In this document: positions 1 through 64,000 of the stretch, in pieces
Numbering within the stretch: position 1 is the stretch's first letter
How the letters are laid out: each line of letters opens with the position of its first letter
Assembly (NCBI GenBank): GCA_017609985.1
Contig: JAFCCW010000001.1
Span: 64,001-128,000 of the forward strand
DNA length: 64,000 nt
From: Candidatus Iainarchaeum sp.
Lineage (GTDB): Archaea > Iainarchaeota > Iainarchaeia > Iainarchaeales > JAFCCW01
Reading direction: 5' to 3'
Made by a program: the position numbers and the translations under genes
The notes under the pieces: model-generated
Told to the model about the DNA's origin: nothing
Databases searched by the model: none
Seen by the model: the letters and a program-made list of their open reading frames with translations, nothing else

Positions 1-1197
1 GGAATAGTTGACAAACATGACATAATTGGAGCAATATTTGGACAAAGTGAAGGTCTTCTAGGAGAAGACATGGACCTAAGAGAACTCCAAAAAGGAGGAA
101 AATTGGGAAGAATTGAAATAACAGAAAAATCCCACTCTGGAAAAACCTCTGGAACTGTTTACGTGCCATCCTCAATGGACAGAGTACAAACAGCTCTGCT
201 CGCAGCAGCTATTGAAAGCGTTGACAAAGTAGGACCGTGCGATGCAAAATTTGACATAAAGAGTATCAGCGATGCAAGAGCAGACAGAAGGAAAAAAATA
301 GAAGACAGAGCAAAAGAACTACTTAAATCACTGAACGCAGGAGTTCCGGAAACACAGGAAATGACTGACTCAGTGAGAACAGAAATGAAAAAAGCAGAAA
401 TAACAGAATATGGAAGAGACAAACTGCCAGCAGGGCCAGATCTCTTAAAAGGCAATGAAGTAATTGTAGTAGAAGGAAGAGCAGATGTTCTAACACTCCT
501 AAAAAACAGCATTACAAATGTTGTTGGAATGGGCGGAAGCAATGTTCCAAAAGACCTTATCTTCCTCTCAAAAAAGAAATCAATAACACTGTTTATTGAT
601 GGAGACAGAGGCGGAGAACTCAATTTCAGAAAAATGAGTGCTCTGGCCAAAGTTGACTATATTGCAAGAGCTCCAGACGGAAAAGAAGTTGAAGAGCTCA
701 CAAGAAAAGAAATAGAAGCAGCTCTCAGAAAAAAAATGCCTGCAAAGGATTTCTTAATAAGAAGACCAAGGGCAAGAATCTCAAGCCGAGAGCCGACAAA
801 AAAGTTTGAAATAAAGAAAACAGAGGGAAGAACAACAAAAACTATCCCAAGAAAAAAAACACTGGTGTCTCCAACACGAAGACCCCCAGTAATAAAAACA
901 AAACCGAAAGCAAACACGAAAGAAATTGAAAAATTCTCTCCGGTAATGAAAGAACTTGAAAATAGTCTAAAAGCAAGATTGCTTGACAAGAACGACAAAA
1001 AACTAAAAGAAATAAGTGTAAGAAACATGCTAGAAGAAATGGGAAAAACAAAGAATGCAGAAACAATAGTTTTTGACGGAATAGTAACAAAGAGACTTCT
1101 TGAAGAAGCAGAAAAAAATGGAATAAAAAATCTTGTCGGAGTAAAGAAAGGAAAAATTGAAGAATCAGACAAGGTAAGAGTAATAATTTTGGGCTAA
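1..1197 (+). CDS. dnaG: Archaeal DnaG-type primase / exosome-associated protein (5' end outside window)
   Basis: Frame is open from base 1 (GIVDKHDIIGAIFGQSEGLLG); TOPRIM motifs IVVEGRADV and FIDGDRGG; C-terminal VFDGIVTKRL domain. Confidence 0.93.
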   Translation, partial: GIVDKHDIIGAIFGQSEGLLGEDMDLRELQKGGKLGRIEITEKSHSGKTSGTVYVPSSMDRVQTALLAAAIESVDKVGPCDAKFDIKSISDARADRRKKIEDRAKELLKSLNAGVPETQEMTDSVRTEMKKAEITEYGRDKLPAGPDLLKGNEVIVVEGRADVLTLLKNSITNVVGMGGSNVPKDLIFLSKKKSITLFIDGDRGGELNFRKMSALAKVDYIARAPDGKEVEELTRKEIEAALRKKMPAKDFLIRRPRARISSREPTKKFEIKKTEGRTTKTIPRKKTLVSPTRRPPVIKTKPKANTKEIEKFSPVMKELENSLKARLLDKNDKKLKEISVRNMLEEMGKTKNAETIVFDGIVTKRLLEEAEKNGIKNLVGVKKGKIEESDKVRVIILG

Positions 1198-1219
1198 AAA
1201 GCCCTGCTTTTTTTATTTT

Positions 1220-1657
1220 TTATTTCTTTTTTAATTTCTTTTTTTTATTCAATTCAACAATAGCCTGTTCAATTGGAACAACTAATTCCCCGGCGCGATA
1301 GAAAGCAATTCCAGCAATTAAAATAGCCGCCCAAAAGAAAAGAGAAGCAATCGGGGAAATGAGAGCACTCCAAAACTGCCGAGTTGTAATTCTGTCCTGT
1401 CCGCCCCTCAACTGAAGACCAGTGAGTTCATTCAAAGAATCCTTGCAATCAAGATACTGCATTTGAGCAAGAACAACATTGTCTGAAGAAACAGAAGAAA
1501 TGCAAGTAGGATAATCCTTCAAAGCAGTCCAAGAATCAAACATGTTAGCAGAAGCACTGAAAAACATCAGCAAAGCAGCAATCATTATAAAAGAACCAAT
1601 CAAGCGAGTAAGATAAAAATCAGTAGAACCAAGCTTGAAATACATAATCCGTCTCAT
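1220..1657 (-). CDS. Hypothetical membrane protein (2 TM segments)
   Basis: 145-aa ORF with two hydrophobic stretches; fills the intergenic space. Confidence 0.7.
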   Translation of the reverse strand: MRRIMYFKLGSTDFYLTRLIGSFIMIAALLMFFSASANMFDSWTALKDYPTCISSVSSDNVVLAQMQYLDCKDSLNELTGLQLRGGQDRITTRQFWSALISPIASLFFWAAILIAGIAFYRAGELVVPIEQAIVELNKKKKLKKK

Positions 1658-1717
1658 ACAAACCGTAAGTATAACAGGTATTTTCTATTTAAATATTTGC
1701 ATGGACAAGTGTTTTGT

Positions 1718-1790
1718 GGGCCTGTGGTCTAGTGGCTATGACATCTCGTTTACAACGAGAGGATCGGCGGTTCGATTCCGCCCAGGCCCA
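1718..1790 (+). tRNA. tRNA-Val(TAC)
   Basis: Acceptor GGGCCTG/CAGGCCC; anticodon arm TCTCG-TT TAC AA-CGAGA; T-loop GTTCGATT. Confidence 0.96.
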
Positions 1791-1807
1791 ATAAGAGGTA
1801 TTTTTAA

Positions 1808-2203
1808 ATGAAAATTCCGGAAAAAATTCAAAAAATTATTCAAGAACAAGATATTCATATCTTAGCTACTGCTTCAAAAAAAGGCAAGCCAAACATTATT
1901 TATTTGAAATTTCTCAAAGTATGCTCTGATGAACAAATTTTAATTGCAGACAATAAATTTTTTAAAACCCGAAAAAATCTTGAAGAAAACCCAAAAATTG
2001 CGTTTGTAGTCCTTGATAAAAAAGAAGGCAAATCATACCAGTTAAAAGGAAATATTAAAACCATTGAAAAAGGACCTGTTTTTGAAAGTGCAATTAACTG
2101 GGTTAAGAAAAAAAGAAGCAGCTCAACCACCCGCCCAAAAGCAGCAATCTTGCTAACTGTGAAAGAAATTTATTCCGGAGCAAAAAAAATAACTGATAAA
2201 TAA
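1808..2203 (+). CDS. Pyridoxamine 5'-phosphate oxidase-like FMN-binding protein
   Basis: LATASKKGKPN, KTRKNLEENPKIA and SYQLKG motifs of the split-barrel family. Confidence 0.85.
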   Translation: MKIPEKIQKIIQEQDIHILATASKKGKPNIIYLKFLKVCSDEQILIADNKFFKTRKNLEENPKIAFVVLDKKEGKSYQLKGNIKTIEKGPVFESAINWVKKKRSSSTTRPKAAILLTVKEIYSGAKKITDK

Positions 2204-2235
2204 AACATTTATTAAGCAAAAACTCTATTTCTATC

Positions 2236-2415
2236 ATGAAAAGAGGAAAAAAATACGAGATTGAAGTTCTCATGGAAGGCAGGGGAGGAGAGCTTGTTTT
2301 TCAGCCAGTGAAAGCAAGCAAGCACGATCTCAAAGCATTGATTGAAGCAACAAAGAATCCTGTTATTAAAGAAAACATCAGAAAAAGTGCAGAGGAAAAA
2401 AAGGTGAAACTGTGA
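2236..2415 (+). CDS. Small hypothetical protein, 59 aa (not in ORF track)
   Basis: MKRGKKYEIEVLMEGRGGELVFQPVK...KVKL*; its TGA overlaps the GTG start of the next gene (GTGA). Confidence 0.6.
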   Translation: MKRGKKYEIEVLMEGRGGELVFQPVKASKHDLKALIEATKNPVIKENIRKSAEEKKVKL

Positions 2416-4082
2416 AAAAAATTGTTTTTCTTTTAATTGCAGTAACACTGTTTTGTGAAATAGGCTTTGCAGAAATAGACTTTAATGCTCCGACTTCAGT
2501 TAAGGGAATAAAGGCAAGAGTGCTTATTGAAGGTCAGGGAAATATCAGCGGAGAGCTTGAAGGAGGAACAGTAAAGATAAGTGTTTTAACTTTTAGAGAC
2601 GAAAGCAGAACAACAATTCATTCCCTTTCAGAAAAACTAAAAATAAATGAAAAAGAAATAGAAGCAGTTCACGAAACAGACGAGGTTGGAAACAAGTATG
2701 CTGTTTTTGAAGTAAGGGAAACAGGAGAATTTGAATTCTTTATAGACGCAATAGTTGAAACAAATATTGAAATTACTGGATTACGAGACTACAATCTCAT
2801 AAATGGAATAACGCTTAACGAAGAGTATTTGAAACCAAGCGAGAGTGTTCAATCAAATCATGCGGAAATAAGGACAATTGCCTTAAACAAATTCCAAAGC
2901 AGTTCGCTTCTTGAAACAGTGGGGCAAGTAACTGAATGGACAAACAACTTTCTTGAATATGACTGGGCTTATTATCCTGGAACATACTCTGCACTAGAAA
3001 CACTGGAGAACAGAGCAGGAGTGTGCGATGAGTTTGCAACGCTTTCAGCAGCAATGCTAAGAGCGAGTGGAATTCCAACAAGATTCGTGCACGGAATAGT
3101 GTATTCTGGACAAAAATGGGGACAGCACGCCTGGCTAGAATTTTATTCACCAGAAAATGGGTGGCTAGAAATAGATTCCACTTACGGAGAAGCAGGCTTT
3201 GTAGACGGAACACACATTGGAATGGGAATCGCAACAGATCCAAAGAACGCAATAGAATTGAGAGCAGAGTATCCTGAGACTGCTGCGCTATCAATAGAAA
3301 AAAATGAACCAAAAATTTCAATAGATTATTTTAACAGTTTTTCAAATGAAATAGAAATCAAAGCAGGAGAAAAAGAAGCAGTAGCCATGAACTGGGAAAG
3401 TCTGGAAATAGAATTGAAAAATAATACAAACTCATATATGTTTGTTCCACTGCAGGCAACAATGCACCCTGATTTTAAAATACTGGAAGAGCAAAGAACC
3501 CTGCTTTTTAAGCCAGGGGAAACAAGAATAGAAAAATTTTCTTTTTCATGCCAAAAACAGTTTGAAAAAGGACAAATTGCAACATACCAATACAAGATTG
3601 TTTCACTTCTTCCAACAATAACAAGCAAGATAATCGTGTATCCGGAAAAGGAAATAGGAAAAGATGGCAAACTATCAGTCGAAAGCATCACGCCACTGGT
3701 TAAGGGAAAAGACCTGATTATAGAAATTGTGATTGAAAATATGGGATTGAAAAAAAAAGAAGTAACACTTTCAATTAAAAATGGAATAAAAGAAGAAGAA
3801 ACCTACTCGATTGAAGGACTTCAAAGAAAAACAATTCAATACAGGGTTTCAAATTATTCCTCTAAAGAGTATACAATAACAATTGAAGGAGAAGAAATAT
3901 TTGAAGAAAAAATAATACAGCCTAAAGAAACAAAGAAAGACGAAGAAAAACAAGAGAAAAAAGAATTAGAAGAAAACAAAGTGTTGATTGAAGAAGAAGA
4001 TGAAACAACGCTTTTATTGGCTGGGAGCGCAGGACTTGCACTCGCATTAGTTTTATTAATCTTGCTCAGAAAAAAGTTGTAA
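2412..4082 (+). CDS. Secreted, C-terminally anchored transglutaminase-like (Cys protease fold) protein
   Basis: Signal peptide; triad motifs GVCDEFA, GQHAWLE, EIDST; beta-rich repeats; C-terminal TM followed by RKKL. Confidence 0.88.
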   Translation: MKKIVFLLIAVTLFCEIGFAEIDFNAPTSVKGIKARVLIEGQGNISGELEGGTVKISVLTFRDESRTTIHSLSEKLKINEKEIEAVHETDEVGNKYAVFEVRETGEFEFFIDAIVETNIEITGLRDYNLINGITLNEEYLKPSESVQSNHAEIRTIALNKFQSSSLLETVGQVTEWTNNFLEYDWAYYPGTYSALETLENRAGVCDEFATLSAAMLRASGIPTRFVHGIVYSGQKWGQHAWLEFYSPENGWLEIDSTYGEAGFVDGTHIGMGIATDPKNAIELRAEYPETAALSIEKNEPKISIDYFNSFSNEIEIKAGEKEAVAMNWESLEIELKNNTNSYMFVPLQATMHPDFKILEEQRTLLFKPGETRIEKFSFSCQKQFEKGQIATYQYKIVSLLPTITSKIIVYPEKEIGKDGKLSVESITPLVKGKDLIIEIVIENMGLKKKEVTLSIKNGIKEEETYSIEGLQRKTIQYRVSNYSSKEYTITIEGEEIFEEKIIQPKETKKDEEKQEKKELEENKVLIEEEDETTLLLAGSAGLALALVLLILLRKKL

Positions 4083-4084
4083 GA

Positions 4085-4156
4085 GCGGCCATAGTCTAGT
4101 GGTTAGGACTCCACGTTGCCAACGTGGTAACCCGGGTTCGAATCCCGGTGGCCGCA
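4085..4156 (+). tRNA. tRNA-Gly(GCC)
   Basis: GCGGCCA/TGGCCGC acceptor; CCACG-TT GCC AA-CGTGG anticodon arm. Confidence 0.96.
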
Positions 4157-4205
4157 TAACACTATCGAACGAAGAATCAGAACAGGGTTGGAAAAAAAGA
4201 TTAAA

Positions 4206-5108
4206 CTATTTCTTTGATGGAGACGCAATAACTTCTGCATAAATTGCTATTGAAAGAAAAGCAAAGGAAAAAATCTGAAGCGGAGAAATAAGCATTGAAA
4301 AAAGCAGGTTAAGACCAATCTGCAAATAAACAATCCCGGAAACAAAAACAAGAATTGTAGTGAAGATGCTGAAAATCAAAGAAGCAACATAGAATAAAAC
4401 ATAAATCGCAATTCCGCCTACAACTGAAGCCAGAATAATTTCAAGTACCTTACCGCGAGTGATTACCCAGCTCTCCTTAAGAGCAGTAGATATCTTGACA
4501 TTTCGTGAAAGAAAAACAATTGGAGCAAGACCAAGCCGTATAGAGTTATAAACAACAATAATCAAAAAAGCAAAAAATGCAAGAAAAGCAAAAATCCCAA
4601 ACAAGGCAGCAACAATAGGACTTATTAAAACTGAAAAAAGTGCAATAGCTGACAAAATGATTGCTGCAAAAAGAACAAGCAAAAACTTAAGATTGAAAAC
4701 ACATAAAAGTGCAGCAAACTCTGCGACAACTCCTAAGAGGATATATTTCAAAACCTTAATTGTGTTAACAGGAGCTGCAGGAAGATTTCTGGAACGCAAT
4801 GCAAACAAGTAAACAAGAACTGAAACAAAAGTAACTGCTAGCCCATACACCAAACTCCAAAAAACTGCGACAAGAAGAAAACCAGAGAATGCAGGGATAA
4901 TAGAAGGAGATTGCACAGCAGAGAGCAAAGCAGCAGTGTTTCCTGCAAGAGCCAGAGTTATTAAATTTTGAAAGAAAACAAGGCCAATGCCAGCAAGACC
5001 CACAAAGAACAAAATACTGAGTAAGTAAAAAAGCAAAACATATTTTGCAGATTCTCTTTTGTGATTAATCCAAGCAAAAGAAAGTTTTACAATTCCTCCA
5101 TAATCCAT
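4206..5108 (-). CDS. Polytopic membrane protein of unknown function
   Basis: 300 aa with about 7 hydrophobic helices; ALKESWVITRGK motif typical of uncharacterised membrane families. Confidence 0.75.
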   Translation of the reverse strand: MDYGGIVKLSFAWINHKRESAKYVLLFYLLSILFFVGLAGIGLVFFQNLITLALAGNTAALLSAVQSPSIIPAFSGFLLVAVFWSLVYGLAVTFVSVLVYLFALRSRNLPAAPVNTIKVLKYILLGVVAEFAALLCVFNLKFLLVLFAAIILSAIALFSVLISPIVAALFGIFAFLAFFAFLIIVVYNSIRLGLAPIVFLSRNVKISTALKESWVITRGKVLEIILASVVGGIAIYVLFYVASLIFSIFTTILVFVSGIVYLQIGLNLLFSMLISPLQIFSFAFLSIAIYAEVIASPSKK

Positions 5109-5129
5109 GAATAAACAGACTGCACAATA

Positions 5130-5768
5130 CTATAAAAATCTTTTTATGGAGTCAAAAATCTTGGAATGGATTTTTTCTCTTGAGAAAATGCATTCATTTT
5201 CAGTGCAGTTTATCTTGAACCAGTTTTCTTTTTCTGCAAGCATGAGATAAGCAGAGCGAACTCTTTCAAGATATTGAATATTGGATTCGTGAATGTCAGT
5301 GGAAGAACGATTCTTCATGAGCTTTTGAGAAATTGAAACAGGAACATCAAGAAAAATAGTTGCAATTGGTTTAGGAAGACGAGACTCAGTAAAAGAAATC
5401 CATTCAATGAATTTTTTTCTGTCATTTAAATCAGAAAACTTTGCACCCTGATGCGCAGCATTTGAAGCAGTAAACCTGTCGCAGACAACAATTTTTCCAG
5501 AGTCAAGCGCCTGTTCAAGTTCCTTAAGCGCAGCATATTTGTCAAGAGAATAAAGAAGTGAAGCAAACTCTGGAGTAACCTGTTCAAGGGAACCAAAGTC
5601 TCCATCAAGATACTGCTTCACAATTCTTCCGGTTCTGGTGTCATAACGAGGAAAAGAAAAAATAACTGAATCAAGGCCTTTTTTTATAAGCCTGTTCTTG
5701 AGAAGCTCTACCTGAGTTGCTTTGCCACTTGCGTCAGTACCCTCAATCACAAAAAGCATGCCCTTCAT
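5130..5768 (-). CDS. tmk: Thymidylate kinase
   Basis: P-loop IEGTDASGKATQ, SFPRY, VVCDRF; start moved to ATG at 5768. Confidence 0.93.
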   Translation of the reverse strand: MKGMLFVIEGTDASGKATQVELLKNRLIKKGLDSVIFSFPRYDTRTGRIVKQYLDGDFGSLEQVTPEFASLLYSLDKYAALKELEQALDSGKIVVCDRFTASNAAHQGAKFSDLNDRKKFIEWISFTESRLPKPIATIFLDVPVSISQKLMKNRSSTDIHESNIQYLERVRSAYLMLAEKENWFKINCTENECIFSREKIHSKIFDSIKRFL

Positions 5769-5821
5769 GAAATTATATTGTCTAAAAGATATTAAAAGAA
5801 TGTCTGAATAGGAAGAATGTA

Positions 5822-6172
5822 ATGAAAGGAAGAGGAAAGAAAAGGGAAACAGGAAAAAAACAGGGAAAAAAAAGAAAAAACAGACGAGAAAATAAAGGGT
5901 TTGAACCGGTGAAAGCCAAAGCCCAGCTTTTAGCGCTTGGCAAAACAGCAAAAGCTCTTGAAACAGGACTTAAAAAAGCAGAAGAAAGAAAGAAAAAGAC
6001 GATTGAAAATGAGCTCGTGATAACCTTGACAATGATGTGGTCAAGCGCAAGACTTCTAGAAAATTACCATGAAAAAGCAGGAAACAAAGACAAGAAAGAA
6101 AAATATGGAAGAATAGCAGAAACAATAAACCAAAGGCTTGGCCAGTTAGGAAACAGAATAGAAACAGAATAG
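5822..6172 (+). CDS. Hypothetical protein with basic N-terminus
   Basis: 116-aa ORF divergent from tmk, with purine-rich coding-like composition. Confidence 0.55.
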   Translation: MKGRGKKRETGKKQGKKRKNRRENKGFEPVKAKAQLLALGKTAKALETGLKKAEERKKKTIENELVITLTMMWSSARLLENYHEKAGNKDKKEKYGRIAETINQRLGQLGNRIETE

Positions 6173-6200
6173 AAACAGAATAGAAACAGAATAGAAACAG
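6150..6200 (+). repeat. 11-bp tandem repeat (GAAACAGAATA) x4.6
   Basis: Four exact copies plus GAAACAG, spanning the stop codon of 5822..6172. Confidence 0.95.
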
Positions 6201-6246
6201 GAAAAAAATAAAAGTATTTAATTGTTTCCAGAGGAAATTATTTGAC

Positions 6247-6317
6247 GCGTCCATGGTGTAGTGGTAGCATTAGAGCCTTCCAAGCTCTCCGCCCGGGTTC
6301 GAATCCCGGTGGGCGCA
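6247..6317 (+). tRNA. tRNA-Gly(TCC)
   Basis: GCGTCCA/TGGGCGC acceptor; AGAGC-CT TCC AA-GCTCT anticodon arm; GTTCGAAT. Confidence 0.95.
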
Positions 6318-6343
6318 TCACCAAATACACTGGCGGAACATAA

Positions 6344-6844
6344 ATGAAAGAACTGATTGAAGAGATTGATGAAAAAGGTAATCCAGTGAAAACTATAAGC
6401 AGACAAGAAGCACATGAAAAAGGGTTAATGCACAGGACAGTTGTTCTGATGCTGTTCGACTTGGATGGTAGATTGTTTCTCCAAAAGAGAGCAGGCTGGA
6501 AAAAGTATTTTGGAGGAAAATGGGAATTTTCAGCAGGAGGGCATCTTGAAGCAGGCGAGGGAGAAGAAAAAGGAATGAAAAAAGAAGCAGAGGAAGAAAT
6601 AGGCGTAAAGGAATTGAATTTGAAGAAGATTGGAGAAGAAAGAGTTGATGTGAAGCAAGAGGGAATGCACAACAAAGAGATTGTGAGCGTGTTCAAAACA
6701 GTTTCCAAAACAGGGATTGTAATTGATGGAGAAGAAGTTGAAGACGGCAGGTTTTGGGAGCTAGAAGAATTAAAGAAAGAAATTGAGGAAAATGAAGCAG
6801 AATTTACTCCATTGCTTGTGAGATGTTTGAAAAAATACTTTTAG
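6344..6844 (+). CDS. NUDIX hydrolase, IDI type-1-like
   Basis: GLMHR, LQKRA and GGHLEAGE...KKEAEEEIG Nudix box. Confidence 0.85.
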   Translation: MKELIEEIDEKGNPVKTISRQEAHEKGLMHRTVVLMLFDLDGRLFLQKRAGWKKYFGGKWEFSAGGHLEAGEGEEKGMKKEAEEEIGVKELNLKKIGEERVDVKQEGMHNKEIVSVFKTVSKTGIVIDGEEVEDGRFWELEELKKEIEENEAEFTPLLVRCLKKYF

Positions 6845-6880
6845 AAAGAAATAAAAGCTAAAAAAACACTAATTCTTTGA

Positions 6881-7192
6881 ATGACAAAAAAGAGAATTGG
6901 AAAAAAACAGGTTCAAGCAATAGCTCTTGAACGTATTTACAGATTGTTCGAGCTGGCAGAACAGGAATTTGAAAAACACCCAGAGAGAAGCAAGAGATAT
7001 GTAGAGCTTGCACGAAAGATTGGGACAAGAAGCAATGTAACTATTCCCTCAAAATTAAAGAAAAGATTCTGCAAAAAATGCGGAGCATTCCTTGTATATG
7101 GAACAAATGGAGAACTTGAAGAAAAGGAAAAAATTGGAAATCTCAAATGCAGAGAATGCGGAGCAGAAAGAAAGGTGAAACTTTGTGAATAG
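6881..7192 (+). CDS. rnp4: Ribonuclease P protein component 4 (Rpp21)
   Basis: IALERIYRLF, RYVELARKI, Zn ribbon FCKKC...CRECG. Confidence 0.93.
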   Translation: MTKKRIGKKQVQAIALERIYRLFELAEQEFEKHPERSKRYVELARKIGTRSNVTIPSKLKKRFCKKCGAFLVYGTNGELEEKEKIGNLKCRECGAERKVKLCE

Positions 7193-7874
7193 TAAAAAAG
7201 GACAAGGTGCAATAGAGTATCTCTTGCTGATTGCCGCAGCAGTGCTTATCGCAGCAGTAGTGATTTTTCTTCTCGCAACAATGAGTGGAACGGGAAAAGA
7301 AGCAGGGGAAGAGGGGATGAGAGAAGTGTCTGGCGGATTAGACAATTTATTTAATTTAATTGATGAAGACGAAGGAAGATTTTTTATAGATGGAACAAAT
7401 ATTGTTCCAATAGAGGGAAGTGAAAGCTATTCAGATTATTATCAATATGATTTAACTGAAGCATCAAGCTTGAATCTTGCGCAAGAAAGCAATCACGCAC
7501 TATTTTATTTATACCAACAGCAAGGCTCAAGTAGGATTGGGATTGCAATAGTCTTGGATAAACAGGATGATGGAAGTAGCGGAGATATGCAATTGAGAAT
7601 AACAGGAGATGCTGGGAAAGGCAATATTGTGGTAATGGATGACAGTGGAGAAATGTCAGAAAACAGCTCTGAACTCAATGGAAGTTGGAGCTGGGCTGGC
7701 TGCTGTACTGACGGCGGATTGTTTACGATGCCGAACAATGAAAGCTGGAGCCTTGATTTTGAGATTGATGCAGCAAGCCTGAGTGGAATTTATGAAAGAT
7801 ATGTTGTGTTTGAAGGCAGTGGAAGACAAGCAGTTGGAAACAGTTTTACTTTGAGTTATGAATATACTCCTTAA
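7185..7874 (+). CDS. Class III signal peptide (type IV pilin-like) protein
   Basis: KKGQ/GAIEYLL cleavage motif followed by a hydrophobic helix. Confidence 0.85.
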   Translation: MNSKKGQGAIEYLLLIAAAVLIAAVVIFLLATMSGTGKEAGEEGMREVSGGLDNLFNLIDEDEGRFFIDGTNIVPIEGSESYSDYYQYDLTEASSLNLAQESNHALFYLYQQQGSSRIGIAIVLDKQDDGSSGDMQLRITGDAGKGNIVVMDDSGEMSENSSELNGSWSWAGCCTDGGLFTMPNNESWSLDFEIDAASLSGIYERYVVFEGSGRQAVGNSFTLSYEYTP

Positions 7875-7938
7875 TCCACCACCGCCACCACCCCCTAAAA
7901 AGCTTTTTAAATGTTTTTGGGGGAGAATTTGTTTGAAA

Positions 7939-7995
7939 AGCTCTAATTTTAGAGCTACAGTCAAAGACTGTATAGCAAATGTCCCGAAAGGGACA
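7939..7995 (+). promoter_or_regulatory. Three consecutive hairpins in the putative 5' leader of the rps19e operon
   Basis: AGCTCTAA/TTAGAGCT, TACAGTC/GACTGTA and TGTCCC-GAAA-GGGACA just upstream of the SD GGAGG (8000). Confidence 0.55.
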
Positions 7996-8011
7996 CAATG
8001 GAGGAATAAAT

Positions 8012-8575
8012 GTGGGAATTTACGACATTCCAGCTTCAGAACTGATTGAAGCAATGGCAAAAGATTTTGAAAAAGAAATTGAAAAACCTGAATTCACAGA
8101 ATATGTGAAAACCGGAGCAAGCAGAGAACGCGCACCAGTGAGAAGTGACTGGTGGCATATCAGACTTGCTTCAATTCTTTACAGAATTTCCAAGGACGGA
8201 GCAACAGGAACAGAAAGCCTAAGAACCTACTATGGCGGAAAAAAGAACAGAGGAAGCAAACCACACAGGTTCAGAAAAGCAAGCGGAAAAATTATTAGAC
8301 AAGCACTCCAGGAACTTGAAAAAGCAGGTTATCTCAAGAAAATCAAAAAAGGAAGAGATGTAACTGGAAAAGCCCAGAGCTTTATGTTAAAAAAAGCAAA
8401 AGAAGTTGAAAAAGAAGCAAAAGAAAACAAGGCAAAAAAGCCGGTGGAAAAAATAAAAAAATCTACAGAAAAAAGCATGGAAGAAAAAAAGGTTGAAGAA
8501 GCCCTTAAAGGAGACAAACCAAAACAGCAAAAAGAGGGCAAAAAAGAAAAACCTGAAAAAAATGAACAAAAATAG
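8012..8575 (+). CDS. rps19e: 30S ribosomal protein S19e with K/E-rich tail
   Basis: VKTGASRERAP, DWWHIRLASILY, LRTYYGG; GTG start after GGAGG. Confidence 0.95.
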   Translation: MGIYDIPASELIEAMAKDFEKEIEKPEFTEYVKTGASRERAPVRSDWWHIRLASILYRISKDGATGTESLRTYYGGKKNRGSKPHRFRKASGKIIRQALQELEKAGYLKKIKKGRDVTGKAQSFMLKKAKEVEKEAKENKAKKPVEKIKKSTEKSMEEKKVEEALKGDKPKQQKEGKKEKPEKNEQK

Positions 8576-8898
8576 TGTTTTCTATGGACTATGCTGAAAT
8601 TCAAGAAAAAAGAAAACAACAATTAGTTGAAAATGGAGAAAGCAGGGAGGAAATAGAAAAAGCTGAAAAAAACGCAGAAAATCAAATTGCAGAAATTGCA
8701 AGAAAGATTCTCTCCGACAAAGCAAGGGAAAGGCTGAACAATGTAAAACTTGTTGACCGAGAAAAATATATGAGAGCTGTGCAAGTGCTTATGTATTTTT
8801 ATCAAAATAATCCAGCCTCAAAAATTTCCGACCAACAGCTAAAATCAATTCTTGCAAAACTCTCAGCAAAAAGGGAAACAAAAATCGTGAGGAAATGA
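8575..8898 (+). CDS. PDCD5-like double-stranded DNA-binding protein
   Basis: ILSDKARERLNNVKLV...ISDQQLKSIL; conserved position after rps19e. Confidence 0.9.
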   Translation: MFSMDYAEIQEKRKQQLVENGESREEIEKAEKNAENQIAEIARKILSDKARERLNNVKLVDREKYMRAVQVLMYFYQNNPASKISDQQLKSILAKLSAKRETKIVRK

Positions 8899-8903
8899 TA
8901 ATT

Positions 8904-9107
8904 ATGAGCTCAAACAAAGAACAAGACAAAAAAGAATTTCTTGTATCTGCAAGAAAATCCGTTAGTGCGGGCGTAACCAGCGTACCCGTATGGATACTGC
9001 AAAAGGCAGGAAAAAGAATCTGGAACCCAAAACAGAAAAGACACTGGACAATGACAGACTTTGGAAAACAGTACAGAAAAAGAAAAAATCAAAAAAAGGA
9101 CTCTTAA
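8904..9107 (+). CDS. rpl39e: 50S ribosomal protein L39e (divergent)
   Basis: MSSNK...VPVWILQK...NPKQKRHW; operon position. Confidence 0.8.
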   Translation: MSSNKEQDKKEFLVSARKSVSAGVTSVPVWILQKAGKRIWNPKQKRHWTMTDFGKQYRKRKNQKKDS

Positions 9108-9118
9108 CAGGTGATTGA

Positions 9119-9604
9119 ATGGCAGAAAAGAAAGCTGAAAAAGCAAAAGTGAAAAAAGCAGTAAAAAAGGAAAAAGAAGCACCAAAAGAACTTCATTACA
9201 TTGTGCCGCTTCAAAAAATAAACAATGCTCCAAAACCAAAGAGAGCAAGACGCGCAATCAAAAAGATTAAAGAGTTCTTCAAAAAGCATCTTCGCCTTGA
9301 AGAGTCACAGATAAAGCTGTCAGGAAAAATAAATGAAGCAATCTGGAAAAGGTCTGGAGAAAAGGTGCCGAAGAAACTTGCACTAAAAGCTGTTGCAGAA
9401 AAAAACAGAGCCAGTATTTTTCTCGAAGAAGAAAAAATAGAAAAAGCAAAAAAGAAAGAAAAAGCAAAAGAAGATAAAAAAGAAAAAAAAGAACCAAAGG
9501 GAAAAGAGGAAAAAGAAGAAGCCAAACAAGAGGAAAAAAAGAAAGAAAAAAAGCAAAGAGAAAAAGCATCAGAAGCATCAGCAATAAAACGCGGAACAAT
9601 GTAG
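9119..9604 (+). CDS. rpl31e: 50S ribosomal protein L31e with K/E-rich extension
   Basis: YIVPL...KRARRAIKKIKEFFKKH...INEAIWKRS...PKK. Confidence 0.92.
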   Translation: MAEKKAEKAKVKKAVKKEKEAPKELHYIVPLQKINNAPKPKRARRAIKKIKEFFKKHLRLEESQIKLSGKINEAIWKRSGEKVPKKLALKAVAEKNRASIFLEEEKIEKAKKKEKAKEDKKEKKEPKGKEEKEEAKQEEKKKEKKQREKASEASAIKRGTM

Positions 9605-9613
9605 GGTAGAGAA

Positions 9614-10276
9614 ATGGAAATAGAAAAAGCAAAATTAGAGCAGAGCCCATACATAGGAGTTTTTGCAATTATAACTGAAGAAAGAGCGCTTTTGCCTCTT
9701 AGAACAGAAAAAAGTGAACAAAAACTCTTTGAAAAAGTTCTCAAAGTAAAGATAGAAAAAGCAACAATTGCTTCTTCCCCACTGCTTGGAGCATTTGCAG
9801 CAGGAAACAGCAAAGGAATTGTAACAAGCGGGCTTGCAAGCAAGCAGGAAATAAAAAATCTTGAAAAAAAAGATTTCAATGTGCTGAGACTAAAAAGTAT
9901 TTCCGCAATAGGAAATATTCTTGAAATAAATGATGAAAAAGGAGTTTGTTCTCAAATTATTTCAGAAAAAGAAAAAAAAGAAATTGAAAAATTTTTAGGA
10001 ATAACAATTGAAACCCAAAAAATAGCTGGCACAGATCTTATTGGAAGCTGTATGGTGGCAACAAACAAAGGATTCATTGTTAATCCAAATATTTCCCAAA
10101 AAGAATTTGAAGAACTTGAAAAAAATTTTGGATTAGAAGGAAATGTGTCAACAGCAAACTATGGAGATGAACTTGTAGGAAACAGTGTTGTTGCAAACAG
10201 TAAAGGAGCAATGGTGGGAGGACTCACATCAGGACACGAGCTGATAAGGATTGATGAAGGATTAAGAGGTGAATAA
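9614..10276 (+). CDS. eif6: Translation initiation factor 6 (aIF6)
   Basis: SPYIGVF, AGNSKG, TANYG, VANSKGAMVG...ELIRI. Confidence 0.95.
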   Translation: MEIEKAKLEQSPYIGVFAIITEERALLPLRTEKSEQKLFEKVLKVKIEKATIASSPLLGAFAAGNSKGIVTSGLASKQEIKNLEKKDFNVLRLKSISAIGNILEINDEKGVCSQIISEKEKKEIEKFLGITIETQKIAGTDLIGSCMVATNKGFIVNPNISQKEFEELEKNFGLEGNVSTANYGDELVGNSVVANSKGAMVGGLTSGHELIRIDEGLRGE

Positions 10277-10502
10277 AATGGCTGAAACTGAAAAAAAGGA
10301 AAATAAAAAAGAATTCAAAACATTTACTGTGACTGGAAGCTTTATAGATATAAAAGAAACCAAAAAGTTTTCAAAAGAAATTAAAGCAATTAATGAAAGA
10401 AACGCAGAAGAAAAAATAATGTCTATTTTTGGATCAAAGCATGGGGCTAAAAGAAGAAAGATTATAATAACAGAATTAAAAGAAGGAGGCAAAGAAAAAT
10501 GA
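10269..10502 (+). CDS. rpl18a: 50S ribosomal protein L18Ae/LX (eL20)
   Basis: FSKEIKA...AEEKIMSIFGSKHGAKRRKIII. Confidence 0.92.
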   Translation: MNKMAETEKKENKKEFKTFTVTGSFIDIKETKKFSKEIKAINERNAEEKIMSIFGSKHGAKRRKIIITELKEGGKEK

Positions 10503-10942
10503 CTAAAGAACAAAAAATAACACTAAGCCTTCAGCAACTGGTTGAAGAAAGACAAAAATTGAATTCACGAATGAAATCATTGCAGCAGAAAGCAGGAACA
10601 AGAAGCCAGATCTTAGCAGAACTTTTTGCAGCAAGAGACACTCTTAATCACATAAAAGATTCAAAAACTGAAGAAAAAATAATGGTTGATTTGGGAGCGG
10701 GAGTGTATATTGAAGCAAAAATAGATGTAAAGGGAAAAGTACAACGAAGTTTTGCAGGAAATATAATTATTGATAAGAAAGCAGAAAATGTCCTAAAAGA
10801 CATAACAACAGATATTGAAAAAGTTCAAAAAGACATTGAGGCAATACAGCAGGAAATGGGACAGCTTGTTCAAAGCCAGCAGGGAATAGACACAATAATT
10901 GGACAGATTCAACAAAAACAATTTCAAGACAGAAAAAAATAG
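10499..10942 (+). CDS. pfdA: Prefoldin subunit alpha
   Basis: Coiled coils flanking MVDLGAGVYIEAK hairpins; operon position. Confidence 0.9.
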   Translation: MTKEQKITLSLQQLVEERQKLNSRMKSLQQKAGTRSQILAELFAARDTLNHIKDSKTEEKIMVDLGAGVYIEAKIDVKGKVQRSFAGNIIIDKKAENVLKDITTDIEKVQKDIEAIQQEMGQLVQSQQGIDTIIGQIQQKQFQDRKK

Positions 10943-10957
10943 AGAGACAGGTTTGAA

Positions 10958-12295
10958 ATGTTTGAATTCCTCAAAAAAAAAATAAACAACTTTACTTCAA
11001 AGATTGGAAAAAAAGAGGAACAAAAAGAACAACCTGAAGAAAAAAAAGAAACAGCTATTTCTCTAAAAGAAGAAAAAACTGGTCTTCCTGAAAAAAAGGA
11101 AAAAAAAGAAACCGGTTTACTAAAAGAACCAGTAGTCAAAGGCACAAAAGAAGTTGAACTGGAAACAGTAAAAGAAGTTGAAACAGGAGAATTGAAAGAA
11201 AAAAGTAAATCAGAAAATGAAGACTGGGAAGAAAAAAAGATTAGAAAAACAGAGGAGGAGACTGAAGAATTAGGTGCGCAGGAAGTTGGTGAAGAAAAAA
11301 ACGAGCAAGAGATTGTTGAAAAATTAGAACCACAAAAAATTATTGACGAAGCAGAGGAAAAAAAAGCAATCGCAAAATCAGCAGAGGAATTAGACAAAAG
11401 AGAGCTTAAAGCAAAAATGAGTGTTTCAGGAAAGCTCCTTGGATTTGTCACAGGAAAAGTAAAACTTAAAGAAAAAGAACTTGAAGAACTTATCTGGGAA
11501 TTTGAACTTTCTCTCCTAGAAGCAGATGTTGAACAAGAAACAGCAGAAAAAATTTGCTCAAAATTAAAAGAAGAAATGGTTGGAAAAGAAATTCCAAAAA
11601 AAGAAATTGACAAATTTGTAAAAGAAAACATAAAAAAAGCTCTTGAAAAAGCACTTGAAAGCAGTAAATACAATCTCTTGGAAGAAATTGGTTCAAAAAA
11701 AGAAAAACCATTCAAAATACTGTTTCTTGGACCGAACGGAGCAGGAAAAACAACAACAATTGCAAAGATAACAAAGCTCCTGCAAGGAAACGGAAAACAA
11801 GTACTGCTTGCAGCAGCAGACACTTTCAGAGCAGCTTCAATAGAACAGCTTGAAACACACGCAGAAAAACTTGGAGTAAGAGTAATCAAGCACGATTATG
11901 GAGCAGATCCTGCGGCAGTTGCATTCGATGCAGTTGAATCAGCAAAAAGCAAGGGAATAGATGTAGTGCTTATTGATACTGCGGGAAGACAGCACACAAA
12001 CAAGAATCTACTGGAAGAATTAAAAAAAATTGAACGGGTAGTGAAACCAGATGCAAAGATATTCATCGGAGAAGCATTGTCGGGACAAAGCCTGATTGAA
12101 CAGGCAAAAAAGTTTGACGAAGAATTAGGATTGGATGGATTTATTTTGACAAAGATTGACACAGACGCAAAAGGGGGGACACTTATTTCGCTTGTTTCAA
12201 AGATTGGCAAACCAGTAATCTATGTTGGAACAGGACAAGAATATACTGATTTGGAAGAGTTCTCTCCAGAATTTATAATAGGCAGAGTTGTCTAG
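10958..12295 (+). CDS. ftsY: SRP receptor FtsY
   Basis: Acidic N-terminus; GPNGAGKTTT, DTFRAA, DTAGR, TKID. Confidence 0.96.
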   Translation: MFEFLKKKINNFTSKIGKKEEQKEQPEEKKETAISLKEEKTGLPEKKEKKETGLLKEPVVKGTKEVELETVKEVETGELKEKSKSENEDWEEKKIRKTEEETEELGAQEVGEEKNEQEIVEKLEPQKIIDEAEEKKAIAKSAEELDKRELKAKMSVSGKLLGFVTGKVKLKEKELEELIWEFELSLLEADVEQETAEKICSKLKEEMVGKEIPKKEIDKFVKENIKKALEKALESSKYNLLEEIGSKKEKPFKILFLGPNGAGKTTTIAKITKLLQGNGKQVLLAAADTFRAASIEQLETHAEKLGVRVIKHDYGADPAAVAFDAVESAKSKGIDVVLIDTAGRQHTNKNLLEELKKIERVVKPDAKIFIGEALSGQSLIEQAKKFDEELGLDGFILTKIDTDAKGGTLISLVSKIGKPVIYVGTGQEYTDLEEFSPEFIIGRVV

Positions 12296-13395
12296 ACAAG
12301 TTCTTCAACAGGAGTAAAATCAAGGGAATGAGCAGAAGCAACTCCCTGATTTGTAATTTTTCCATCAACAATGTTTACTCCCTTTGCAAACTCTTTGTCA
12401 GACTTAAAAACAGAAAAACCAGCTTTTGCAAGTTTTTGAATATAAGAAAGAGTAGAGTTTGTAAGAGCAATTGTTGAAGTGCGTGGAAACGCACCAGGCA
12501 TGTTTGCAACACAGTAATGAATTACTCCATACTTTTCAAAAACAGGGTTTGAATGAGTTGTAGGGTGAGAAGTTTCAAAGATGCCTCCCTGGTCAATTGC
12601 AACATCCACAATAACAGAACCAGGTTTCATTGAAGAAACCATTTCTTCGGAAACAATTTTTGGAGCACGAGAGCCAGGAATATAAACTGCTCCAACAACA
12701 ACATCGGATTTTTTGACAGTTTCAGTAATTGAATCAAGAGTTGACTCGAGAATTTTTGCATTTGGAAAAATGTTCTTAAGTTCCATAATACGGTCTGAAC
12801 TTTTTTCAAGAATTGTTAAGTCTGCACCAAGACCAGATGCAACCTGAGCAGCTGACTGACCAACTACGCCTCCGCCAATAACGGTTATTACTGCGGGAGA
12901 AACTCCGGTTACACCTGAAAATAGCAATCCTTTTCCGCCAGCTGGTTTTGAAAGATAAAAAGAACCCATTAATGGAGCCATTTTTCCCGCAACCTCAGAC
13001 ATTGGCGCAAGCAAGGGGGTTTTTCCATCAACCTCAACTGTTTCATAAGCAATGCAGGTAGCGCCAGAAGAAAGCATTGCATCAGTTAGCTTGCGATTTG
13101 AAGCAAAATGAAAATAAGTAAAAATAAGCTGTCCTTTTTTGAAAAAAGAATACTCACTTTCAAGAGGCTCTTTTATTTTAACAACCAGTTCAGAGCGTGA
13201 GGCAATCTGCTCAGGGCTTGAAACAAGCTCTGCACCGGAATCAGAGTATTCTTTATCAGGGAATCCAGATCCAAGACCAGCCCCGGCTTCAACTAAAACA
13301 GTATGCCTGTTAGACACCAGAGTTTTTGTGCCAGCGGGAGTTAGAGCAACGCGATTTTCATTGTCTTTAATTTCTTTCAAACACCCAATAATCAT
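12292..13395 (-). CDS. ald: Alanine dehydrogenase (AlaDH/PNT family)
   Basis: KEIKDNENRVAL, LLAPMSEVAG, GGGVVG, DVAIDQGG, YCVANMPG. Confidence 0.94.
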   Translation of the reverse strand: MIIGCLKEIKDNENRVALTPAGTKTLVSNRHTVLVEAGAGLGSGFPDKEYSDSGAELVSSPEQIASRSELVVKIKEPLESEYSFFKKGQLIFTYFHFASNRKLTDAMLSSGATCIAYETVEVDGKTPLLAPMSEVAGKMAPLMGSFYLSKPAGGKGLLFSGVTGVSPAVITVIGGGVVGQSAAQVASGLGADLTILEKSSDRIMELKNIFPNAKILESTLDSITETVKKSDVVVGAVYIPGSRAPKIVSEEMVSSMKPGSVIVDVAIDQGGIFETSHPTTHSNPVFEKYGVIHYCVANMPGAFPRTSTIALTNSTLSYIQKLAKAGFSVFKSDKEFAKGVNIVDGKITNQGVASAHSLDFTPVEELV

Positions 13396-13562
13396 AAAAA
13401 AAAGACGAGATCTAAGAATTTAATTGTTTTGGTTGAAAAAATAGAAATTAGTTAATGAATGAATCAGAGAATGCAATCAAAGAAGAGAAGACTTGCTTTT
13501 GAAAAAAATGAAAACATTGTGTTTATTTAATGCTTTCGGGGGAAAAATCTTGAAGTGAGTAA

Positions 13563-14924
13563 ATGGCATTAGGCGAAAAATTAAGAGGAGCGCTTGACAA
13601 AATACAGCAGGCAAGCGCAATAGACAAAGAAACTGTAAAAGACGCTCTCAAAGAAATGCAACGAGCGTTAATCAGTGCAGATGTAGAAATAAAACTGGTT
13701 TTAGAACTTTCAAAAAAGATTGAAGGGAAAGCATTTAAAGAGCTTCCAAAGGGACTGACAAGGCGCGAGCACATAGTCAAGCTAATGCACGACTCTCTCT
13801 CAGAATTAATTGGAGGCAAAAATGAAACACAGGAAAAAGAGCCAAAAAAAATACTGCTGGTTGGACTGTATGGAATGGGAAAAACAACTACTGCAGTAAA
13901 GCTTGCAAAATATTACTCAAAACGGGGAAGAAAGGTTGGATTAATCGGAGCAGACACTTACAGACCTGCTGCACTTGAACAGTTAAAACAGTTAGCAGAA
14001 AAAGAAAAAATTGCAGTGTATGGAAACAAGAAAGAAAAAGAACCATACAAGGTAGTGGAACAGGGATTAAGGGAATTGAAAGACTATGATTTATTGATTG
14101 TGGACAGTGCAGGAAGAAATGCGCTTGAAGGAAATTTAGTAGAAGAAATTGAAAAAGTGGAAAAAACACTTAAAGCAGACCAAAGATGGCTTGTGATGGG
14201 TGCAGACATTGGGCAGATAGCAAAAAAGCAGGCAGAAGCATTTCACAATGCAGTGAAAGTAAACGGAGTGATTATTACAAGAATTGACGGATCAGCAAAG
14301 GGAGGCGGAGCACTGGCAGGATGCGCAGTCACTAAGGCACAGGTTCTGTTTATTGGAACAGGAGAAAAAGCAGGAGACTTGGAAGAATTTGATGCACAGA
14401 GATATCTTGGAAGAATAATGGGTTATGGAGACCTAGCAGGACTTCTGGAAAAAGCAAAAGAAGCAGCAGAGAATGAGGAAATATCACCAGAAGAAATGCT
14501 CAAAGGAGAATTCACACTCAAAGCATTTTATCAGCAGTTAAAAGCAGCCAGAAAAATGGGGCCTCTGGACAAAGTAGCGGAAATGATGGGATTGAAAATG
14601 CAGCTGCCAAAAGAAGCTCTAGAGCAAAGCGAAGAAAAACTTGACAAATTCAAAGTAATGATGGATTCAATGACAGAGCAAGAATTGCGAGAGCCGGAAA
14701 AACTGAACAAGAACAGGATTCAGAGAGTATCAAAAGGAAGCGGAACAACAGAGGAAGAAGTAAGAGAGCTTATTAAACAGTACAAGCAAATGAAAAAAAT
14801 GTTTAAGAATTTCAAAAAAATTGGAAGCAAAAAAAAGATTGAGAAAATGCAGAAAAAAGGCGGACTAGACCTGGCTGGGTTGATGGGCGGAAAAGTTAAA
14901 AAGAAAAAGTTCAAGATAAGATAG
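13563..14924 (+). CDS. srp54: Signal recognition particle protein SRP54
   Basis: NG domain GMGKTTT, DTYRPAA, DSAGR; M domain MDSMT...RIQRVSKGSG. Confidence 0.96.
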   Translation: MALGEKLRGALDKIQQASAIDKETVKDALKEMQRALISADVEIKLVLELSKKIEGKAFKELPKGLTRREHIVKLMHDSLSELIGGKNETQEKEPKKILLVGLYGMGKTTTAVKLAKYYSKRGRKVGLIGADTYRPAALEQLKQLAEKEKIAVYGNKKEKEPYKVVEQGLRELKDYDLLIVDSAGRNALEGNLVEEIEKVEKTLKADQRWLVMGADIGQIAKKQAEAFHNAVKVNGVIITRIDGSAKGGGALAGCAVTKAQVLFIGTGEKAGDLEEFDAQRYLGRIMGYGDLAGLLEKAKEAAENEEISPEEMLKGEFTLKAFYQQLKAARKMGPLDKVAEMMGLKMQLPKEALEQSEEKLDKFKVMMDSMTEQELREPEKLNKNRIQRVSKGSGTTEEEVRELIKQYKQMKKMFKNFKKIGSKKKIEKMQKKGGLDLAGLMGGKVKKKKFKIR

Positions 14925-14930
14925 AGAAGC

Positions 14931-15746
14931 ATGGGCTTTCTGATTTTAAGACAAGCAATAATATTGCTCGGAACAGGAGCTGGAGCAATAACAGATGCAA
15001 GAACAGGGATGATACCCGACAAGATTACGTTGACAATGATTGCAATCGGGATTCTATTAAATATTGCTGAACTAAAGATAGAGCTTTTTGCAGTTGGCGC
15101 AATAGTGTTTGCAATAGGATATCTTGCCTACTGGGCTGGAAAAATTGGGGGTGGAGACGTAAAACTGTTCACAGGAATAGCGCTTCTTATTCCCTTTTCA
15201 GGAAAGGGAATTTTTATTCTAGATGTATTGATGGCAGCAGCACTGACCTCCATCGTATTCTACGGAGCGCTCTACTCAATCAAGTATGCAAGAAAAGGAA
15301 TTGAATGGAAAGAAATCAAAACAGGGGTTGGAAGAGCAGGATTGATTGGAGCATTTATTACATTGTATTTTTTCATGATTTATTCCTACAAGTTAATGAG
15401 CCTTGAAGGAATTAGCGTGCTCGGAATAGCAGTTTTCTTTGCACTAGTATTCCTTGCGCTGGAAAAAGGAATAAGAAAAGAATTCTTTTTGAAAAAAGTG
15501 AAGCTAGGGAACCTAGAAGAAGACGAGGTTGTAGCACAAGATTTTTTGGATGAAAAAGTGAAAAAAATACTGGGATTAAAATTCAAGGGAGTTATTGGAC
15601 AAAAAGAATTGATTGCATTGAAGAAAGAAGGAGTAAAGGAAATATCTGTTTATCAGAACCTGCCACCGTTTGCACCATTTATTTTTATTGGAATAGTTAT
15701 TGCAATAGCAGTCCCTGGGTTGATGGAAAAAATATTATTTGTTTGA
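14931..15746 (+). CDS. Prepilin/prearchaellin peptidase (A24, PibD/FlaK-like)
   Basis: ITDARTGMIPD and IGGGDVKL catalytic Asp motifs; C-terminal PFAPFI. Confidence 0.9.
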   Translation: MGFLILRQAIILLGTGAGAITDARTGMIPDKITLTMIAIGILLNIAELKIELFAVGAIVFAIGYLAYWAGKIGGGDVKLFTGIALLIPFSGKGIFILDVLMAAALTSIVFYGALYSIKYARKGIEWKEIKTGVGRAGLIGAFITLYFFMIYSYKLMSLEGISVLGIAVFFALVFLALEKGIRKEFFLKKVKLGNLEEDEVVAQDFLDEKVKKILGLKFKGVIGQKELIALKKEGVKEISVYQNLPPFAPFIFIGIVIAIAVPGLMEKILFV

Positions 15747-15752
15747 ATTAGT

Positions 15753-16082
15753 TTATGTCTTCTTCAAGTATTTATTGTGGAGCCGTTCAATTTCTGAAAT
15801 TTGCGCAGAAGTAAATGAGTTTCCTTCTTCTCTCCGGCTTCTCCAAATATTTGCTAAGATAGATAGTTCTTCCTCACGCCCAGTAGGAGCTTCACCAAAC
15901 TGATTGAATTCTCTGTGAAGTTCTTCAAGCATTTTATCAGGAGAAATTTCAGGAAGCTCACGTCTAACAGAACCAGAAACAAGTCTTTTGAAAACACGGC
16001 CTATTCTTTGCAGAGCACGTGCTGACAAATTGCGATTAGGATTATCTCCAAGCGCTCTCCTCTTTCCAGGTTTTGCAGGCAT
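15753..16082 (-). CDS. Hypothetical protein (MPAKPGKRR N-terminus)
   Basis: 109-aa ORF exactly filling the gap between the peptidase and ribD. Confidence 0.6.
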   Translation of the reverse strand: MPAKPGKRRALGDNPNRNLSARALQRIGRVFKRLVSGSVRRELPEISPDKMLEELHREFNQFGEAPTGREEELSILANIWRSRREEGNSFTSAQISEIERLHNKYLKKT

Positions 16083-16114
16083 AATAGATATATTAAACGC
16101 TTTCTACAATAAAA

Positions 16115-17197
16115 ATGTTTATGGTGACTGAAAAATTTATGCAAACCGCTCTCAGGCTTGCGCGAAAGGGGCGTGGAAGAGTCTCTCCGAACCCAATGGT
16201 TGGAGCAGTGATTGTCAAGAACGGAAAAATTGTTGGTAAGGGATGGCACAAAAAATTTGGAGAAACACATGCTGAAGTGAATGCGCTTGCAGAAGCAGGA
16301 AGTAAAGCAAGACATGCAGAGCTATATGTTAATCTTGAGCCCTGTTCTCATTTTGGAAAACAACCGCCTTGCGTAAATGCAATAATTGACGCAGGCATCA
16401 GGAAAGTTGTTTGTGCAATGAAAGATCCAAATCCATTGGTTGCTGGCAAGGGAATTAATAGACTGAAAAGAGCAGGAATAATAGTTGAAACAGGTTTGTT
16501 GAAAGAAAAAGCAAAAGACCTGAACAAGGCTTTTGTTAAATGGGTGCTGACGGGAAAGCCTTTTGTGACGTTGAAGATTGCAATGACCGAGAATGGATTT
16601 ATTTCCTGGGGAAATGGAAAAAGGAAAAAAATTACTGAAAAAGAAAGCCTGCAAAAAGTTCAAGAACTGAGAGCAGAGCATGACGCAGTGCTTGTTGGAA
16701 TAAACACTGTGTTAAAAGACAACCCAAAATTATCAAACAGGTCGGGCATGGGAGAACAGCCGGCAAAAATTATATTGGATTCAAATTTGAAAATTCCGCT
16801 GGACTCAAAAATTATTAAAGGAAAGGGAAAAATAATAATTTTTCACTCAGGAAGAAATATTGATAAGGAAAGAAAGCTGAAGAAAAAAGAAGTGGACCTT
16901 GAAAAAGTGAAAGGAATTAAAGGAAAAATTCCAATACAGAAAGTATTGCAAGTGCTTGGCAAAAAAGGAATAACAAGCCTGTTGGTGGAAGGCGGTCAGG
17001 AAATAAACACTTCTTTTATTGAAGAAGGAAAAGCAGACAAGCTTGTGTTGTTTATGTCAAAAAAGAATGTGAAAAACGGAATGTATTTTGTGAAAATCTT
17101 AAAAAATAAAAATCTGCTTGACACAAAAGCCACAAAAATTAAAAATTGGAAAATTCAGAGAAAAGGAAAAGATTTGATGCTGGACGCCTATTTTTAG
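16115..17197 (+). CDS. ribD: Bifunctional riboflavin deaminase/reductase
   Basis: SPNPMVGAV, HAE, LEPCSH...PPC, DNPKL, LVEGG. Confidence 0.95.
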   Translation: MFMVTEKFMQTALRLARKGRGRVSPNPMVGAVIVKNGKIVGKGWHKKFGETHAEVNALAEAGSKARHAELYVNLEPCSHFGKQPPCVNAIIDAGIRKVVCAMKDPNPLVAGKGINRLKRAGIIVETGLLKEKAKDLNKAFVKWVLTGKPFVTLKIAMTENGFISWGNGKRKKITEKESLQKVQELRAEHDAVLVGINTVLKDNPKLSNRSGMGEQPAKIILDSNLKIPLDSKIIKGKGKIIIFHSGRNIDKERKLKKKEVDLEKVKGIKGKIPIQKVLQVLGKKGITSLLVEGGQEINTSFIEEGKADKLVLFMSKKNVKNGMYFVKILKNKNLLDTKATKIKNWKIQRKGKDLMLDAYF

Positions 17198-17268
17198 GAA
17201 TTAGTAAAAAACCTAATCAATCAATAGTTTATTTATATATCCAAAAACACAATATTTGAGGTGATTTA

Positions 17269-18810
17269 ATGAAGTCTGAATGGATTGTGATTGCACTAAT
17301 TGGAATATCAATAATTTTAGCAGGATGCTTAACCGAGAATGCATTAAGCCCAAGCATAGTGATTGAAGAAGCAGACAAATTATTGGGAAAAGAACTTGCA
17401 GTGATTGGAGCCGCGAGAGGATTGGAAGGTTCAAATCCTGAAATAATATTGCTTTACGATTCTGAAAGAGGACTGGAAATAAGAGGAATTGATTTTCCAG
17501 AAGGATATTATGACAAAAAGTTTATCGCAACCGGAGTTCTAAAAGAAGAGAATGGAAAATATTACTTAGAAGCCAAAAAAATAGAGGAAGTAAGTGAGGT
17601 AATTCCAGACAATGGAGACGACTGTGTTTGCACAGCAGAGTATGCTCCTGTTTGTGGAACAGACGGAGAAACTTATAGTAATTCGTGCATGGCAGAATGC
17701 GCAGGAATAGAAATTGAGTATAGTGGAGAATGTGAATCTCAAGGATGTTACTGCCCCGAACTCTGGGACCCGGTTTGTGGAATAGATGGAGAAACATACG
17801 CAAACAGTTGCACAGCAGGGTGTGCAGGAGTAAAAATAAGCTATGACGAAGAATGCAGTGAGACAGGTTGTTCAGAAGGCTATGTTTATTCCGAAATGAG
17901 CTGTAAATGCGTTCCAGACCCATCTGATTGTGGTCTGTTGTTTGGAGATGAATGTGAACAAAACAGTGAATGTAGCTTGTTCAACAGAAGCGGAAGTTGC
18001 GGATGTCCAATGTGTGAAAACTTTCTGACACAATGCCTGCCAAAAACAGAGCCCGAGGAAAGATGTTATGGAGAAGGAGAATCCCTCGGAGCAGTAGTGC
18101 CAGAACATCTTGACAGAGAATGCTGTGAAGGACTGTATTCATATGTAGCGTGTGCTGGAGACGGAGTGATTGCAGGTTGCCCAATGGGAACAAGAGGAAC
18201 CTGTGAAAAACTTGTTAAGTCTCACAAAATGAACGAATGTGGCGGAAACAGCATAGAACCATACAGCACTATTGGAAACATTGTGTCAATTGAAGAAAAT
18301 GGAAGCTTGATAACAGTGGAAGCAGATTTTTCAACATATTGTGGAGGCACAGAAATAACAGCAAGTGCTGTGAAAAAAGGAAACAAAATTTACCTAAGCT
18401 ATAATGAAAAAATTGTTGGGAATTTAACAAAATGCATGTGTGCAAAAAGTGTGAAAACTGTATTGAGAAATTCTTTTATGGCATCAGAAATAGCAGAGAT
18501 TGTTTACAAAGGAGAAGAACTTGAACTGCCTGCAGAGAAAAAACCAAACGAAGAAGATTTATATTCCTGCAAGGAAGATGAAGACTGTGTTTCTATTGCA
18601 ACAGGATGCTGTGGATGTTCAATGGGCGGTTCAATGACTGCCATAAACAAATCTTACAAGGAATACTGGCAAGAGAGTGTAATAGGTGACTGCTTAAATA
18701 TTATGTGCCCTGCATGGTACAGATGTGAAGAATATGGGGCAGTGAGCTGTCAAAGCAACAAGTGTGAAATAGAGCTTATTTCACAGGGTGACATTATAGC
18801 CCAAGGTTAA
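17269..18810 (+). CDS. Cys-rich lipoprotein with two Kazal-type domains
   Basis: ILAGC lipobox; CxCxxxY/WxPVCGxDGETYxNSC x2; about 40 Cys in total. Confidence 0.85.
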   Translation: MKSEWIVIALIGISIILAGCLTENALSPSIVIEEADKLLGKELAVIGAARGLEGSNPEIILLYDSERGLEIRGIDFPEGYYDKKFIATGVLKEENGKYYLEAKKIEEVSEVIPDNGDDCVCTAEYAPVCGTDGETYSNSCMAECAGIEIEYSGECESQGCYCPELWDPVCGIDGETYANSCTAGCAGVKISYDEECSETGCSEGYVYSEMSCKCVPDPSDCGLLFGDECEQNSECSLFNRSGSCGCPMCENFLTQCLPKTEPEERCYGEGESLGAVVPEHLDRECCEGLYSYVACAGDGVIAGCPMGTRGTCEKLVKSHKMNECGGNSIEPYSTIGNIVSIEENGSLITVEADFSTYCGGTEITASAVKKGNKIYLSYNEKIVGNLTKCMCAKSVKTVLRNSFMASEIAEIVYKGEELELPAEKKPNEEDLYSCKEDEDCVSIATGCCGCSMGGSMTAINKSYKEYWQESVIGDCLNIMCPAWYRCEEYGAVSCQSNKCEIELISQGDIIAQG

Positions 18811-18816
18811 GAATGG

Positions 18817-19872
18817 TTAGGGTGCAAAAGAAATTCCCTGCACAGAAATTTTTGCAGGCTGTCCCATGCCCCCCACTACTTCAAACTTGCAACCGAGAAT
18901 TTTTTCACAAACAGAAATATTTGTAAGAGTGTGCTGGGAAAGCGCAGTGCACTGAATTTCACTTTTTCCGTTAGCAATAGCCATGAAGGGAATAAGCTGA
19001 TCTGCAAGATGAGAATCAACTGGCTTTGCAGGGCCTAGTTCAGCAAGAAGATTTTTTGCAGCCTGCTCTCCAATTTGTTCAGCAGGAATTCCCTTTTGCC
19101 CAATCGAACTTGCTCCGATTATAGAACCATCTGAAAACTTCGCAAACAAAGAAACTGAAGAACCAATAGTGTTAGAGCGATTAGGTTCTGCTTTGATTTC
19201 CTGATTCCAATCAAAATCAGAAAGATTGGATTTTTTAAGAAAATTTTTTGCACCAAGAGCCTGATTTCTGGAAACCTCTTGAGGAAGAGAAGAAGAAAAA
19301 GAGAAACATTCAATTGATTGAAGAGAACCCTGTTCAAGAAGAGTAATTGGTTTGAGAGGAAGAGAAGACTTTTTTGAAGTGAATGAAACAGAACCGTTTC
19401 CCTTCGGAAAAAAACCTGTCGAAATAAGTTTAAGAGAGAGTTTTGCACCTGCACGATTGAGAACTGGAAAAAGAAGCTTGTTCAAATAAGTTATTGTCGG
19501 CGCCCACTTGACTGACGTGCCCCCCTCAATTCTCACAGTGCAATCAACTGGAAGAGAAGCTGGAAGAATTTGCTGAAGAAGAAGAGAAATTGAACCAGCA
19601 GTGCCAATTTTTACTGCAAAACGAGAATCACTTATTTTTTCAGGTTTGAATGAAAGAGAATGGCTATTCCGAAACACTCCTGAAACCTCAGCAGAACAAA
19701 TATTTGCCAGGGCATTTACTCCAGCAATATGCTGAGGCTTAAGGCCTGGCGACGGGCGAGAAGAACGAATATTATTTATTTTTATTTCTTTGCCAGTTAA
19801 GGCAGCAAGGGACAGGGAAGTACGCAAAATTTGGCCCCCGCCCTCTCCCTCAGAACCATCTATTTCAAGCAT
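18817..19872 (-). CDS. rtcA: RNA 3'-terminal phosphate cyclase
   Basis: DGSEGEGGGQILR, PGLKPQH, GFFPKG, DSHLADQL, catalytic HTLTN. Confidence 0.95.
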   Translation of the reverse strand: MLEIDGSEGEGGGQILRTSLSLAALTGKEIKINNIRSSRPSPGLKPQHIAGVNALANICSAEVSGVFRNSHSLSFKPEKISDSRFAVKIGTAGSISLLLQQILPASLPVDCTVRIEGGTSVKWAPTITYLNKLLFPVLNRAGAKLSLKLISTGFFPKGNGSVSFTSKKSSLPLKPITLLEQGSLQSIECFSFSSSLPQEVSRNQALGAKNFLKKSNLSDFDWNQEIKAEPNRSNTIGSSVSLFAKFSDGSIIGASSIGQKGIPAEQIGEQAAKNLLAELGPAKPVDSHLADQLIPFMAIANGKSEIQCTALSQHTLTNISVCEKILGCKFEVVGGMGQPAKISVQGISFAP

Positions 19873-19931
19873 ATAAAAATTAGTTGTGAATATTAATAAT
19901 AAGGTTTTGGAAGCTATTGCGTGTGGTTGAG

Positions 19932-20846
19932 ATGAAGGTTGTGGTAACAGGAAGCACTGGTTTTCTTGGAAAAGAAATTTGCAAACAACTGAGAGAAAAA
20001 GGATTCAGAGTAAAAGAATTTTCGCGCTCTCGGGGATTTGACCTGCTAAAAAAAGAAGACTGCGAAAAAGCCTGTGAAAAAGCAGACTATGTTGTTCATT
20101 CTGCAGCAATAATAAGTGAGAGAGAGAAAAACATAATGGAAGCAGTGAATGTGCAAGGCACAAAAAATATTCTGGAAGCAGCAGCGAAAGCAAGAGTAAA
20201 ACATTTTCTGCACGTAAGCAGCACCTCAGTTTATGGGATGCCAAAAGGGGAACTAACCGAAGAAAGCGAGAAACACCCAAAATATCTTTACGAAAAATCA
20301 AAGCTTGAAGCAGAAAAAGTTGTGCTAAGTTTTCAGGAAATGCTGCCAGTGACAATTATAAGGCCTCCAATAATTTTCGGAGCAAACAAGACCTGGGAAA
20401 AAATAATTGAATATGCAAAAAGCAAGAGCCCTGTTCCAGGAGATGGAAAAAACCCATTCCAGTTTGGGTACATAAAAAATATAGCTTCAGCAATAGTGTT
20501 CCTGCTTGGAAAAGAAGAAGCTTTTTCAGAAGCATATCTTGTGGCAGATGACGAAAAGAAAAGCTTTGAAGAAGTAGTAAAACTTTTTAGAAGAGAATTA
20601 GGATTAAGTGAAAAAACTGTGAAAATCCCATTATGGATTGCGCTGACAGGAGCTTATGGAATAGAATTTTTTGCAAAGGCAAGAGGAAAATATACTTCTT
20701 ATTCCCCAGAGAATGTGAAAAGACTTGCAAAGAGAATGGAGTATGATATTTCAAAAATTAAAAATTTGGGGTGGAAGCCAAAGTATGGAGTGGAGGAAGC
20801 AGTAAAGGAAGTAGTTGGGGAGTTAAAGAATGAAGGAAAGCTTTGA
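19932..20846 (+). CDS. NAD-dependent epimerase/dehydratase (extended SDR)
   Basis: TGSTGFLG, NVQGT, YEKSK. Confidence 0.9.
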   Translation: MKVVVTGSTGFLGKEICKQLREKGFRVKEFSRSRGFDLLKKEDCEKACEKADYVVHSAAIISEREKNIMEAVNVQGTKNILEAAAKARVKHFLHVSSTSVYGMPKGELTEESEKHPKYLYEKSKLEAEKVVLSFQEMLPVTIIRPPIIFGANKTWEKIIEYAKSKSPVPGDGKNPFQFGYIKNIASAIVFLLGKEEAFSEAYLVADDEKKSFEEVVKLFRRELGLSEKTVKIPLWIALTGAYGIEFFAKARGKYTSYSPENVKRLAKRMEYDISKIKNLGWKPKYGVEEAVKEVVGELKNEGKL

Positions 20847-21216
20847 AGAACTTTTAAAAGTAATGGAACGACTCAGGAAAGAATGTGACTGGGACAAAGA
20901 ACAGAGTTTCGAAACACTTGTCCCATATACACTGGAAGAAGCACAGGAAATAGCAGAAGCAGTTGAAAAAAAAGACTGGGACAACCTAAAAGAAGAACTT
21001 GGGGATGTGCTGTACCACATACTGTTTTATTCAGAAATTGCAAAAGAACAAGGCTTGTTTGACATTAAAGACGTGCTGAAAGAAGCAAGAAAAAAACTTG
21101 TTAGAAGGCACCCGCATGTGTTTGGAGATGTGAAGGTTAGTGGAGTAAAAGAAATAAAAGAAAACTGGAAGAGAATTAAAGAAGAAGAAAAGAAAGAGAA
21201 AGAAAAAAAAGCCTGA
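20830..21216 (+). CDS. mazG: Single-domain MazG nucleotide pyrophosphohydrolase
   Basis: CDWDKEQ, EEAQE, EELGD, RRHPHVF. Confidence 0.92.
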   Translation: MKESFEELLKVMERLRKECDWDKEQSFETLVPYTLEEAQEIAEAVEKKDWDNLKEELGDVLYHILFYSEIAKEQGLFDIKDVLKEARKKLVRRHPHVFGDVKVSGVKEIKENWKRIKEEEKKEKEKKA

Positions 21217-21323
21217 AAAAATAAGAAAAAGCATAAAGAAAAAAACAAACATGCGGAAAGTAAAAAATAAAGAAAAAAAGTAAAAAAAAGAAAATTCAAA
21301 AAAATAAAAAAAATGAAAATAGA

Positions 21324-22094
21324 TTATTTTTTCTTTTTTCCAGCAAGTCTGATTGCTTTTGAAAAAGAAGAAATTTTTTTCTTCAAAGCTTTTGCGTTTT
21401 CAAAAGCAGTGCCTATAACAATTATGTCAGCACCCGCCAAAACACGCTCTGACGCCTGCTTTGGAGTCTTGATTCCCCCTCCAACAATCAAAGGAATTGA
21501 ACCAAGAGCTTGCTTTGCATATTTCACAATTGGAAGAGTTACTGGAAACTCTGCTCCACTTCCAGCTTCAAGATAAACTAATCGCATTCCCATCAGCTTT
21601 GCTGCAAGAGCATAAGCAGAAGTAAGTTTTGGTTTACGAACAGGAAGCGGACGCACATCTCCAACCCAGCCAGCAGCAGTGTTCTGACCTGGTTCCACAA
21701 CCAAATAAGCCATCGGAACAGTTTCAATTCCACTTCTTGCAACAAGGGGAGCAGCAAGAGCCTGAACTCCAGAAATATAGTAAGGATTTCTGGAATTGAG
21801 AAGAGACATGAAAAGAAGAACATCAGCGTAACTGCTTACACCTGAGATGTCGCCGGGAAACAAAAGAACAGGAAGTTCTGGAGCAGATTTCTTGATTGAC
21901 TTAATAGTATTGTCAAGAAGCTCGCCCTGCACACCCACGGTTCCCCCAACAAGAATAGCATCAGCTCCGCCAGCCATAGCCTGCTTTGCAGTCCCGCCAG
22001 CATTTTCATAACCAACATCCTCCGGGTCAATTAACACAAACAAAAGAGCTTTTTCTTTTTTAATTTTTTTTAAAATTTCATCAAAGACAGACAC
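21324..22094 (-). CDS. Geranylgeranylglyceryl phosphate synthase (group II, canonical)
   Basis: LIDP, VGGT, LFPG, SLLNSRNP, GWVG, YLEAGSG, VGGGI. Confidence 0.92.
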   Translation of the reverse strand: MSVFDEILKKIKKEKALLFVLIDPEDVGYENAGGTAKQAMAGGADAILVGGTVGVQGELLDNTIKSIKKSAPELPVLLFPGDISGVSSYADVLLFMSLLNSRNPYYISGVQALAAPLVARSGIETVPMAYLVVEPGQNTAAGWVGDVRPLPVRKPKLTSAYALAAKLMGMRLVYLEAGSGAEFPVTLPIVKYAKQALGSIPLIVGGGIKTPKQASERVLAGADIIVIGTAFENAKALKKKISSFSKAIRLAGKKKK

Positions 22095-22109
22095 AACAAA
22101 AACCTCGCA

Positions 22110-22904
22110 TTATTTTCGTTTCCTAACTCCTTTTTCAACAGCAGAAACAAGACCTGAAACAACTTTTTCAGCTTTCTTCAAATCTCCTCCTGTTTTTTCA
22201 AGAGCAGTTCCAAAATGAATTATTGAAGCACCCGCAAGAGCTGTTTCAAAAGCATAATTTTCATTTCTAACACCGCCTGCAACAACAAGGGGAATATTAG
22301 TCATTGAAGAAACATGAGCAACCATTTCGGGAGGAGCAGGAGAATGAGCTCCCCCGCCAGACTCAAGAATTGTAAGATGGGCTCCAAGATACTGGCCAGC
22401 TAAAGCAGTTGCAGAAGCAAGATATGGTTTGTCACGCGGAATAAGATGAGCGCGACCAACCCAGCCAACTGCTCTGCCAGGCTCGGTGATAATGTAAGAA
22501 GTGGGAATGACTTCCAGCCCCATTTTTTTTACGGGAATAGAAGAAGCAGTTTGTGCTCCAGAAATAAAATAAGGGTCAAGAGAATTAAGCATTGACATAA
22601 AATAAATAGCATCAGCGTTGGGGGAGAGAGTTGCAATGTTTCCAGGAAACAAAATAACTGGAAGAGAACAAGAAGCTTTTATTTCATCAATTGTTTCATG
22701 CAAAAGCTTTCCCTGCGCGCCAACACTTCCACCAACAGCAACAGCAAATATTCCATTTTTTTCAGCAACAGAAGCTATTTTTCCAGCAGTTTCAACGCTC
22801 TGATTAGGAGGGTCAATCACAAGAAAAGGAAGACATTTCATTTCAGAAATCCCATTAAGGATGGTTTCATAAACTTTTCCAAAGTGTGAATGCATCAAAA
22901 TCAC
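22110..22904 (-). CDS. Second GGGP synthase-family paralog
   Basis: IDPP, VGGS, LFPG, MLNS, GWVG retained, but ILESGGG replaces YLEAGSG; likely start is ATG at 22895. Confidence 0.88.
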   Translation of the reverse strand: MILMHSHFGKVYETILNGISEMKCLPFLVIDPPNQSVETAGKIASVAEKNGIFAVAVGGSVGAQGKLLHETIDEIKASCSLPVILFPGNIATLSPNADAIYFMSMLNSLDPYFISGAQTASSIPVKKMGLEVIPTSYIITEPGRAVGWVGRAHLIPRDKPYLASATALAGQYLGAHLTILESGGGAHSPAPPEMVAHVSSMTNIPLVVAGGVRNENYAFETALAGASIIHFGTALEKTGGDLKKAEKVVSGLVSAVEKGVRKRK

Positions 22905-22906
22905 TT

Positions 22907-23566
22907 CTATAAATAAGCGGAGCCAAAAGTTTTTAAAGCAGTTTTAATGTTTTTTTCCTGCTCGCCTCTGAGCACGAGACCGTGGCCTGGGAGAAGCAAA
23001 TCAAAGTCAATTTTTAGAAGAGAAGAAATTGATTTTTCAAGTTCCAAGGGACTTCCCGACGGCAAATCATCCCTGCCTCTGCTACCATAAAATAGAGTGT
23101 CTCCACTGAAAAGAAGGCCAAGATTTTTCTCTAAAAAACAAACACTTCCAGAAGTGTGACCAGGGGAAGGAATTACTTCAAGAAAAAAAGGAGAAATTGC
23201 AAGCTTTCTCTTTCTGGAAAGAGAAACAGAAATCTTGGGAAAAAAACTTGTTCCAAAAAGAGAGGACACAGTAAAATCAGCGTCCTTGTCAGATACTTTT
23301 CCAGAATCAGGAGAATGCATAAAAGATTCAGCATTGGAGAAGGGTTGAGAAGCAGAAAAATGGTCAGAATGACCGTGAGAAAAAATCAAAAAATCAATTT
23401 CTTTTGGAGAAACACCGAGGCTTGCAAGAGACTCAACCAGATACTGGGTGTTTTGCTCAATTCCAGGATCAATCAATGCTTTTTTTTCTCCAAGAAGCAG
23501 GAAGGAATTGCTTCCAGAATTAGGAGAATATAGAACAAAGGCGTTTTCAGCTATCTTTTCGAACAT
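22907..23566 (-). CDS. MBL-fold metallo-hydrolase (glyoxalase II-like)
   Basis: SHGHSDH, PGHT, SGDTLF, PGHG. Confidence 0.9.
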   Translation of the reverse strand: MFEKIAENAFVLYSPNSGSNSFLLLGEKKALIDPGIEQNTQYLVESLASLGVSPKEIDFLIFSHGHSDHFSASQPFSNAESFMHSPDSGKVSDKDADFTVSSLFGTSFFPKISVSLSRKRKLAISPFFLEVIPSPGHTSGSVCFLEKNLGLLFSGDTLFYGSRGRDDLPSGSPLELEKSISSLLKIDFDLLLPGHGLVLRGEQEKNIKTALKTFGSAYL

Positions 23567-23603
23567 TTAAAGGAATAGAGGCAAAATCGTTAAAAGCAGT
23601 TTC

Positions 23604-24938
23604 ATGAAAGAAATGAGTATGGACATAAATAATACTGAAGAAATCATTGCACACATCAGAGAAAAGACTGGAAAAGAAGACGAAGAAGTCAAACAATTGA
23701 TTGAAAACAAGAAAGAACGATTTTCAGGACTGTTAACTGATGCTGGAGCCGCATTCATGGTAGCCAAAGAACTCAAGCTAGATGTGAATGCAGCAGAAAG
23801 TGTTTCTGAAAACCTGAAAATAAACCAGTTAGAAGAAGGAATGAACAATGTTGATGTTGCAGGAATAGTTAAGCAAATTTTTTCACCAAGAACATTTGAA
23901 AAAGAGGGAAAAAAAGGATTATTAAACAACCTGATTATTGCAGACAACTCTGGAGAAATACGAGCAACAGTCTGGAACCAGGATGTAAAAAAGCTGGAAG
24001 AACTAAAAGTAGAAAAAGGCAGCAAATTGAGATTAAAAAACTGTTATGTAAGCGCATACAATGAAAAACCACAGATAAACCTTGGATTCAACGGAGAAAT
24101 GATTGTTAACCCAAGTGACTTAACAGAAGGATTTCCAAAAATAGAAACCAATGAAAAAAAAATAGCTGAGTTGAGAGAAGGATTATCAAGTGTTGATGTA
24201 AAAGCCAGAGTGATAAGAGTCTATGAAGAAAGCGGTTTTGAAAAAGACGGAAGAAAAGGAAAGGTTAGAAACTTTGAAATAGGGGATGATACAGGAAAAA
24301 TCAGAGCAACAGCATGGAATGATTTAAGTGAACAAGTAGGAAAATTAGACCAAGGAGATCCAATCAAAATAGAAAATGGATACACAAAAAAAGGACTCAA
24401 AGAAGAGCCAGAACTGCATCTTGGCTGGAGTGCAAGAATAGTAACTGCAGAAGACGAAGGACTTCCAAAAATTGAAGAATTGACCGACGAAAAAATAGAG
24501 AAGAAAAAAATTGCAGATTTAGGGGAAGGAGACAAGTTTGTGGAAATAGAGGGAAGAATTATTGCTGTGCAACCAGGCAAATTGTTCTACGAAGTCTGCG
24601 GAAAATGTGGAAGAAAAGCAAAACAGCTGGAAACAGGAAAAGTTTGCGAAAATTGTGGAGAAATAGAAAAGGAAGACATTAACCTTGTTATTGGAGTGCG
24701 AGTTGATGATGGAAGTGCACAGATAGATGTTGCAGGATTTGGAAACTCAGCAGAAAAAATAATCGGGCTGGGAAAAGAAGAATTCAAGAAAAAAGAAAAA
24801 GAAGAAGGAATAGAAAAAATATTCAACGAGCTGGAAAAAGAGCTTGTTGAAAAGAAAATAAAAACAAGCGGTTATGTGAGAAAAAACACTTTCTCAGACC
24901 AGCTAGAGTTTGTAGTGAAGACAGTGAAGTTTGAATAA
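23604..24938 (+). CDS. rpa: Replication protein A (multi-OB fold with Zn finger)
   Basis: Repeated DxxGxIRATxWN OB folds; CGKC...CENC. Confidence 0.9.
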   Translation: MKEMSMDINNTEEIIAHIREKTGKEDEEVKQLIENKKERFSGLLTDAGAAFMVAKELKLDVNAAESVSENLKINQLEEGMNNVDVAGIVKQIFSPRTFEKEGKKGLLNNLIIADNSGEIRATVWNQDVKKLEELKVEKGSKLRLKNCYVSAYNEKPQINLGFNGEMIVNPSDLTEGFPKIETNEKKIAELREGLSSVDVKARVIRVYEESGFEKDGRKGKVRNFEIGDDTGKIRATAWNDLSEQVGKLDQGDPIKIENGYTKKGLKEEPELHLGWSARIVTAEDEGLPKIEELTDEKIEKKKIADLGEGDKFVEIEGRIIAVQPGKLFYEVCGKCGRKAKQLETGKVCENCGEIEKEDINLVIGVRVDDGSAQIDVAGFGNSAEKIIGLGKEEFKKKEKEEGIEKIFNELEKELVEKKIKTSGYVRKNTFSDQLEFVVKTVKFE

Positions 24939-24947
24939 AAACTGATT

Positions 24948-25529
24948 TTATGGTGCAGGGAGCAGAAATAATAAAAAAATATAAAGGCAAAATATTGCCA
25001 GCAACTCAACCCACCCCCAAGCAAGAACAAGAATGAAATTCCAAACAATCAAAACCTTTATCATCAACCATGCCTGCTCAGTTGAAATCCTTTTAACCGC
25101 TAAACGAATCAGATAAATTATTATAGCAAAAATCAAAACCGTAAAAAGCAGAATAGTGAAAAGCTTTAATGCGACAACTTCTGTTGAATGAGACCACCCA
25201 TCAAGGGAAAGCAATGAAAGCAGTCCCGAAGATGCAAACACACCAGTAATAAGGGCAACAGGAAACACAGAAATAACAATTGATGGAAGAAGGGAAACAG
25301 TAAGAGAAAGCCAGATTTTGCCTTTCTTGAAAAGCCATATTGACAAAAAAGAAACAGCCAAAAACAACAGCACGTGAAACAGCAACAACCCAATGCTGAT
25401 TACACCAGCTTCAAATTCATCAAAATAATTAAGGTCTGAAAACCCAACGAAATATAAAAACAGCTCAAAAATCAGGAAAAGCAATGCAACGGCCACCACA
25501 ACAATTTGCACATTAAGACTTGTTTTCAT
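24948..25529 (-). CDS. Hypothetical membrane protein
   Basis: 193 aa with about 5 hydrophobic helices. Confidence 0.65.
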   Translation of the reverse strand: MKTSLNVQIVVVAVALLFLIFELFLYFVGFSDLNYFDEFEAGVISIGLLLFHVLLFLAVSFLSIWLFKKGKIWLSLTVSLLPSIVISVFPVALITGVFASSGLLSLLSLDGWSHSTEVVALKLFTILLFTVLIFAIIIYLIRLAVKRISTEQAWLMIKVLIVWNFILVLAWGWVELLAIFCLYIFLLFLLPAP

Positions 25530-25676
25530 CGAGCTACAAGGAATTTGAGATATATAAATTTTTGTAGAATAAAATTCACCGGAAACCCAGAGCCCAAAAG
25601 CAATTTTAAATAACAGAATTATAATTTTTATTGAGCAGGCTAAGAAAGTGGTTGAAAGAAAGAATTAAAAAGTAGT

Positions 25677-25695
25677 TATAACATTAAATGTTATA
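25677..25695. promoter_or_regulatory. Perfect palindromic operator upstream of TA pair
   Basis: TATAACATT-A-AATGTTATA, ending 12 bp before the toxin ATG. Confidence 0.7.
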
Positions 25696-25707
25696 TGAGT
25701 TGGTTGA

Positions 25708-26043
25708 ATGAGTTTAAAGGAGTATGTCTCAAGGCTAAGCAGAGAGGATTTTATTTATGTCATGATTGAAACAGCAGAAGGAAAGACGGTTAATTTGACA
25801 GTGGTTTATTTCAGTGAATTTGATGGGTTTGCAGAGGAAATTTTTAGGGTTGACTGTGCGCACGGCTTTCTGCACAAGCATTTGCTCTTTAAGCCAAAGG
25901 AAAGAATTGAAATAATTGAAAGAGAACTAAGCGGAGAACTTGACAAAGAGCTTGTTGATGAAATAAAAGCGAACTGGAAAGAAATGAAGAAAAAATATTT
26001 CCTATTAAAGAAAAGAGGTGAATTAAGTGGACAAAAAAGTTAA
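25708..26043 (+). CDS. Putative toxin (DUF6516/TumE-like)
   Basis: FRVDCAHGFLHKH motif; small gene overlapping a downstream HTH gene. Confidence 0.6.
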   Translation: MSLKEYVSRLSREDFIYVMIETAEGKTVNLTVVYFSEFDGFAEEIFRVDCAHGFLHKHLLFKPKERIEIIERELSGELDKELVDEIKANWKEMKKKYFLLKKRGELSGQKS

Positions 26044-26389
26044 GGATTTTGAAATCCGCATTGGAAGAGACTTTGGAAAAAAAATAGGCTACTTAATTGA
26101 CCACCCCAAAGAACTGGACAAAGAGCCGAGAAGAGTGCTTTACGTGGACGACCTAGAGATGCTTGCAGCCATAATCTCTAACAAAAAACTGCAGCTGATA
26201 AAATTCATTGGAAACAACAAAATCAGTTCAGTGAGCGAGCTGGCAAAGAAACTGAACCGGAAACAAGAGGCAGTCAGCAGAGACATCAGCAAGCTGGAGT
26301 CAGTAGGACTGCTCAAAAAAGAGAGAAAAGGAAAGAATATTGTGCCAAAGATTGCAGCAAAAAGCATTACTATTTCGCTGACTGGATAG
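26027..26389 (+). CDS. wHTH regulator / putative antitoxin (COG4190-like)
   Basis: SVSELAKKLNRKQEAVSRDISKLESVGLL; N-terminal VLYVDDLE..AAII segment. Confidence 0.75.
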   Translation: MDKKVKDFEIRIGRDFGKKIGYLIDHPKELDKEPRRVLYVDDLEMLAAIISNKKLQLIKFIGNNKISSVSELAKKLNRKQEAVSRDISKLESVGLLKKERKGKNIVPKIAAKSITISLTG

Positions 26390-26548
26390 ATGAAATTTAA
26401 ATCTTTCCAAAGTTCACCGGCAAGCCAGTGTCTGAAAAGGATTTAAAAAGAAACAATCTTATTTTTAGTGACCAAAAAAAGCAATGCAAAGGGGAATTGC
26501 CTCCCAAAGCAAGTTCCTCAAAAAGCATCTGCTTAAGGAGGAGATAAA

Positions 26549-27496
26549 ATGGGAAAAGAAATAAAAGAAGTCAAAGACCTGCCAGGTGTTGGAACAACAG
26601 CAGCAGAAAAACTATTTAGTGCAGGATACAAAACACTTGAATCAATAGCAATAGCTTCCCCAATGGAGCTTATAGAAGTAGCTGGATTAGGAGATGGAAC
26701 ATCAGACAAAGCAATCAAGGCAGCAAGAGATGCTCTTGAAATGGGTTTTGAATCAGCAGACAAGCTTGCAGAGCGAAGAAAACAGGTTGGAAAGATCACA
26801 ACCGGAAGTGAAGCTCTTGATGAACTAATAGGCGGAGGAATAGAAACACAAAGTATTACCGAGGTATATGGAAAAATGGCAAGCGGTAAAACACAGTGGT
26901 GTTTTCAGGCAGCAGTGACTGCTCAGCTTCCAAAAGACAAGGGAGGGTTAGCAGGAAATGTACTGTACATTGACTCAGAAAATAGTTTCAGACCAGAAAG
27001 AGTATCCGCGATTGCAAAAGCACAGGGTCTTGACCCAGACAAGATTCTTAAAAATATTCTAGTTGCAAGAGCATACAATGCAGACCACCAAATTCTTCTG
27101 GCAGAAAAAGCAGTGGACATGATTAAGGAAAAAAACATAAAATTAGTAATAGTTGATTCTTTGACAAGCCAGTTCAGAGCAGAATATATTGGAAGAGGAA
27201 AGCTTGCTGACAGACAGCAAAAGCTAAACCAGCACATGAGAACACTAATGAAACTTGCTGAAATGCAAAACTGTGCATTGCTTGTGACCAACCAAGTAAT
27301 GGCCAGGCCAGACATCCTGTTTGGAGACCCGACAGCACCAGTAGGAGGGAATGTTGTAGGACATGCGTCCAAAACCAGGCTTTATTTGAGAAAAAGCAAG
27401 GACGAAAAAAGAATTGCAAAACTTGTTGATTCACCAAGCCTGCCGGACGGAGAAGCAGTTTACAGAGTTACAGAAAATGGAATAGAGGATATGTAA
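26549..27496 (+). CDS. radA: DNA repair and recombination protein RadA
   Basis: N-terminal HhH; GKMASGKTQ, YIDSENSFRPER, VVGHAS; no intein. Confidence 0.97.
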   Translation: MGKEIKEVKDLPGVGTTAAEKLFSAGYKTLESIAIASPMELIEVAGLGDGTSDKAIKAARDALEMGFESADKLAERRKQVGKITTGSEALDELIGGGIETQSITEVYGKMASGKTQWCFQAAVTAQLPKDKGGLAGNVLYIDSENSFRPERVSAIAKAQGLDPDKILKNILVARAYNADHQILLAEKAVDMIKEKNIKLVIVDSLTSQFRAEYIGRGKLADRQQKLNQHMRTLMKLAEMQNCALLVTNQVMARPDILFGDPTAPVGGNVVGHASKTRLYLRKSKDEKRIAKLVDSPSLPDGEAVYRVTENGIEDM

Positions 27497-27507
27497 CTAT
27501 ATCCTCT

Positions 27508-28236
27508 TTATATTCCTCTAACTCCAACTTCCCCAAAAAAAGCTTCTAGCGTTTCAGCAAAAGCAGTTAGCTGAGCAGGAGTAAAAGAATTTTTATTCTC
27601 AAGAGATCTGTCAATCATTCTTGAATCACTCTTGAATTGCTGAAGAAAAAAACGCTTTGGTTTTCCAGATAAAGAAAGAGAAGAAATCCATTTGCCAATA
27701 GAAACAAGTTTTTCCTCAGAAATAAATTCAGGGATAACAGTTGTGCGAAATTCATAGTCAGGAGCAGAATTTATTATAAGAGAAATAGACTGTTCAATCA
27801 GTTCAGAATCAACTTCAACTCCTGCAACAGCAGAGTAATCATTTTTTGGAGCTTTAACATCCATTGCCACATAGTCAGCAAGAGATTTTGAAAAAACTTT
27901 CTTCAAAACAGATGGATTGCCACCATTAGAATCAAGCTTGACTTCAAACCCAAGGTCTTTGACTCTTGAACAAAAATCCAAAAGCCCTGGCTGAAGAGTT
28001 GGTTCTCCGCCAGTGATTGCAACCCCCTGCAACCATTTCTTTTTAGACTCCAAAAAAGAAAAAAATTCTTCAACCGGAATCCTTGGTTCAGAAGGCTTGC
28101 CTAAAGCAAGTTCAGGATTGTAACAAAAAGGACAGCGAAAATTACAAGAATTAGTAAAAACAACACAGGAAAGTTTTCCTGGAAAATCAAGCATTGAGGT
28201 TCGGAGAACCCCGCGAATATCAAAATCAAGACTCAT
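27508..28236 (-). CDS. nrdG: Anaerobic RNR activating enzyme (radical SAM)
   Basis: SMLDFPG, CNFRCPFC, TGGEP, YEFRTT. Confidence 0.93.
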   Translation of the reverse strand: MSLDFDIRGVLRTSMLDFPGKLSCVVFTNSCNFRCPFCYNPELALGKPSEPRIPVEEFFSFLESKKKWLQGVAITGGEPTLQPGLLDFCSRVKDLGFEVKLDSNGGNPSVLKKVFSKSLADYVAMDVKAPKNDYSAVAGVEVDSELIEQSISLIINSAPDYEFRTTVIPEFISEEKLVSIGKWISSLSLSGKPKRFFLQQFKSDSRMIDRSLENKNSFTPAQLTAFAETLEAFFGEVGVRGI

Positions 28237-28244
28237 AAAAAAAC

Positions 28245-28508
28245 CTAGTGAAGAGCCTTTTCCACCTCTTCTTTTGGAGGAACTTCAGATTTCCAGGAAA
28301 CAAGCTCAGTACCAGAATCATCCACTACAACAAGAGAAGGAGTGCCCATAATTCCATACATTGCTGCTTCTGCAAGACCCTCTGGATCGCCAATATTTAG
28401 ATAGCTAACTGAAACACCACTCTGTTCAAACTCTTTGCCAAGTTCCTTTGCAGATGGACATTTTCCACAGCCTTCTTTCCAAAAAACAAGCAACTTTATA
28501 CACAACAC
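28245..28508 (-). CDS. Thioredoxin/NrdH-like redoxin
   Basis: CGKC active site, GLAEA..YGI.GTPSL; located inside the nrd operon. Confidence 0.88.
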   Translation of the reverse strand: MLCIKLLVFWKEGCGKCPSAKELGKEFEQSGVSVSYLNIGDPEGLAEAAMYGIMGTPSLVVVDDSGTELVSWKSEVPPKEEVEKALH

Positions 28509-28513
28509 CTTCT

Positions 28514-28663
28514 TTAGATTTTGTAGTTTCCAGCTTGACGGTCAACAAACTCTGCTTTTTTTCCAGAATTCCAGTTTTGTATTTTGCTATAATATCCAAC
28601 AACTCTTGTTATTCCTTCGACATTTTCACTTCCACAGTGAACACATTTTGCTTTTAATTCCAT
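28514..28663 (-). CDS. Stand-alone NrdD glycyl-radical domain, 49 aa (not in ORF track)
   Basis: MELKAKCVHCGSENVEGITRVVGYYSKIQNWNSGKKAEFVDRQAGNYKI; SD GGAGGTG; TGATG overlap with the nrdD stop. Confidence 0.88.
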   Translation of the reverse strand: MELKAKCVHCGSENVEGITRVVGYYSKIQNWNSGKKAEFVDRQAGNYKI

Positions 28664-31122
28664 CAACACACCTCCGCGACGGACTTTTTTGATTTATTAG
28701 ATTTATCTAATTTTCCAGAATTTTCTTTTTTAATTGAAACCTCTTTTTCAGTTGAACTCTCCTCTTCAGCACCCTGCACAGCAGAGCGAACAAAACCACG
28801 AGAAATCTTGTCACAATCCTTACAAATAGTAAATTCAGGAGAAATAACTATCTGCGCACTAGGAGTATTGTCCCATGTTCTCTTAACAAGCTCAAAAATT
28901 GCTGCTGGATCCGGCTTTTGTTCTCCAAGAAAAACATGAGTTATTGCGCCAGATTCAATGAGTGTATTGAACTTCGCTTGTTTATCAATTCTTTCGATTA
29001 TATCAACCTCTGAATTAGGAGAAAAATGAACCGAGTTTGTATAATACACATTCTCAGAAGCAACATCGCCCTGAACATAGTCTTTAACAAAATCAAAACG
29101 TCTTAAATCAACTTTAGCCATTCGAGAAGACGCACTCTCAGCAGGAGTTTCCTCGAGAGTAAACTTTAGCTTGTGTTCTTTTTCAAGAGCCTTTACCTTG
29201 AGATACATTGCAGAGATTATCTTGAGACCCTCTTTGTAAGCATCTTCAGACTCATGAAGTTCTTTGTCAGTCAAATACTTAACACACTCATTCAATCCAA
29301 TTATCCCAATAATATAAGTTGCCTTGTCAGTATCAACATATTTTCTGCCATCTTCAGCAACTTTTCCAATCTGCCAGAGAGGCATGTGAGGAGCAGACAT
29401 AAGCTGGTCAATAAATTTCTTCTTTTGGAGATGTGCCTTTACAGCTAAATCCATCATGGCTTCAACAGTTTTAATTGTTTTACCAGTGTTCTTGGATGAC
29501 TTGAAAGCAGCCTGAGGCAAATTAATGCTTACATTCTGAAAACCACAAAAGCGCATGCTCTCAGGATGCAACACCATATAATTGTCAGTAATTTCAGTGC
29601 GAAGTCTGCAACACATTGAAAGATTTACCTCATCGCGATCAAAAATAAAATAAGGAGAACCATTCTCAGAAGCAATTACACAAGCTTCGCTCAAAAGCTC
29701 GCGCTGTTTTGGATCATCAAAAGAATCCTGATTAACATGAAGATCAAATTTTGGAAATGGAAAAGGAAGATTGTTTCTGTCACCCTCTCTCCAAACCTCC
29801 ATCAAAGCCCTGCAAAATTGCTGAGCCTCTGCTTCAAAATCAAGATAAGTTAAAATCTTTCCATCAGCAGACTGCTCAAGCTCGCCGTTCTTGTTTCTGG
29901 GAACCTCATCAAGTTTCTCAATCGATCCGTCCTTCTTTTCAAGCATATATTTTCCGCCAGGACCGATGGCAGGAACATTCTTGAGATAAGAAGGGATTCC
30001 GGTGTGAATATTAAAATCAATAAAGAGTGTCTGGCCACCTCTAGAAAATGCATTCTGAGAACAAGAAAAAATCAAATACTGTGCTTCCTGCTTCATTCGC
30101 TCAAAAGACATTCCGCGCATTAGCGGCGCATAAAAAAGATTAACATAACTTATTCCAAGAGCCCCGGCATAGTAAGCCTGCATGGAAGCAAGAAAAGTGT
30201 TAAGATGGCCAGTGAGAGTCTGAGCATGCTTTGCGGGCGCAGAAACAGTTGAAAGATTCTCAAGCTTGAGACCATATTTTTTGATATACTCCAAAGAATG
30301 CGCAGAACAATAAGTTCTTATTGGATAACCCAAGTCATGAAGGTGAATTGCACCCTCAAGATGAGCCTTAGAAATATCTTTAGAAAAAAGATTATTCAAC
30401 GCAAACTGTTTCAGGATATTTTCCGCAATCGAAAGATTAACTGCTTCAGGATTGTTAGCAGCAACATTTGAATTCTCATTACTCATAGAACTTATGAGTT
30501 GTTTCAAATCATACACCGGCATTCCAATAAGAGTCTGCTTCTCAAGTTTTGACTGATAACCACGATCAAATAATTCAGTGTCAACCAAAGCACGAATAAG
30601 AGAAGTTGAAATCTTCTTCAAACCAGATTTAAAAATTCGCTCCTCAACAGCATCAGCTATTTCCTCTGCCTCAGCAAGAGGAATGCTTGCCTCTTTATGG
30701 AGCGCAGAAGCAATCTTGGATTTACTCCACTCAAATAATTCATCCTTGGAAGAGGGCTCCACCAACAAAAGCAAGTCAGTAGAAGAAGCCTTGCCCCTTA
30801 CCTTTTTCCTTACTTGAATCTTAGAACGCATTCTCTTGCGCTCGTCCCTGTAAAGAATAAATGCTTTTGCAGTCTTTGCCCTGCCATCTTCAATAAGAAT
30901 TTTTTCAACAGAATCCTGAACCTCCTCTATGGTTGGGCTCTTGCCGCCAAAACTCCGCCTTAAATCATTAGTAACTTTTCTGGCAATATTTCTTGCAGAA
31001 CCATAATCCTTGCCACCGACAGACTTAGCAGCCTTAAAAATTGCATTTGCAATTTTCTCCTCATTAAAAGGAACAAACCGCCCGTCTCTTTTTTGAACAT
31101 TAGTGAAAAATTCTTCAACCAT
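28663..31122 (-). CDS. nrdD: Class III ribonucleotide reductase large chain lacking the Gly-radical loop
   Basis: ATP-cone (VQKRDG), second cone-like region, IHLHDL, SRGGQ, SMCCRL, ETPAES, YYTNS; ends after CKDC and a charged tail. Confidence 0.93.
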   Translation of the reverse strand: MVEEFFTNVQKRDGRFVPFNEEKIANAIFKAAKSVGGKDYGSARNIARKVTNDLRRSFGGKSPTIEEVQDSVEKILIEDGRAKTAKAFILYRDERKRMRSKIQVRKKVRGKASSTDLLLLVEPSSKDELFEWSKSKIASALHKEASIPLAEAEEIADAVEERIFKSGLKKISTSLIRALVDTELFDRGYQSKLEKQTLIGMPVYDLKQLISSMSNENSNVAANNPEAVNLSIAENILKQFALNNLFSKDISKAHLEGAIHLHDLGYPIRTYCSAHSLEYIKKYGLKLENLSTVSAPAKHAQTLTGHLNTFLASMQAYYAGALGISYVNLFYAPLMRGMSFERMKQEAQYLIFSCSQNAFSRGGQTLFIDFNIHTGIPSYLKNVPAIGPGGKYMLEKKDGSIEKLDEVPRNKNGELEQSADGKILTYLDFEAEAQQFCRALMEVWREGDRNNLPFPFPKFDLHVNQDSFDDPKQRELLSEACVIASENGSPYFIFDRDEVNLSMCCRLRTEITDNYMVLHPESMRFCGFQNVSINLPQAAFKSSKNTGKTIKTVEAMMDLAVKAHLQKKKFIDQLMSAPHMPLWQIGKVAEDGRKYVDTDKATYIIGIIGLNECVKYLTDKELHESEDAYKEGLKIISAMYLKVKALEKEHKLKFTLEETPAESASSRMAKVDLRRFDFVKDYVQGDVASENVYYTNSVHFSPNSEVDIIERIDKQAKFNTLIESGAITHVFLGEQKPDPAAIFELVKRTWDNTPSAQIVISPEFTICKDCDKISRGFVRSAVQGAEEESSTEKEVSIKKENSGKLDKSNKSKKSVAEVC

Positions 31123-31501
31123 AAAACACACCTGTTTTTTTCAAGCATAATAGAGATAGCTTTTTTGTTTATAAAAGATTACTAAGAAAAGACAACAGTT
31201 AGGAAAAAGCAGTAAACCAAGGTTAAAAGTTCGGAAAGCTAAGGGATATTGCTTGTTTGCGCATTGAGAGTTTGTTTTTTTTCCTAAAAAAACCAGTTTC
31301 CCAAGAAAATACTAAAAAACAGCAGTAAAAAACAACAAAAAGCAAATAAAAAACAAATGAAAAACAAAACAAAAATAGAATAAATGCAAATTAAGCAGGG
31401 TTAGATGAAAAGAGAAACTAGAATTGAAAACCAAAAGCCAGAGGACAGAGGCTAAAAACTAAACTCTGAAAACTGAAAACAGAAATTAATAAAACAAAAA
31501 A

Positions 31502-31900
31502 TTAGTGCTGTGGAGAAAAAATGGAAGACTGGGGAGCTAAAGAACCAGATTTAACAGGGGATGAAATTTCTTTGGCAATCTGCCTCAAATCTGTGCTTCC
31601 GATTGAATGATTCTTTTCCAAAGAAGGCTTCTTGAAAACTTTTACAAACGGGCCAGTGCTTATTGGAACTGGTTTTCGCTTAAGCTTCTTGGAATCAGCT
31701 CTTTTCTGAAGAAGAAGATCATGAAGGCTTTGGTTTCCCTCAATAATTTCAGCAGAAACAAAATTACAATCCCTGCACTCATAAATTTCCCCCCAAGTCT
31801 CAGGAGTACAAACCAGATTGTCTTTGACATAAGTTTCAGCGCCAAGTTTCACAAAAACAGACTTTGAAAGACATTTTGGACAGATGCATAAAATCTTCAA
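31502..31900 (-). CDS. Hypothetical Zn-ribbon protein
   Basis: CPKC...YECRDC. Confidence 0.65.
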   Translation of the reverse strand: MKILCICPKCLSKSVFVKLGAETYVKDNLVCTPETWGEIYECRDCNFVSAEIIEGNQSLHDLLLQKRADSKKLKRKPVPISTGPFVKVFKKPSLEKNHSIGSTDLRQIAKEISSPVKSGSLAPQSSIFSPQH

Positions 31901-32057
31901 TTATATCACTTGTTGGGAGTTTAGCCTTCCGCTTGAAAGCTTGAAAAACTGAATATTATTAATATATTCTTATATAAAAGCTTTGCCGAAAAAAAAGCAG
32001 AAATACACAAAAAACCACCCACAAAAGCTTAAAAACACCTGCAACAAAGATATTTGT

Positions 32058-32325
32058 GGGCTAGGTTGGGCCGTCAGCGGTGGCTTGTAACCGGAAATCC
32101 GCTTTATGCCGGAACCGAAGCAGATGGAAAGAGCTTCAAATCGCGAAAAAGCCGCTTTTGCAGCGTCGAACTCCTGTCCTTAAAGAGGCCATGTTAGAGC
32201 AAATCCGCCAGGGTCGGAAGACAGCAACGGTAACTCTGATAAGGACTGCTTTAGGGGTCGCGGGAGGGAGCTGTAAAAACGTTCACTTTTTTACGAAATT
32301 TGGGGTGCGATTCATCTGTGTGCCC
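32058..32325 (+). ncRNA. ffs: Signal recognition particle RNA (large type with Alu domain)
   Basis: Helix 8 motif CCAGG-GTC-GGAA-GAC-AGCA (32208-32226); Alu TGTAA motif; terminal GGGC/GCCC pairing; GC-rich island. Confidence 0.9.
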
Positions 32326-32398
32326 ATTTATCCTCAAAAAAAAGAAAGAATTAAATACAAGAAAAATATTATCTTTTTGGTTCAAAAAAGGTGTTTAA

Positions 32399-32710
32399 GT
32401 GGATGAAGAACGAATTCCAGTCAAAGAACTAATTGAACAGATGAGACGAGAGCTAATGCAAGATCAAGGAAGCAAAGCAAAGCCAAAAACAACAAAACCA
32501 AAGAAAAGTGTGAAAAAGAAGAGAAAATCAAAAACAACAAAAAAAAGAAGCCCAGCAAAAAAGAAAAAAACCACTAAAAATAAACCAGTAGCAAGAAAAA
32601 AAGCAACAAAGAAAAAGAAAACAGCGAAGAAAAAAACAGCAACAAAGAAAAAAACAACCACTAAAAGAAAAACAAGATGCAGAGCCAAACCCAGAAAAAA
32701 GAGAAAATGA
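32399..32710 (+). CDS. Lys-rich histone-H1-like protein
   Basis: SD AGGTG; short helical N-terminus then KKTT/KKAT repeats. Confidence 0.65.
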   Translation: MDEERIPVKELIEQMRRELMQDQGSKAKPKTTKPKKSVKKKRKSKTTKKRSPAKKKKTTKNKPVARKKATKKKKTAKKKTATKKKTTTKRKTRCRAKPRKKRK

Positions 32711-33046
32711 TTATTTGATTTCTGATTTTACTTCCCGCATCAAAGAATTAATTGTTTTCTGCAAAGCAGTTATAAGTTTCCAGTCCCAACTAGACGCAAC
32801 AAAATTTAAGCCAGGAACAGAAGCACGGAGTTTTATAGAATGCTTTCTTCTAAGACCGTCAGAAGAATGCTGTTTGAAATGAACCACAAAAAGCAATTCA
32901 TTGCTCAAAATAGTTGAAATTTTATCATAAGTTGATTCGATAGTACTGTTAATTTTTGCAGCATCGATTTCATCAACATCCGGAGCACCAACAATTTGAA
33001 TATTCCTTTTTGCAGAAGAAAAATAACTCGCAACAGGATTACTCAT
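32711..33046 (-). CDS. HPF/RaiA-like fold protein (putative ribosome hibernation factor)
   Basis: IQIVG...VVHFKQH...KHSIKLR...FVASSWDWKL..AL...L.REV pattern. Confidence 0.5.
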   Translation of the reverse strand: MSNPVASYFSSAKRNIQIVGAPDVDEIDAAKINSTIESTYDKISTILSNELLFVVHFKQHSSDGLRRKHSIKLRASVPGLNFVASSWDWKLITALQKTINSLMREVKSEIK

Positions 33047-33723
33047 TTTAACCCCCTTGCCAAATCAAGAATTGAGTCTTTTGGATTCTCGCTTTTAACA
33101 ATACCGGAAGCAACAAATACCCCCACAGTTCCGAGTTCCAAAGCTTTTTTAACATCAGCCATGTCCTTAATTCCCGCGCCAGTCACAACATCAATGGAAG
33201 AATTTACAAGCTTTACTTTTTCAACAGTCTCAGTTATTAGCTCAGGCTTTGCATTTGAAACACTCACCTCCCCCCCAATGAGTTCAGGAGGCTCAACAGC
33301 AATAAGGCCAGGAGCAGGATTCATGGAAGCTAGTTCAATAGCTCTGTCAACTGACTCAGCACAAACCATTACCTCTAACCCAGCTTCCTTTGCGCGCTGA
33401 ATTGCGGATTGAACAAAAGAATTGTCCTTTTTGTTTTCAGCATGATTAAGAACAGCCCCCACAGCACCAGCAAACTTAACTGCCTCTGGAAGAATATGGC
33501 CCGTGTTGGAACCAAAAGAAACTGGATCAAGATGCTGTGAAAAAACAGGAATAGAAACTTTTTCAGCAACCATCCGCAAATCAATTGCTTGGGGCACAAC
33601 TGCAATAGACACGTTCTCTGAAATAGAAACAGATTCTGCAGAAAGTGCAAGCGCAAGCGCGTTCTCAGAAGTAGCCTGTTCATAAGTTTTGAAATTGATG
33701 AAAATAACAGGCTTATTGAGCAT
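33043..33723 (-). CDS. tpiA: Triosephosphate isomerase (archaeal type)
   Basis: INFKTY, LNHAE, AVEPPELIG, GAGI, VFVASG. Confidence 0.96.
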   Translation of the reverse strand: MLNKPVIFINFKTYEQATSENALALALSAESVSISENVSIAVVPQAIDLRMVAEKVSIPVFSQHLDPVSFGSNTGHILPEAVKFAGAVGAVLNHAENKKDNSFVQSAIQRAKEAGLEVMVCAESVDRAIELASMNPAPGLIAVEPPELIGGEVSVSNAKPELITETVEKVKLVNSSIDVVTGAGIKDMADVKKALELGTVGVFVASGIVKSENPKDSILDLARGLK

Positions 33724-33835
33724 AAATAATATAAAACACCAAAAAGAATAAAATTAGAATAATGCAAACAAAACATCTGCGAAAAAGGGTTCCAAAAGTA
33801 CTATAATAATTTACCAAACAGCATTATTTTAGAAA

Positions 33836-35701
33836 ATGAAGAAAAAAAAAACAAACCTGAAAGAACTCATTAACGAAGTAAAGAGCAAAAATTCAGATGC
33901 AAACATCGCCCTTATCAAAAAAGCATTTGAAAAAGCCACTGCCAAAAACACTAGCAAAATAAGAAATATGGAAGAACTCAAAACACATCTTTTGAACAGC
34001 GCAATCACTATAGCAAAATTAAACCTGGGGGAAGAAGCAGTAAACGCAACACTGTTGCATGAAACAGGAAACACGCAAGAAGAAATTGAAAAAATCAAAC
34101 ACGATTTTGGAAAAGCCACAGCACAACTTGTTGAAGAGATAACAAAGATAACAGAAATTGAAGAAAACAACAGGGGAAAAATTTCAAATGAAGTTCTGAG
34201 CAGGGTAATACTTTCAACAGGCAAAGACATCAGATCAGTATTTATAAAACTTGCAACAACTCAGCAAAATATTGAAGATATTGACCTCTGGAAAGAAAAA
34301 GGAGAAAAAATGGCAGAAATCACTGCCCAGGCGTATGTTCCGATTTGTCACAAACTTGGATTAAAAGAAATGGAGTGGAACATGCGAGACCTTGCATTCA
34401 AAAAGCTTGAGCCGGAAGAATACGCAAAAATAAAAAAAAACATAGGTCAAAAAAGAGAAAAAAGAGAAAGAGAAGTTAATGAACTTGTTGAAGAACTAAC
34501 AAACGAACTTCAAAAACAAAAAATGAAAGTATATGTGTATGGGCGACCAAAAAGTTTTTACAGCATCTACAAAAAACTAAAAACCGGAAAACAAATTGAA
34601 GAAATTCATGATTTGCTAGCAGCAAGAATAATTTGCGACTCAATCAAAGAATGTTACGAAGCACTCTCCGTAGTGCATTCCTTATTCAAGCCTGTTTCAA
34701 AAGACTTCAAGGATTATATTGCAAGCCCAAAGAAAAACAATTACAAAAGCATTCACACCGCAATGGAATGGAGAAAAAAAATTGTAGAAATACAAATAAG
34801 AACCTGGGAAATGCACGCAGAAGCAGAACTAGGAATCGCAGCGCACTGGAAATACAAGGAATTTCAAAAAGACCAGTATTTTGATCAAAAACTTGGCTGG
34901 GCAAGACAGTTAGCAGACTGGCAACAAAAAGAAAAAAATGCAATTGATGTAATGAAAAGTTTAAAGTTAGATATTGGAGAAAACAAGATATTTGTTCTGA
35001 CCCCACAAAAAAAAGTTGTTGTTCTTCCGGAAGGTTCAACCCCAATAGACTTTGCATTCGCAATCCATTCAGAAATAGGTTACAAATGCAAATTAGCAAA
35101 AGTTAACGGAAAAATAGTGCCATTAAACCAGATTCTGGAAAATGCAGACACAATAGAAATAATTACATCCCCCAAAGACCAGGCAAAAAGCCAATGGATA
35201 AGTTTTGTGAGGCTAGACAAAGCAATAACAAAACTCAAACAAAAACTTGGCATAAAAGAAAAACAAGAAAAGAAAAAACACAAAATCGTTGGGAAAAAAA
35301 GCAGAAAAAACATTAGAATTGCAAACTGCTGCAAACCAATTCCCGGAGACCCAATACAAGGATACAAAACAACAAAAAGAAAAATAAGCGTGCACAAAAA
35401 AGAATGCAAAAACCTGAGCACGATTGAAACAGGAAAATTAGTAGAAATAAGCTGGGAAGGCCTTGGAGGCGAATTCCAAGCAGAGATATATATCCGCGCA
35501 GAAGACAGACCAGAAATTCTCAGAAATCTTTTAGATGAAACAGCAAAAGAAAAAATAAAAATATACTCAACCAGCGCAAAAGCCAAAGCAAACGCGATTG
35601 AATGCATATTCAAGATAGGGATAAAAAACGCAAACCAGCTTGAAAAACTAATTAACAGACTTGAAAAGGTACCTGGCACCCACAGCGTGAAAAGAAGATA
35701 A
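33836..35701 (+). CDS. Long RelA/SpoT homolog ((p)ppGpp synthetase) with degenerate HD domain
   Basis: GRPKSFYSIYKK, DLLAARII, KDYIASPK..NYKSIHT, EIQIRT; TGS STPIDFAFAIH; CC domain ANCCKPIPGD; C-terminal ACT. Confidence 0.93.
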   Translation: MKKKKTNLKELINEVKSKNSDANIALIKKAFEKATAKNTSKIRNMEELKTHLLNSAITIAKLNLGEEAVNATLLHETGNTQEEIEKIKHDFGKATAQLVEEITKITEIEENNRGKISNEVLSRVILSTGKDIRSVFIKLATTQQNIEDIDLWKEKGEKMAEITAQAYVPICHKLGLKEMEWNMRDLAFKKLEPEEYAKIKKNIGQKREKREREVNELVEELTNELQKQKMKVYVYGRPKSFYSIYKKLKTGKQIEEIHDLLAARIICDSIKECYEALSVVHSLFKPVSKDFKDYIASPKKNNYKSIHTAMEWRKKIVEIQIRTWEMHAEAELGIAAHWKYKEFQKDQYFDQKLGWARQLADWQQKEKNAIDVMKSLKLDIGENKIFVLTPQKKVVVLPEGSTPIDFAFAIHSEIGYKCKLAKVNGKIVPLNQILENADTIEIITSPKDQAKSQWISFVRLDKAITKLKQKLGIKEKQEKKKHKIVGKKSRKNIRIANCCKPIPGDPIQGYKTTKRKISVHKKECKNLSTIETGKLVEISWEGLGGEFQAEIYIRAEDRPEILRNLLDETAKEKIKIYSTSAKAKANAIECIFKIGIKNANQLEKLINRLEKVPGTHSVKRR

Positions 35702-35747
35702 AAGAAAATTATATTAATAAGAAAAACAGTAATAAAGATGTGATAAA

Positions 35748-36488
35748 ATGAATAGGGTAAAAACAGGAATAAAAGGATTAGACACATTGGTCGAAGGCGG
35801 GTTTCCAAAAGGCAGAAGTGTGCTTGTAAGCGGAGGTTGCGGAACAGGAAAAACAATTCTGTCAATGCAATATATTTACAGCGGAGCCAAAGACTTTGGA
35901 GAACCAGGAGTGTATGTGACACTTGATGAAAGACCAGATTTGTTAAGAGAAGATTGTTTAAGATTTGGATGGGATTTAGCCAAGCTTGAAGACAAAAACC
36001 TGATGCAGATAATAGACGGAAGCATTGCAAAACTTGGAATTCCATCAGAAGAAGAATTCTCACTCCCAGTAACCGGATTTGATATAGATAAGCTATTGTT
36101 GGAAACAATGAGAATAATAAAAAGAATTGGGGCAAAGCGTGTTGTGATAGACTCTATTCCCGCACTCGGATTCAATTTCAAAGACGAAAACGAAGTGAGA
36201 AAAGCAATACTCAAACTTAGCTATATGTTAATGAGAAGCGGAGTAACATCCATAATGACAAGTGAAGTAGCAGAAGGAGACCAAAGATATGGCAAGTATG
36301 GAGTAGAAGAATATGTGGTTGACGGAGTAATTGTGTTACACTACATGGGGGTTGGAACCCAAAGCAATAGAACGCTTCATGTCAGGAAAATGAGAGCAAC
36401 AAACCACAGCGAAGACCTTCACCCACTCAAGATAGGAAAAAAAGGAATAGAAATAAGCAAAATAGAAGACGAATACAACGATGTTTAA
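35748..36488 (+). CDS. KaiC/RAD55-family single-domain ATPase
   Basis: TGIKGLD, GGCGTGKT, VVIDS, VEEYVVDG, KMR. Confidence 0.9.
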   Translation: MNRVKTGIKGLDTLVEGGFPKGRSVLVSGGCGTGKTILSMQYIYSGAKDFGEPGVYVTLDERPDLLREDCLRFGWDLAKLEDKNLMQIIDGSIAKLGIPSEEEFSLPVTGFDIDKLLLETMRIIKRIGAKRVVIDSIPALGFNFKDENEVRKAILKLSYMLMRSGVTSIMTSEVAEGDQRYGKYGVEEYVVDGVIVLHYMGVGTQSNRTLHVRKMRATNHSEDLHPLKIGKKGIEISKIEDEYNDV

Positions 36489-38104
36489 ATTCCTGCTTCC
36501 TTGATTCTTTCAATACATTTTTCTTTCCCCAGCGCAAAAACAAGCGTGCCAATCTTTGGACCGCGTTCTTTACCCACTAAAATAAGATAAAGCGCCTTAA
36601 AAAGATTTCCTGGGGAAACACCAGCAGACTTAGCAGTTTCAAAAACAGCAGTCTGAATCAAATCAGGAGAATCAAGAGGTTCAATTTTCTTAGAAAGCTC
36701 TGTAAAAAGAGAAATAATTTCAGAATCAACTCCAAGCAATAGCTTTTTGTCAAACTCTTCCAAAAAACCAAGTTTGAATTCAGGAGGAGCATATTTTTCA
36801 ACCCAAGTTTTAGCAAAACCAAGCGTTTCCAAAAACAATTCTTTTTCATAACCAGAAAGTTTTTTTGAAATATACTTACTTTCAATAAGAATTTTCTCCA
36901 AACTCTCAAAATCGTTCACAAAATCAACAAGTTGAGCAAGCTGAATCGCAAAACTGTAAGAAAGTTTTACTGGCATTTTTTTGGGAAGTTTTGAGATAGC
37001 AGAAAATTCAAAATCAAGTTTAATTTTTTCAGAAAGCTTGTCAGTTTGCGCAGATTCCAAACCATAAAAAATCCGTTCCGCTCGCTCAAACCTACCCATG
37101 AGCAATACAAAAGAGTTGCCAGAAAGATCAAAATCAATAACTTTATTCGGACGATAATTAAAATTCAAAAACCGAAATGCTTCAGGAGGCGCAACTTCAA
37201 CCCAGTCAGACAAAGTAGTAACGTTTCCAACAGAGCCAGCCATTTTCCTGCCCCCAATCTGAATAAATTCAGTTGGAAGCTGATATGGAGGCGGAGTTCC
37301 AAAAACTTCCCGAATCATTGCGTGCCCAACATCAACACTGCTTCCTTTTGAAAAATGATCCTTTCCCCCGGATTCAAAATCAACCTTGTGCAAAAGCCAG
37401 TGCGCAACCCAATGAACACGCCAATGAAGTTTTCCATTTCCATCAAACGGAGATTTTTTTCCATTGTGCCCGCAAGCACTGCAAGAGTACTCAACTTCTT
37501 TTCCGTCCCAAGAAAGAGCATCAGTAAAATAAATCTTCCCGCAAGAATCACAAAAAACCTGAACTGGGAGGAAAGAAGATTTTTTGTCAGCCCCAGCCAC
37601 TCTATTCCAAACTTCAACGATTTTTTCAGACTTGTCAAGAGATTCAGAGATAAGAGAATTAAACTTTCCAGATTTATAAGTTTGAAAAGCAGAAACAATA
37701 TTCAGATCAACACCAAATTTTTCAATTACAGAAACAACATCTGAAACAAAAGCATCAGCCCAGGAATTAAATCCCTTAATTGGAGATGGCGCCAACGCAC
37801 AAGGAACCCCAAGAAAATTTTTTTCATCAGATTTCTTTATCCCAAGAGGAGGGGGAATTTTTTTAACCGCATCAAAATCATCAATGATAAAATTTTGAGA
37901 CACCTTAACCCCCTTATCCTCAAGAGCGCGCTTGACCGAGTAAGGAGTGAAAATTTCAGGCCTTGAGTTTCCAATATGAAAAAAACCAGACGGTGTCCAC
38001 ATACCTTGACAAACATAATTCTTTTTGTTACGCTTCAACACTTCTGAAGCCGCAGACTCAGCCCAACTGGAAGCATCAGAATTTGATTTATTTTTTCTGC
38101 CCAT
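36485..38104 (-). CDS. lysS: Lysyl-tRNA synthetase, class I
   Basis: TPSGFFHIGN, GKLHWRVHW, GKDH, KMAGS, GPKIG. Confidence 0.94.
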   Translation of the reverse strand: MGRKNKSNSDASSWAESAASEVLKRNKKNYVCQGMWTPSGFFHIGNSRPEIFTPYSVKRALEDKGVKVSQNFIIDDFDAVKKIPPPLGIKKSDEKNFLGVPCALAPSPIKGFNSWADAFVSDVVSVIEKFGVDLNIVSAFQTYKSGKFNSLISESLDKSEKIVEVWNRVAGADKKSSFLPVQVFCDSCGKIYFTDALSWDGKEVEYSCSACGHNGKKSPFDGNGKLHWRVHWVAHWLLHKVDFESGGKDHFSKGSSVDVGHAMIREVFGTPPPYQLPTEFIQIGGRKMAGSVGNVTTLSDWVEVAPPEAFRFLNFNYRPNKVIDFDLSGNSFVLLMGRFERAERIFYGLESAQTDKLSEKIKLDFEFSAISKLPKKMPVKLSYSFAIQLAQLVDFVNDFESLEKILIESKYISKKLSGYEKELFLETLGFAKTWVEKYAPPEFKLGFLEEFDKKLLLGVDSEIISLFTELSKKIEPLDSPDLIQTAVFETAKSAGVSPGNLFKALYLILVGKERGPKIGTLVFALGKEKCIERIKEAGI

Positions 38105-38244
38105 ATAAAAAAGTTTCCCGGCAAACAGTTAAAAAACAATTGATAAAAATTTTTTCAACAAAAAAAGGAAAGAAATAAATTTAAATACCAGAACGCTGTT
38201 AATAACAAATCTTTTTTATAAAACTTCAAAGGAGGTAAACAAGA

Positions 38245-38544
38245 ATGCCAGCAAAGAAAAAGAAAACAACAAGAAAAAAAACAGCGACAAAGAAAAAAAC
38301 AACAAAAAAGAAAACCACACGAAAAAAAGCAACAGCAAGAAAAACAGTTAAAAGAAAAACCACACGAAAAAAACCAGCAGCAAGAAAAAAAAAGGTTAAG
38401 AGAAAAACAATAAAAAAAAGAAGACCTGCAAAAAAGAAAACCACACGAAAAAAAACAACAAAGAAAAAAAGCATTAGAAGCAGGGTAAAAAAAGCGGTTC
38501 ACAAAGTTAAAAAGAGAGTAATAAAAAGGAAGAAGAAAAAATAA
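38245..38544 (+). CDS. Lys/Arg/Thr-rich histone-H1-like protein
   Basis: Strong SD AAAGGAGGT; MPAKKKKTTRKK repeats; T-rich terminator follows. Confidence 0.7.
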   Translation: MPAKKKKTTRKKTATKKKTTKKKTTRKKATARKTVKRKTTRKKPAARKKKVKRKTIKKRRPAKKKTTRKKTTKKKSIRSRVKKAVHKVKKRVIKRKKKK

Positions 38545-38617
38545 CTTCTTCCAACCATCTCTTTTCTGATTTTTATTTTTTTAAAAAAAATAGGCCCAGC
38601 AATGGACAAATAAAAAA

Positions 38618-38691
38618 TGGGGCGGGCGGGATTTGAACCCGCGACACTACGGTCTTCAGCCGTATGCTCTCCCAGGCTGAGCTACCGCCCC
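38618..38691 (-). tRNA. tRNA-Phe(GAA)
   Basis: Reverse complement GGGGCGG.../TACGG-CT GAA GA-CCGTA/CCGCCCCA. Confidence 0.96.
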
Positions 38692-38743
38692 AGAAAAAGA
38701 ATACTGTTAAAGCATTCTTTAAAAGATATCCTTGTTTATGCAG

Positions 38744-38817
38744 CGAGCCCGGAGGGATTCGAACCCTCGACGCCCTGGTTAAGAGCCAGGTGCTCTGCCA
38801 GACTGAGCTACGGGCCC
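38744..38817 (-). tRNA. tRNA-Lys(CTT)
   Basis: Reverse-complement anticodon arm CCTGG-CT CTT AA-CCAGG. Confidence 0.96.
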
Positions 38818-38849
38818 AACAGATTTACAAACTGTTGGCAATAACTAAA

Positions 38850-38923
38850 CGAGCCCAGAGGGATTCGAACCCTCGACACCCTGGTTAAAAGCCAGGTGCT
38901 CTGCCAGACTGAGCTATGGGCCC
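38850..38923 (-). tRNA. tRNA-Lys(TTT)
   Basis: Reverse-complement anticodon arm CCTGG-CT TTT AA-CCAGG. Confidence 0.96.
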
Positions 38924-38986
38924 ATAAAACACAAACAAATCGTTTAATACTTTGCACTCAGATAAATTAATAAAAGTTGAGCAAAC

Positions 38987-40276
38987 CTATTTTTTCTTCC
39001 CAACAATCTCTTTTTGCCCACCCATATAGGCCTGAAGTGGTTTTGGAATTAAAATATTACCCTCTTTTGTCTGAAAATTTTCAACAATCGCACGAAGTGC
39101 ACGACCAGTCGCCACTTGAGTACTATTCAAAGTGTGAACAAAACTCGTCTCATGTGTTTTTGGATCTCTGACCTTGATATTAGAACGAACTGCCTGATAA
39201 GAGGTACAGTTACTGCAAGACACTGCTTCCCTATATTTTTTCTCACGAGGCATCCAAATTTCCAAATCATATTTTTTAGCAGCAACTGTGCCCATGTCAC
39301 CAGTGCAAACATTCACAACCTGATAAGGAATTTTAAGTGCCTGAAAAAATTGCTCAGCATTTTCAAGAAGCTCTTCATGAATTTTCCAGCTGTCCTCTGG
39401 TTTGCAAAACACAAACTGCTCAATTTTGTTAAACTGGTGAACTCTAAAAATGCCTTTAGTATCTACTCCGTGAGACCCAATTTCTTTTCTAAAACAAGCA
39501 CTAATTCCAGCAAACTTCAACGGCAATTCCTTTTCTTCAACAATTTCATCCAAAAATCTGCTGCCGATAGCGTGCTCGCTTGTAGCAATAAGATAAAGAT
39601 CTTCACCCTCAATTTTGTACATTACATTTTCAAAGTCATCAAGATCAGTCACGCCCTCATATGCCTTCCGATTAATCATAAATGGAGGTTCAACAAGGAT
39701 AAATCCTTTCTTCACAAGAGAATCAATCCCAAACATCTGAATTGCCATTTCAAGACGGGCAAAATCCCCCAACAGATAATAAAAACCAGCACCAGCAACT
39801 TTAGTGGCACGATCAAAATCAGCTAAGCCAGCATTCTGCAAAAATTCCCCGTGCGGCTGCAATTCAAAGTTATGATTTGGAAGCTTGCCCCATGTTTTAA
39901 TAACAACATTTTCAGAATCATCTTTGCCTTCCGGAACCGACTCGTGCAAAACATTAGGAAGACGCATCAAACAAGAATCAATCTCACTGCGTAAAGCATT
40001 GGTTTTTGATTCAAGTTCCTTAATCTTGTTCGGAAAATCAGAAGCAGAAGCAATTTGCTTGCTTGCATCCTTGCCCGCAGCCTTAAGCAATTTAATTTCA
40101 GAAGTAATCTTATTTCTCTGCTGCCTCAAAGAATCAGCTTCCTTTTTCAACGCACGCCAAGCAACATCCTTTTTGAGAAGGCTATTGAATAAATCCTTCT
40201 TCTCGGGCTGGGCTCTTTTATCAAGGTCAGCCAAATAAACCTCGGGGCGGGCTCTGATATCACAAATATCCAACAT
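38987..40276 (-). CDS. serS: Seryl-tRNA synthetase (standard type)
   Basis: ATSEH, CFRKE, RVHQF, SCSNC, TLNST. Confidence 0.96.
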   Translation of the reverse strand: MLDICDIRARPEVYLADLDKRAQPEKKDLFNSLLKKDVAWRALKKEADSLRQQRNKITSEIKLLKAAGKDASKQIASASDFPNKIKELESKTNALRSEIDSCLMRLPNVLHESVPEGKDDSENVVIKTWGKLPNHNFELQPHGEFLQNAGLADFDRATKVAGAGFYYLLGDFARLEMAIQMFGIDSLVKKGFILVEPPFMINRKAYEGVTDLDDFENVMYKIEGEDLYLIATSEHAIGSRFLDEIVEEKELPLKFAGISACFRKEIGSHGVDTKGIFRVHQFNKIEQFVFCKPEDSWKIHEELLENAEQFFQALKIPYQVVNVCTGDMGTVAAKKYDLEIWMPREKKYREAVSCSNCTSYQAVRSNIKVRDPKTHETSFVHTLNSTQVATGRALRAIVENFQTKEGNILIPKPLQAYMGGQKEIVGKKK

Positions 40277-40345
40277 AAAAACACCAAACCATATAAAAAA
40301 ACTGATAGAAAACAGTTAAAAGGGTTAATGAACGCAGTAGATTTT

Positions 40346-40873
40346 ATGACAAGAGAAGTTGTTGTGTTAAGATATGGCCACAGAATTGTGAGAGACGAAC
40401 GCGTCACAAGCCATGTCTGTCTTGTGGCAAGAGCCTTTGGAGCAAAAAAAATTATTGTAGCGGGAGACGAAGACAAAAGTACAAAAGAGAGTGTGCAAGA
40501 TATTGTGAAAAGATGGGGGGGAAATTTTAAAGTAGAATTCAGTGAAAGCTGGAAAAAGACAATGAAAAGCTATCAAAAGAAAGGATTCAAAGCAGTTCAC
40601 GCAACAATGTATGGGCTTGAATTAAACAAAGCAGAAACAAAATTAAAAAAAATAAACAAAATATTGTTAGTGATAGGCTCCCAAAAAGTTGAAAAAGAAG
40701 TATACCAGCTAGCAGACTATAATATTTCAGTAGGATTACAACCCCATTCAGAAATAGCAGCCCTAGCAGTAGTGCTGGACAGACTATTTGAAGGAAAAGA
40801 GTTGGAGAAAAAATTCAAAGGAAAAGTAAGAATAGAACCACAAGCCAAAGGAAAAAAAGTCATAAAAAATTAA
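40346..40873 (+). CDS. tRNA (cytidine56-2'-O)-methyltransferase aTrm56
   Basis: LRYGHRIVRDERVTSHV, HATMYG, QPHSEIAALA. Confidence 0.94.
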   Translation: MTREVVVLRYGHRIVRDERVTSHVCLVARAFGAKKIIVAGDEDKSTKESVQDIVKRWGGNFKVEFSESWKKTMKSYQKKGFKAVHATMYGLELNKAETKLKKINKILLVIGSQKVEKEVYQLADYNISVGLQPHSEIAALAVVLDRLFEGKELEKKFKGKVRIEPQAKGKKVIKN

Positions 40874-40918
40874 AAACAGCAGACGAGTTTAAATTAGTTT
40901 TTGAAGGAATAATAGTTT

Positions 40919-41455
40919 ATGGCTCGAAAGAAATGCATTACTAATTTTGAAATCGCACAAACAATGTTGAAAGACATGGCGGGAGACGTTGCAATAGACC
41001 TTGTAAAAATTTGTGAAAGAAAGCGAAAAGGAGTAACAGACGAAGAAATAGCAAAAAAGATGGATTTAAAAGTTACAGAAGTCAGAACAATCCTAAATAT
41101 GCTTCATTTCAGAGGAATAGCTTGTTACAACAAAGAAAAAAACAAAAAAACAGGGTGGTACAACTACACTTGGGAAATAAAACAGAAACGAATTACAGAA
41201 CTATTAATAGAAAAATACTTAGAAAAAATTGCAAAACTAGAAGAAAAGAAAGGACTGGAAGAAAACTATGTATTCTTCAATTGCAAAAACAAATGTGAAA
41301 ACCACCCATTCGAAATAGCCGCAGAATACCAGTTTAAATGCCCGGAATGTGGAGAATCAATGAACCCATTAGATAACAAAAAACGATTGAAAGAAGTGGA
41401 AAAAAGAATAAGTTTGCTTAAACAAGACCTTGAAGAGCTTAGAAATAATTATTAA
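40919..41455 (+). CDS. tfe: Transcription factor E alpha
   Basis: TDEEIA wHTH, GWYNYTW, FEIAAEYQFKCPECG. Confidence 0.93.
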   Translation: MARKKCITNFEIAQTMLKDMAGDVAIDLVKICERKRKGVTDEEIAKKMDLKVTEVRTILNMLHFRGIACYNKEKNKKTGWYNYTWEIKQKRITELLIEKYLEKIAKLEEKKGLEENYVFFNCKNKCENHPFEIAAEYQFKCPECGESMNPLDNKKRLKEVEKRISLLKQDLEELRNNY

Positions 41456-41652
41456 AAAACACAAATACTTGGACACATGTTCCAACACATCAAAAAAGAA
41501 AAACAACCCAACAAAAGAACCAAACTGACCCTTGTTTGGAAAACAAAGGCAAAAAAAAGGATTTTATTAAAAACAAGGATTCAAAATAAGCACAATAAAC
41601 AAATGCAAATCATTTAAAACTTTATTGCGTAGAAATATACTGTGTTTTAAGC

Positions 41653-41727
41653 AGCGGGGTGGGGCAGTCTGGAGTGCCCGTCGGGCTCATAACCCGAAGG
41701 TCGAAGGTTCAAATCCTTCCCCCGCTA
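41653..41727 (+). tRNA. Initiator tRNA-Met(CAT)
   Basis: A1-U72 pair; three G-C pairs in anticodon stem TCGGG-CT CAT AA-CCCGA. Confidence 0.95.
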
Positions 41728-42100
41728 CACTTATTTTCTAATAAATAAACAAATACTAAGCAATTACTAGAAAAAGAGAAAACTCTCTTTTGTCGGCACA
41801 AGACACTATTAACTAAATCAACACTCAAAAAAACAACACCAACAAAATCCAAAAAAGCAAAGTAATTACCAAAAAAATAAAACACTCACCAACCACTCAA
41901 AAAAACAAGTCTTGCTAACAAAAGCATCACAACAAGCGATAACTGGAAAAAAAACCACTCACTACACACAACTAATTTTGGGTTTGCATCACCCAAACAA
42001 AATAAGAGCAGAAAACCAAAAAAAACAAGCCTCACTTCAACCCCAAATTGCGCAAAAACTCTAAAAAATAAAGGTTTTTGGAGGAAAACAGTGATAAAAA

Positions 42101-42130
42101 CAAGTAATTACTATTAATTACACATAATTA
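42101..42130. repeat. Helically phased CnnnTAATTA x3
   Basis: CAAGTAATTA CTATTAATTA CACATAATTA. Confidence 0.6.
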
Positions 42131-42203
42131 TCCTTCTTACAAACAATTACTCTTCCTGACCGTAATAATTTTAAGTCATTACGTTCATTATAATAGTGAT
42201 AAA

Positions 42204-42644
42204 ATGGGTTTAATTGAATTTTTAAAGAAAATAAAGCTTGTTTTTGGGAATGAAACCAGAATCACCCCCCAAGAAACAATTTATCAAGAACAAACAAAAA
42301 CAAGCCCCGAACCAGAGGACATCCATTCCATCTGGGATTATCTTAAATTTCAGGAAAATACTCAAGCATTTCACTTAGTGAATATAGTGGGTTTTGATGA
42401 GTGGGTAGATATGGAAGAAATTAGAAGAAGAATACTTGAACTATTCAACATAGAATACAAAAATGAAAGAAGTCTGTATCCTTATCTAAAAACATTAACA
42501 GATATTGGTTTTTTTGAAACAAACAATGTTGGGGGCAGAAGAAAATGGAGAAAAAAAGACCTCATCTTCAGAACAAAAAATAAAATCACAGAATCCGAAG
42601 AAAATAAAAAAATAACAAAAAAACTAACCCAAAAAACAGAATAA
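42204..42644 (+). CDS. Hypothetical protein with probable winged helix
   Basis: MEEIRRRI...SLYPYLKTLTDIGFFET...RRKWR. Confidence 0.65.
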   Translation: MGLIEFLKKIKLVFGNETRITPQETIYQEQTKTSPEPEDIHSIWDYLKFQENTQAFHLVNIVGFDEWVDMEEIRRRILELFNIEYKNERSLYPYLKTLTDIGFFETNNVGGRRKWRKKDLIFRTKNKITESEENKKITKKLTQKTE

Positions 42645-42661
42645 AAACTTATTCTAGAGAC

Positions 42662-43261
42662 TTATTTTAAAGACTTATAATTCTCGTAAAACTGCTTTAA
42701 TTTTGGAGACTTTTGATATACTTGCTTAAACCATTGATTTGAAGTAATCGCCCCAGCATCAGCAAGAGTAGCAGAAAGATAACCAACATCATAGTTTGAA
42801 GACCCTTTATTATTAATCAAATTAAGTTCATTAAAAAGAGAATTCTTAGAATTATCTTGAGATAAAACAAAGGTTCTATCAATAAGATCTTCACAGGCCT
42901 TGGCTGCAGAAGAATCATCCACATCTTTTTCATTCATAAAATACTTGGCTTTCCAATCCCCCTTCATTTGCCAGTTGTGGGTGGGGTTGTTCCCAGTATT
43001 AAAAAAATTCAAGAGTGATTTAAAAGAACCAGGGGGAATAATAACACAATTTTTTCCTGGTTTTAAATAAGGAACCTCAGACAACAATCCTTTTCTATGG
43101 TATTTATAGCGCTTGCCTGAAGCCTTGTAAACACTTTGAGTATAACCATAAAGTGCTCTGAAAAGTTTTTGGTAAGTGTAAGAGCTATGATTCATAGAAT
43201 CAGGAACCATAAACCAGTATTGAATGAAAAAACCCTTGACCGGCAAACCCACACCCCGCAC
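42662..43261 (-). CDS. Hypothetical protein
   Basis: 199-aa ORF with aromatic/basic motif LFRALYGY...YKYHRKGLL; start may be TTG (MPVKG). Confidence 0.7.
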   Translation of the reverse strand: MRGVGLPVKGFFIQYWFMVPDSMNHSSYTYQKLFRALYGYTQSVYKASGKRYKYHRKGLLSEVPYLKPGKNCVIIPPGSFKSLLNFFNTGNNPTHNWQMKGDWKAKYFMNEKDVDDSSAAKACEDLIDRTFVLSQDNSKNSLFNELNLINNKGSSNYDVGYLSATLADAGAITSNQWFKQVYQKSPKLKQFYENYKSLK

Positions 43262-43456
43262 TTCTTGTAATTTTATTAATGAACTATAATGGAATTGTTT
43301 ATGTATATAGTTATAACATAACTAAATATAAATATTGCTTTGAATATCTTTTTTAACTACTAAATCAGATTTAATAAATATTAAAATAAACTAGTTTTTA
43401 GATCTATTTTTATTTAATTAACTTAAAAAAATAGAATTGGGCTAGAAGACAGATAA

Positions 43457-43744
43457 TTATCTTCGTCTTCTATGGTGCCCTGTTTCTTCAGCAGGTGGAG
43501 CTTCTGCTTCTGTACCACCAACAATAATGATATCTTTTGCTGATTTAACATTTTTGTAAGGGATACTTTTTTCAGTAATTATTTTTTTTGCTTCTGCTTT
43601 AGACCTGGCCTTAAGAGGCTCAGTAGTTATTGTTTCAATTCGCCCCTTTTCAAGGTTTATAACAAGGTCATAAACTTTTCCCTTATAGCCTGCAGTTGCG
43701 TTGTATATATCCATCCCAAAAAGTTTTGAAAGTCTAACACTCAC
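43457..43744 (-). CDS. PRC-barrel protein (CdpB-like)
   Basis: LSKLFGMDIY...GKVYDLVIN...IPYKNVKSAKDIIIV; SD GGAGGTG. Confidence 0.85.
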   Translation of the reverse strand: MSVRLSKLFGMDIYNATAGYKGKVYDLVINLEKGRIETITTEPLKARSKAEAKKIITEKSIPYKNVKSAKDIIIVGGTEAEAPPAEETGHHRRRR

Positions 43745-43830
43745 ACAACACACCTCCTTTGATTTTCTGTATAATAAAACCCATTGAACTATTTAAAGCT
43801 TTTGCTGGCGTTAAACCCCAGAAAAACAAA

Positions 43831-43896
43831 AAGTATACATAATCTTTTTGTTTTTTTACTGGTTGTGTTTAATTGCCCTTAATAAGTATACATAAT
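43831..43896. repeat. 13-bp direct repeat AAGTATACATAAT x2
   Basis: Copies at 43831-43843 and 43884-43896. Confidence 0.8.
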
Positions 43897-43987
43897 AAAA
43901 ACTGATTTTTTTGAATAAAATCTTTATTTCTTTGGGGGTTGCTGATTGTGGAATAAACAAGATTACTGGAAGCGCGGGGGGTTACTC

Positions 43988-44920
43988 TCACAAAGAATCT
44001 AACGGGCTTTTTATTTTCTTTAATTCTTCTGTTGAAACCGAGGTATAAATTTGGGTGGTGGAAAGATTTGAATGTCCTAAAAGTTCCTGAATTTTTCTGA
44101 TACTTTCCCCTGCTTCAAGGAGGTGGGTAGCATAAGAGTGCCTTAGTTTGTGTGGAGTAACTTGTTTCTGGATGCTTGCTTTCTTTGCTGCCTTGCGAAC
44201 AATTCTTTGAACTGTGTCTGTGCTAATATGGGAACCATTTTTTTTTGCAAAAACCCATTCACTTGTCTGTTTTCTTTTTTTAAGATATTTTTTCAACTCC
44301 TTTGTCCATTGATTTGAAAGAATAATAATCCTGTCTTTTCCTCCCTTTCCGCCTCGCACATACCCTGTTTTTTCCCTTAAATCAATGTCTGTTGTTTTTA
44401 ATTTGACTAGCTCGCTTACTCTGCAGCCAGTGGAATAAAGAAACTGAATCATTAATCTGTTTCTTCCAAATCTAGCAGCCTTTATCAGAGATTTTACTTC
44501 TTCCCTGGAAAGGACAGTAGGAAGCTTTTTTTCCTTTTTTGCACGGGGCACATCTTTCATTATCTCAACACCAATTATTTTTGAAAGATAGAATTTGAGT
44601 GCAGAATTAACTAGTGCAAGAGTGGCATTGCTTGCGCTGTTTTCTTTTTTGATGGCTAAAAATTCAACAACGTCTGCTCTGTCAGCCCTGTTAATTGTTT
44701 TGTTTTTTGCCAAAATAAATTCTGTGAATTCGTTTGAGTAGATTTTGTACATTTTTGTTGTTTTTGCAGAATATCCGCTGATGCTTAGTTCTTGGCTTAA
44801 CCTAGTTATTTGGGGGTGTTCTGTTTGTTTGGTGTTGGGGGCGGCGGGTTTTTTGGGTAACGGGTTGTTTTTGGTTTGTGTCGCATCAAGAGCATTATTT
44901 TGAATTGGATTATCCTGCAT
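43988..44920 (-). CDS. xerA: XerA/XerD-like tyrosine recombinase
   Basis: TGCRVSE, GKGGKDR, HKLRH, LGH, TQIY; full catalytic set, no IntI insertion. Confidence 0.9.
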   Translation of the reverse strand: MQDNPIQNNALDATQTKNNPLPKKPAAPNTKQTEHPQITRLSQELSISGYSAKTTKMYKIYSNEFTEFILAKNKTINRADRADVVEFLAIKKENSASNATLALVNSALKFYLSKIIGVEIMKDVPRAKKEKKLPTVLSREEVKSLIKAARFGRNRLMIQFLYSTGCRVSELVKLKTTDIDLREKTGYVRGGKGGKDRIIILSNQWTKELKKYLKKRKQTSEWVFAKKNGSHISTDTVQRIVRKAAKKASIQKQVTPHKLRHSYATHLLEAGESIRKIQELLGHSNLSTTQIYTSVSTEELKKIKSPLDSL

Positions 44921-45008
44921 GCTATTATTTGAGTTTTTTAGTTTTTAAGACTTGGCTTTTAAAAAATAGGTTTTTATATTTAATCGCTACATGATTTTAT
45001 TGGTTAAA

Positions 45009-45263
45009 ATGCCTCCAAAAAAAATAAGGCGATTGCCCCCTGAAGGCAAAGTGATTGAAAAGCCGGAAGACGCGGCATGGAAAAATTGGTTCAATGAATT
45101 AAGTGAAGAAGAGCACAAAAAAAACTTGAAACAACTGGGTTTAGGCGACGACGAGTTTGAAGAATGGGAGCAGATGCACGGCCATCTTGATGAGATAATT
45201 GATGGTGAAGAAGCTGCCGCAGAAGAATCTGTGCCCAAGTCTGGAAAAAAGAAAAAGAAATAA
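45009..45263 (+). CDS. Hypothetical protein (MPPKKIRR N-terminus, acidic core)
   Basis: 84-aa ORF with coding-like composition. Confidence 0.65.
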   Translation: MPPKKIRRLPPEGKVIEKPEDAAWKNWFNELSEEEHKKNLKQLGLGDDEFEEWEQMHGHLDEIIDGEEAAAEESVPKSGKKKKK

Positions 45264-45372
45264 CCCCTTTTCCTTAAAAGATAGGTTTAAAAGGAGTTGA
45301 ACACACTATTAATGTATACTATTTTTCTCAGCAGTGTTTGCTTGAGATATAGGACTATTCAAAAGGTGTTTT

Positions 45373-45543
45373 ATGATGACTACGTTTTTAGATTCTGGTG
45401 TGGATGAGGAAATGCGCATGAGCCTTCTCGAAGAGGAGTTTAAGATGCGCAAGAAACAGCCAGAGGCTTGGACAAAGACCAAGTATAGAAAATATGCAAA
45501 CTTTGGCATAAAAAAGAAAGACAAGAATGAAGAAGCAAAGTAA
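45373..45543 (+). CDS. Small hypothetical protein, 56 aa (not in ORF track)
   Basis: SD AGGTG; MMTTFLDSGVDEEMRMSLLEEEF...EAK*; T-rich terminator follows. Confidence 0.6.
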   Translation: MMTTFLDSGVDEEMRMSLLEEEFKMRKKQPEAWTKTKYRKYANFGIKKKDKNEEAK

Positions 45544-45645
45544 ACCAGTTTCTGTTTTTTAATTTTTTTCTTATTCTGCCAAGGCACTATAGCCAAGAGG
45601 CTAGCTTTTTCTATTTTTTATTAAATTAAAAAAGAGAAAGAAGAA

Positions 45646-45933
45646 TCAGAGTTTAGTCATTTTTCCAAATTTGCCAGTGCTTACCTGCAAATTACCTTGG
45701 TATTCATTAACCCAACCCTGTTCAATCTTTACTTTATCTCCTTCAACGACTTCGTCAATCTGTTCATTCCAAAGAGTCAAGGAAACCTCATCCCCATCCT
45801 CGTCCTTTGCAGCAGCACTGCATACTTTGCCTGTGCCTTGTGCTGAAGCAAAAGATCTTGCTTCTGCTTTAGAGACAATTTCCAATTCTATTTCGTCGAC
45901 CGGAGTCTTTGCTTTCAATTCTTTTACTTTCAT
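45646..45933 (-). CDS. Single-OB-fold ssDNA-binding protein
   Basis: VSLTLWNEQ...GWVNEYQGNLQVSTGKFG. Confidence 0.88.
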   Translation of the reverse strand: MKVKELKAKTPVDEIELEIVSKAEARSFASAQGTGKVCSAAAKDEDGDEVSLTLWNEQIDEVVEGDKVKIEQGWVNEYQGNLQVSTGKFGKMTKL

Positions 45934-46013
45934 TAAATATCACCTTTATGGAGATTGCAACAAAAAACATAAAAGCTTGTTCCCAAAAAAATGTAAGCTT
46001 TTTAAAGGATTCC

Positions 46014-46035
46014 AACACCCATAATACTGGGTGTT
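46014..46035. promoter_or_regulatory. Inverted repeat between divergent SSB and TRAM genes
   Basis: AACACCCA-TAATAC-TGGGTGTT just after a TTTTAAA box; extra half-site ATGGGTGTT at 46069. Confidence 0.5.
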
Positions 46036-46118
46036 TGGCCCTAGGAATGTGTGTGAATAATTGGTTTCATGGGTGTTTTGAAGAAAGTAAATAACTAATT
46101 AAACAGGAGGAGAATTGA

Positions 46119-46457
46119 ATGGATGAAGGGAGAAACAGGCGCGGATTCTCACCAGTGCCGGTGGAAGAAGGAAAAGAATATGATATGACGATTGAAGGAA
46201 TTGGAAGCAAAGGAGACGGAATCGGCAGGATCAAAGGATTTGTTGTAATAGTTCCAAATACGCAAGAAGGTCAGACAGTAAAAGTAAGAGTAAATGCAGT
46301 TCGGGGCAAGGTTGCTTTTGCAGATGTTGTTGGAGAAGCTGAAGCAAAGCCAGCAGAAGAAGAGGGCGGAGCAGAAGAAGTTTCAGAAGATGAAGAAGAC
46401 GCTGACGCAGAAGACGAAAAAGCACCCGAAGAAGAAACAAAAAAGGAAGAAAAATAA
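46119..46457 (+). CDS. Single TRAM-domain RNA chaperone with acidic tail
   Basis: PVEEGKEY...GSKGDGIGRIKGFVVIVP; SD AGGAGG. Confidence 0.9.
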   Translation: MDEGRNRRGFSPVPVEEGKEYDMTIEGIGSKGDGIGRIKGFVVIVPNTQEGQTVKVRVNAVRGKVAFADVVGEAEAKPAEEEGGAEEVSEDEEDADAEDEKAPEEETKKEEK

Positions 46458-46572
46458 TTAAAATTTTCTTTCAATTTAATCAGGCTTTTTGCCTGATATT
46501 CTTTTAATTTCATATACTCAAATATCTATGTTGTGGTAATTCAGAGTAATCTGGGAAAGGAGTGCGAATAAA

Positions 46573-46734
46573 GTGGGGTTGGGAGTAAGTCCTGTGCGAG
46601 TTGATGATTTTTCCAGGGCGCACGCAAAGTGCATGAATTGTGGAAAACAAATCGAAGGCGGGGTTGAAAAATATTCTAGGAGATTCTGTTCAGAGGATTG
46701 CAGGGCAGAGTATATAGGGCAAGAAAAGAAATAA
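46573..46734 (+). CDS. Small Zn-binding (TRASH-like) protein, 53 aa (not in ORF track)
   Basis: KCMNCGKQI...RRFCSEDC; SD AAGGAG then GTG. Confidence 0.7.
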   Translation: MGLGVSPVRVDDFSRAHAKCMNCGKQIEGGVEKYSRRFCSEDCRAEYIGQEKK

Positions 46735-46842
46735 ATCTTGGAATCCTGGAACAAATACTTCTTATACATAACAAGGGTTTGTTTTTTTACAAACGCGGTT
46801 CCGCACACTTCAAATTTAATTGTTTTGAGGTTGGTTCTGCTA

Positions 46843-47484
46843 ATGAAAAAAAACACTGAAAACAAAGACATTAAGTTTATTCTCGAAGCAATGGCTAAAA
46901 GCATTGATTCGCCTCCAACAGTATTGTTCCCAAACAGTTTTCAGGTTCTGATTTCCACTATTCTAAGTGCAAGAACAAAGGATGTTTCAACTGCTCGAGC
47001 TTCAAAAAAATTGTTTGCTTGCTTTCCTGATGCAGAATCTCTTTCGAAAGCAAAGTTGTCTAAAGTAAAGCAATTAGTGAAGGGCTGTGGATTCTACAAT
47101 GAAAAAGCAAAAAACATAATCAACTCAGCAAAAATAATTATTAAAGAATATAATGGGCAAGTGCCAAGCAAAACAACTGAATTAGTGAAGCTGCCCGGGG
47201 TGGGAAAAAAGACTGCCGCCTGTGTAAGATGCTATGCTTTTGGACTGGACGACATTTGTGTGGACACGCACGTGCACAGAATTTCAAATCGCCTGGGGCT
47301 TGTAAATACAAAAGAACCTGAGCAAACCCAGAAAGAGCTAAAAAAAACAATCCCAAAAAAATACTGGAAGCAGATAAACCACGCGATGGTTAAATTTGGT
47401 CAGAAAGTCTGCTTGCCGCGCAAACCCAGATGTGGCCAATGTCCTGTGGCGAAAGAATGTGATTATTTTGGAAAATTAGGTTAA
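46843..47484 (+). CDS. nth: Endonuclease III
   Basis: LSART, LPGVGKKTA, VDTHV, C-x6-C-x2-C-x5-C cluster. Confidence 0.95.
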   Translation: MKKNTENKDIKFILEAMAKSIDSPPTVLFPNSFQVLISTILSARTKDVSTARASKKLFACFPDAESLSKAKLSKVKQLVKGCGFYNEKAKNIINSAKIIIKEYNGQVPSKTTELVKLPGVGKKTAACVRCYAFGLDDICVDTHVHRISNRLGLVNTKEPEQTQKELKKTIPKKYWKQINHAMVKFGQKVCLPRKPRCGQCPVAKECDYFGKLG

Positions 47485-47544
47485 TTGGGTTACTTGGATT
47501 AATCCAATAAGCAGGTTTAAATTTTTTGCAGACACAATAGTTAT

Positions 47545-47808
47545 ATGAGTTTGATTTATGAAATTGGAAAAGGAATAACTGATTCAATTCCCGCGCTTGC
47601 TGCAAAAATTGGCACAATTCTAGTCTTATTTTTTTTCTTTGGAATGTTGCTTGGCTACTGGGCGGGAGGCCTTGGGTTGAGTCCAATAATCTTTCTTGGA
47701 TTGCTCGCGGTAATGGCTATACTGTGGGACAATCTTGACGTTGGCACAATTCTCTTTTTTGGGTTTATTGCAGTGCTAGTGTTTTTTCCTAGTTTTTTTA
47801 ATTTCTAG
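47545..47808 (+). CDS. Small membrane protein
   Basis: 87 aa with about 3 hydrophobic segments. Confidence 0.65.
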   Translation: MSLIYEIGKGITDSIPALAAKIGTILVLFFFFGMLLGYWAGGLGLSPIIFLGLLAVMAILWDNLDVGTILFFGFIAVLVFFPSFFNF

Positions 47809-48351
47809 GTGAACAGGATGAAATTGTTTGAAGCTATCAAGAAAAGGAAAAGCATTAGGAAATTTGAAGCAATGAAAATCCCAAGAAAAGATTTGGAAAA
47901 AATAGTTGGAGCAGCAAGCCTTGCTCCGAGTGCAATGAATCAACAACCCTGGCGATTTGTAGTAATTGAAGATGTTTCTAAAAAAAAGCAAATTAGGCAA
48001 AGTTATGAAAATTGCAGAAAAGCGCTTGGGGCATACAAGCAGGACACGGAATTTGTTGAAAACGGAGTGTTGTTTGCGGTTTTTATGGAAAAAGAAAAAC
48101 TCAAACCAGAGTTCTCAACTGCCTTGGCTGTGGAGAATTTGCTGTTGGCAGCAACAGCTCTTGGATATGGGAGCATTGTAATGACTGCTCCGGTTTCCCA
48201 CAAACCAAGCAATGAACTTATTTGCGAGTTATGCAATAAGCCGGCGGGTCTGGAACTGGTTGCATTAGTTGTTGTTGGCAAGGCAGGGGAAGCGCCGGAG
48301 AGAAAGGAAAGGAGCGGGTTGAAAAAAACTCTTTTTTGGGAAGAATTCTAA
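47809..48351 (+). CDS. Nitroreductase family protein
   Basis: RKSIRKF, APSAMNQQPW, ENLLLAATALG. Confidence 0.92.
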   Translation: MNRMKLFEAIKKRKSIRKFEAMKIPRKDLEKIVGAASLAPSAMNQQPWRFVVIEDVSKKKQIRQSYENCRKALGAYKQDTEFVENGVLFAVFMEKEKLKPEFSTALAVENLLLAATALGYGSIVMTAPVSHKPSNELICELCNKPAGLELVALVVVGKAGEAPERKERSGLKKTLFWEEF

Positions 48352-48405
48352 GCAGTTTTTTTTCAAACAGCAAGCTTTTAATGCAATTGCAGGCAAGAAT
48401 CTTGC

Positions 48406-49614
48406 ATGGCAGAACATCCCACACTAAAGATTAAAGGAAGCAAGAGCCAGTCTCTAACAGGCAAGCGCATTGTTTTAGGAGTCACTGGAAGCATTGCAGC
48501 AGTCAAATGCGTTGAGCTAGCCCGTGAACTGATAAGGCACGGGGCAGAAGTCTTGCCGGTCCTGAGCAAAGAAGCAAGAAGGATAATTCACCCGAACTCA
48601 ATGCACTATGCTTGTGGCAGAGAGCCAATAACAAAATTGAGCGGAGCAATAGAGCACGTACGAGAATGCGGGGTGGGCGGAATGGCAGATTTGCTATTGA
48701 TTGCTCCAGCCACGGCAAACACGGTTGGAAAGATTGTTCAAGGAATAGATGACACGCCAGTAACCACATTTGCAACAACCGCTCTTGGAAGAAAAATGAA
48801 GCTTGTTCTTGTTCCCGCAATGCATAGCTCAATGTATGAAAGCCCTGCAGTGCAAAGAAATTTAGAACAGGCAGGGAAAGACACAATAATTATTGTGAAT
48901 CCCAAAAAAGAAGAAAACAAGGCAAAGTTTCCGGAAATCGAAGACATTGTAATAGAATGCGAGCGAGCGCTTGGAAACGGAAAATTCGCTGGAAAAAAAA
49001 TTGTTGTTTCCTCGGGAGCAACACTGGAAGAAATTGACGATGTGCGAGTTTTGACAAACAAATCGTCTGGAAAAACAGGGCAGGAAATAGCAAAAGAATT
49101 CTATCGTAGAGGCGCGGAAGTAACAATAGTTCACAACAGCGGAGCACTGGTTTCAGGAATTGGGGCTCGAAAGGTTGAGACTGCGGAGCAAATGGAAAAC
49201 GCATTGTTGGAAGAATGCAAAAAAGCAGATATCTTTGTTTCTGTTGCGGCAATGGGTGATTTTGGAGTAAAGAAGGAAAAAGGAAAAATAAAGAGCGAAG
49301 AAGAGAAAACTCTGACTCTCAAACCAAGAAGCAAAACAATTGCAAAGATTAGGGAGAAGTTTCCTGAATTGTTTGTGGTTGGGTTTAAGGCAGAGTCTGT
49401 TGGGGGAAAAGAGCTTGAAAGCCGCGCACACAAATTCTTGGACAAAAACAATCTTCAGGCAGTCTGCGCAAACAACATCTCCAAACACAAAATAGGGGGG
49501 CAAGAGAACGAGGTCTTGCTGATTTCAAAAAACAAGCTTGCGAAGGCAAAGGGTTTAAAAGAAAAAATCTCACGTAATATAGTTGATTTTATAGAAGATG
49601 TTTATTTTGGCTAA
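48406..49614 (+). CDS. coaBC: Bifunctional PPC decarboxylase/PPC synthetase
   Basis: GVTGSIAA, PATANT, PAMH, IDDVRVLTNKSSG, VGFKAE. Confidence 0.95.
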   Translation: MAEHPTLKIKGSKSQSLTGKRIVLGVTGSIAAVKCVELARELIRHGAEVLPVLSKEARRIIHPNSMHYACGREPITKLSGAIEHVRECGVGGMADLLLIAPATANTVGKIVQGIDDTPVTTFATTALGRKMKLVLVPAMHSSMYESPAVQRNLEQAGKDTIIIVNPKKEENKAKFPEIEDIVIECERALGNGKFAGKKIVVSSGATLEEIDDVRVLTNKSSGKTGQEIAKEFYRRGAEVTIVHNSGALVSGIGARKVETAEQMENALLEECKKADIFVSVAAMGDFGVKKEKGKIKSEEEKTLTLKPRSKTIAKIREKFPELFVVGFKAESVGGKELESRAHKFLDKNNLQAVCANNISKHKIGGQENEVLLISKNKLAKAKGLKEKISRNIVDFIEDVYFG

Positions 49615-49828
49615 AAGGCACAATGCAGTGAAAAACCAAAAAGTTGGCGCACGCAAGCGGCACGGGTTGTCTAATGTGCCTGAAGATATTCGCAGATTTT
49701 ATATGCAACACGTTGGCCCGGAGTCTGGGCGAGTAACGCGCTGGCTTCAGCTTACAATTAAGGAAGGGAAAACCCCTGCGCAGGTGATGGAAATAATGCA
49801 AAAAGAAATACACAAAGGAAAATACTGA
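49598..49828 (+). CDS. Small hypothetical protein with basic N-terminus
   Basis: 76-aa ORF tightly packed between coaBC and the oxidoreductase. Confidence 0.55.
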   Translation: MFILAKRHNAVKNQKVGARKRHGLSNVPEDIRRFYMQHVGPESGRVTRWLQLTIKEGKTPAQVMEIMQKEIHKGKY

Positions 49829-49838
49829 ACTGATTTTT

Positions 49839-50717
49839 ATGAATAAAAAAATTGCAGTAGTCGGCGCAGGTCCAGCTGGTCTTCACATGGCTTTCCTGCT
49901 TTCAAACAATGGCTATTTAGCGGAGGTTTTCGAACGAGAGGAGAAACCAGGCGGAATGCTTCAGTATGCTTTGCCAAGATTTAGGTTTCCGCGCGAGCCG
50001 ATTGAAAAAAAAGCAGCTGATTTGGAAAAACAGGGAGTAAAATTTCATTACTCGACTTCTGTTGGAAAAGATATTTCCCTTGAACAGCTTGACCGCCAGT
50101 TTGATGCAGTAATCCTTGCCTGTGGAGAATGGAAACCTCGCTTGCTGGGTTGCCCGGGGGAAAATTTGCCTGGCGCGGAGCAATGGCTTCCGTTTCTCAG
50201 AAAATTCAATTCCGGCAAGGCAGAAAGCCTTGAAGGAAAGAAAACAGTTGTAATTGGTGGGGGAGACACTGCAATGGACTGTGCAATTGCTGCCTCCAAA
50301 CTAGGTGCTGAAACAATCCTTGCCTACAGGCGAAGCAGGGAAGAAGCTCCGGCGCAAGAAAAAGAGATTCAAGCAGTGGAAAAAGCAGGTGTTGATTTCA
50401 AGTTCAGACTTGCCCCAAAAGAATTTATAGGAAAAAAAGGCGCTGAAAAAATAATTTTTGAAAAAACAACTGGCCTTGGGCGGGATTTGGTTGGAACAAG
50501 AGAGCTAGTTGAAGTGCCTGCTGATTTTGTTGTTGTTGCTGTGGGGCAAAAAATTGACGAAACAATTTTTGAAAATTCCAAATGGGATTCTTTGAGTGTG
50601 CTTCCGGAAAAATTCATCCTTGTGGGGGATATCGTCAATAAAAAGAAAAATATTGCTTCTGCGATTCAGTCTGCAAACCTTGCCTTTGAAAAAACAAAAC
50701 AAATTATAGACAATTGA
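49839..50717 (+). CDS. GltD/NfnB-like FAD/NADPH oxidoreductase lacking the N-terminal Fe-S domain
   Basis: GAGPAG at residue 9, GGMLQY..P.FR, GGGDTAMD, YRR. Confidence 0.85.
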   Translation: MNKKIAVVGAGPAGLHMAFLLSNNGYLAEVFEREEKPGGMLQYALPRFRFPREPIEKKAADLEKQGVKFHYSTSVGKDISLEQLDRQFDAVILACGEWKPRLLGCPGENLPGAEQWLPFLRKFNSGKAESLEGKKTVVIGGGDTAMDCAIAASKLGAETILAYRRSREEAPAQEKEIQAVEKAGVDFKFRLAPKEFIGKKGAEKIIFEKTTGLGRDLVGTRELVEVPADFVVVAVGQKIDETIFENSKWDSLSVLPEKFILVGDIVNKKKNIASAIQSANLAFEKTKQIIDN

Positions 50718-50776
50718 CGTATTTTGCAATGACAAACAGCGAAAGCTTTTTATATTCTTGATATCTTAATTGTAGC

Positions 50777-51964
50777 GTGTTTCAAATGACTAATGCCTTT
50801 GAAAAATTTTACAAAAAAAGCATTTCTGGAAGGCGAGCAGTGATTAAAAAATCAGCAAATCTTTCCCCTTCCGAACTAAAGCTTTTTGAAAATGCGCTTG
50901 GTTCACAGAACGCAGACCAGATAATCGAAAACGTTGTCGGCACATATGAGCTTCCTCTTGGCATAGCAACAAACTTTGTTGTCAACGGAAGACAGGTTGT
51001 TGTTCCAATGGCTGTTGAAGAACCAAGTGTTGTGGCTGCTGCTTCAAATGCAGCAAAACTCTGCAAGGCAACAGGCGGTTTTAAAACAAAAGCAAGCAAG
51101 CCGGAAATGATTGGGCAGATACAGCTTGTCAAAGTTAAAAATCCTGCTTCTGCTTTAAAAAAAATCATCAAGGAAAAAAAGAATCTTGTCAAAATTGCCA
51201 ATTCTCGCGACCCATTGCTGGTTAAATATGGGGGCGGAGCAAGAGATATTGAAGCAAAAACAATTTTTGCGGGCAGAAAAAAAATGGTTATTATTTATCT
51301 AACAGTTGACGTGCGGGATGCAATGGGTGCAAACGCAGTTAACACAATGTGCGAAGCAATTGCGCCGGAGCTGGAAAGAATGTCTGGGGGGATAGCGCGC
51401 CTTAGAATAATTTCCAATTTAGCAGTTAAGCGAACAGCAAAAGCAAAAGCTGTCTGGAAGAAAAAAGATTTAGAGAAAAGTGCTAAAGGCACTGGAATGA
51501 CTGGGCAAGAAATTGTTGACGCAATAATTGAATCTTACGAACTCGCAGAAAATGATATTTACAGATGCGCAACCCACAACAAAGGAATAATGAACGGAGT
51601 TGATGCTATTGCAGTTGCATGTGGACAGGACTGGAGAGCAATCGAAGCCGGAGCCCATGCTTTTGCTGCAAAAACAGGGCAATACAAATCCCTTACAAAA
51701 TACTCCAAAGACAAGCAGGGAAATCTTGTTGGAGAAATAGAAATTCCAGTTGCAGTCGGAATTGTTGGGGGCGCAATAAAAGCACAGCCTCTTGCCCAAC
51801 TCTGTGTTAAGCTTACTGGGGTAAAGACTGCTCAAGAGCTTGGGGAAATAATTGCTGCAGTTGGCCTAGCACAAAATTTTGCTGCACTGCGCGCACTTTC
51901 AACAGAGGGAATTCAACGAGGGCACATGAGACTGCATGCAAGAATGCAGGGTGAGAAAAAATGA
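50777..51964 (+). CDS. mvaA: HMG-CoA reductase, class II
   Basis: ENVVG, EEPSVVAA, DAMGAN, THNKGIMNG, GIQRGHMRLH. Confidence 0.94.
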   Translation: MFQMTNAFEKFYKKSISGRRAVIKKSANLSPSELKLFENALGSQNADQIIENVVGTYELPLGIATNFVVNGRQVVVPMAVEEPSVVAAASNAAKLCKATGGFKTKASKPEMIGQIQLVKVKNPASALKKIIKEKKNLVKIANSRDPLLVKYGGGARDIEAKTIFAGRKKMVIIYLTVDVRDAMGANAVNTMCEAIAPELERMSGGIARLRIISNLAVKRTAKAKAVWKKKDLEKSAKGTGMTGQEIVDAIIESYELAENDIYRCATHNKGIMNGVDAIAVACGQDWRAIEAGAHAFAAKTGQYKSLTKYSKDKQGNLVGEIEIPVAVGIVGGAIKAQPLAQLCVKLTGVKTAQELGEIIAAVGLAQNFAALRALSTEGIQRGHMRLHARMQGEKK

Positions 51965-53007
51965 AAGCAGGAATAGTTGGCTATGGCGCAGAAGTGCCTA
52001 TTCTAAGAATTAAAACAGAGGAAATTGCAAGAGCCTGGAAAAAAGACGGCGTGAAAATCGCAACAGGTCTTGGAGTAAAAGAAAAAGCTGTCGCAAGCTT
52101 TGATGAAGACTCCTGCACTCTCGCAGTCGGAGCAGCAAGAAAAGCAGTTCTTGACTTTGGATTGAATGCACAAAAAATTGGAGCAGTTTACGTTGGCAGT
52201 GAATCACACCCCTATGCTGTGAAACCAACAGCATCAATTGTCTCTGACGCAATTGAAGCTGGTCCAGAACTAATGGCTGCTGATTTGGAATTTGCCTGCA
52301 AGGCTGGCACAGCAGGAGTTCAAATGAATCTTGGGTTTGTAGAAGCAAGAATGATTGAATATGGTTTAGCAATCGGAACAGACACAGCACAGGGAAGACC
52401 AAATGATGCTCTTGAATTCACTGCCGGAAGCGGAGCTGGAGCAATAATTGTTGGAGACAAACGAAACGAAATAATCGCAACCTGCGAAGATACTTATTCA
52501 TTCACAACAGACACTCCTGACTTTTGGAGAAGACCAAAAGAAGACTTTCCAATGCACGCGGGAAGATTTACTGGAGAACCAGCTTACTTCAAGCACGTGC
52601 TGAGTGCTTCAAGAGGAATTCTGGAAAAAACAAGTTACAAAACAAAAGACTTTGACCACGTAGTCTTTCATCAGCCAAATGCAAAATTTCCTCTGAAAGC
52701 AGGCAAGATACTTGGATTTGAACGAGAAAAATTTGAAGCAGGACTAATGTGCCCAACAATAGGAAATACTTATTCAGGCGCAACAATGGTTGGGTTGTGT
52801 GCAGTTCTTGACGTTGCAAAGCCAGGAGAGAGAATACTTGCAGTGTCTTACGGCAGCGGAGCAGGAAGCGATGCATTCATTTTTAAGACAACAAAAAACA
52901 TTGAAAAGAAAAGAGGAAAAATAGCAGTAAAGGAAATGATTAAAGAAAAGCAATACATTGATTATGCAGAATACATAAAACACAGGAAAAAGCTGAAGAG
53001 TTTGTAG
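51961..53007 (+). CDS. HMG-CoA synthase (archaeal type)
   Basis: GSESHPYAVKP, EFACKAGT, RFTGEPAYF, HQPN. Confidence 0.95.
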   Translation: MKAGIVGYGAEVPILRIKTEEIARAWKKDGVKIATGLGVKEKAVASFDEDSCTLAVGAARKAVLDFGLNAQKIGAVYVGSESHPYAVKPTASIVSDAIEAGPELMAADLEFACKAGTAGVQMNLGFVEARMIEYGLAIGTDTAQGRPNDALEFTAGSGAGAIIVGDKRNEIIATCEDTYSFTTDTPDFWRRPKEDFPMHAGRFTGEPAYFKHVLSASRGILEKTSYKTKDFDHVVFHQPNAKFPLKAGKILGFEREKFEAGLMCPTIGNTYSGATMVGLCAVLDVAKPGERILAVSYGSGAGSDAFIFKTTKNIEKKRGKIAVKEMIKEKQYIDYAEYIKHRKKLKSL

Positions 53008-53015
53008 GTGAAAAA

Positions 53016-54182
53016 ATGAGAAGTGTTAGCATTATCGGAGCCGGGCTGACAACATTCGGCGAGCACTGGGAAAAGAGCTTCAGGGAACTCATAGCAGAAG
53101 CAGGGATACAGGCAATCCAGGATGCTGGGGTTTCAGGCGGTCAGATAGAGGCAATTTATGGCGGGGCAATGGCTTCCGGAAGGTTTATTGGTCAGGAGCA
53201 CATCGGGGCACTGATAGCAGACCAGCTTGGGCTAAATCCGATTCCCTCAGTTCGTCTTGAAGCAGCCTGTGCTTCTGGAGGCGTGGCTTTGAGAAATGCT
53301 TATCTGGCAGTTGCAAGCGGAATGTACGACATTGTTGCAGTCGGCGGAGTAGAAAAAATGACAGAGGTTTCCACTGAAGACGCTGGATTTGCTCTTGGCG
53401 GAGCCGGCGACCAGGAAACAGAGTTGTTCATGGGAGCAACCTTTCCAGCATTATACGCTTTGCTGGCACGCGCACACATGGAAGAATTTGGAACAACAGA
53501 AGAACAAATGGCGGCAGTAGCTGTAAAAAATCACAAGAACGCAGTGAACAATCCATTTGCCCAGTACAGGCGAGAAATAACAATCGAAGACGTAATGAAA
53601 TCAGGATATGTTGCTTCTCCACTCAAACTTCTAGACTGCTCTCCAATAACTGACGGAGCAGCAGCAGTAATTATTGCCTCGAGCGATGTAGCAAAAAAAG
53701 TCTGTGAGAACCCGGTGGAAATACTGGCTTCAGAGCAAGCATCAGATTCACTTGCTCTATCAAAAAGAAAATCTTTAACCGAGCTTGACGCAACCAAAGT
53801 AGCAGTAAAACAAGCCTATGAAAGAACAGGGCTGAAAGCAAAAGACATTGACTTTGCAGAAGTTCACGATTGCTTTACAATTAACGAAATTCTTGCAACC
53901 GAAGACCTTGGTTTTTTCAAGAAGGGGGAAGGAGGCAAGGCAGTAGAAAAAGGAAAAACTGCTTTAGGTGGAGAAATTCCAGTAAACACTTCTGGGGGTC
54001 TGAAAGCAAAAGGCCACCCAGTCGGAGCAACCGGGGTTGCCCAGGCAATTGAAGCCTACTGGCAGCTTCGCGGAGCAGCAGACAAGAGGCAGGTAAAAGA
54101 TGCAGAATACGGATTAACCCACAATGTTGGCGGAAGCGGAGCCACAGCAGTAGTAAACATTTACAGGAGGCTGGAAAAATGA
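53016..54182 (+). CDS. Acetoacetyl-CoA thiolase (archaeal)
   Basis: EAACASGG, EVHDCF, KGHPVGATG, HNVGG. Confidence 0.94.
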   Translation: MRSVSIIGAGLTTFGEHWEKSFRELIAEAGIQAIQDAGVSGGQIEAIYGGAMASGRFIGQEHIGALIADQLGLNPIPSVRLEAACASGGVALRNAYLAVASGMYDIVAVGGVEKMTEVSTEDAGFALGGAGDQETELFMGATFPALYALLARAHMEEFGTTEEQMAAVAVKNHKNAVNNPFAQYRREITIEDVMKSGYVASPLKLLDCSPITDGAAAVIIASSDVAKKVCENPVEILASEQASDSLALSKRKSLTELDATKVAVKQAYERTGLKAKDIDFAEVHDCFTINEILATEDLGFFKKGEGGKAVEKGKTALGGEIPVNTSGGLKAKGHPVGATGVAQAIEAYWQLRGAADKRQVKDAEYGLTHNVGGSGATAVVNIYRRLEK

Positions 54183-54583
54183 CTACTGGTTTTCCTCCAT
54201 TGCTCTGGAGAAGGTTTCCGGAAAGATACACTCTTGCAGGAAACAAGTGCGAAACCTGCGGAACATCATACTTTCCAGCACGCAAAGTCTGTCCAAACTG
54301 CAGGAGACGAGGAAAACTTGTTGACGAGTCAATGCCGCGCAAGGGAAAAATAGTTTCATGGACACAATGCTTTGTTGGGCCAACAGGATTTGAACACGAA
54401 ACACCATACTTTGTTGCAATCATTGAACTCGAAAACAAGGTAAGACTTCTAGCCCAGCTTGTTGACAGCGATGAAAAGAAAGTTAAAACAGGAGCCTGCG
54501 TGGAAAAAGTCTTCAGAAAAATAAACGACGCAGACAAATCCGGGCCAATAGCCTACGGCTACAAGTTTAAAATAGTTGGATGA
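54179..54583 (+). CDS. DUF35 Zn-ribbon/OB scaffold of the thiolase-HMGS complex
   Basis: CETC...CPNC, OB fold, YGYKF. Confidence 0.93.
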   Translation: MTTGFPPLLWRRFPERYTLAGNKCETCGTSYFPARKVCPNCRRRGKLVDESMPRKGKIVSWTQCFVGPTGFEHETPYFVAIIELENKVRLLAQLVDSDEKKVKTGACVEKVFRKINDADKSGPIAYGYKFKIVG

Positions 54584-54606
54584 ACCCAATCTATTAAGGT
54601 GGTTTA

Positions 54607-55539
54607 ATGGGAGAAGGCATTGGATTTGGCAAGACAATTCTTTTCGGAGACCATTTTGTAGTGTATGGATTGCCGGGCATAGCAGCGGGTTTGAATAATT
54701 CAACCACTGCAAAGATTGAACCATCTGACAAATTCGAGTTTGAGGACAACCGTCCTCAGACACCAGGCTACAAGGAAAAGAAGAAATCCGAGATTCAGAG
54801 ACAGCTGGATTCGCTTATTGAACAGTTTGACTTAAACATTGAAAAAACTCCTTTGAAGATAACTCTCTCCGGAAACCTTGTCTGTGCCTCAGGAATGGGA
54901 GCAAGCGCTGCTCTTGCGGCAAGCATTGCGCGTGCCCTCAGCAAAGAGTTTGGAAAAGAGCTGGATGATGAGCAGATAAACAAGATAGCTTATCTTGCAG
55001 AAGAAGCTGGGAGCGGAACTCCGTCCGGTATTGACAACACTTGTGCAGTGTATGGGGGATTTATTACTTTTGAGAAAAATCTTGAAGGTGGAGAAAACAA
55101 AATAGAGACTTTGCAGGTTGAAAATCCTGTTGAAATAGTTCTGGCAAATTCAGGCATAACACAGGAAACAAAAAAAGTAGTTGACGATGTCAGAAAAGAA
55201 AAAGAAATCCGTTCAAAAGAGTTTGAAGAAATATTTGAAAAATATATGGAAACTTACAAACAAGCATTGCCTGCAATCAGGGAAGGGAACTGGTCTGCGT
55301 TAGGAAAGCTGATGTCCAGAAACCACTCTTTCTTGCAAAAAATGACTGTTTCCTGCAAAGAACTTGACGAAATGCAGGCAACAGCTCTTGAAGCAGGTGC
55401 TTTTGGCGCAAAACTCACTGGAACCGGAAGAGGGGGGCTGCTTCTTGCACTAACCCCTGGCAAGGAATTGCAGGAAAAAGTTGCAAAAGCTCTTGAAGAC
55501 CAAGGCTTCTCTTGCCTGCGCTCAAAGATAGGTGTGTAA
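54607..55539 (+). CDS. mvk: Mevalonate kinase
   Basis: GKTILFGDHFVVYG, GMGASAA, PSGID, KLTGTGRGG. Confidence 0.93.
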   Translation: MGEGIGFGKTILFGDHFVVYGLPGIAAGLNNSTTAKIEPSDKFEFEDNRPQTPGYKEKKKSEIQRQLDSLIEQFDLNIEKTPLKITLSGNLVCASGMGASAALAASIARALSKEFGKELDDEQINKIAYLAEEAGSGTPSGIDNTCAVYGGFITFEKNLEGGENKIETLQVENPVEIVLANSGITQETKKVVDDVRKEKEIRSKEFEEIFEKYMETYKQALPAIREGNWSALGKLMSRNHSFLQKMTVSCKELDEMQATALEAGAFGAKLTGTGRGGLLLALTPGKELQEKVAKALEDQGFSCLRSKIGV

Positions 55540-56091
55540 ATGAAGCTCGTAGTTGCAATAACCGGCGCAAGCGGAGTAAGCTATTCTGTTTCCCTGCTCA
55601 AAGCATTGAAAAAAGCAGGAGTGGAGACACACTTGATTGTCTCCGAGTGGGCTGAAAAGCTGTTTGAAGAAGAAACAGATATTTCAGTTGCGGAAGTGAA
55701 AGCTCTTGCTTCGAAAACATATGGCTATAGGGAAATGGATGCAGCGATTTCCTCATCCAGCTTTTTAGTGGACGGAATGATTGTGATTCCAGCAAGCGTG
55801 AAAACTGTTTCAGACATTGCAAATGCAAGCACTGGCAATCTGATTTCACGCTCAGCAGACAACATGCTGAAAACAGGAAAAAAGCTCGTGGTTTGCGTGA
55901 GAGAAACTCCGCTGAGCGCTCCGTGCCTCAAGAATATGCACAATCTTGCGCTCTATGGGGCGATTGTAATGCCTTTGTCTCCCGGCTTCTATCACAAGCC
56001 AAAAACTATTAAGGATTTAGAAGCTTTTATTACTGGGAAAGTGCTGGATGCATTTGAAATAAAGAATGAAAACTTCAAGAGGTGGGGTTAA
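55540..56091 (+). CDS. ubiX: Flavin prenyltransferase
   Basis: ITGASG, RETPL, PGFYHKP. Confidence 0.94.
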   Translation: MKLVVAITGASGVSYSVSLLKALKKAGVETHLIVSEWAEKLFEEETDISVAEVKALASKTYGYREMDAAISSSSFLVDGMIVIPASVKTVSDIANASTGNLISRSADNMLKTGKKLVVCVRETPLSAPCLKNMHNLALYGAIVMPLSPGFYHKPKTIKDLEAFITGKVLDAFEIKNENFKRWG

Positions 56092-57392
56092 TGGGATTTA
56101 GAGAATTTCTGGAAAAAATAGACAAAGAAACTGTTTCAAAGCCTGTTTCAAAAAAGCTAGAGGCAAGCGCAATCCTTGACCAGTTAGGAGAAAAAGCTGT
56201 ACTTTTTGAAGACATTAAGGAAAGCGATTTCAGGGTTGGCGGAAACCTGTTCACAAGCAAGCAGAGAACAGCAGACTATCTTGGCTGCAAGGTAAGCGAG
56301 CTAATTCCCACTCTCACAAATGCAATTGACAACCCCTCAAAGCCGGAAGAGGTTTCAGGGGGAGAATGCCAGGAAGTCGAGCTGGATTCAGTTGACTTGG
56401 ACAAGCTTCCGATTCTCTTTCACACAGAGGCAGACGGGGGAAACTATGTTTCTTCAGGAGTTGTTGTTTCCTCTTCCCCCGCGCACGGGCAAAACCTTGA
56501 CTTTCACAGGTGCATGCAGATTTCCAAAAACAAGTTTTCAGTCCGAATCGTAAGCACTAGAAACTTTGATGAATTCCTGCAAAAGCAGGGGGAAATGCCT
56601 ATTGCTGTTTGTGTCGGCAACGGAGCAAATACATTGATTGCAGCAGCTATCTCTGTTGAGATTGGAAAGAACGAGGAAGAGATTGCAAACACGCTCTCAC
56701 CCCTGCAGGTTACAAAGGCAAAAACCTCTGACCTGCTTGTTCCAGCTGATTCAGAATTCGTGCTGGAGGGGATAATCCGGCTTGCAGACAAGTCAGACGA
56801 GGGGCCGTTTGTTGACTTAACCGAGACAGTTGATGTAGTAAGGCAGGAACCGGTTTTTGAAGTCAAGAAAATAACGCACCGCAAGGACGCAATCTGGCAG
56901 GCACTGCTTCCAGGCAAGCTCGAGCACAAGCTCTTGATGGGAATGCCGCGCGAGCCCACGATGTTCAGGGAAGTGAATTCTGCTGGAGTCAAGTGCCTTG
57001 ATGTGAACGTGAATCCCGGGGGCTGTTCTTGGCTGCATGGGCTTGTGAAAATTGACAAGCAAAGCGAGGAAGACGGGAAAAAGGCAATTGAAGGAGCTTT
57101 CAAGGGGCACAAGTCATGCAAGCACATTTTCGTGGTTGACAAAGACATTGACATCTACAATCCATTGGAAGTAGAGTGGGCAATGGCTACCCGTTTCCAG
57201 GCATCAGACGACTTTGTAATGAAGGAAAAAGAGCCAGGCAGTTCCCTTGATCCAAGTGCGGAGTCAAAAACAAAGATGACAAGCAAATGCGGCTTTGATT
57301 GCACTGCCAAGCTTGAAGCAAAGGGAAAGAATTTTGGAAAAGCTGTTTTTCCAAAAGTTGAGTTGGAGAAGTTTTTGGGGGGAGAGCAATGA
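56091..57392 (+). CDS. UbiD-family decarboxylase, probably anhydromevalonate phosphate decarboxylase
   Basis: FHR, EGPFVD, EHKLLMG, VDKDIDI, SSLDPS; mevalonate operon context. Confidence 0.88.
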   Translation: MGFREFLEKIDKETVSKPVSKKLEASAILDQLGEKAVLFEDIKESDFRVGGNLFTSKQRTADYLGCKVSELIPTLTNAIDNPSKPEEVSGGECQEVELDSVDLDKLPILFHTEADGGNYVSSGVVVSSSPAHGQNLDFHRCMQISKNKFSVRIVSTRNFDEFLQKQGEMPIAVCVGNGANTLIAAAISVEIGKNEEEIANTLSPLQVTKAKTSDLLVPADSEFVLEGIIRLADKSDEGPFVDLTETVDVVRQEPVFEVKKITHRKDAIWQALLPGKLEHKLLMGMPREPTMFREVNSAGVKCLDVNVNPGGCSWLHGLVKIDKQSEEDGKKAIEGAFKGHKSCKHIFVVDKDIDIYNPLEVEWAMATRFQASDDFVMKEKEPGSSLDPSAESKTKMTSKCGFDCTAKLEAKGKNFGKAVFPKVELEKFLGGEQ

Positions 57393-58561
57393 AACTGTCA
57401 AAAGAAGAGCAGGAAATGATTGAAGGAAAGCAGGGAAATGCAGTAAAGAAGAGCATGGAAATTTTAACTGCTCTTGGAGAAATTTTCGGAGCAGAAGAAC
57501 TTGTGGATGTAAGCAGTGTCCAGATTGCCGGCGTCAGCTACCACAATCTTGGAGAAGCTGGATTGGAGTTTCTTGAAGAAATGGCAAAGGACGGCAAGAC
57601 CAAAGTTCTTACAACACTAAACCCTGCAGGAATGGACTTGGAGAACTGGAAGGCTCTTGGAATTTCTCCAGAGTTTGCAAAACAGCAAGAACTTGTAATA
57701 GAAGCATTTGCAAAGATGGGGGTAATCACTACCTGCACTTGCACCCCATATTTCATTGGAAACACGCCACATTATGGAGAACATATTGCTTGGGCTGAGT
57801 CAAGCGCGGTATGCTATGCAAACTCTGTTCTTGGATTGAAAACAAACAGGGAAGGAGGGCCAAGCGCTCTTGCTTCCGCTCTCACAGGAAAGACTCCAAA
57901 GTTCGGCTTGCATCTTGAAGAAAACAGACAGGCAAAGGTTTTAGTTGAATTAAATGCAGAGCTGAAGAGCGTGCCGGACTTTGGCGCACTGGGCTGGGCA
58001 GTTGGAAACAAAATCGGAAACAAGATTCCCCTGATTACTGGTGTGAAAAAAGCAAGCATTGAAGAACTCAAGAGCCTGTGCGCTAGCATTGCAACCTATG
58101 GCGGAACAGCAATGTTTCACATGGAGGGAATTACTCCAAGCAAGACAACTGTTCCGGAAGAAAAGCTTGAGATTGAAGAAGCAGACCTTGAAGAGGCAAG
58201 AAAAACACTCAACGACGAGATTGAAATTGATTTAATTGCAATCGGCTGCCCGCACTGTTCTCTTGGAGAAATCCAGAAAATTGCCTCTCTTCTTGAAGGA
58301 AAAAAAGTCAAAAAAGAAATGTGGATTTGTTTAGCAAGGCCAATCAAAAAGATTGCAGACCAGATGGGCTATTCAAAGACAATAGAGGGCTCGGGAGCAA
58401 AGTTTGCCTGCGACACCTGCATGGCTGTTGCTCCTTTGAAGGGAAGATTCAAGGGGCTGGCGACTGATTCAGCAAAAGCCTGTTTTTACGGCAGGGGAAA
58501 GAATTCTTTCAAAACCAAATTTATGCCATTGGAAGAGCTTGTAAAGGAGGCGACAGAATGA
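57389..58561 (+). CDS. Phosphomevalonate dehydratase large subunit (aconitase X, DUF521)
   Basis: GVSYHN, TCTCTPY, AESSAV, GCPH, DTC. Confidence 0.9.
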   Translation: MKLSKEEQEMIEGKQGNAVKKSMEILTALGEIFGAEELVDVSSVQIAGVSYHNLGEAGLEFLEEMAKDGKTKVLTTLNPAGMDLENWKALGISPEFAKQQELVIEAFAKMGVITTCTCTPYFIGNTPHYGEHIAWAESSAVCYANSVLGLKTNREGGPSALASALTGKTPKFGLHLEENRQAKVLVELNAELKSVPDFGALGWAVGNKIGNKIPLITGVKKASIEELKSLCASIATYGGTAMFHMEGITPSKTTVPEEKLEIEEADLEEARKTLNDEIEIDLIAIGCPHCSLGEIQKIASLLEGKKVKKEMWICLARPIKKIADQMGYSKTIEGSGAKFACDTCMAVAPLKGRFKGLATDSAKACFYGRGKNSFKTKFMPLEELVKEATE

Positions 58562-58947
58562 TTCTCAAAGGTCAGAAAGTCAGCGCTGGAAAAGCAGAGG
58601 GAGAAGCACTTGTCTCCACAGAAGGAATTTCTTTCTACGGCGGAGTAGAGCCGGAGATAGGAAAAATTGTTGAACAGGGGCACCCTCTTGAAGGAAAATC
58701 TGTTTCAGGAAAAATCCTTGTCTTTCCAGAGGGCAAGGGAAGCACTGTCGGCTCTTATACTTTGTACCAGATGAAAAAGTTCGGCACTGCGCCTGCAGCA
58801 ATAGTCAACAAGCAGGCTGAAACAATTGTTGCAGTTGGAGCAATAATTTCAGAGATTCCAGCAGTCCACAAGATAGACATTGAAAGGATAGAGAATGGAA
58901 CAATGCTCAGAGTTGACGGAGACAAGGGAGAAGTTGAAATAAAATAG
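58558..58947 (+). CDS. Phosphomevalonate dehydratase small subunit (DUF126 swivel)
   Basis: ISFYGGV, GKGSTVGSY, VAVGAII. Confidence 0.9.
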   Translation: MILKGQKVSAGKAEGEALVSTEGISFYGGVEPEIGKIVEQGHPLEGKSVSGKILVFPEGKGSTVGSYTLYQMKKFGTAPAAIVNKQAETIVAVGAIISEIPAVHKIDIERIENGTMLRVDGDKGEVEIK

Positions 58948-58963
58948 ACAGGATAGTGATTGA

Positions 58964-59755
58964 ATGCTCTATATTTTAAAAATTGGCGGAAGCGTTTGTA
59001 CTGAAAAAGACGAGAACAATCTGCAGGCTAAAGAAGAAACCATCCAAAGAATCGCCCGCGAAATAAAACAGGCAATGGAAAATAAGAGATTTCAGTTAAT
59101 CCTTGTTCACGGAGCAGGTCCTTTTGGACACAAGCTTGTGACGGATTTTGAGATTGACAACGGACTGAAGAACGAAGAGGATTTCGCTAAATTCAAGAAA
59201 GTTCAGGAGTCAATGAAGCAGCTTAATGGCATTGTATTGAAAGAGTTTGAAAAAGAAGGAGTTGAACTGCATCCGCTTGTTCCACATGAAGTGATTAGGC
59301 AGGAGAACAAAAAGATAACAAGTTTTGATACACAAATTCTTGGACAATTTCTTTCCAATGGCAAGATTCCAACCCTCTATGGTGACATGGTTCCAGACTC
59401 AAAATTAAAGGGAAGCGTTGTTTCTGGAGACTCAATAATTGCGTGGCTTTCACGTGAACTAAAAGCAGACACTGTATTCCTTGGCACAGATGTCGACGGA
59501 ATCTATTCAGCTGACCCGAAGAAGGACAGCAATGCAAAGAGGTTTGACAGAATTAATGAAAGCAACTGGCTAGCGGTTGAGAAAGCACTGGATGAAGCAA
59601 GCACTGTTGATGTCACAGGCGGAATGAAGGGAAAAATCGAAAAAATGCGAGAAAAATTCAAAGGCGGAAAAGTAATTGTCTTTGACGCAAACAAAGAAGA
59701 AAGCGTTTTCAAAGCATTAACTGGGCAAAAAATAGGAACCTTGATTGAGTTTTAA
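58964..59755 (+). CDS. Isopentenyl phosphate kinase
   Basis: KIGGS, HGAGPFGH, SGD, DVTGGMKGK. Confidence 0.93.
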   Translation: MLYILKIGGSVCTEKDENNLQAKEETIQRIAREIKQAMENKRFQLILVHGAGPFGHKLVTDFEIDNGLKNEEDFAKFKKVQESMKQLNGIVLKEFEKEGVELHPLVPHEVIRQENKKITSFDTQILGQFLSNGKIPTLYGDMVPDSKLKGSVVSGDSIIAWLSRELKADTVFLGTDVDGIYSADPKKDSNAKRFDRINESNWLAVEKALDEASTVDVTGGMKGKIEKMREKFKGGKVIVFDANKEESVFKALTGQKIGTLIEF

Positions 59756-59756
59756 C

Positions 59757-60281
59757 ATGTCTGAAGAAATATTCGAAGTAGTTGATGACAACAACAATGT
59801 TGTCGGTCTTGAAAAAAGGTCAATAGTTCACAAAACTGGCTTGCCGCATCGCGGAGTATATGTTCTTCTTTTTAATAGCAGAAAAGAACTGCTTTTGCAA
59901 AAACGAGCTTCCTCTAAAAAGATTGCTCCAAGCACGTGGGATGTTTCCAGTGCAGAACACCTGAAACCAGGAGAAAGCTTTGAAGAAGCAGCAAAACGTG
60001 GGCTAGAAGAGGAAGTAAAAATCTTCAATTCCGCTCCCAACCATGTTCTTGACTTTCGCTACACTCACGAATATAATGTTGGTTTGAAAGACGATGAATT
60101 CAATTCAGTTTTTGAACTAGTTTATGATGGGGCTTTTGCTCCAGACAAGGAAGAAGTTTCGGAAGCAAAATTTTTTTCGCTTGAACAGGTCAAAAAAATG
60201 CTTGAAGAAAATCCAGGACAGTTTGCTCCCTGGGTTGAAAAGGTTTTAAGACTCTATTTCGAGAAAAAGAAACTAGTTTAG
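59757..60281 (+). CDS. NUDIX hydrolase, IDI type-1-like (last gene of MVA operon)
   Basis: GLPHR, LQKR, EHLKPGE..EAAKRGLEEEV, FAPW. Confidence 0.85.
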   Translation: MSEEIFEVVDDNNNVVGLEKRSIVHKTGLPHRGVYVLLFNSRKELLLQKRASSKKIAPSTWDVSSAEHLKPGESFEEAAKRGLEEEVKIFNSAPNHVLDFRYTHEYNVGLKDDEFNSVFELVYDGAFAPDKEEVSEAKFFSLEQVKKMLEENPGQFAPWVEKVLRLYFEKKKLV

Positions 60282-60294
60282 GACAAGCTAAATA

Positions 60295-60858
60295 TTATTT
60301 AAATTTTTTAAATTCGCTGCTTTCCCTGAAGACACGCATTGTTTCGTGAAACCAAGCAGGATAATCATCTGGTTTGCTTTTAAGCTCTTCAATAATTTCT
60401 GAAATACTTTTTTCTATTGGCTGAGATTCCATTTCATCCAAATTAGGTTTTATTTCTCCATCAAAAACTGCAACATTTACATAACAAAACTCGTTTTCGC
60501 AGGTTCCGTCTTCATATCCTGCTTCGTATGAAAAACCAGGTAATTCCACAAATTCAATTTCTTCTCTGACTCCGTACTCGTTTTCCAAGCAACGCCTTGC
60601 AGCCTCTTTCTTTGTTTCCCCTGCAAGAATATGTGTAGTGGGAACGTCAAGAACATTGCCTCCAATTTTTCTGGAATGCCTATGGTGCATTAACAGCTTT
60701 TTGTCACTGTTAAACAAAAGAACCTGCACTGCAAGATGCTTTGTTCCAGGGCTCTTGTGAGCCTCTTTTCGCGCAATAGACTGTCCGTCTGGCTGTCCTT
60801 GAGCATCACAAGTTGCCATTAATTCATCTGGTTTGTCCTCAAGTTTTTTTCCGTTCAC
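60295..60858 (-). CDS. NUDIX hydrolase, IDI type-1-like
   Basis: AH...KHLAVQV, THILAGE..EAARRCLENEYG, CENEFC, YPAWF; start placed at GTG 60858. Confidence 0.82.
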   Translation of the reverse strand: MNGKKLEDKPDELMATCDAQGQPDGQSIARKEAHKSPGTKHLAVQVLLFNSDKKLLMHHRHSRKIGGNVLDVPTTHILAGETKKEAARRCLENEYGVREEIEFVELPGFSYEAGYEDGTCENEFCYVNVAVFDGEIKPNLDEMESQPIEKSISEIIEELKSKPDDYPAWFHETMRVFRESSEFKKFK

Positions 60859-60893
60859 AGTAAAGCTTTTAGAGAAGATAATTATAAAATATA

Positions 60894-61217
60894 ATGTTTG
60901 GAATGAGAAAAATAAGACACACACCGTTTACAAGAGCAGATTGGAAAAAATCAAAACAAGATATTTTTCACAAAGTAACTAACTGGGTTGACAGAAAATT
61001 AAGACCTGGAAGATACAAGCCAGTTATTTCCTCAGACCAGTATGCTGCAAAAATAGGTTATGCAAAATCAGCTGAAGAATATGAAAAAAGACACGGAGTA
61101 GTTACTAGACGGGATCTTCCAAGAGATGCAGAAATACAAGGAACTGTTCTAGACGATGGCTCAGTGGAAATATTGAGAATAAGGAAAAAAACCCCTTCAC
61201 AAAGAAAAAAAAAGTAG
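60894..61217 (+). CDS. Hypothetical basic protein
   Basis: 107-aa ORF filling the intergenic space. Confidence 0.55.
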   Translation: MFGMRKIRHTPFTRADWKKSKQDIFHKVTNWVDRKLRPGRYKPVISSDQYAAKIGYAKSAEEYEKRHGVVTRRDLPRDAEIQGTVLDDGSVEILRIRKKTPSQRKKK

Positions 61218-61229
61218 TGTACAAGAAAA

Positions 61230-62030
61230 CTATTTATTCAAAATTTTCCTCACTCGCTTAACTGGCAGAGTCTGATTTTCAAGCACGCTCGCAATATTCT
61301 GCTTTTTCTTTCCCAATCCCTTCCAGTCAAGCACAATTGCTTCAATTTTTTCCCTGCTAGATTTGATTGCTTTTGCAAGAATTTCCCCTGAAAAATTTTC
61401 AAGATTGTACTCTGGGCAGATATGAGAAAAAGCATAATCTGTCCTTAACACTAACTTGGTGAACTCTCTTGGATAATGCTGGCCTCCGACTCCAATGCAA
61501 GCCTTGTAATTTCCCTCGAGTGAAGTTGCTTTCACAATAGTTTCAGCAATTGCTTCTCCTGCCAGCTCATCACTCCACTGCTTTTCACAGCTTCCCAGTT
61601 CAATAAAGACAGCTGGCTTTTCAAGAAACGGGCCATGGTGAGTGCATTCAAGAATAACTTCATAATCAAGCTTTTTCTCAGTCTTCTGGCTTTCCAGTTC
61701 CAGCAAATAGTTTTTCAGCAGGTTTGCTGATGTTAACACAATCTCTTTCTTTTTTCCGCCGTGACTATTGTCTTCCCCCCAATTGCCTACTCCGTGCACT
61801 GTGAGAGTTGGCTTTTCTGACTTGGAAGCATGCTTGCTTGCAAAAACAAGCACATCTCCAGCACAATCATTTACGCTGTCTGCAAAAATTTGGTTTTCTT
61901 CAATAAAAACAAGTTCAAAATCGGGAAATTCTCTGGATTTTCCAGTTTCAAATCCAAATTTTTTCTGCAGATGATTTGCAATATTCATTCCAGCAGAATC
62001 TTGCTCAGAGACAATTATGGAAAACTTCAT
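61230..62030 (-). CDS. dtdA: D-aminoacyl-tRNA deacylase (archaeal DTD2)
   Basis: FASKH, LTVH..GN, ECTHHGP, FIELGS, GGQHY. Confidence 0.93.
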   Translation of the reverse strand: MKFSIIVSEQDSAGMNIANHLQKKFGFETGKSREFPDFELVFIEENQIFADSVNDCAGDVLVFASKHASKSEKPTLTVHGVGNWGEDNSHGGKKKEIVLTSANLLKNYLLELESQKTEKKLDYEVILECTHHGPFLEKPAVFIELGSCEKQWSDELAGEAIAETIVKATSLEGNYKACIGVGGQHYPREFTKLVLRTDYAFSHICPEYNLENFSGEILAKAIKSSREKIEAIVLDWKGLGKKKQNIASVLENQTLPVKRVRKILNK

Positions 62031-62068
62031 ATGAAAAGAATTTAATACTCGGAAAGCATAAATTTATT

Positions 62069-62548
62069 ATGCGAAGAGAACGCATTAATTTTGAGAGAAA
62101 ACCTGGGTTTTTTCAGAGAGCCAAAGAAGGTGCTGTCAAAGCCTGGCGATGGGCAACAGCAGAAGATCTGGTTCAAGTACATGAAAAAAGCAGGAAAGCA
62201 AATGCTGAAAGACAATTGGAACAAGCAGAAGAAACAGCAAAAACAGAAATAAAAACAAAAATAGCAGAAATTCTTTTACGGCAAGAAGTTCCTTCTTTTC
62301 CGCAAGCAAAACAACAAATTGCTGTATTTGATTCCCTGATTGAAGCAAGGGATTTTGATGAAAAAGAAGAACGTCTTGCAAAGCTTGAACTCAGACTTAA
62401 TTTCAAAAGTCTTTTTTCGAGAAACGATCTTATCAGGGAACTATCTTCTGAAGGCCAAGCATACAGAGCAAAAGTCAGGAAATTGCTTGATTTAGACCGT
62501 TATACTACTCAGGCTGCTTTTGAAGCCCTAAAAAAACTAGGCAAATAA
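62069..62548 (+). CDS. Hypothetical helical protein
   Basis: ATG at 62069 (MRRERINF); stop abuts the next gene. Confidence 0.6.
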   Translation: MRRERINFERKPGFFQRAKEGAVKAWRWATAEDLVQVHEKSRKANAERQLEQAEETAKTEIKTKIAEILLRQEVPSFPQAKQQIAVFDSLIEARDFDEKEERLAKLELRLNFKSLFSRNDLIRELSSEGQAYRAKVRKLLDLDRYTTQAAFEALKKLGK

Positions 62549-63022
62549 TTATTTTCCATAACTCTGTTTTAGTTGCTCCAAAACAGAGGATATATTTTCA
62601 ATTGAATTGTTAATAGGCATTTTAATCCAGTAAGAAAAGCTTTCAGAAATATTTCCTCGCTCTCCCTCGGGAGCATGATTTAACTCATACTTATTTTTCT
62701 TTCTCACAATCAATCCAAGCTCAATCATTTTGTTCAAATGATAACGGAGTAGCTTCTCACTGACTCTTTTCTGGAATTTTTCAGAAATAAATTTCTGAAT
62801 TTCTTTAGTGGACGGAGCCCGGTGTTTTTCAAGAAGAAAACTAAAAAGAGCATCAAGCACGTTGAGCACAGTATCCCGGCTCTCCTTCTCCGAAATCAAG
62901 CCAAACGAGAGGGCAAACCATCTCAGCATAGATCTTCTAGTCAACTTCACGTCCGGAGGCAAGTCCATCTGCCTGATAGTGAATGTTTTCCTCACAAGAC
63001 CTGATTCTGGAAATTCAGCCAT
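62549..63022 (-). CDS. wHTH protein
   Basis: LRWFALSFGL...SRD; SEKLLRYHLNKMIELGLI HTH. Confidence 0.75.
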   Translation of the reverse strand: MAEFPESGLVRKTFTIRQMDLPPDVKLTRRSMLRWFALSFGLISEKESRDTVLNVLDALFSFLLEKHRAPSTKEIQKFISEKFQKRVSEKLLRYHLNKMIELGLIVRKKNKYELNHAPEGERGNISESFSYWIKMPINNSIENISSVLEQLKQSYGK

Positions 63023-63259
63023 AAAAATCACGGAAAAAGTTTCTTTCCTTTCTATTAAAGTCTAATCTCATATTTATTCTTTTTCTGTGCCACGGCTTTG
63101 CTCTTAAATTAGGCGAAAAAGCTGAATAAAAGAGCAGAAAGAATAATTTAGGAGCAGATTTAAAAGGAGGTAAAATTTTGGAAACAATATTATGACAAAG
63201 CCCTGTGCCACCACACAATTTTTAAGAACAATCACACAATTCTGTTATTGGGGGATTTA

Positions 63260-63613
63260 ATGGAATTAGTTACTAGATTTACACCTTTTAGAATGAAACT
63301 TGCAAACAGAGAGCCGGTTCAATTATTTGTTGAAGTATTGAATGATGAAAAAGCAGACAAAATGCTTTCTCTTTCGATTTCTCTTGACAGAACTCTTTCC
63401 TTTGACAAAGGCGGTTACAAAACAGATGCTTCCGAGCGCATTGAAAAACTTGCAGCTGGTCAGTCAAAAAGATTCTATTACGATCTCTTTCCAAAGCCAG
63501 GAATACGCCTTGGAAATACTCCAATCAAAGTAACTCTTACAGAGTATTACAACAGCTATGAATATGTTCAAAACCAGGTTGTAAAAACTGTTGCACTCAA
63601 AGTAGAGGAATAG
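63260..63613 (+). CDS. Hypothetical beta-rich (Ig-like) protein
   Basis: Alternating beta pattern, LAAGQSKRFYY. Confidence 0.6.
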   Translation: MELVTRFTPFRMKLANREPVQLFVEVLNDEKADKMLSLSISLDRTLSFDKGGYKTDASERIEKLAAGQSKRFYYDLFPKPGIRLGNTPIKVTLTEYYNSYEYVQNQVVKTVALKVEE

Positions 63614-63644
63614 AATTAAATATTTCTAGTTCCTATTTATTTTC

Positions 63645-64000
63645 ATGCCTGGAAAAAGAAATCCAAAACCTGTTTCTCGTGCAGACCGTCTTCGTGACCC
63701 AAAAAGACCTCTTGCAGGCTGGCCAACGCTAGAAGATGTTCAAGCACACAAGGCTCCAACAAACAACAGGCTTCTTGAAATGCAGCAAGCCAAAGCTGTT
63801 GCAGAAGCAAGGTCTGTTCAAGAAGTTGTTGCAAGCATTAACAGAATCGGAGAACGAGCGCAAACAAAGCACAAAGCATGGCTTTCCACACTTGAAATGC
63901 TTGAGCGAACAGCAAAAAAGGCAGCACCCGAACACCTGCCACAAGCACAGGAATTGATTAGATTGATTCAAAAAAATCAACTCACTGTTGCTGAGTGGGG
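63645..64000 (+). CDS. Hypothetical protein, runs off the window (not in ORF track)
   Basis: Open frame from ATG 63645 to the window end: MPGKRNPKPVSRADRLRDPKRP... Confidence 0.65.
   Translation, partial: MPGKRNPKPVSRADRLRDPKRPLAGWPTLEDVQAHKAPTNNRLLEMQQAKAVAEARSVQEVVASINRIGERAQTKHKAWLSTLEMLERTAKKAAPEHLPQAQELIRLIQKNQLTVAEW

Follow-up and report, generated by a model that had tools for sequence, protein, structure and literature searches.

Gene arrangement at the nrdD locus

[quoted passage not shown] The features of the locus, in the direction of transcription, are:

28663..31131, minus strand: nrdD, large subunit (ORF with Pfam and TIGR profile matches)
28666..28812, minus strand: variable, low-complexity K/E/S-rich tail of NrdD, residues 771-819 (from the sequence)
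28684..28690, minus strand: in-frame A_AAA_AAG heptamer, a possible -1 slip site (from the sequence)
28669..28675, minus strand: Shine-Dalgarno (SD) sequence GGAGGTG of the small gene, 5 nt before its ATG
28514..28663, minus strand: nrdD, small subunit, 49 aa (NRDD profile, stand-alone homologues, predicted docking)
28245..28508, minus strand: thioredoxin-fold redoxin with a CGKC motif (Thioredoxin_3, E = 1.6e-6)
27508..28236, minus strand: nrdG, radical-SAM activase (Radical_SAM, Fer4_12; TIGR02495, NrdG2)

The large ORF encodes 822 amino acids when read from a GTG codon and 819 when read from the ATG at 31122, from which residues of the large chain are numbered here. Its product matches the Pfam NRDD profile over positions 1-517 of 562 (E = 3.7e-114; 382.9 bits, cut-off 26.2) and TIGR02487 over positions 1-534 of 581 (354.3 bits, cut-off 326.35), and an ATP-cone is recognized in two stretches (Pfam, E = 2.9e-29). 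By these curated NrdD models, with scores above their cut-offs, the catalytic barrel is that of a class III RNR. The finger loop reads MCCRLR, with C504, C505 and R506 invariant in an 18-sequence alignment of the subfamily, and the chain retains every invariant column of that alignment. Toward its end the frame reads EFTICKDC, the first cysteine pair of the zinc site (C767 and C770), and continues through a K/E/S-rich tail to a TGA at 28665-28663; inspection of the translation of this ORF revealed no RxxGY motif or glycine loop. The original prediction had described just such an ending, and the charged tail now measures 49 residues. The RVxGY loop, a feature of class III enzymes, is thus absent from the barrel polypeptide and is supplied in trans by a 49-aa ORF.

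This small ORF extends from an ATG at 28663-28661 to a stop codon at 28516-28514 and encodes MELKAKCVHCGSENVEGITRVVGYY...WNSGKKAEFVDR, with the N-terminus MELKAK. The Pfam match of the protein is to NRDD, over positions 521-560 (E = 2.9e-12), rather than to the glycine-radical family of the PFL type, and none of the NCBIfam models covers the protein. It contains the second cysteine pair of the zinc site (CVHC; C7 and C10), the radical glycine G23 within RVVGY (codon 28597-28595) and a WNxGKxxEF motif, and all nine invariant columns of the small chain are kept (R20, V22, G23, Y24, W31, N32, K35, E38 and R42). There is a single such gene in the genome, and stand-alone homologues of 48-49 aa from two other sources share 82% and 81% identity with its product.

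The stop codon of nrdD and the start codon of the small gene share one base (TGATG), placing the small ORF in the -1 frame, and its SD sequence lies inside the last codons of the NrdD tail. SD-like sequences precede the ATG of such small genes with a score of at least 4 in 24/24 cases (10.6% background) and of at least 5 in 23/24, compared to 2.6% of all ATG triplets at the same loci. Translation of the small gene is probably coupled to that of nrdD through the overlapping start, judging from this arrangement. A separate ORF holding CVHC and the glycine loop, with this SD sequence and this overlap, had been noted from the sequence, and the ORF and its NRDD match agree with that description, as do the redoxin and nrdG genes noted to follow it.

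Both of these downstream genes are intact. The NrdG product scores 206.4 bits against TIGR02495 (NrdG2; cut-off 131.15), identifying it as the activase. The redoxin also has a weak match to the MJ0307-family thioredoxin (NCBIfam), and a homologue of it lies between GRD and nrdG at 18 of the 25 subfamily-A loci, compared to none of the 28 subfamily-B loci examined. It is presumed to be the reductant of the NrdD subfamily found in the window. A double-cysteine finger loop and an operon redoxin are likewise found in the redoxin-dependent class III RNRs of the Neisseria bacilliformis and Methanosarcina barkeri types, and based on these motifs the NrdD of the window is putatively of the redoxin-dependent subtype; the characterized enzymes of both types are, as far as is known, one-chain. 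The genome (86.6% complete) gave no match to the class I/II large subunit (PF02867), so the split NrdD is the only RNR found in the organism.

The split among relatives and alternatives to it

In each of the three nearest split relatives, the break falls between the two CxxC pairs. In an aenigmatarchaeote (L034) the genes are separated by +4 nt with the small gene at +1; in a member of Promethearchaeati (L038) the gap is +48 nt and the small gene is in frame with an intervening stop; on a metagenome contig (L056) the small gene lies in the -1 frame with 5 nt from stop to ATG. There is no slippery site at the first two and no slippery heptamer at the third. On the tree (FastTree only; unrooted, local supports), the NrdD of the window and those of L034 and L038 make up a clade, with an SH-like support of 99, among fused bacterial genes.

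Glycine loops are present at 27 loci of relatives, of which 21 have the split form and 6 the fused one. The small gene is in frame with the large one at 3 of the 20 split loci for which the relation was scored, at +1 in 9 and at +2 in 8, and gaps between the two genes range from -41 to +58 nt, plus one of +300. The tail of the large chain varies from about 4 to 53 residues. A survey of the order, covering 196 genomes, gave 117 matches to the glycine loop, with 102 in frames of 37-102 aa, 14 in frames of at least 592 aa and one unclear; the split layout is common to most relatives in the order. Both the split and the SD sequence, which were to be sought in homologous operons, were found there. 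The NrdD subfamily of the window differs from the usual one of its order and is fused in bacteria, indicating that fission occurred at least twice. More broadly, at least 7,984 short proteins (23-142 aa) match the small-subunit profile, and in a library clustered at 50% identity the best 150 of 6,068 matches are all 48-200 aa long. Some of these short proteins certainly stem from genes truncated at the ends of contigs, and for six stand-alone small proteins (L083, L085, L086, L090, L091, L093) the upstream ORF is not NrdD.

A 95% identical relative, present as contigs in run X1 (depth 3.3, share 0.21), allows the two genes to be compared at close range. Between the two strains the small gene has 2 synonymous and no nonsynonymous differences, while nrdD has 18 synonymous and 5 nonsynonymous ones. 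All 5 of the latter are in the tail, and the part of the barrel covered by the relative's contigs has none. Both genes are under purifying selection.

The heptamer in the tail offers another route to a functional enzyme, in which programmed -1 frameshifting at A_AAA_AAG would yield, as main product or by-product, a single NrdD chain in which a long linker separates the zinc-site pairs. The original prediction had raised this as a caveat, and it was right that the heptamer is in frame and that a -1 shift there, or one extra A, would fuse both frames. The -1 frame is open solely from the codon preceding the heptamer, after TAA TAA; the heptamer falls within this 30-nt open stretch and is the only in-frame X_XXY_YYZ site of the 2,466-nt gene. 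The 95% relative carries A_AAA_AAA at the same position, with no indel. A small hairpin follows (-19.7 kcal/mol, z = -1.97; 6 of 200 shuffles fold as well), but it begins 1 nt past the heptamer, as opposed to the 5-9 nt usual between a frameshift site and its stimulatory hairpin, and is made of the SD sequence and the start region. The locus thus resembles dnaX-type sites in having an in-frame X_XXY_YYZ sequence with an open -1 frame downstream, but lacks a stimulatory element at the correct spacing and conservation in relatives. A strong SD sequence and an ATG are sensible for separate initiation only. The relatives weaken the caveat as well: in the nearest split ones (L034, L038, L056) the frame relation differs or a slippery site is lacking, and the split occurs order-wide in all three frame relations. 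In a lysine-rich tail a chance AAA-AAG pair is not unlikely, and A_AAA_AAN occurs at 2.05 per kb in the window's frames of at least 200 aa. The heptamer is probably incidental. Since it is unique in frame and placed where a -1 slip fuses the genes, some fused product is possible, while frameshifting as the explanation of the locus is improbable.

Still less probable is an indel introduced by sequencing or assembly into the A6 run at 28685-28690, such that the true gene is continuous. Homopolymer runs are prone to error, and a single additional A would join the frames; against this, a Logan contig of the 95% relative, which is independent, differs by 12 substitutions over 28536-28757 and shows 0 gaps there. 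Furthermore, separate small proteins with 81-82% identity are known from the two other sources, L034, L038 and L056 are broken at the identical protein position, and a fused form would have a linker of ~60 residues between the zinc pairs, compared to ~10 in fused bacterial relatives. The split is real and not a sequencing or assembly error. Least probable of all, to the point of being almost negligible, is a decaying pseudogene in an organism that takes deoxynucleotides from a host: the genome is small (1.16 Mb), archaea of this small-genome kind are often host-dependent and one relative (L012) has an additional stop in its large nrdD gene, which may be decaying, but the invariant columns of both chains are intact (9/9 in the small one), differences from the 95% strain are nearly all synonymous outside the tail, nrdG and the redoxin gene are undamaged and the split layout persists throughout an order.

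A predicted two-chain enzyme and its known counterparts

Modeling of the two chains as a multimer, proposed along with the original prediction, gave a complex score of 0.90 for the large and small chains (runs 0.90, 0.91 and 0.90), compared to 0.00 for the best of three controls. In the calibration, this mark was attained by 58 of the 80 solved complexes and by 2 of the 110 mismatched pairs; our run departed from that calibration in using custom alignments and a riding zinc. The partner pLDDT is at least 84 and agreement between runs at least 76%. Predicted contacts include residues 505-506 and 759-770 of the large chain with residues 3-26 and 32-49 of the small one; in the model, the glycine loop lies against the CC finger loop (505-506) and C767 of the large chain adjoins C7 of the small chain. 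The score may simply reflect likeness to solved one-chain NrdDs (8P23, 4COI, 4U3E, 1H78). With the four zinc-site cysteines divided two and two (CKDC on the large chain, CVHC on the small one), a zinc may bridge both chains.

Together, these results make it very likely that the locus encodes a working class III RNR of two separately translated chains, as originally proposed; the split is real and conserved, and the small gene comes with an SD sequence and an ATG of its own. In such an enzyme, the 819-822-aa chain would form the catalytic barrel and bear the ATP-cones, the CC finger loop and the first of the two CxxC pairs, and the 49-aa chain would be translated from its own SD sequence and ATG overlapping the end of the large gene. 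The small chain would then dock, its strand NVEGITR pairing with ISPEFTIC of the large chain; its C7 and C10 would complete the zinc site, and its RVVGY loop would insert into the barrel beside the finger-loop cysteines. NrdG would place the radical on G23, from which it would move to a finger-loop cysteine at each turnover, and the adjacent redoxin presumably re-reduces the active site.

The one-chain NrdD/NrdG systems of Prevotella copri (8P23), Thermotoga maritima (4COI, 4U3E) and phage T4 (1H78), as well as 9D3X, share with the window the barrel, finger loop, zinc-site cysteines, RVxGY loop and activase. Their structures are matched by the large chain and, over the C-terminal 35-40 residues, by the small one. 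In all solved NrdDs that were matched, a single chain holds the glycine loop together with the cysteines of its zinc site, whereas in the window the cut falls between the first and the second CxxC pair and a gene of its own encodes the final 49 residues. A comparable division is found in NrdJa/NrdJb, where the C-terminal part of an RNR is also encoded by a second gene; these enzymes are of another class, B12-dependent and without a glycyl radical. This split class II RNR occurs in Pseudomonas aeruginosa and also in phage P60 (mentioned in PMC3653736; listed among the references of PMC9669993). Among 128 phage genomes, 6 have an interrupted nrdD, mostly through spliced-out mobile elements (introns, inteins, homing endonucleases) or unexplained fragmentations, and none of these is presented, in the accessible part of that account, as a glycine-loop subunit encoded separately behind a ribosome-binding site of its own (PMC3653736). 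Published accounts of glycyl radical enzymes (GREs), in the portions available, have the catalytic chain itself carry the radical glycine, at its C-terminus. In a search of openly accessible main texts, no paper described an NrdD whose glycine loop is a subunit by itself, and the two-gene layout is apparently new to print.

The radical domain as a probable separate subunit

GrcA/YfiD, a repair part for pyruvate formate-lyase (PFL), is to our knowledge the one known free-standing radical domain. The small protein of the window resembles this Escherichia coli spare part in being a small free-standing protein that bears the radical glycine domain. GrcA coexists with a parent enzyme that has a radical domain of its own; this is not so in the genome of the window, where the small protein is the enzyme's sole glycine loop and hence an obligate subunit. 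A closer parallel to the GrcA situation is found in one relative (G094), which has a free small gene alongside a fused NrdD. In this and three further relatives (G044, G098, G099), a second small gene shares an operon with genes for a Fur-family protein and rubrerythrin. [quoted passage not shown]

These observations bear on why the chain was divided. There is about an even chance that fission was simply tolerated and essentially neutral, the small chain being a module that docks by itself. A more tentative reading is that the radical tip is a consumable cartridge, in which case a 5-6 kDa chain would be swapped, NrdG would re-activate the enzyme, the 90-kDa body would be spared and the fissions would have been selected for this. 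On that reading, some relatives would keep a spare cartridge gene, together with that of rubrerythrin, under a Fur/PerR-type regulator, also where NrdD is itself fused. The small chain may truly be exchanged after O2 cleavage at the glycine, a prospect that we consider somewhat doubtful; the operons with Fur-family and rubrerythrin genes provide circumstantial support for exchange.

Genes of 40-60 codons are easily overlooked or called fragments during annotation, and the large genes then appear truncated. A natural, widespread and obligate two-chain NrdD is a ready system for three questions: whether the 49-residue substrate is free or docked when the activase reaches its glycine, whether the zinc site holds the radical domain in place, and whether an anaerobic RNR killed by O2 can be repaired by subunit exchange. 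If the radical tip is indeed replaced as a cartridge, class III RNRs would be a second family of glycyl radical enzymes repaired by means of spare parts, and the independent fissions, in at least two subfamilies within one archaeal order, would have been selected for repair.

Layout of the nrd operon

Four closely packed genes on the minus strand of the window form a class III ribonucleotide reductase (RNR) operon in which the glycine loop occupies a gene of its own:

28663-31131, minus strand: large nrdD frame, 822 aa when started at GTG, 819 aa with the ATG at 31122 as start
28514-28663, minus strand: small gene, 49 codons
28245-28508, minus strand: thioredoxin-fold (redoxin) gene
27508-28236, minus strand: nrdG (NCBIfam NrdG2, 206 bits against a cut-off of 131)

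The large frame covers positions 1-517 of the 562 in the Pfam NRDD model plus an ATP-cone (in two stretches), and positions 1-534 of the 581 in NCBIfam TIGR02487 (354 bits against a cut-off of 326); NRDD positions 521-560 fall on the small frame (E 2.9e-12). At its C-terminus, ISPEFTICKDC is followed by a 49-residue tail rich in K, E and S, and then TGA (large-chain numbering is counted from the ATG at 31122, 819 aa). The small protein, MELKAKCVHCGSENVEGITRVVGYYSKIQNWNSGKKAEFVDRQAGNYKI, is encoded in the -1 frame relative to nrdD; its ATG shares one base with the large-frame TGA and has GGAGGTG 5 nt upstream. TAA TAA closes the -1 frame up to one codon before an in-frame A_AAA_AAG heptamer (28690-28684). 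The original prediction had named the split NrdD, the separate small ORF, its Shine-Dalgarno (SD) sequence, the overlap and the heptamer, and the frames and family matches confirm each of these elements.

Convergent with the operon lies a 315-aa ORF (26549-27496, plus strand) whose motifs, judged by eye, resemble those of an archaeal RadA recombinase. A 103-aa ORF (32399-32710, plus strand; sequence KKKRKSKTTKKR...) consists of nearly nothing except K, T, A, R and P, so it is either spurious or codes for a highly basic protein of low complexity.

The break in relatives and across the order

The only public run with this stretch is a hydrothermal-vent metagenome available as contigs (X1), which carries a 95% relative. 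One X1 contig covers 28536-28757 with 12 substitutions and no gap; at 28684 the relative has A_AAA_AAA in place of A_AAA_AAG, and since this change is synonymous, the frames match those of the window. Of the listed differences, the small gene has 2, both synonymous; nrdD has 18 synonymous and 5 nonsynonymous ones (all five in the tail), and the redoxin gene 11 and 4. Two more free-standing homologues of the small protein (48-49 aa, 82% and 81% identity) come from other sources.

In the best tblastn segment, NrdDs of Clostridia, Ratteibacteria, Omnitrophota and Atribacterota, as well as of one Aenigmatarchaeota MAG and one Promethearchaeati MAG, share 53-59% identity with the large protein. The 24 nearest NrdD loci comprise 17 fused genes (loop on the same chain as the barrel), where about 10 residues separate the two CxxC pairs, 5 cut by a contig edge before the loop, and 2 split genes. 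The latter, both archaeal (L034 and L038), are broken between the CxxC pairs exactly like the window: L034 has CDDC, a 14-residue tail and, after a gap of 4 nt, a small gene in the +1 frame, and L038 has CRDC, a 20-residue tail and a gap of 48 nt, with the small gene in the same frame after a stop. Scanning metagenomes with the small protein gave 41 loci, 27 fused (6 of them cut by the contig start), 9 free-standing, 4 without the motif and 1 split; in the split metagenomic nrdD L056, 5 nt separate the stop from the ATG of the small gene, which shares the window's -1 frame relation, and there is no slippery heptamer.

Within the window's order, 60 genomes were searched and 29 loci fetched, 27 with a glycine loop, of which 21 are split and 6 fused. 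Relative to the large gene, the small gene is in frame in 3 cases, at +1 in 9 and at +2 in 8 (20 of the 21 split loci; L010 was left out), and its ATG lies between 41 nt before and 58 nt after the large-frame end, with a single case at +300 (L012). An SD-like sequence stands 3-16 nt upstream of the ATG in all 24 small genes examined, scoring at least 5 in 23 of them vs. 2.6% of all 3,432 ATG triplets in the same loci, a result slightly favoured by the choice of the better-SD ATG where two were possible. The SD sequence often falls within the last codons of the large gene, and many tails therefore end in ...EVK or ...EV. A small-protein profile run over 196 genomes of the order gave 117 matches in 107 genomes (102 in open frames of 37-102 aa, 14 in frames of at least 592 aa, 1 ambiguous). 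This order-wide pattern cannot be produced by error or by one conserved recoding site. The two-gene class III RNR is genuine and conserved; three lines speak against an error, namely the gapless 95% X1 contig, the same break in the nearest archaeal NrdDs and the pattern across the order.

L012 (G032:C2) also has an extra in-frame TAA in its large nrdD frame, about 300 nt upstream of the small gene, which could be decay, error or a second break. At L016, L023, L025-L030 and other loci of the order, the open frames that contain nrdD measure 770-1,500 aa and their NRDD match is broken into two or three pieces, as expected of inteins.

A -1 frameshift at A_AAA_AAG, giving some fused by-product in this organism, is in our view very improbable. 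The heptamer is the sole in-frame X_XXY_YYZ site within the 2,466-nt nrdD and lies within the 30 nt over which slipping into the -1 frame would join the two frames, which is more pointed than expected (in window frames of at least 200 aa, non-coding frames included, X_XXY_YYZ occurs at 4.75 per kb and A_AAA_AAN at 2.05 per kb). However, AAA-AAG pairs are expected in a Lys-rich tail, and the downstream hairpin, which consists of the SD and start region, folds just marginally better than shuffled sequences (z -1.97). The earlier caveat was right about the heptamer's frame and fusing position, but a programmed shift is disfavoured by the hairpin's start 1 nt after the heptamer, by a strong SD and ATG that would be pointless for a fused product, and by L034, L038 and L056, the three split genes from the window's clade, which have no slippery site.

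Neither a class I or II large subunit (PF02867) nor a second NrdD was found in the genome (1.16 Mb, 86.6% complete). Decay of the nrd genes is unlikely, given that the large chain retains all invariant columns of its subfamily and that R20, V22, G23 and Y24 are among the nine columns that never vary in the small-chain alignment.

NrdD subfamilies and the number of fissions

Subfamily A, the NrdD type of the window, has two ATP-cones and CxxC/CxxC zinc motifs and is fused in bacteria; at 18 of 25 loci examined, a redoxin gene separates the loop from nrdG. Subfamily B, the type usual in the order, has the zinc motif CPxH...CP(x)C, and no redoxin homologue was found in the loci examined. It is cut inside the second ligand pair or directly behind it: some of its small chains start M..KCG.K and so bear one ligand cysteine, and where the large chain retains CPxC they carry the loop alone. 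In subfamily A the cut falls between the ligand pairs, about nine model positions nearer the N-terminus.

In a FastTree phylogeny of 47 large chains (glycine-loop part removed, local supports, unrooted), the subfamilies form the two deepest branches (support 100), and the window, L034 and L038 form a group (local support 99) within fused bacterial genes. On well-supported branches of this unrooted tree, the fused/split state changes, by fission or re-fusion, at least 5 times within subfamily B. At least two fissions are indicated, in different subfamilies and at adjacent yet distinct positions in the zinc site. The window's lineage appears to have swapped its order's enzyme for a horizontally acquired, already split operon, or to have split again. 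Fused subfamily-B genes with long linkers (L004, L005, L008) look like precursors or re-fusions.

Predicted pairing of the chains and extra small genes

Three predictions of a zinc-containing complex between large-chain residues 200-819 (alignment of 18 rows) and the small chain (24 rows) scored 0.90, 0.91 and 0.90, vs. 0.00 for the best of three controls, with partner pLDDT of at least 84 and contact agreement between runs of at least 76%; the score mark is reached by 58 of 80 solved complexes vs. 2 of 110 mismatched pairs. The confident contacts of the predicted complex pair small-chain residues 14-20 as a strand with large-chain 761-769, join C7 to large-chain residue 767, and set the small chain against the finger loop (505-506). 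The arrangement resembles a one-chain NrdD. Because the solved NrdDs matched (8P23, 9D3X, 4COI, 4U3E, 1H78) are all one-chain, the pass may reflect memory of solved structures, and the prediction shows likeness to one-chain NrdD, not binding.

Small-genome archaea are known for split genes, and we give an even chance to a fission that was tolerated, with the module docking by itself. The original prediction saw a cheap replaceable radical module; the small chain may be exchanged after oxygen damage, a possibility that we lean somewhat against. This genome, with its one small gene, lends the idea no direct support, and what the order offers is gene context: two or three matches occur in 9 of the 107 matching genomes, and 12 loci were fetched from six of these nine. 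Four genomes have a second, unlinked glycine-loop gene (48-49 aa) after rubrerythrin, with a Fur-family gene upstream (assigned by Pfam in G044 and G098, by tblastn in G099 and G094):

L097:2725-4207 (G044): region of the second glycine-loop gene, MsrB adjoining
L098:2078-3147 (G098): region of the second glycine-loop gene, CDGSH iron-sulfur protein next
L100:3039-4108 (G099): region of the second glycine-loop gene
L102:3068-4132 (G094): region of the second glycine-loop gene

The extra gene overlaps the rubrerythrin stop codon in G044, G098 and G099 and follows it by a few bases in G094, where a fused NrdD (723-aa frame) coexists with the free small gene, the GrcA/YfiD situation carried over to RNR. 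The two extra small genes of G119 (L106:867-1007, L107:2221-2370) come after an ArsR-type regulator and before an FTR1 iron permease and adjoin a DUF1858/COX1-like membrane protein, and G114 has two split nrdD loci; the extra copies of these two genomes give no hint of this kind.

The small-subunit profile matches at least 7,984 proteins (23-142 aa; 90% clustering), many on contigs >100 kb; some share of the short matches is contig-end fragments. A 50%-identity library gave 6,068 matches, the best 150 of which are all 48-200 aa. Nine metagenome loci (L083, L085-L088, L090-L093) encode free-standing 90-125-aa proteins in which an unfamiliar N-terminal domain (motif KGWEW/KGWNW/RGWTW) precedes a C-terminal glycine loop of NrdD type without the cysteine pair; no nrdD body lies beside them. 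These may be viral, because an upstream ORF in L085 and L086 resembles an HNH endonuclease (motifs, by eye).

The small protein has no NCBIfam model, and searches of openly available full text found no description of a separate NrdD glycine-loop subunit. [quoted passage not shown] In a 2022 analysis of RNR extensions, the class III alpha subunit ends in the glycyl radical domain (PMC9669993). Introns and inteins are known to split nrdD in phages (PMC3653736), and "split" in Lundin et al. 2015 refers only to tree splits (PMC4390871). What is new is that the NrdD split runs through an entire archaeal order, that it appears to have arisen in at least two subfamilies at neighbouring but different zinc-site points, and that some relatives retain an apparent spare copy of the small gene within an operon for oxidative stress.
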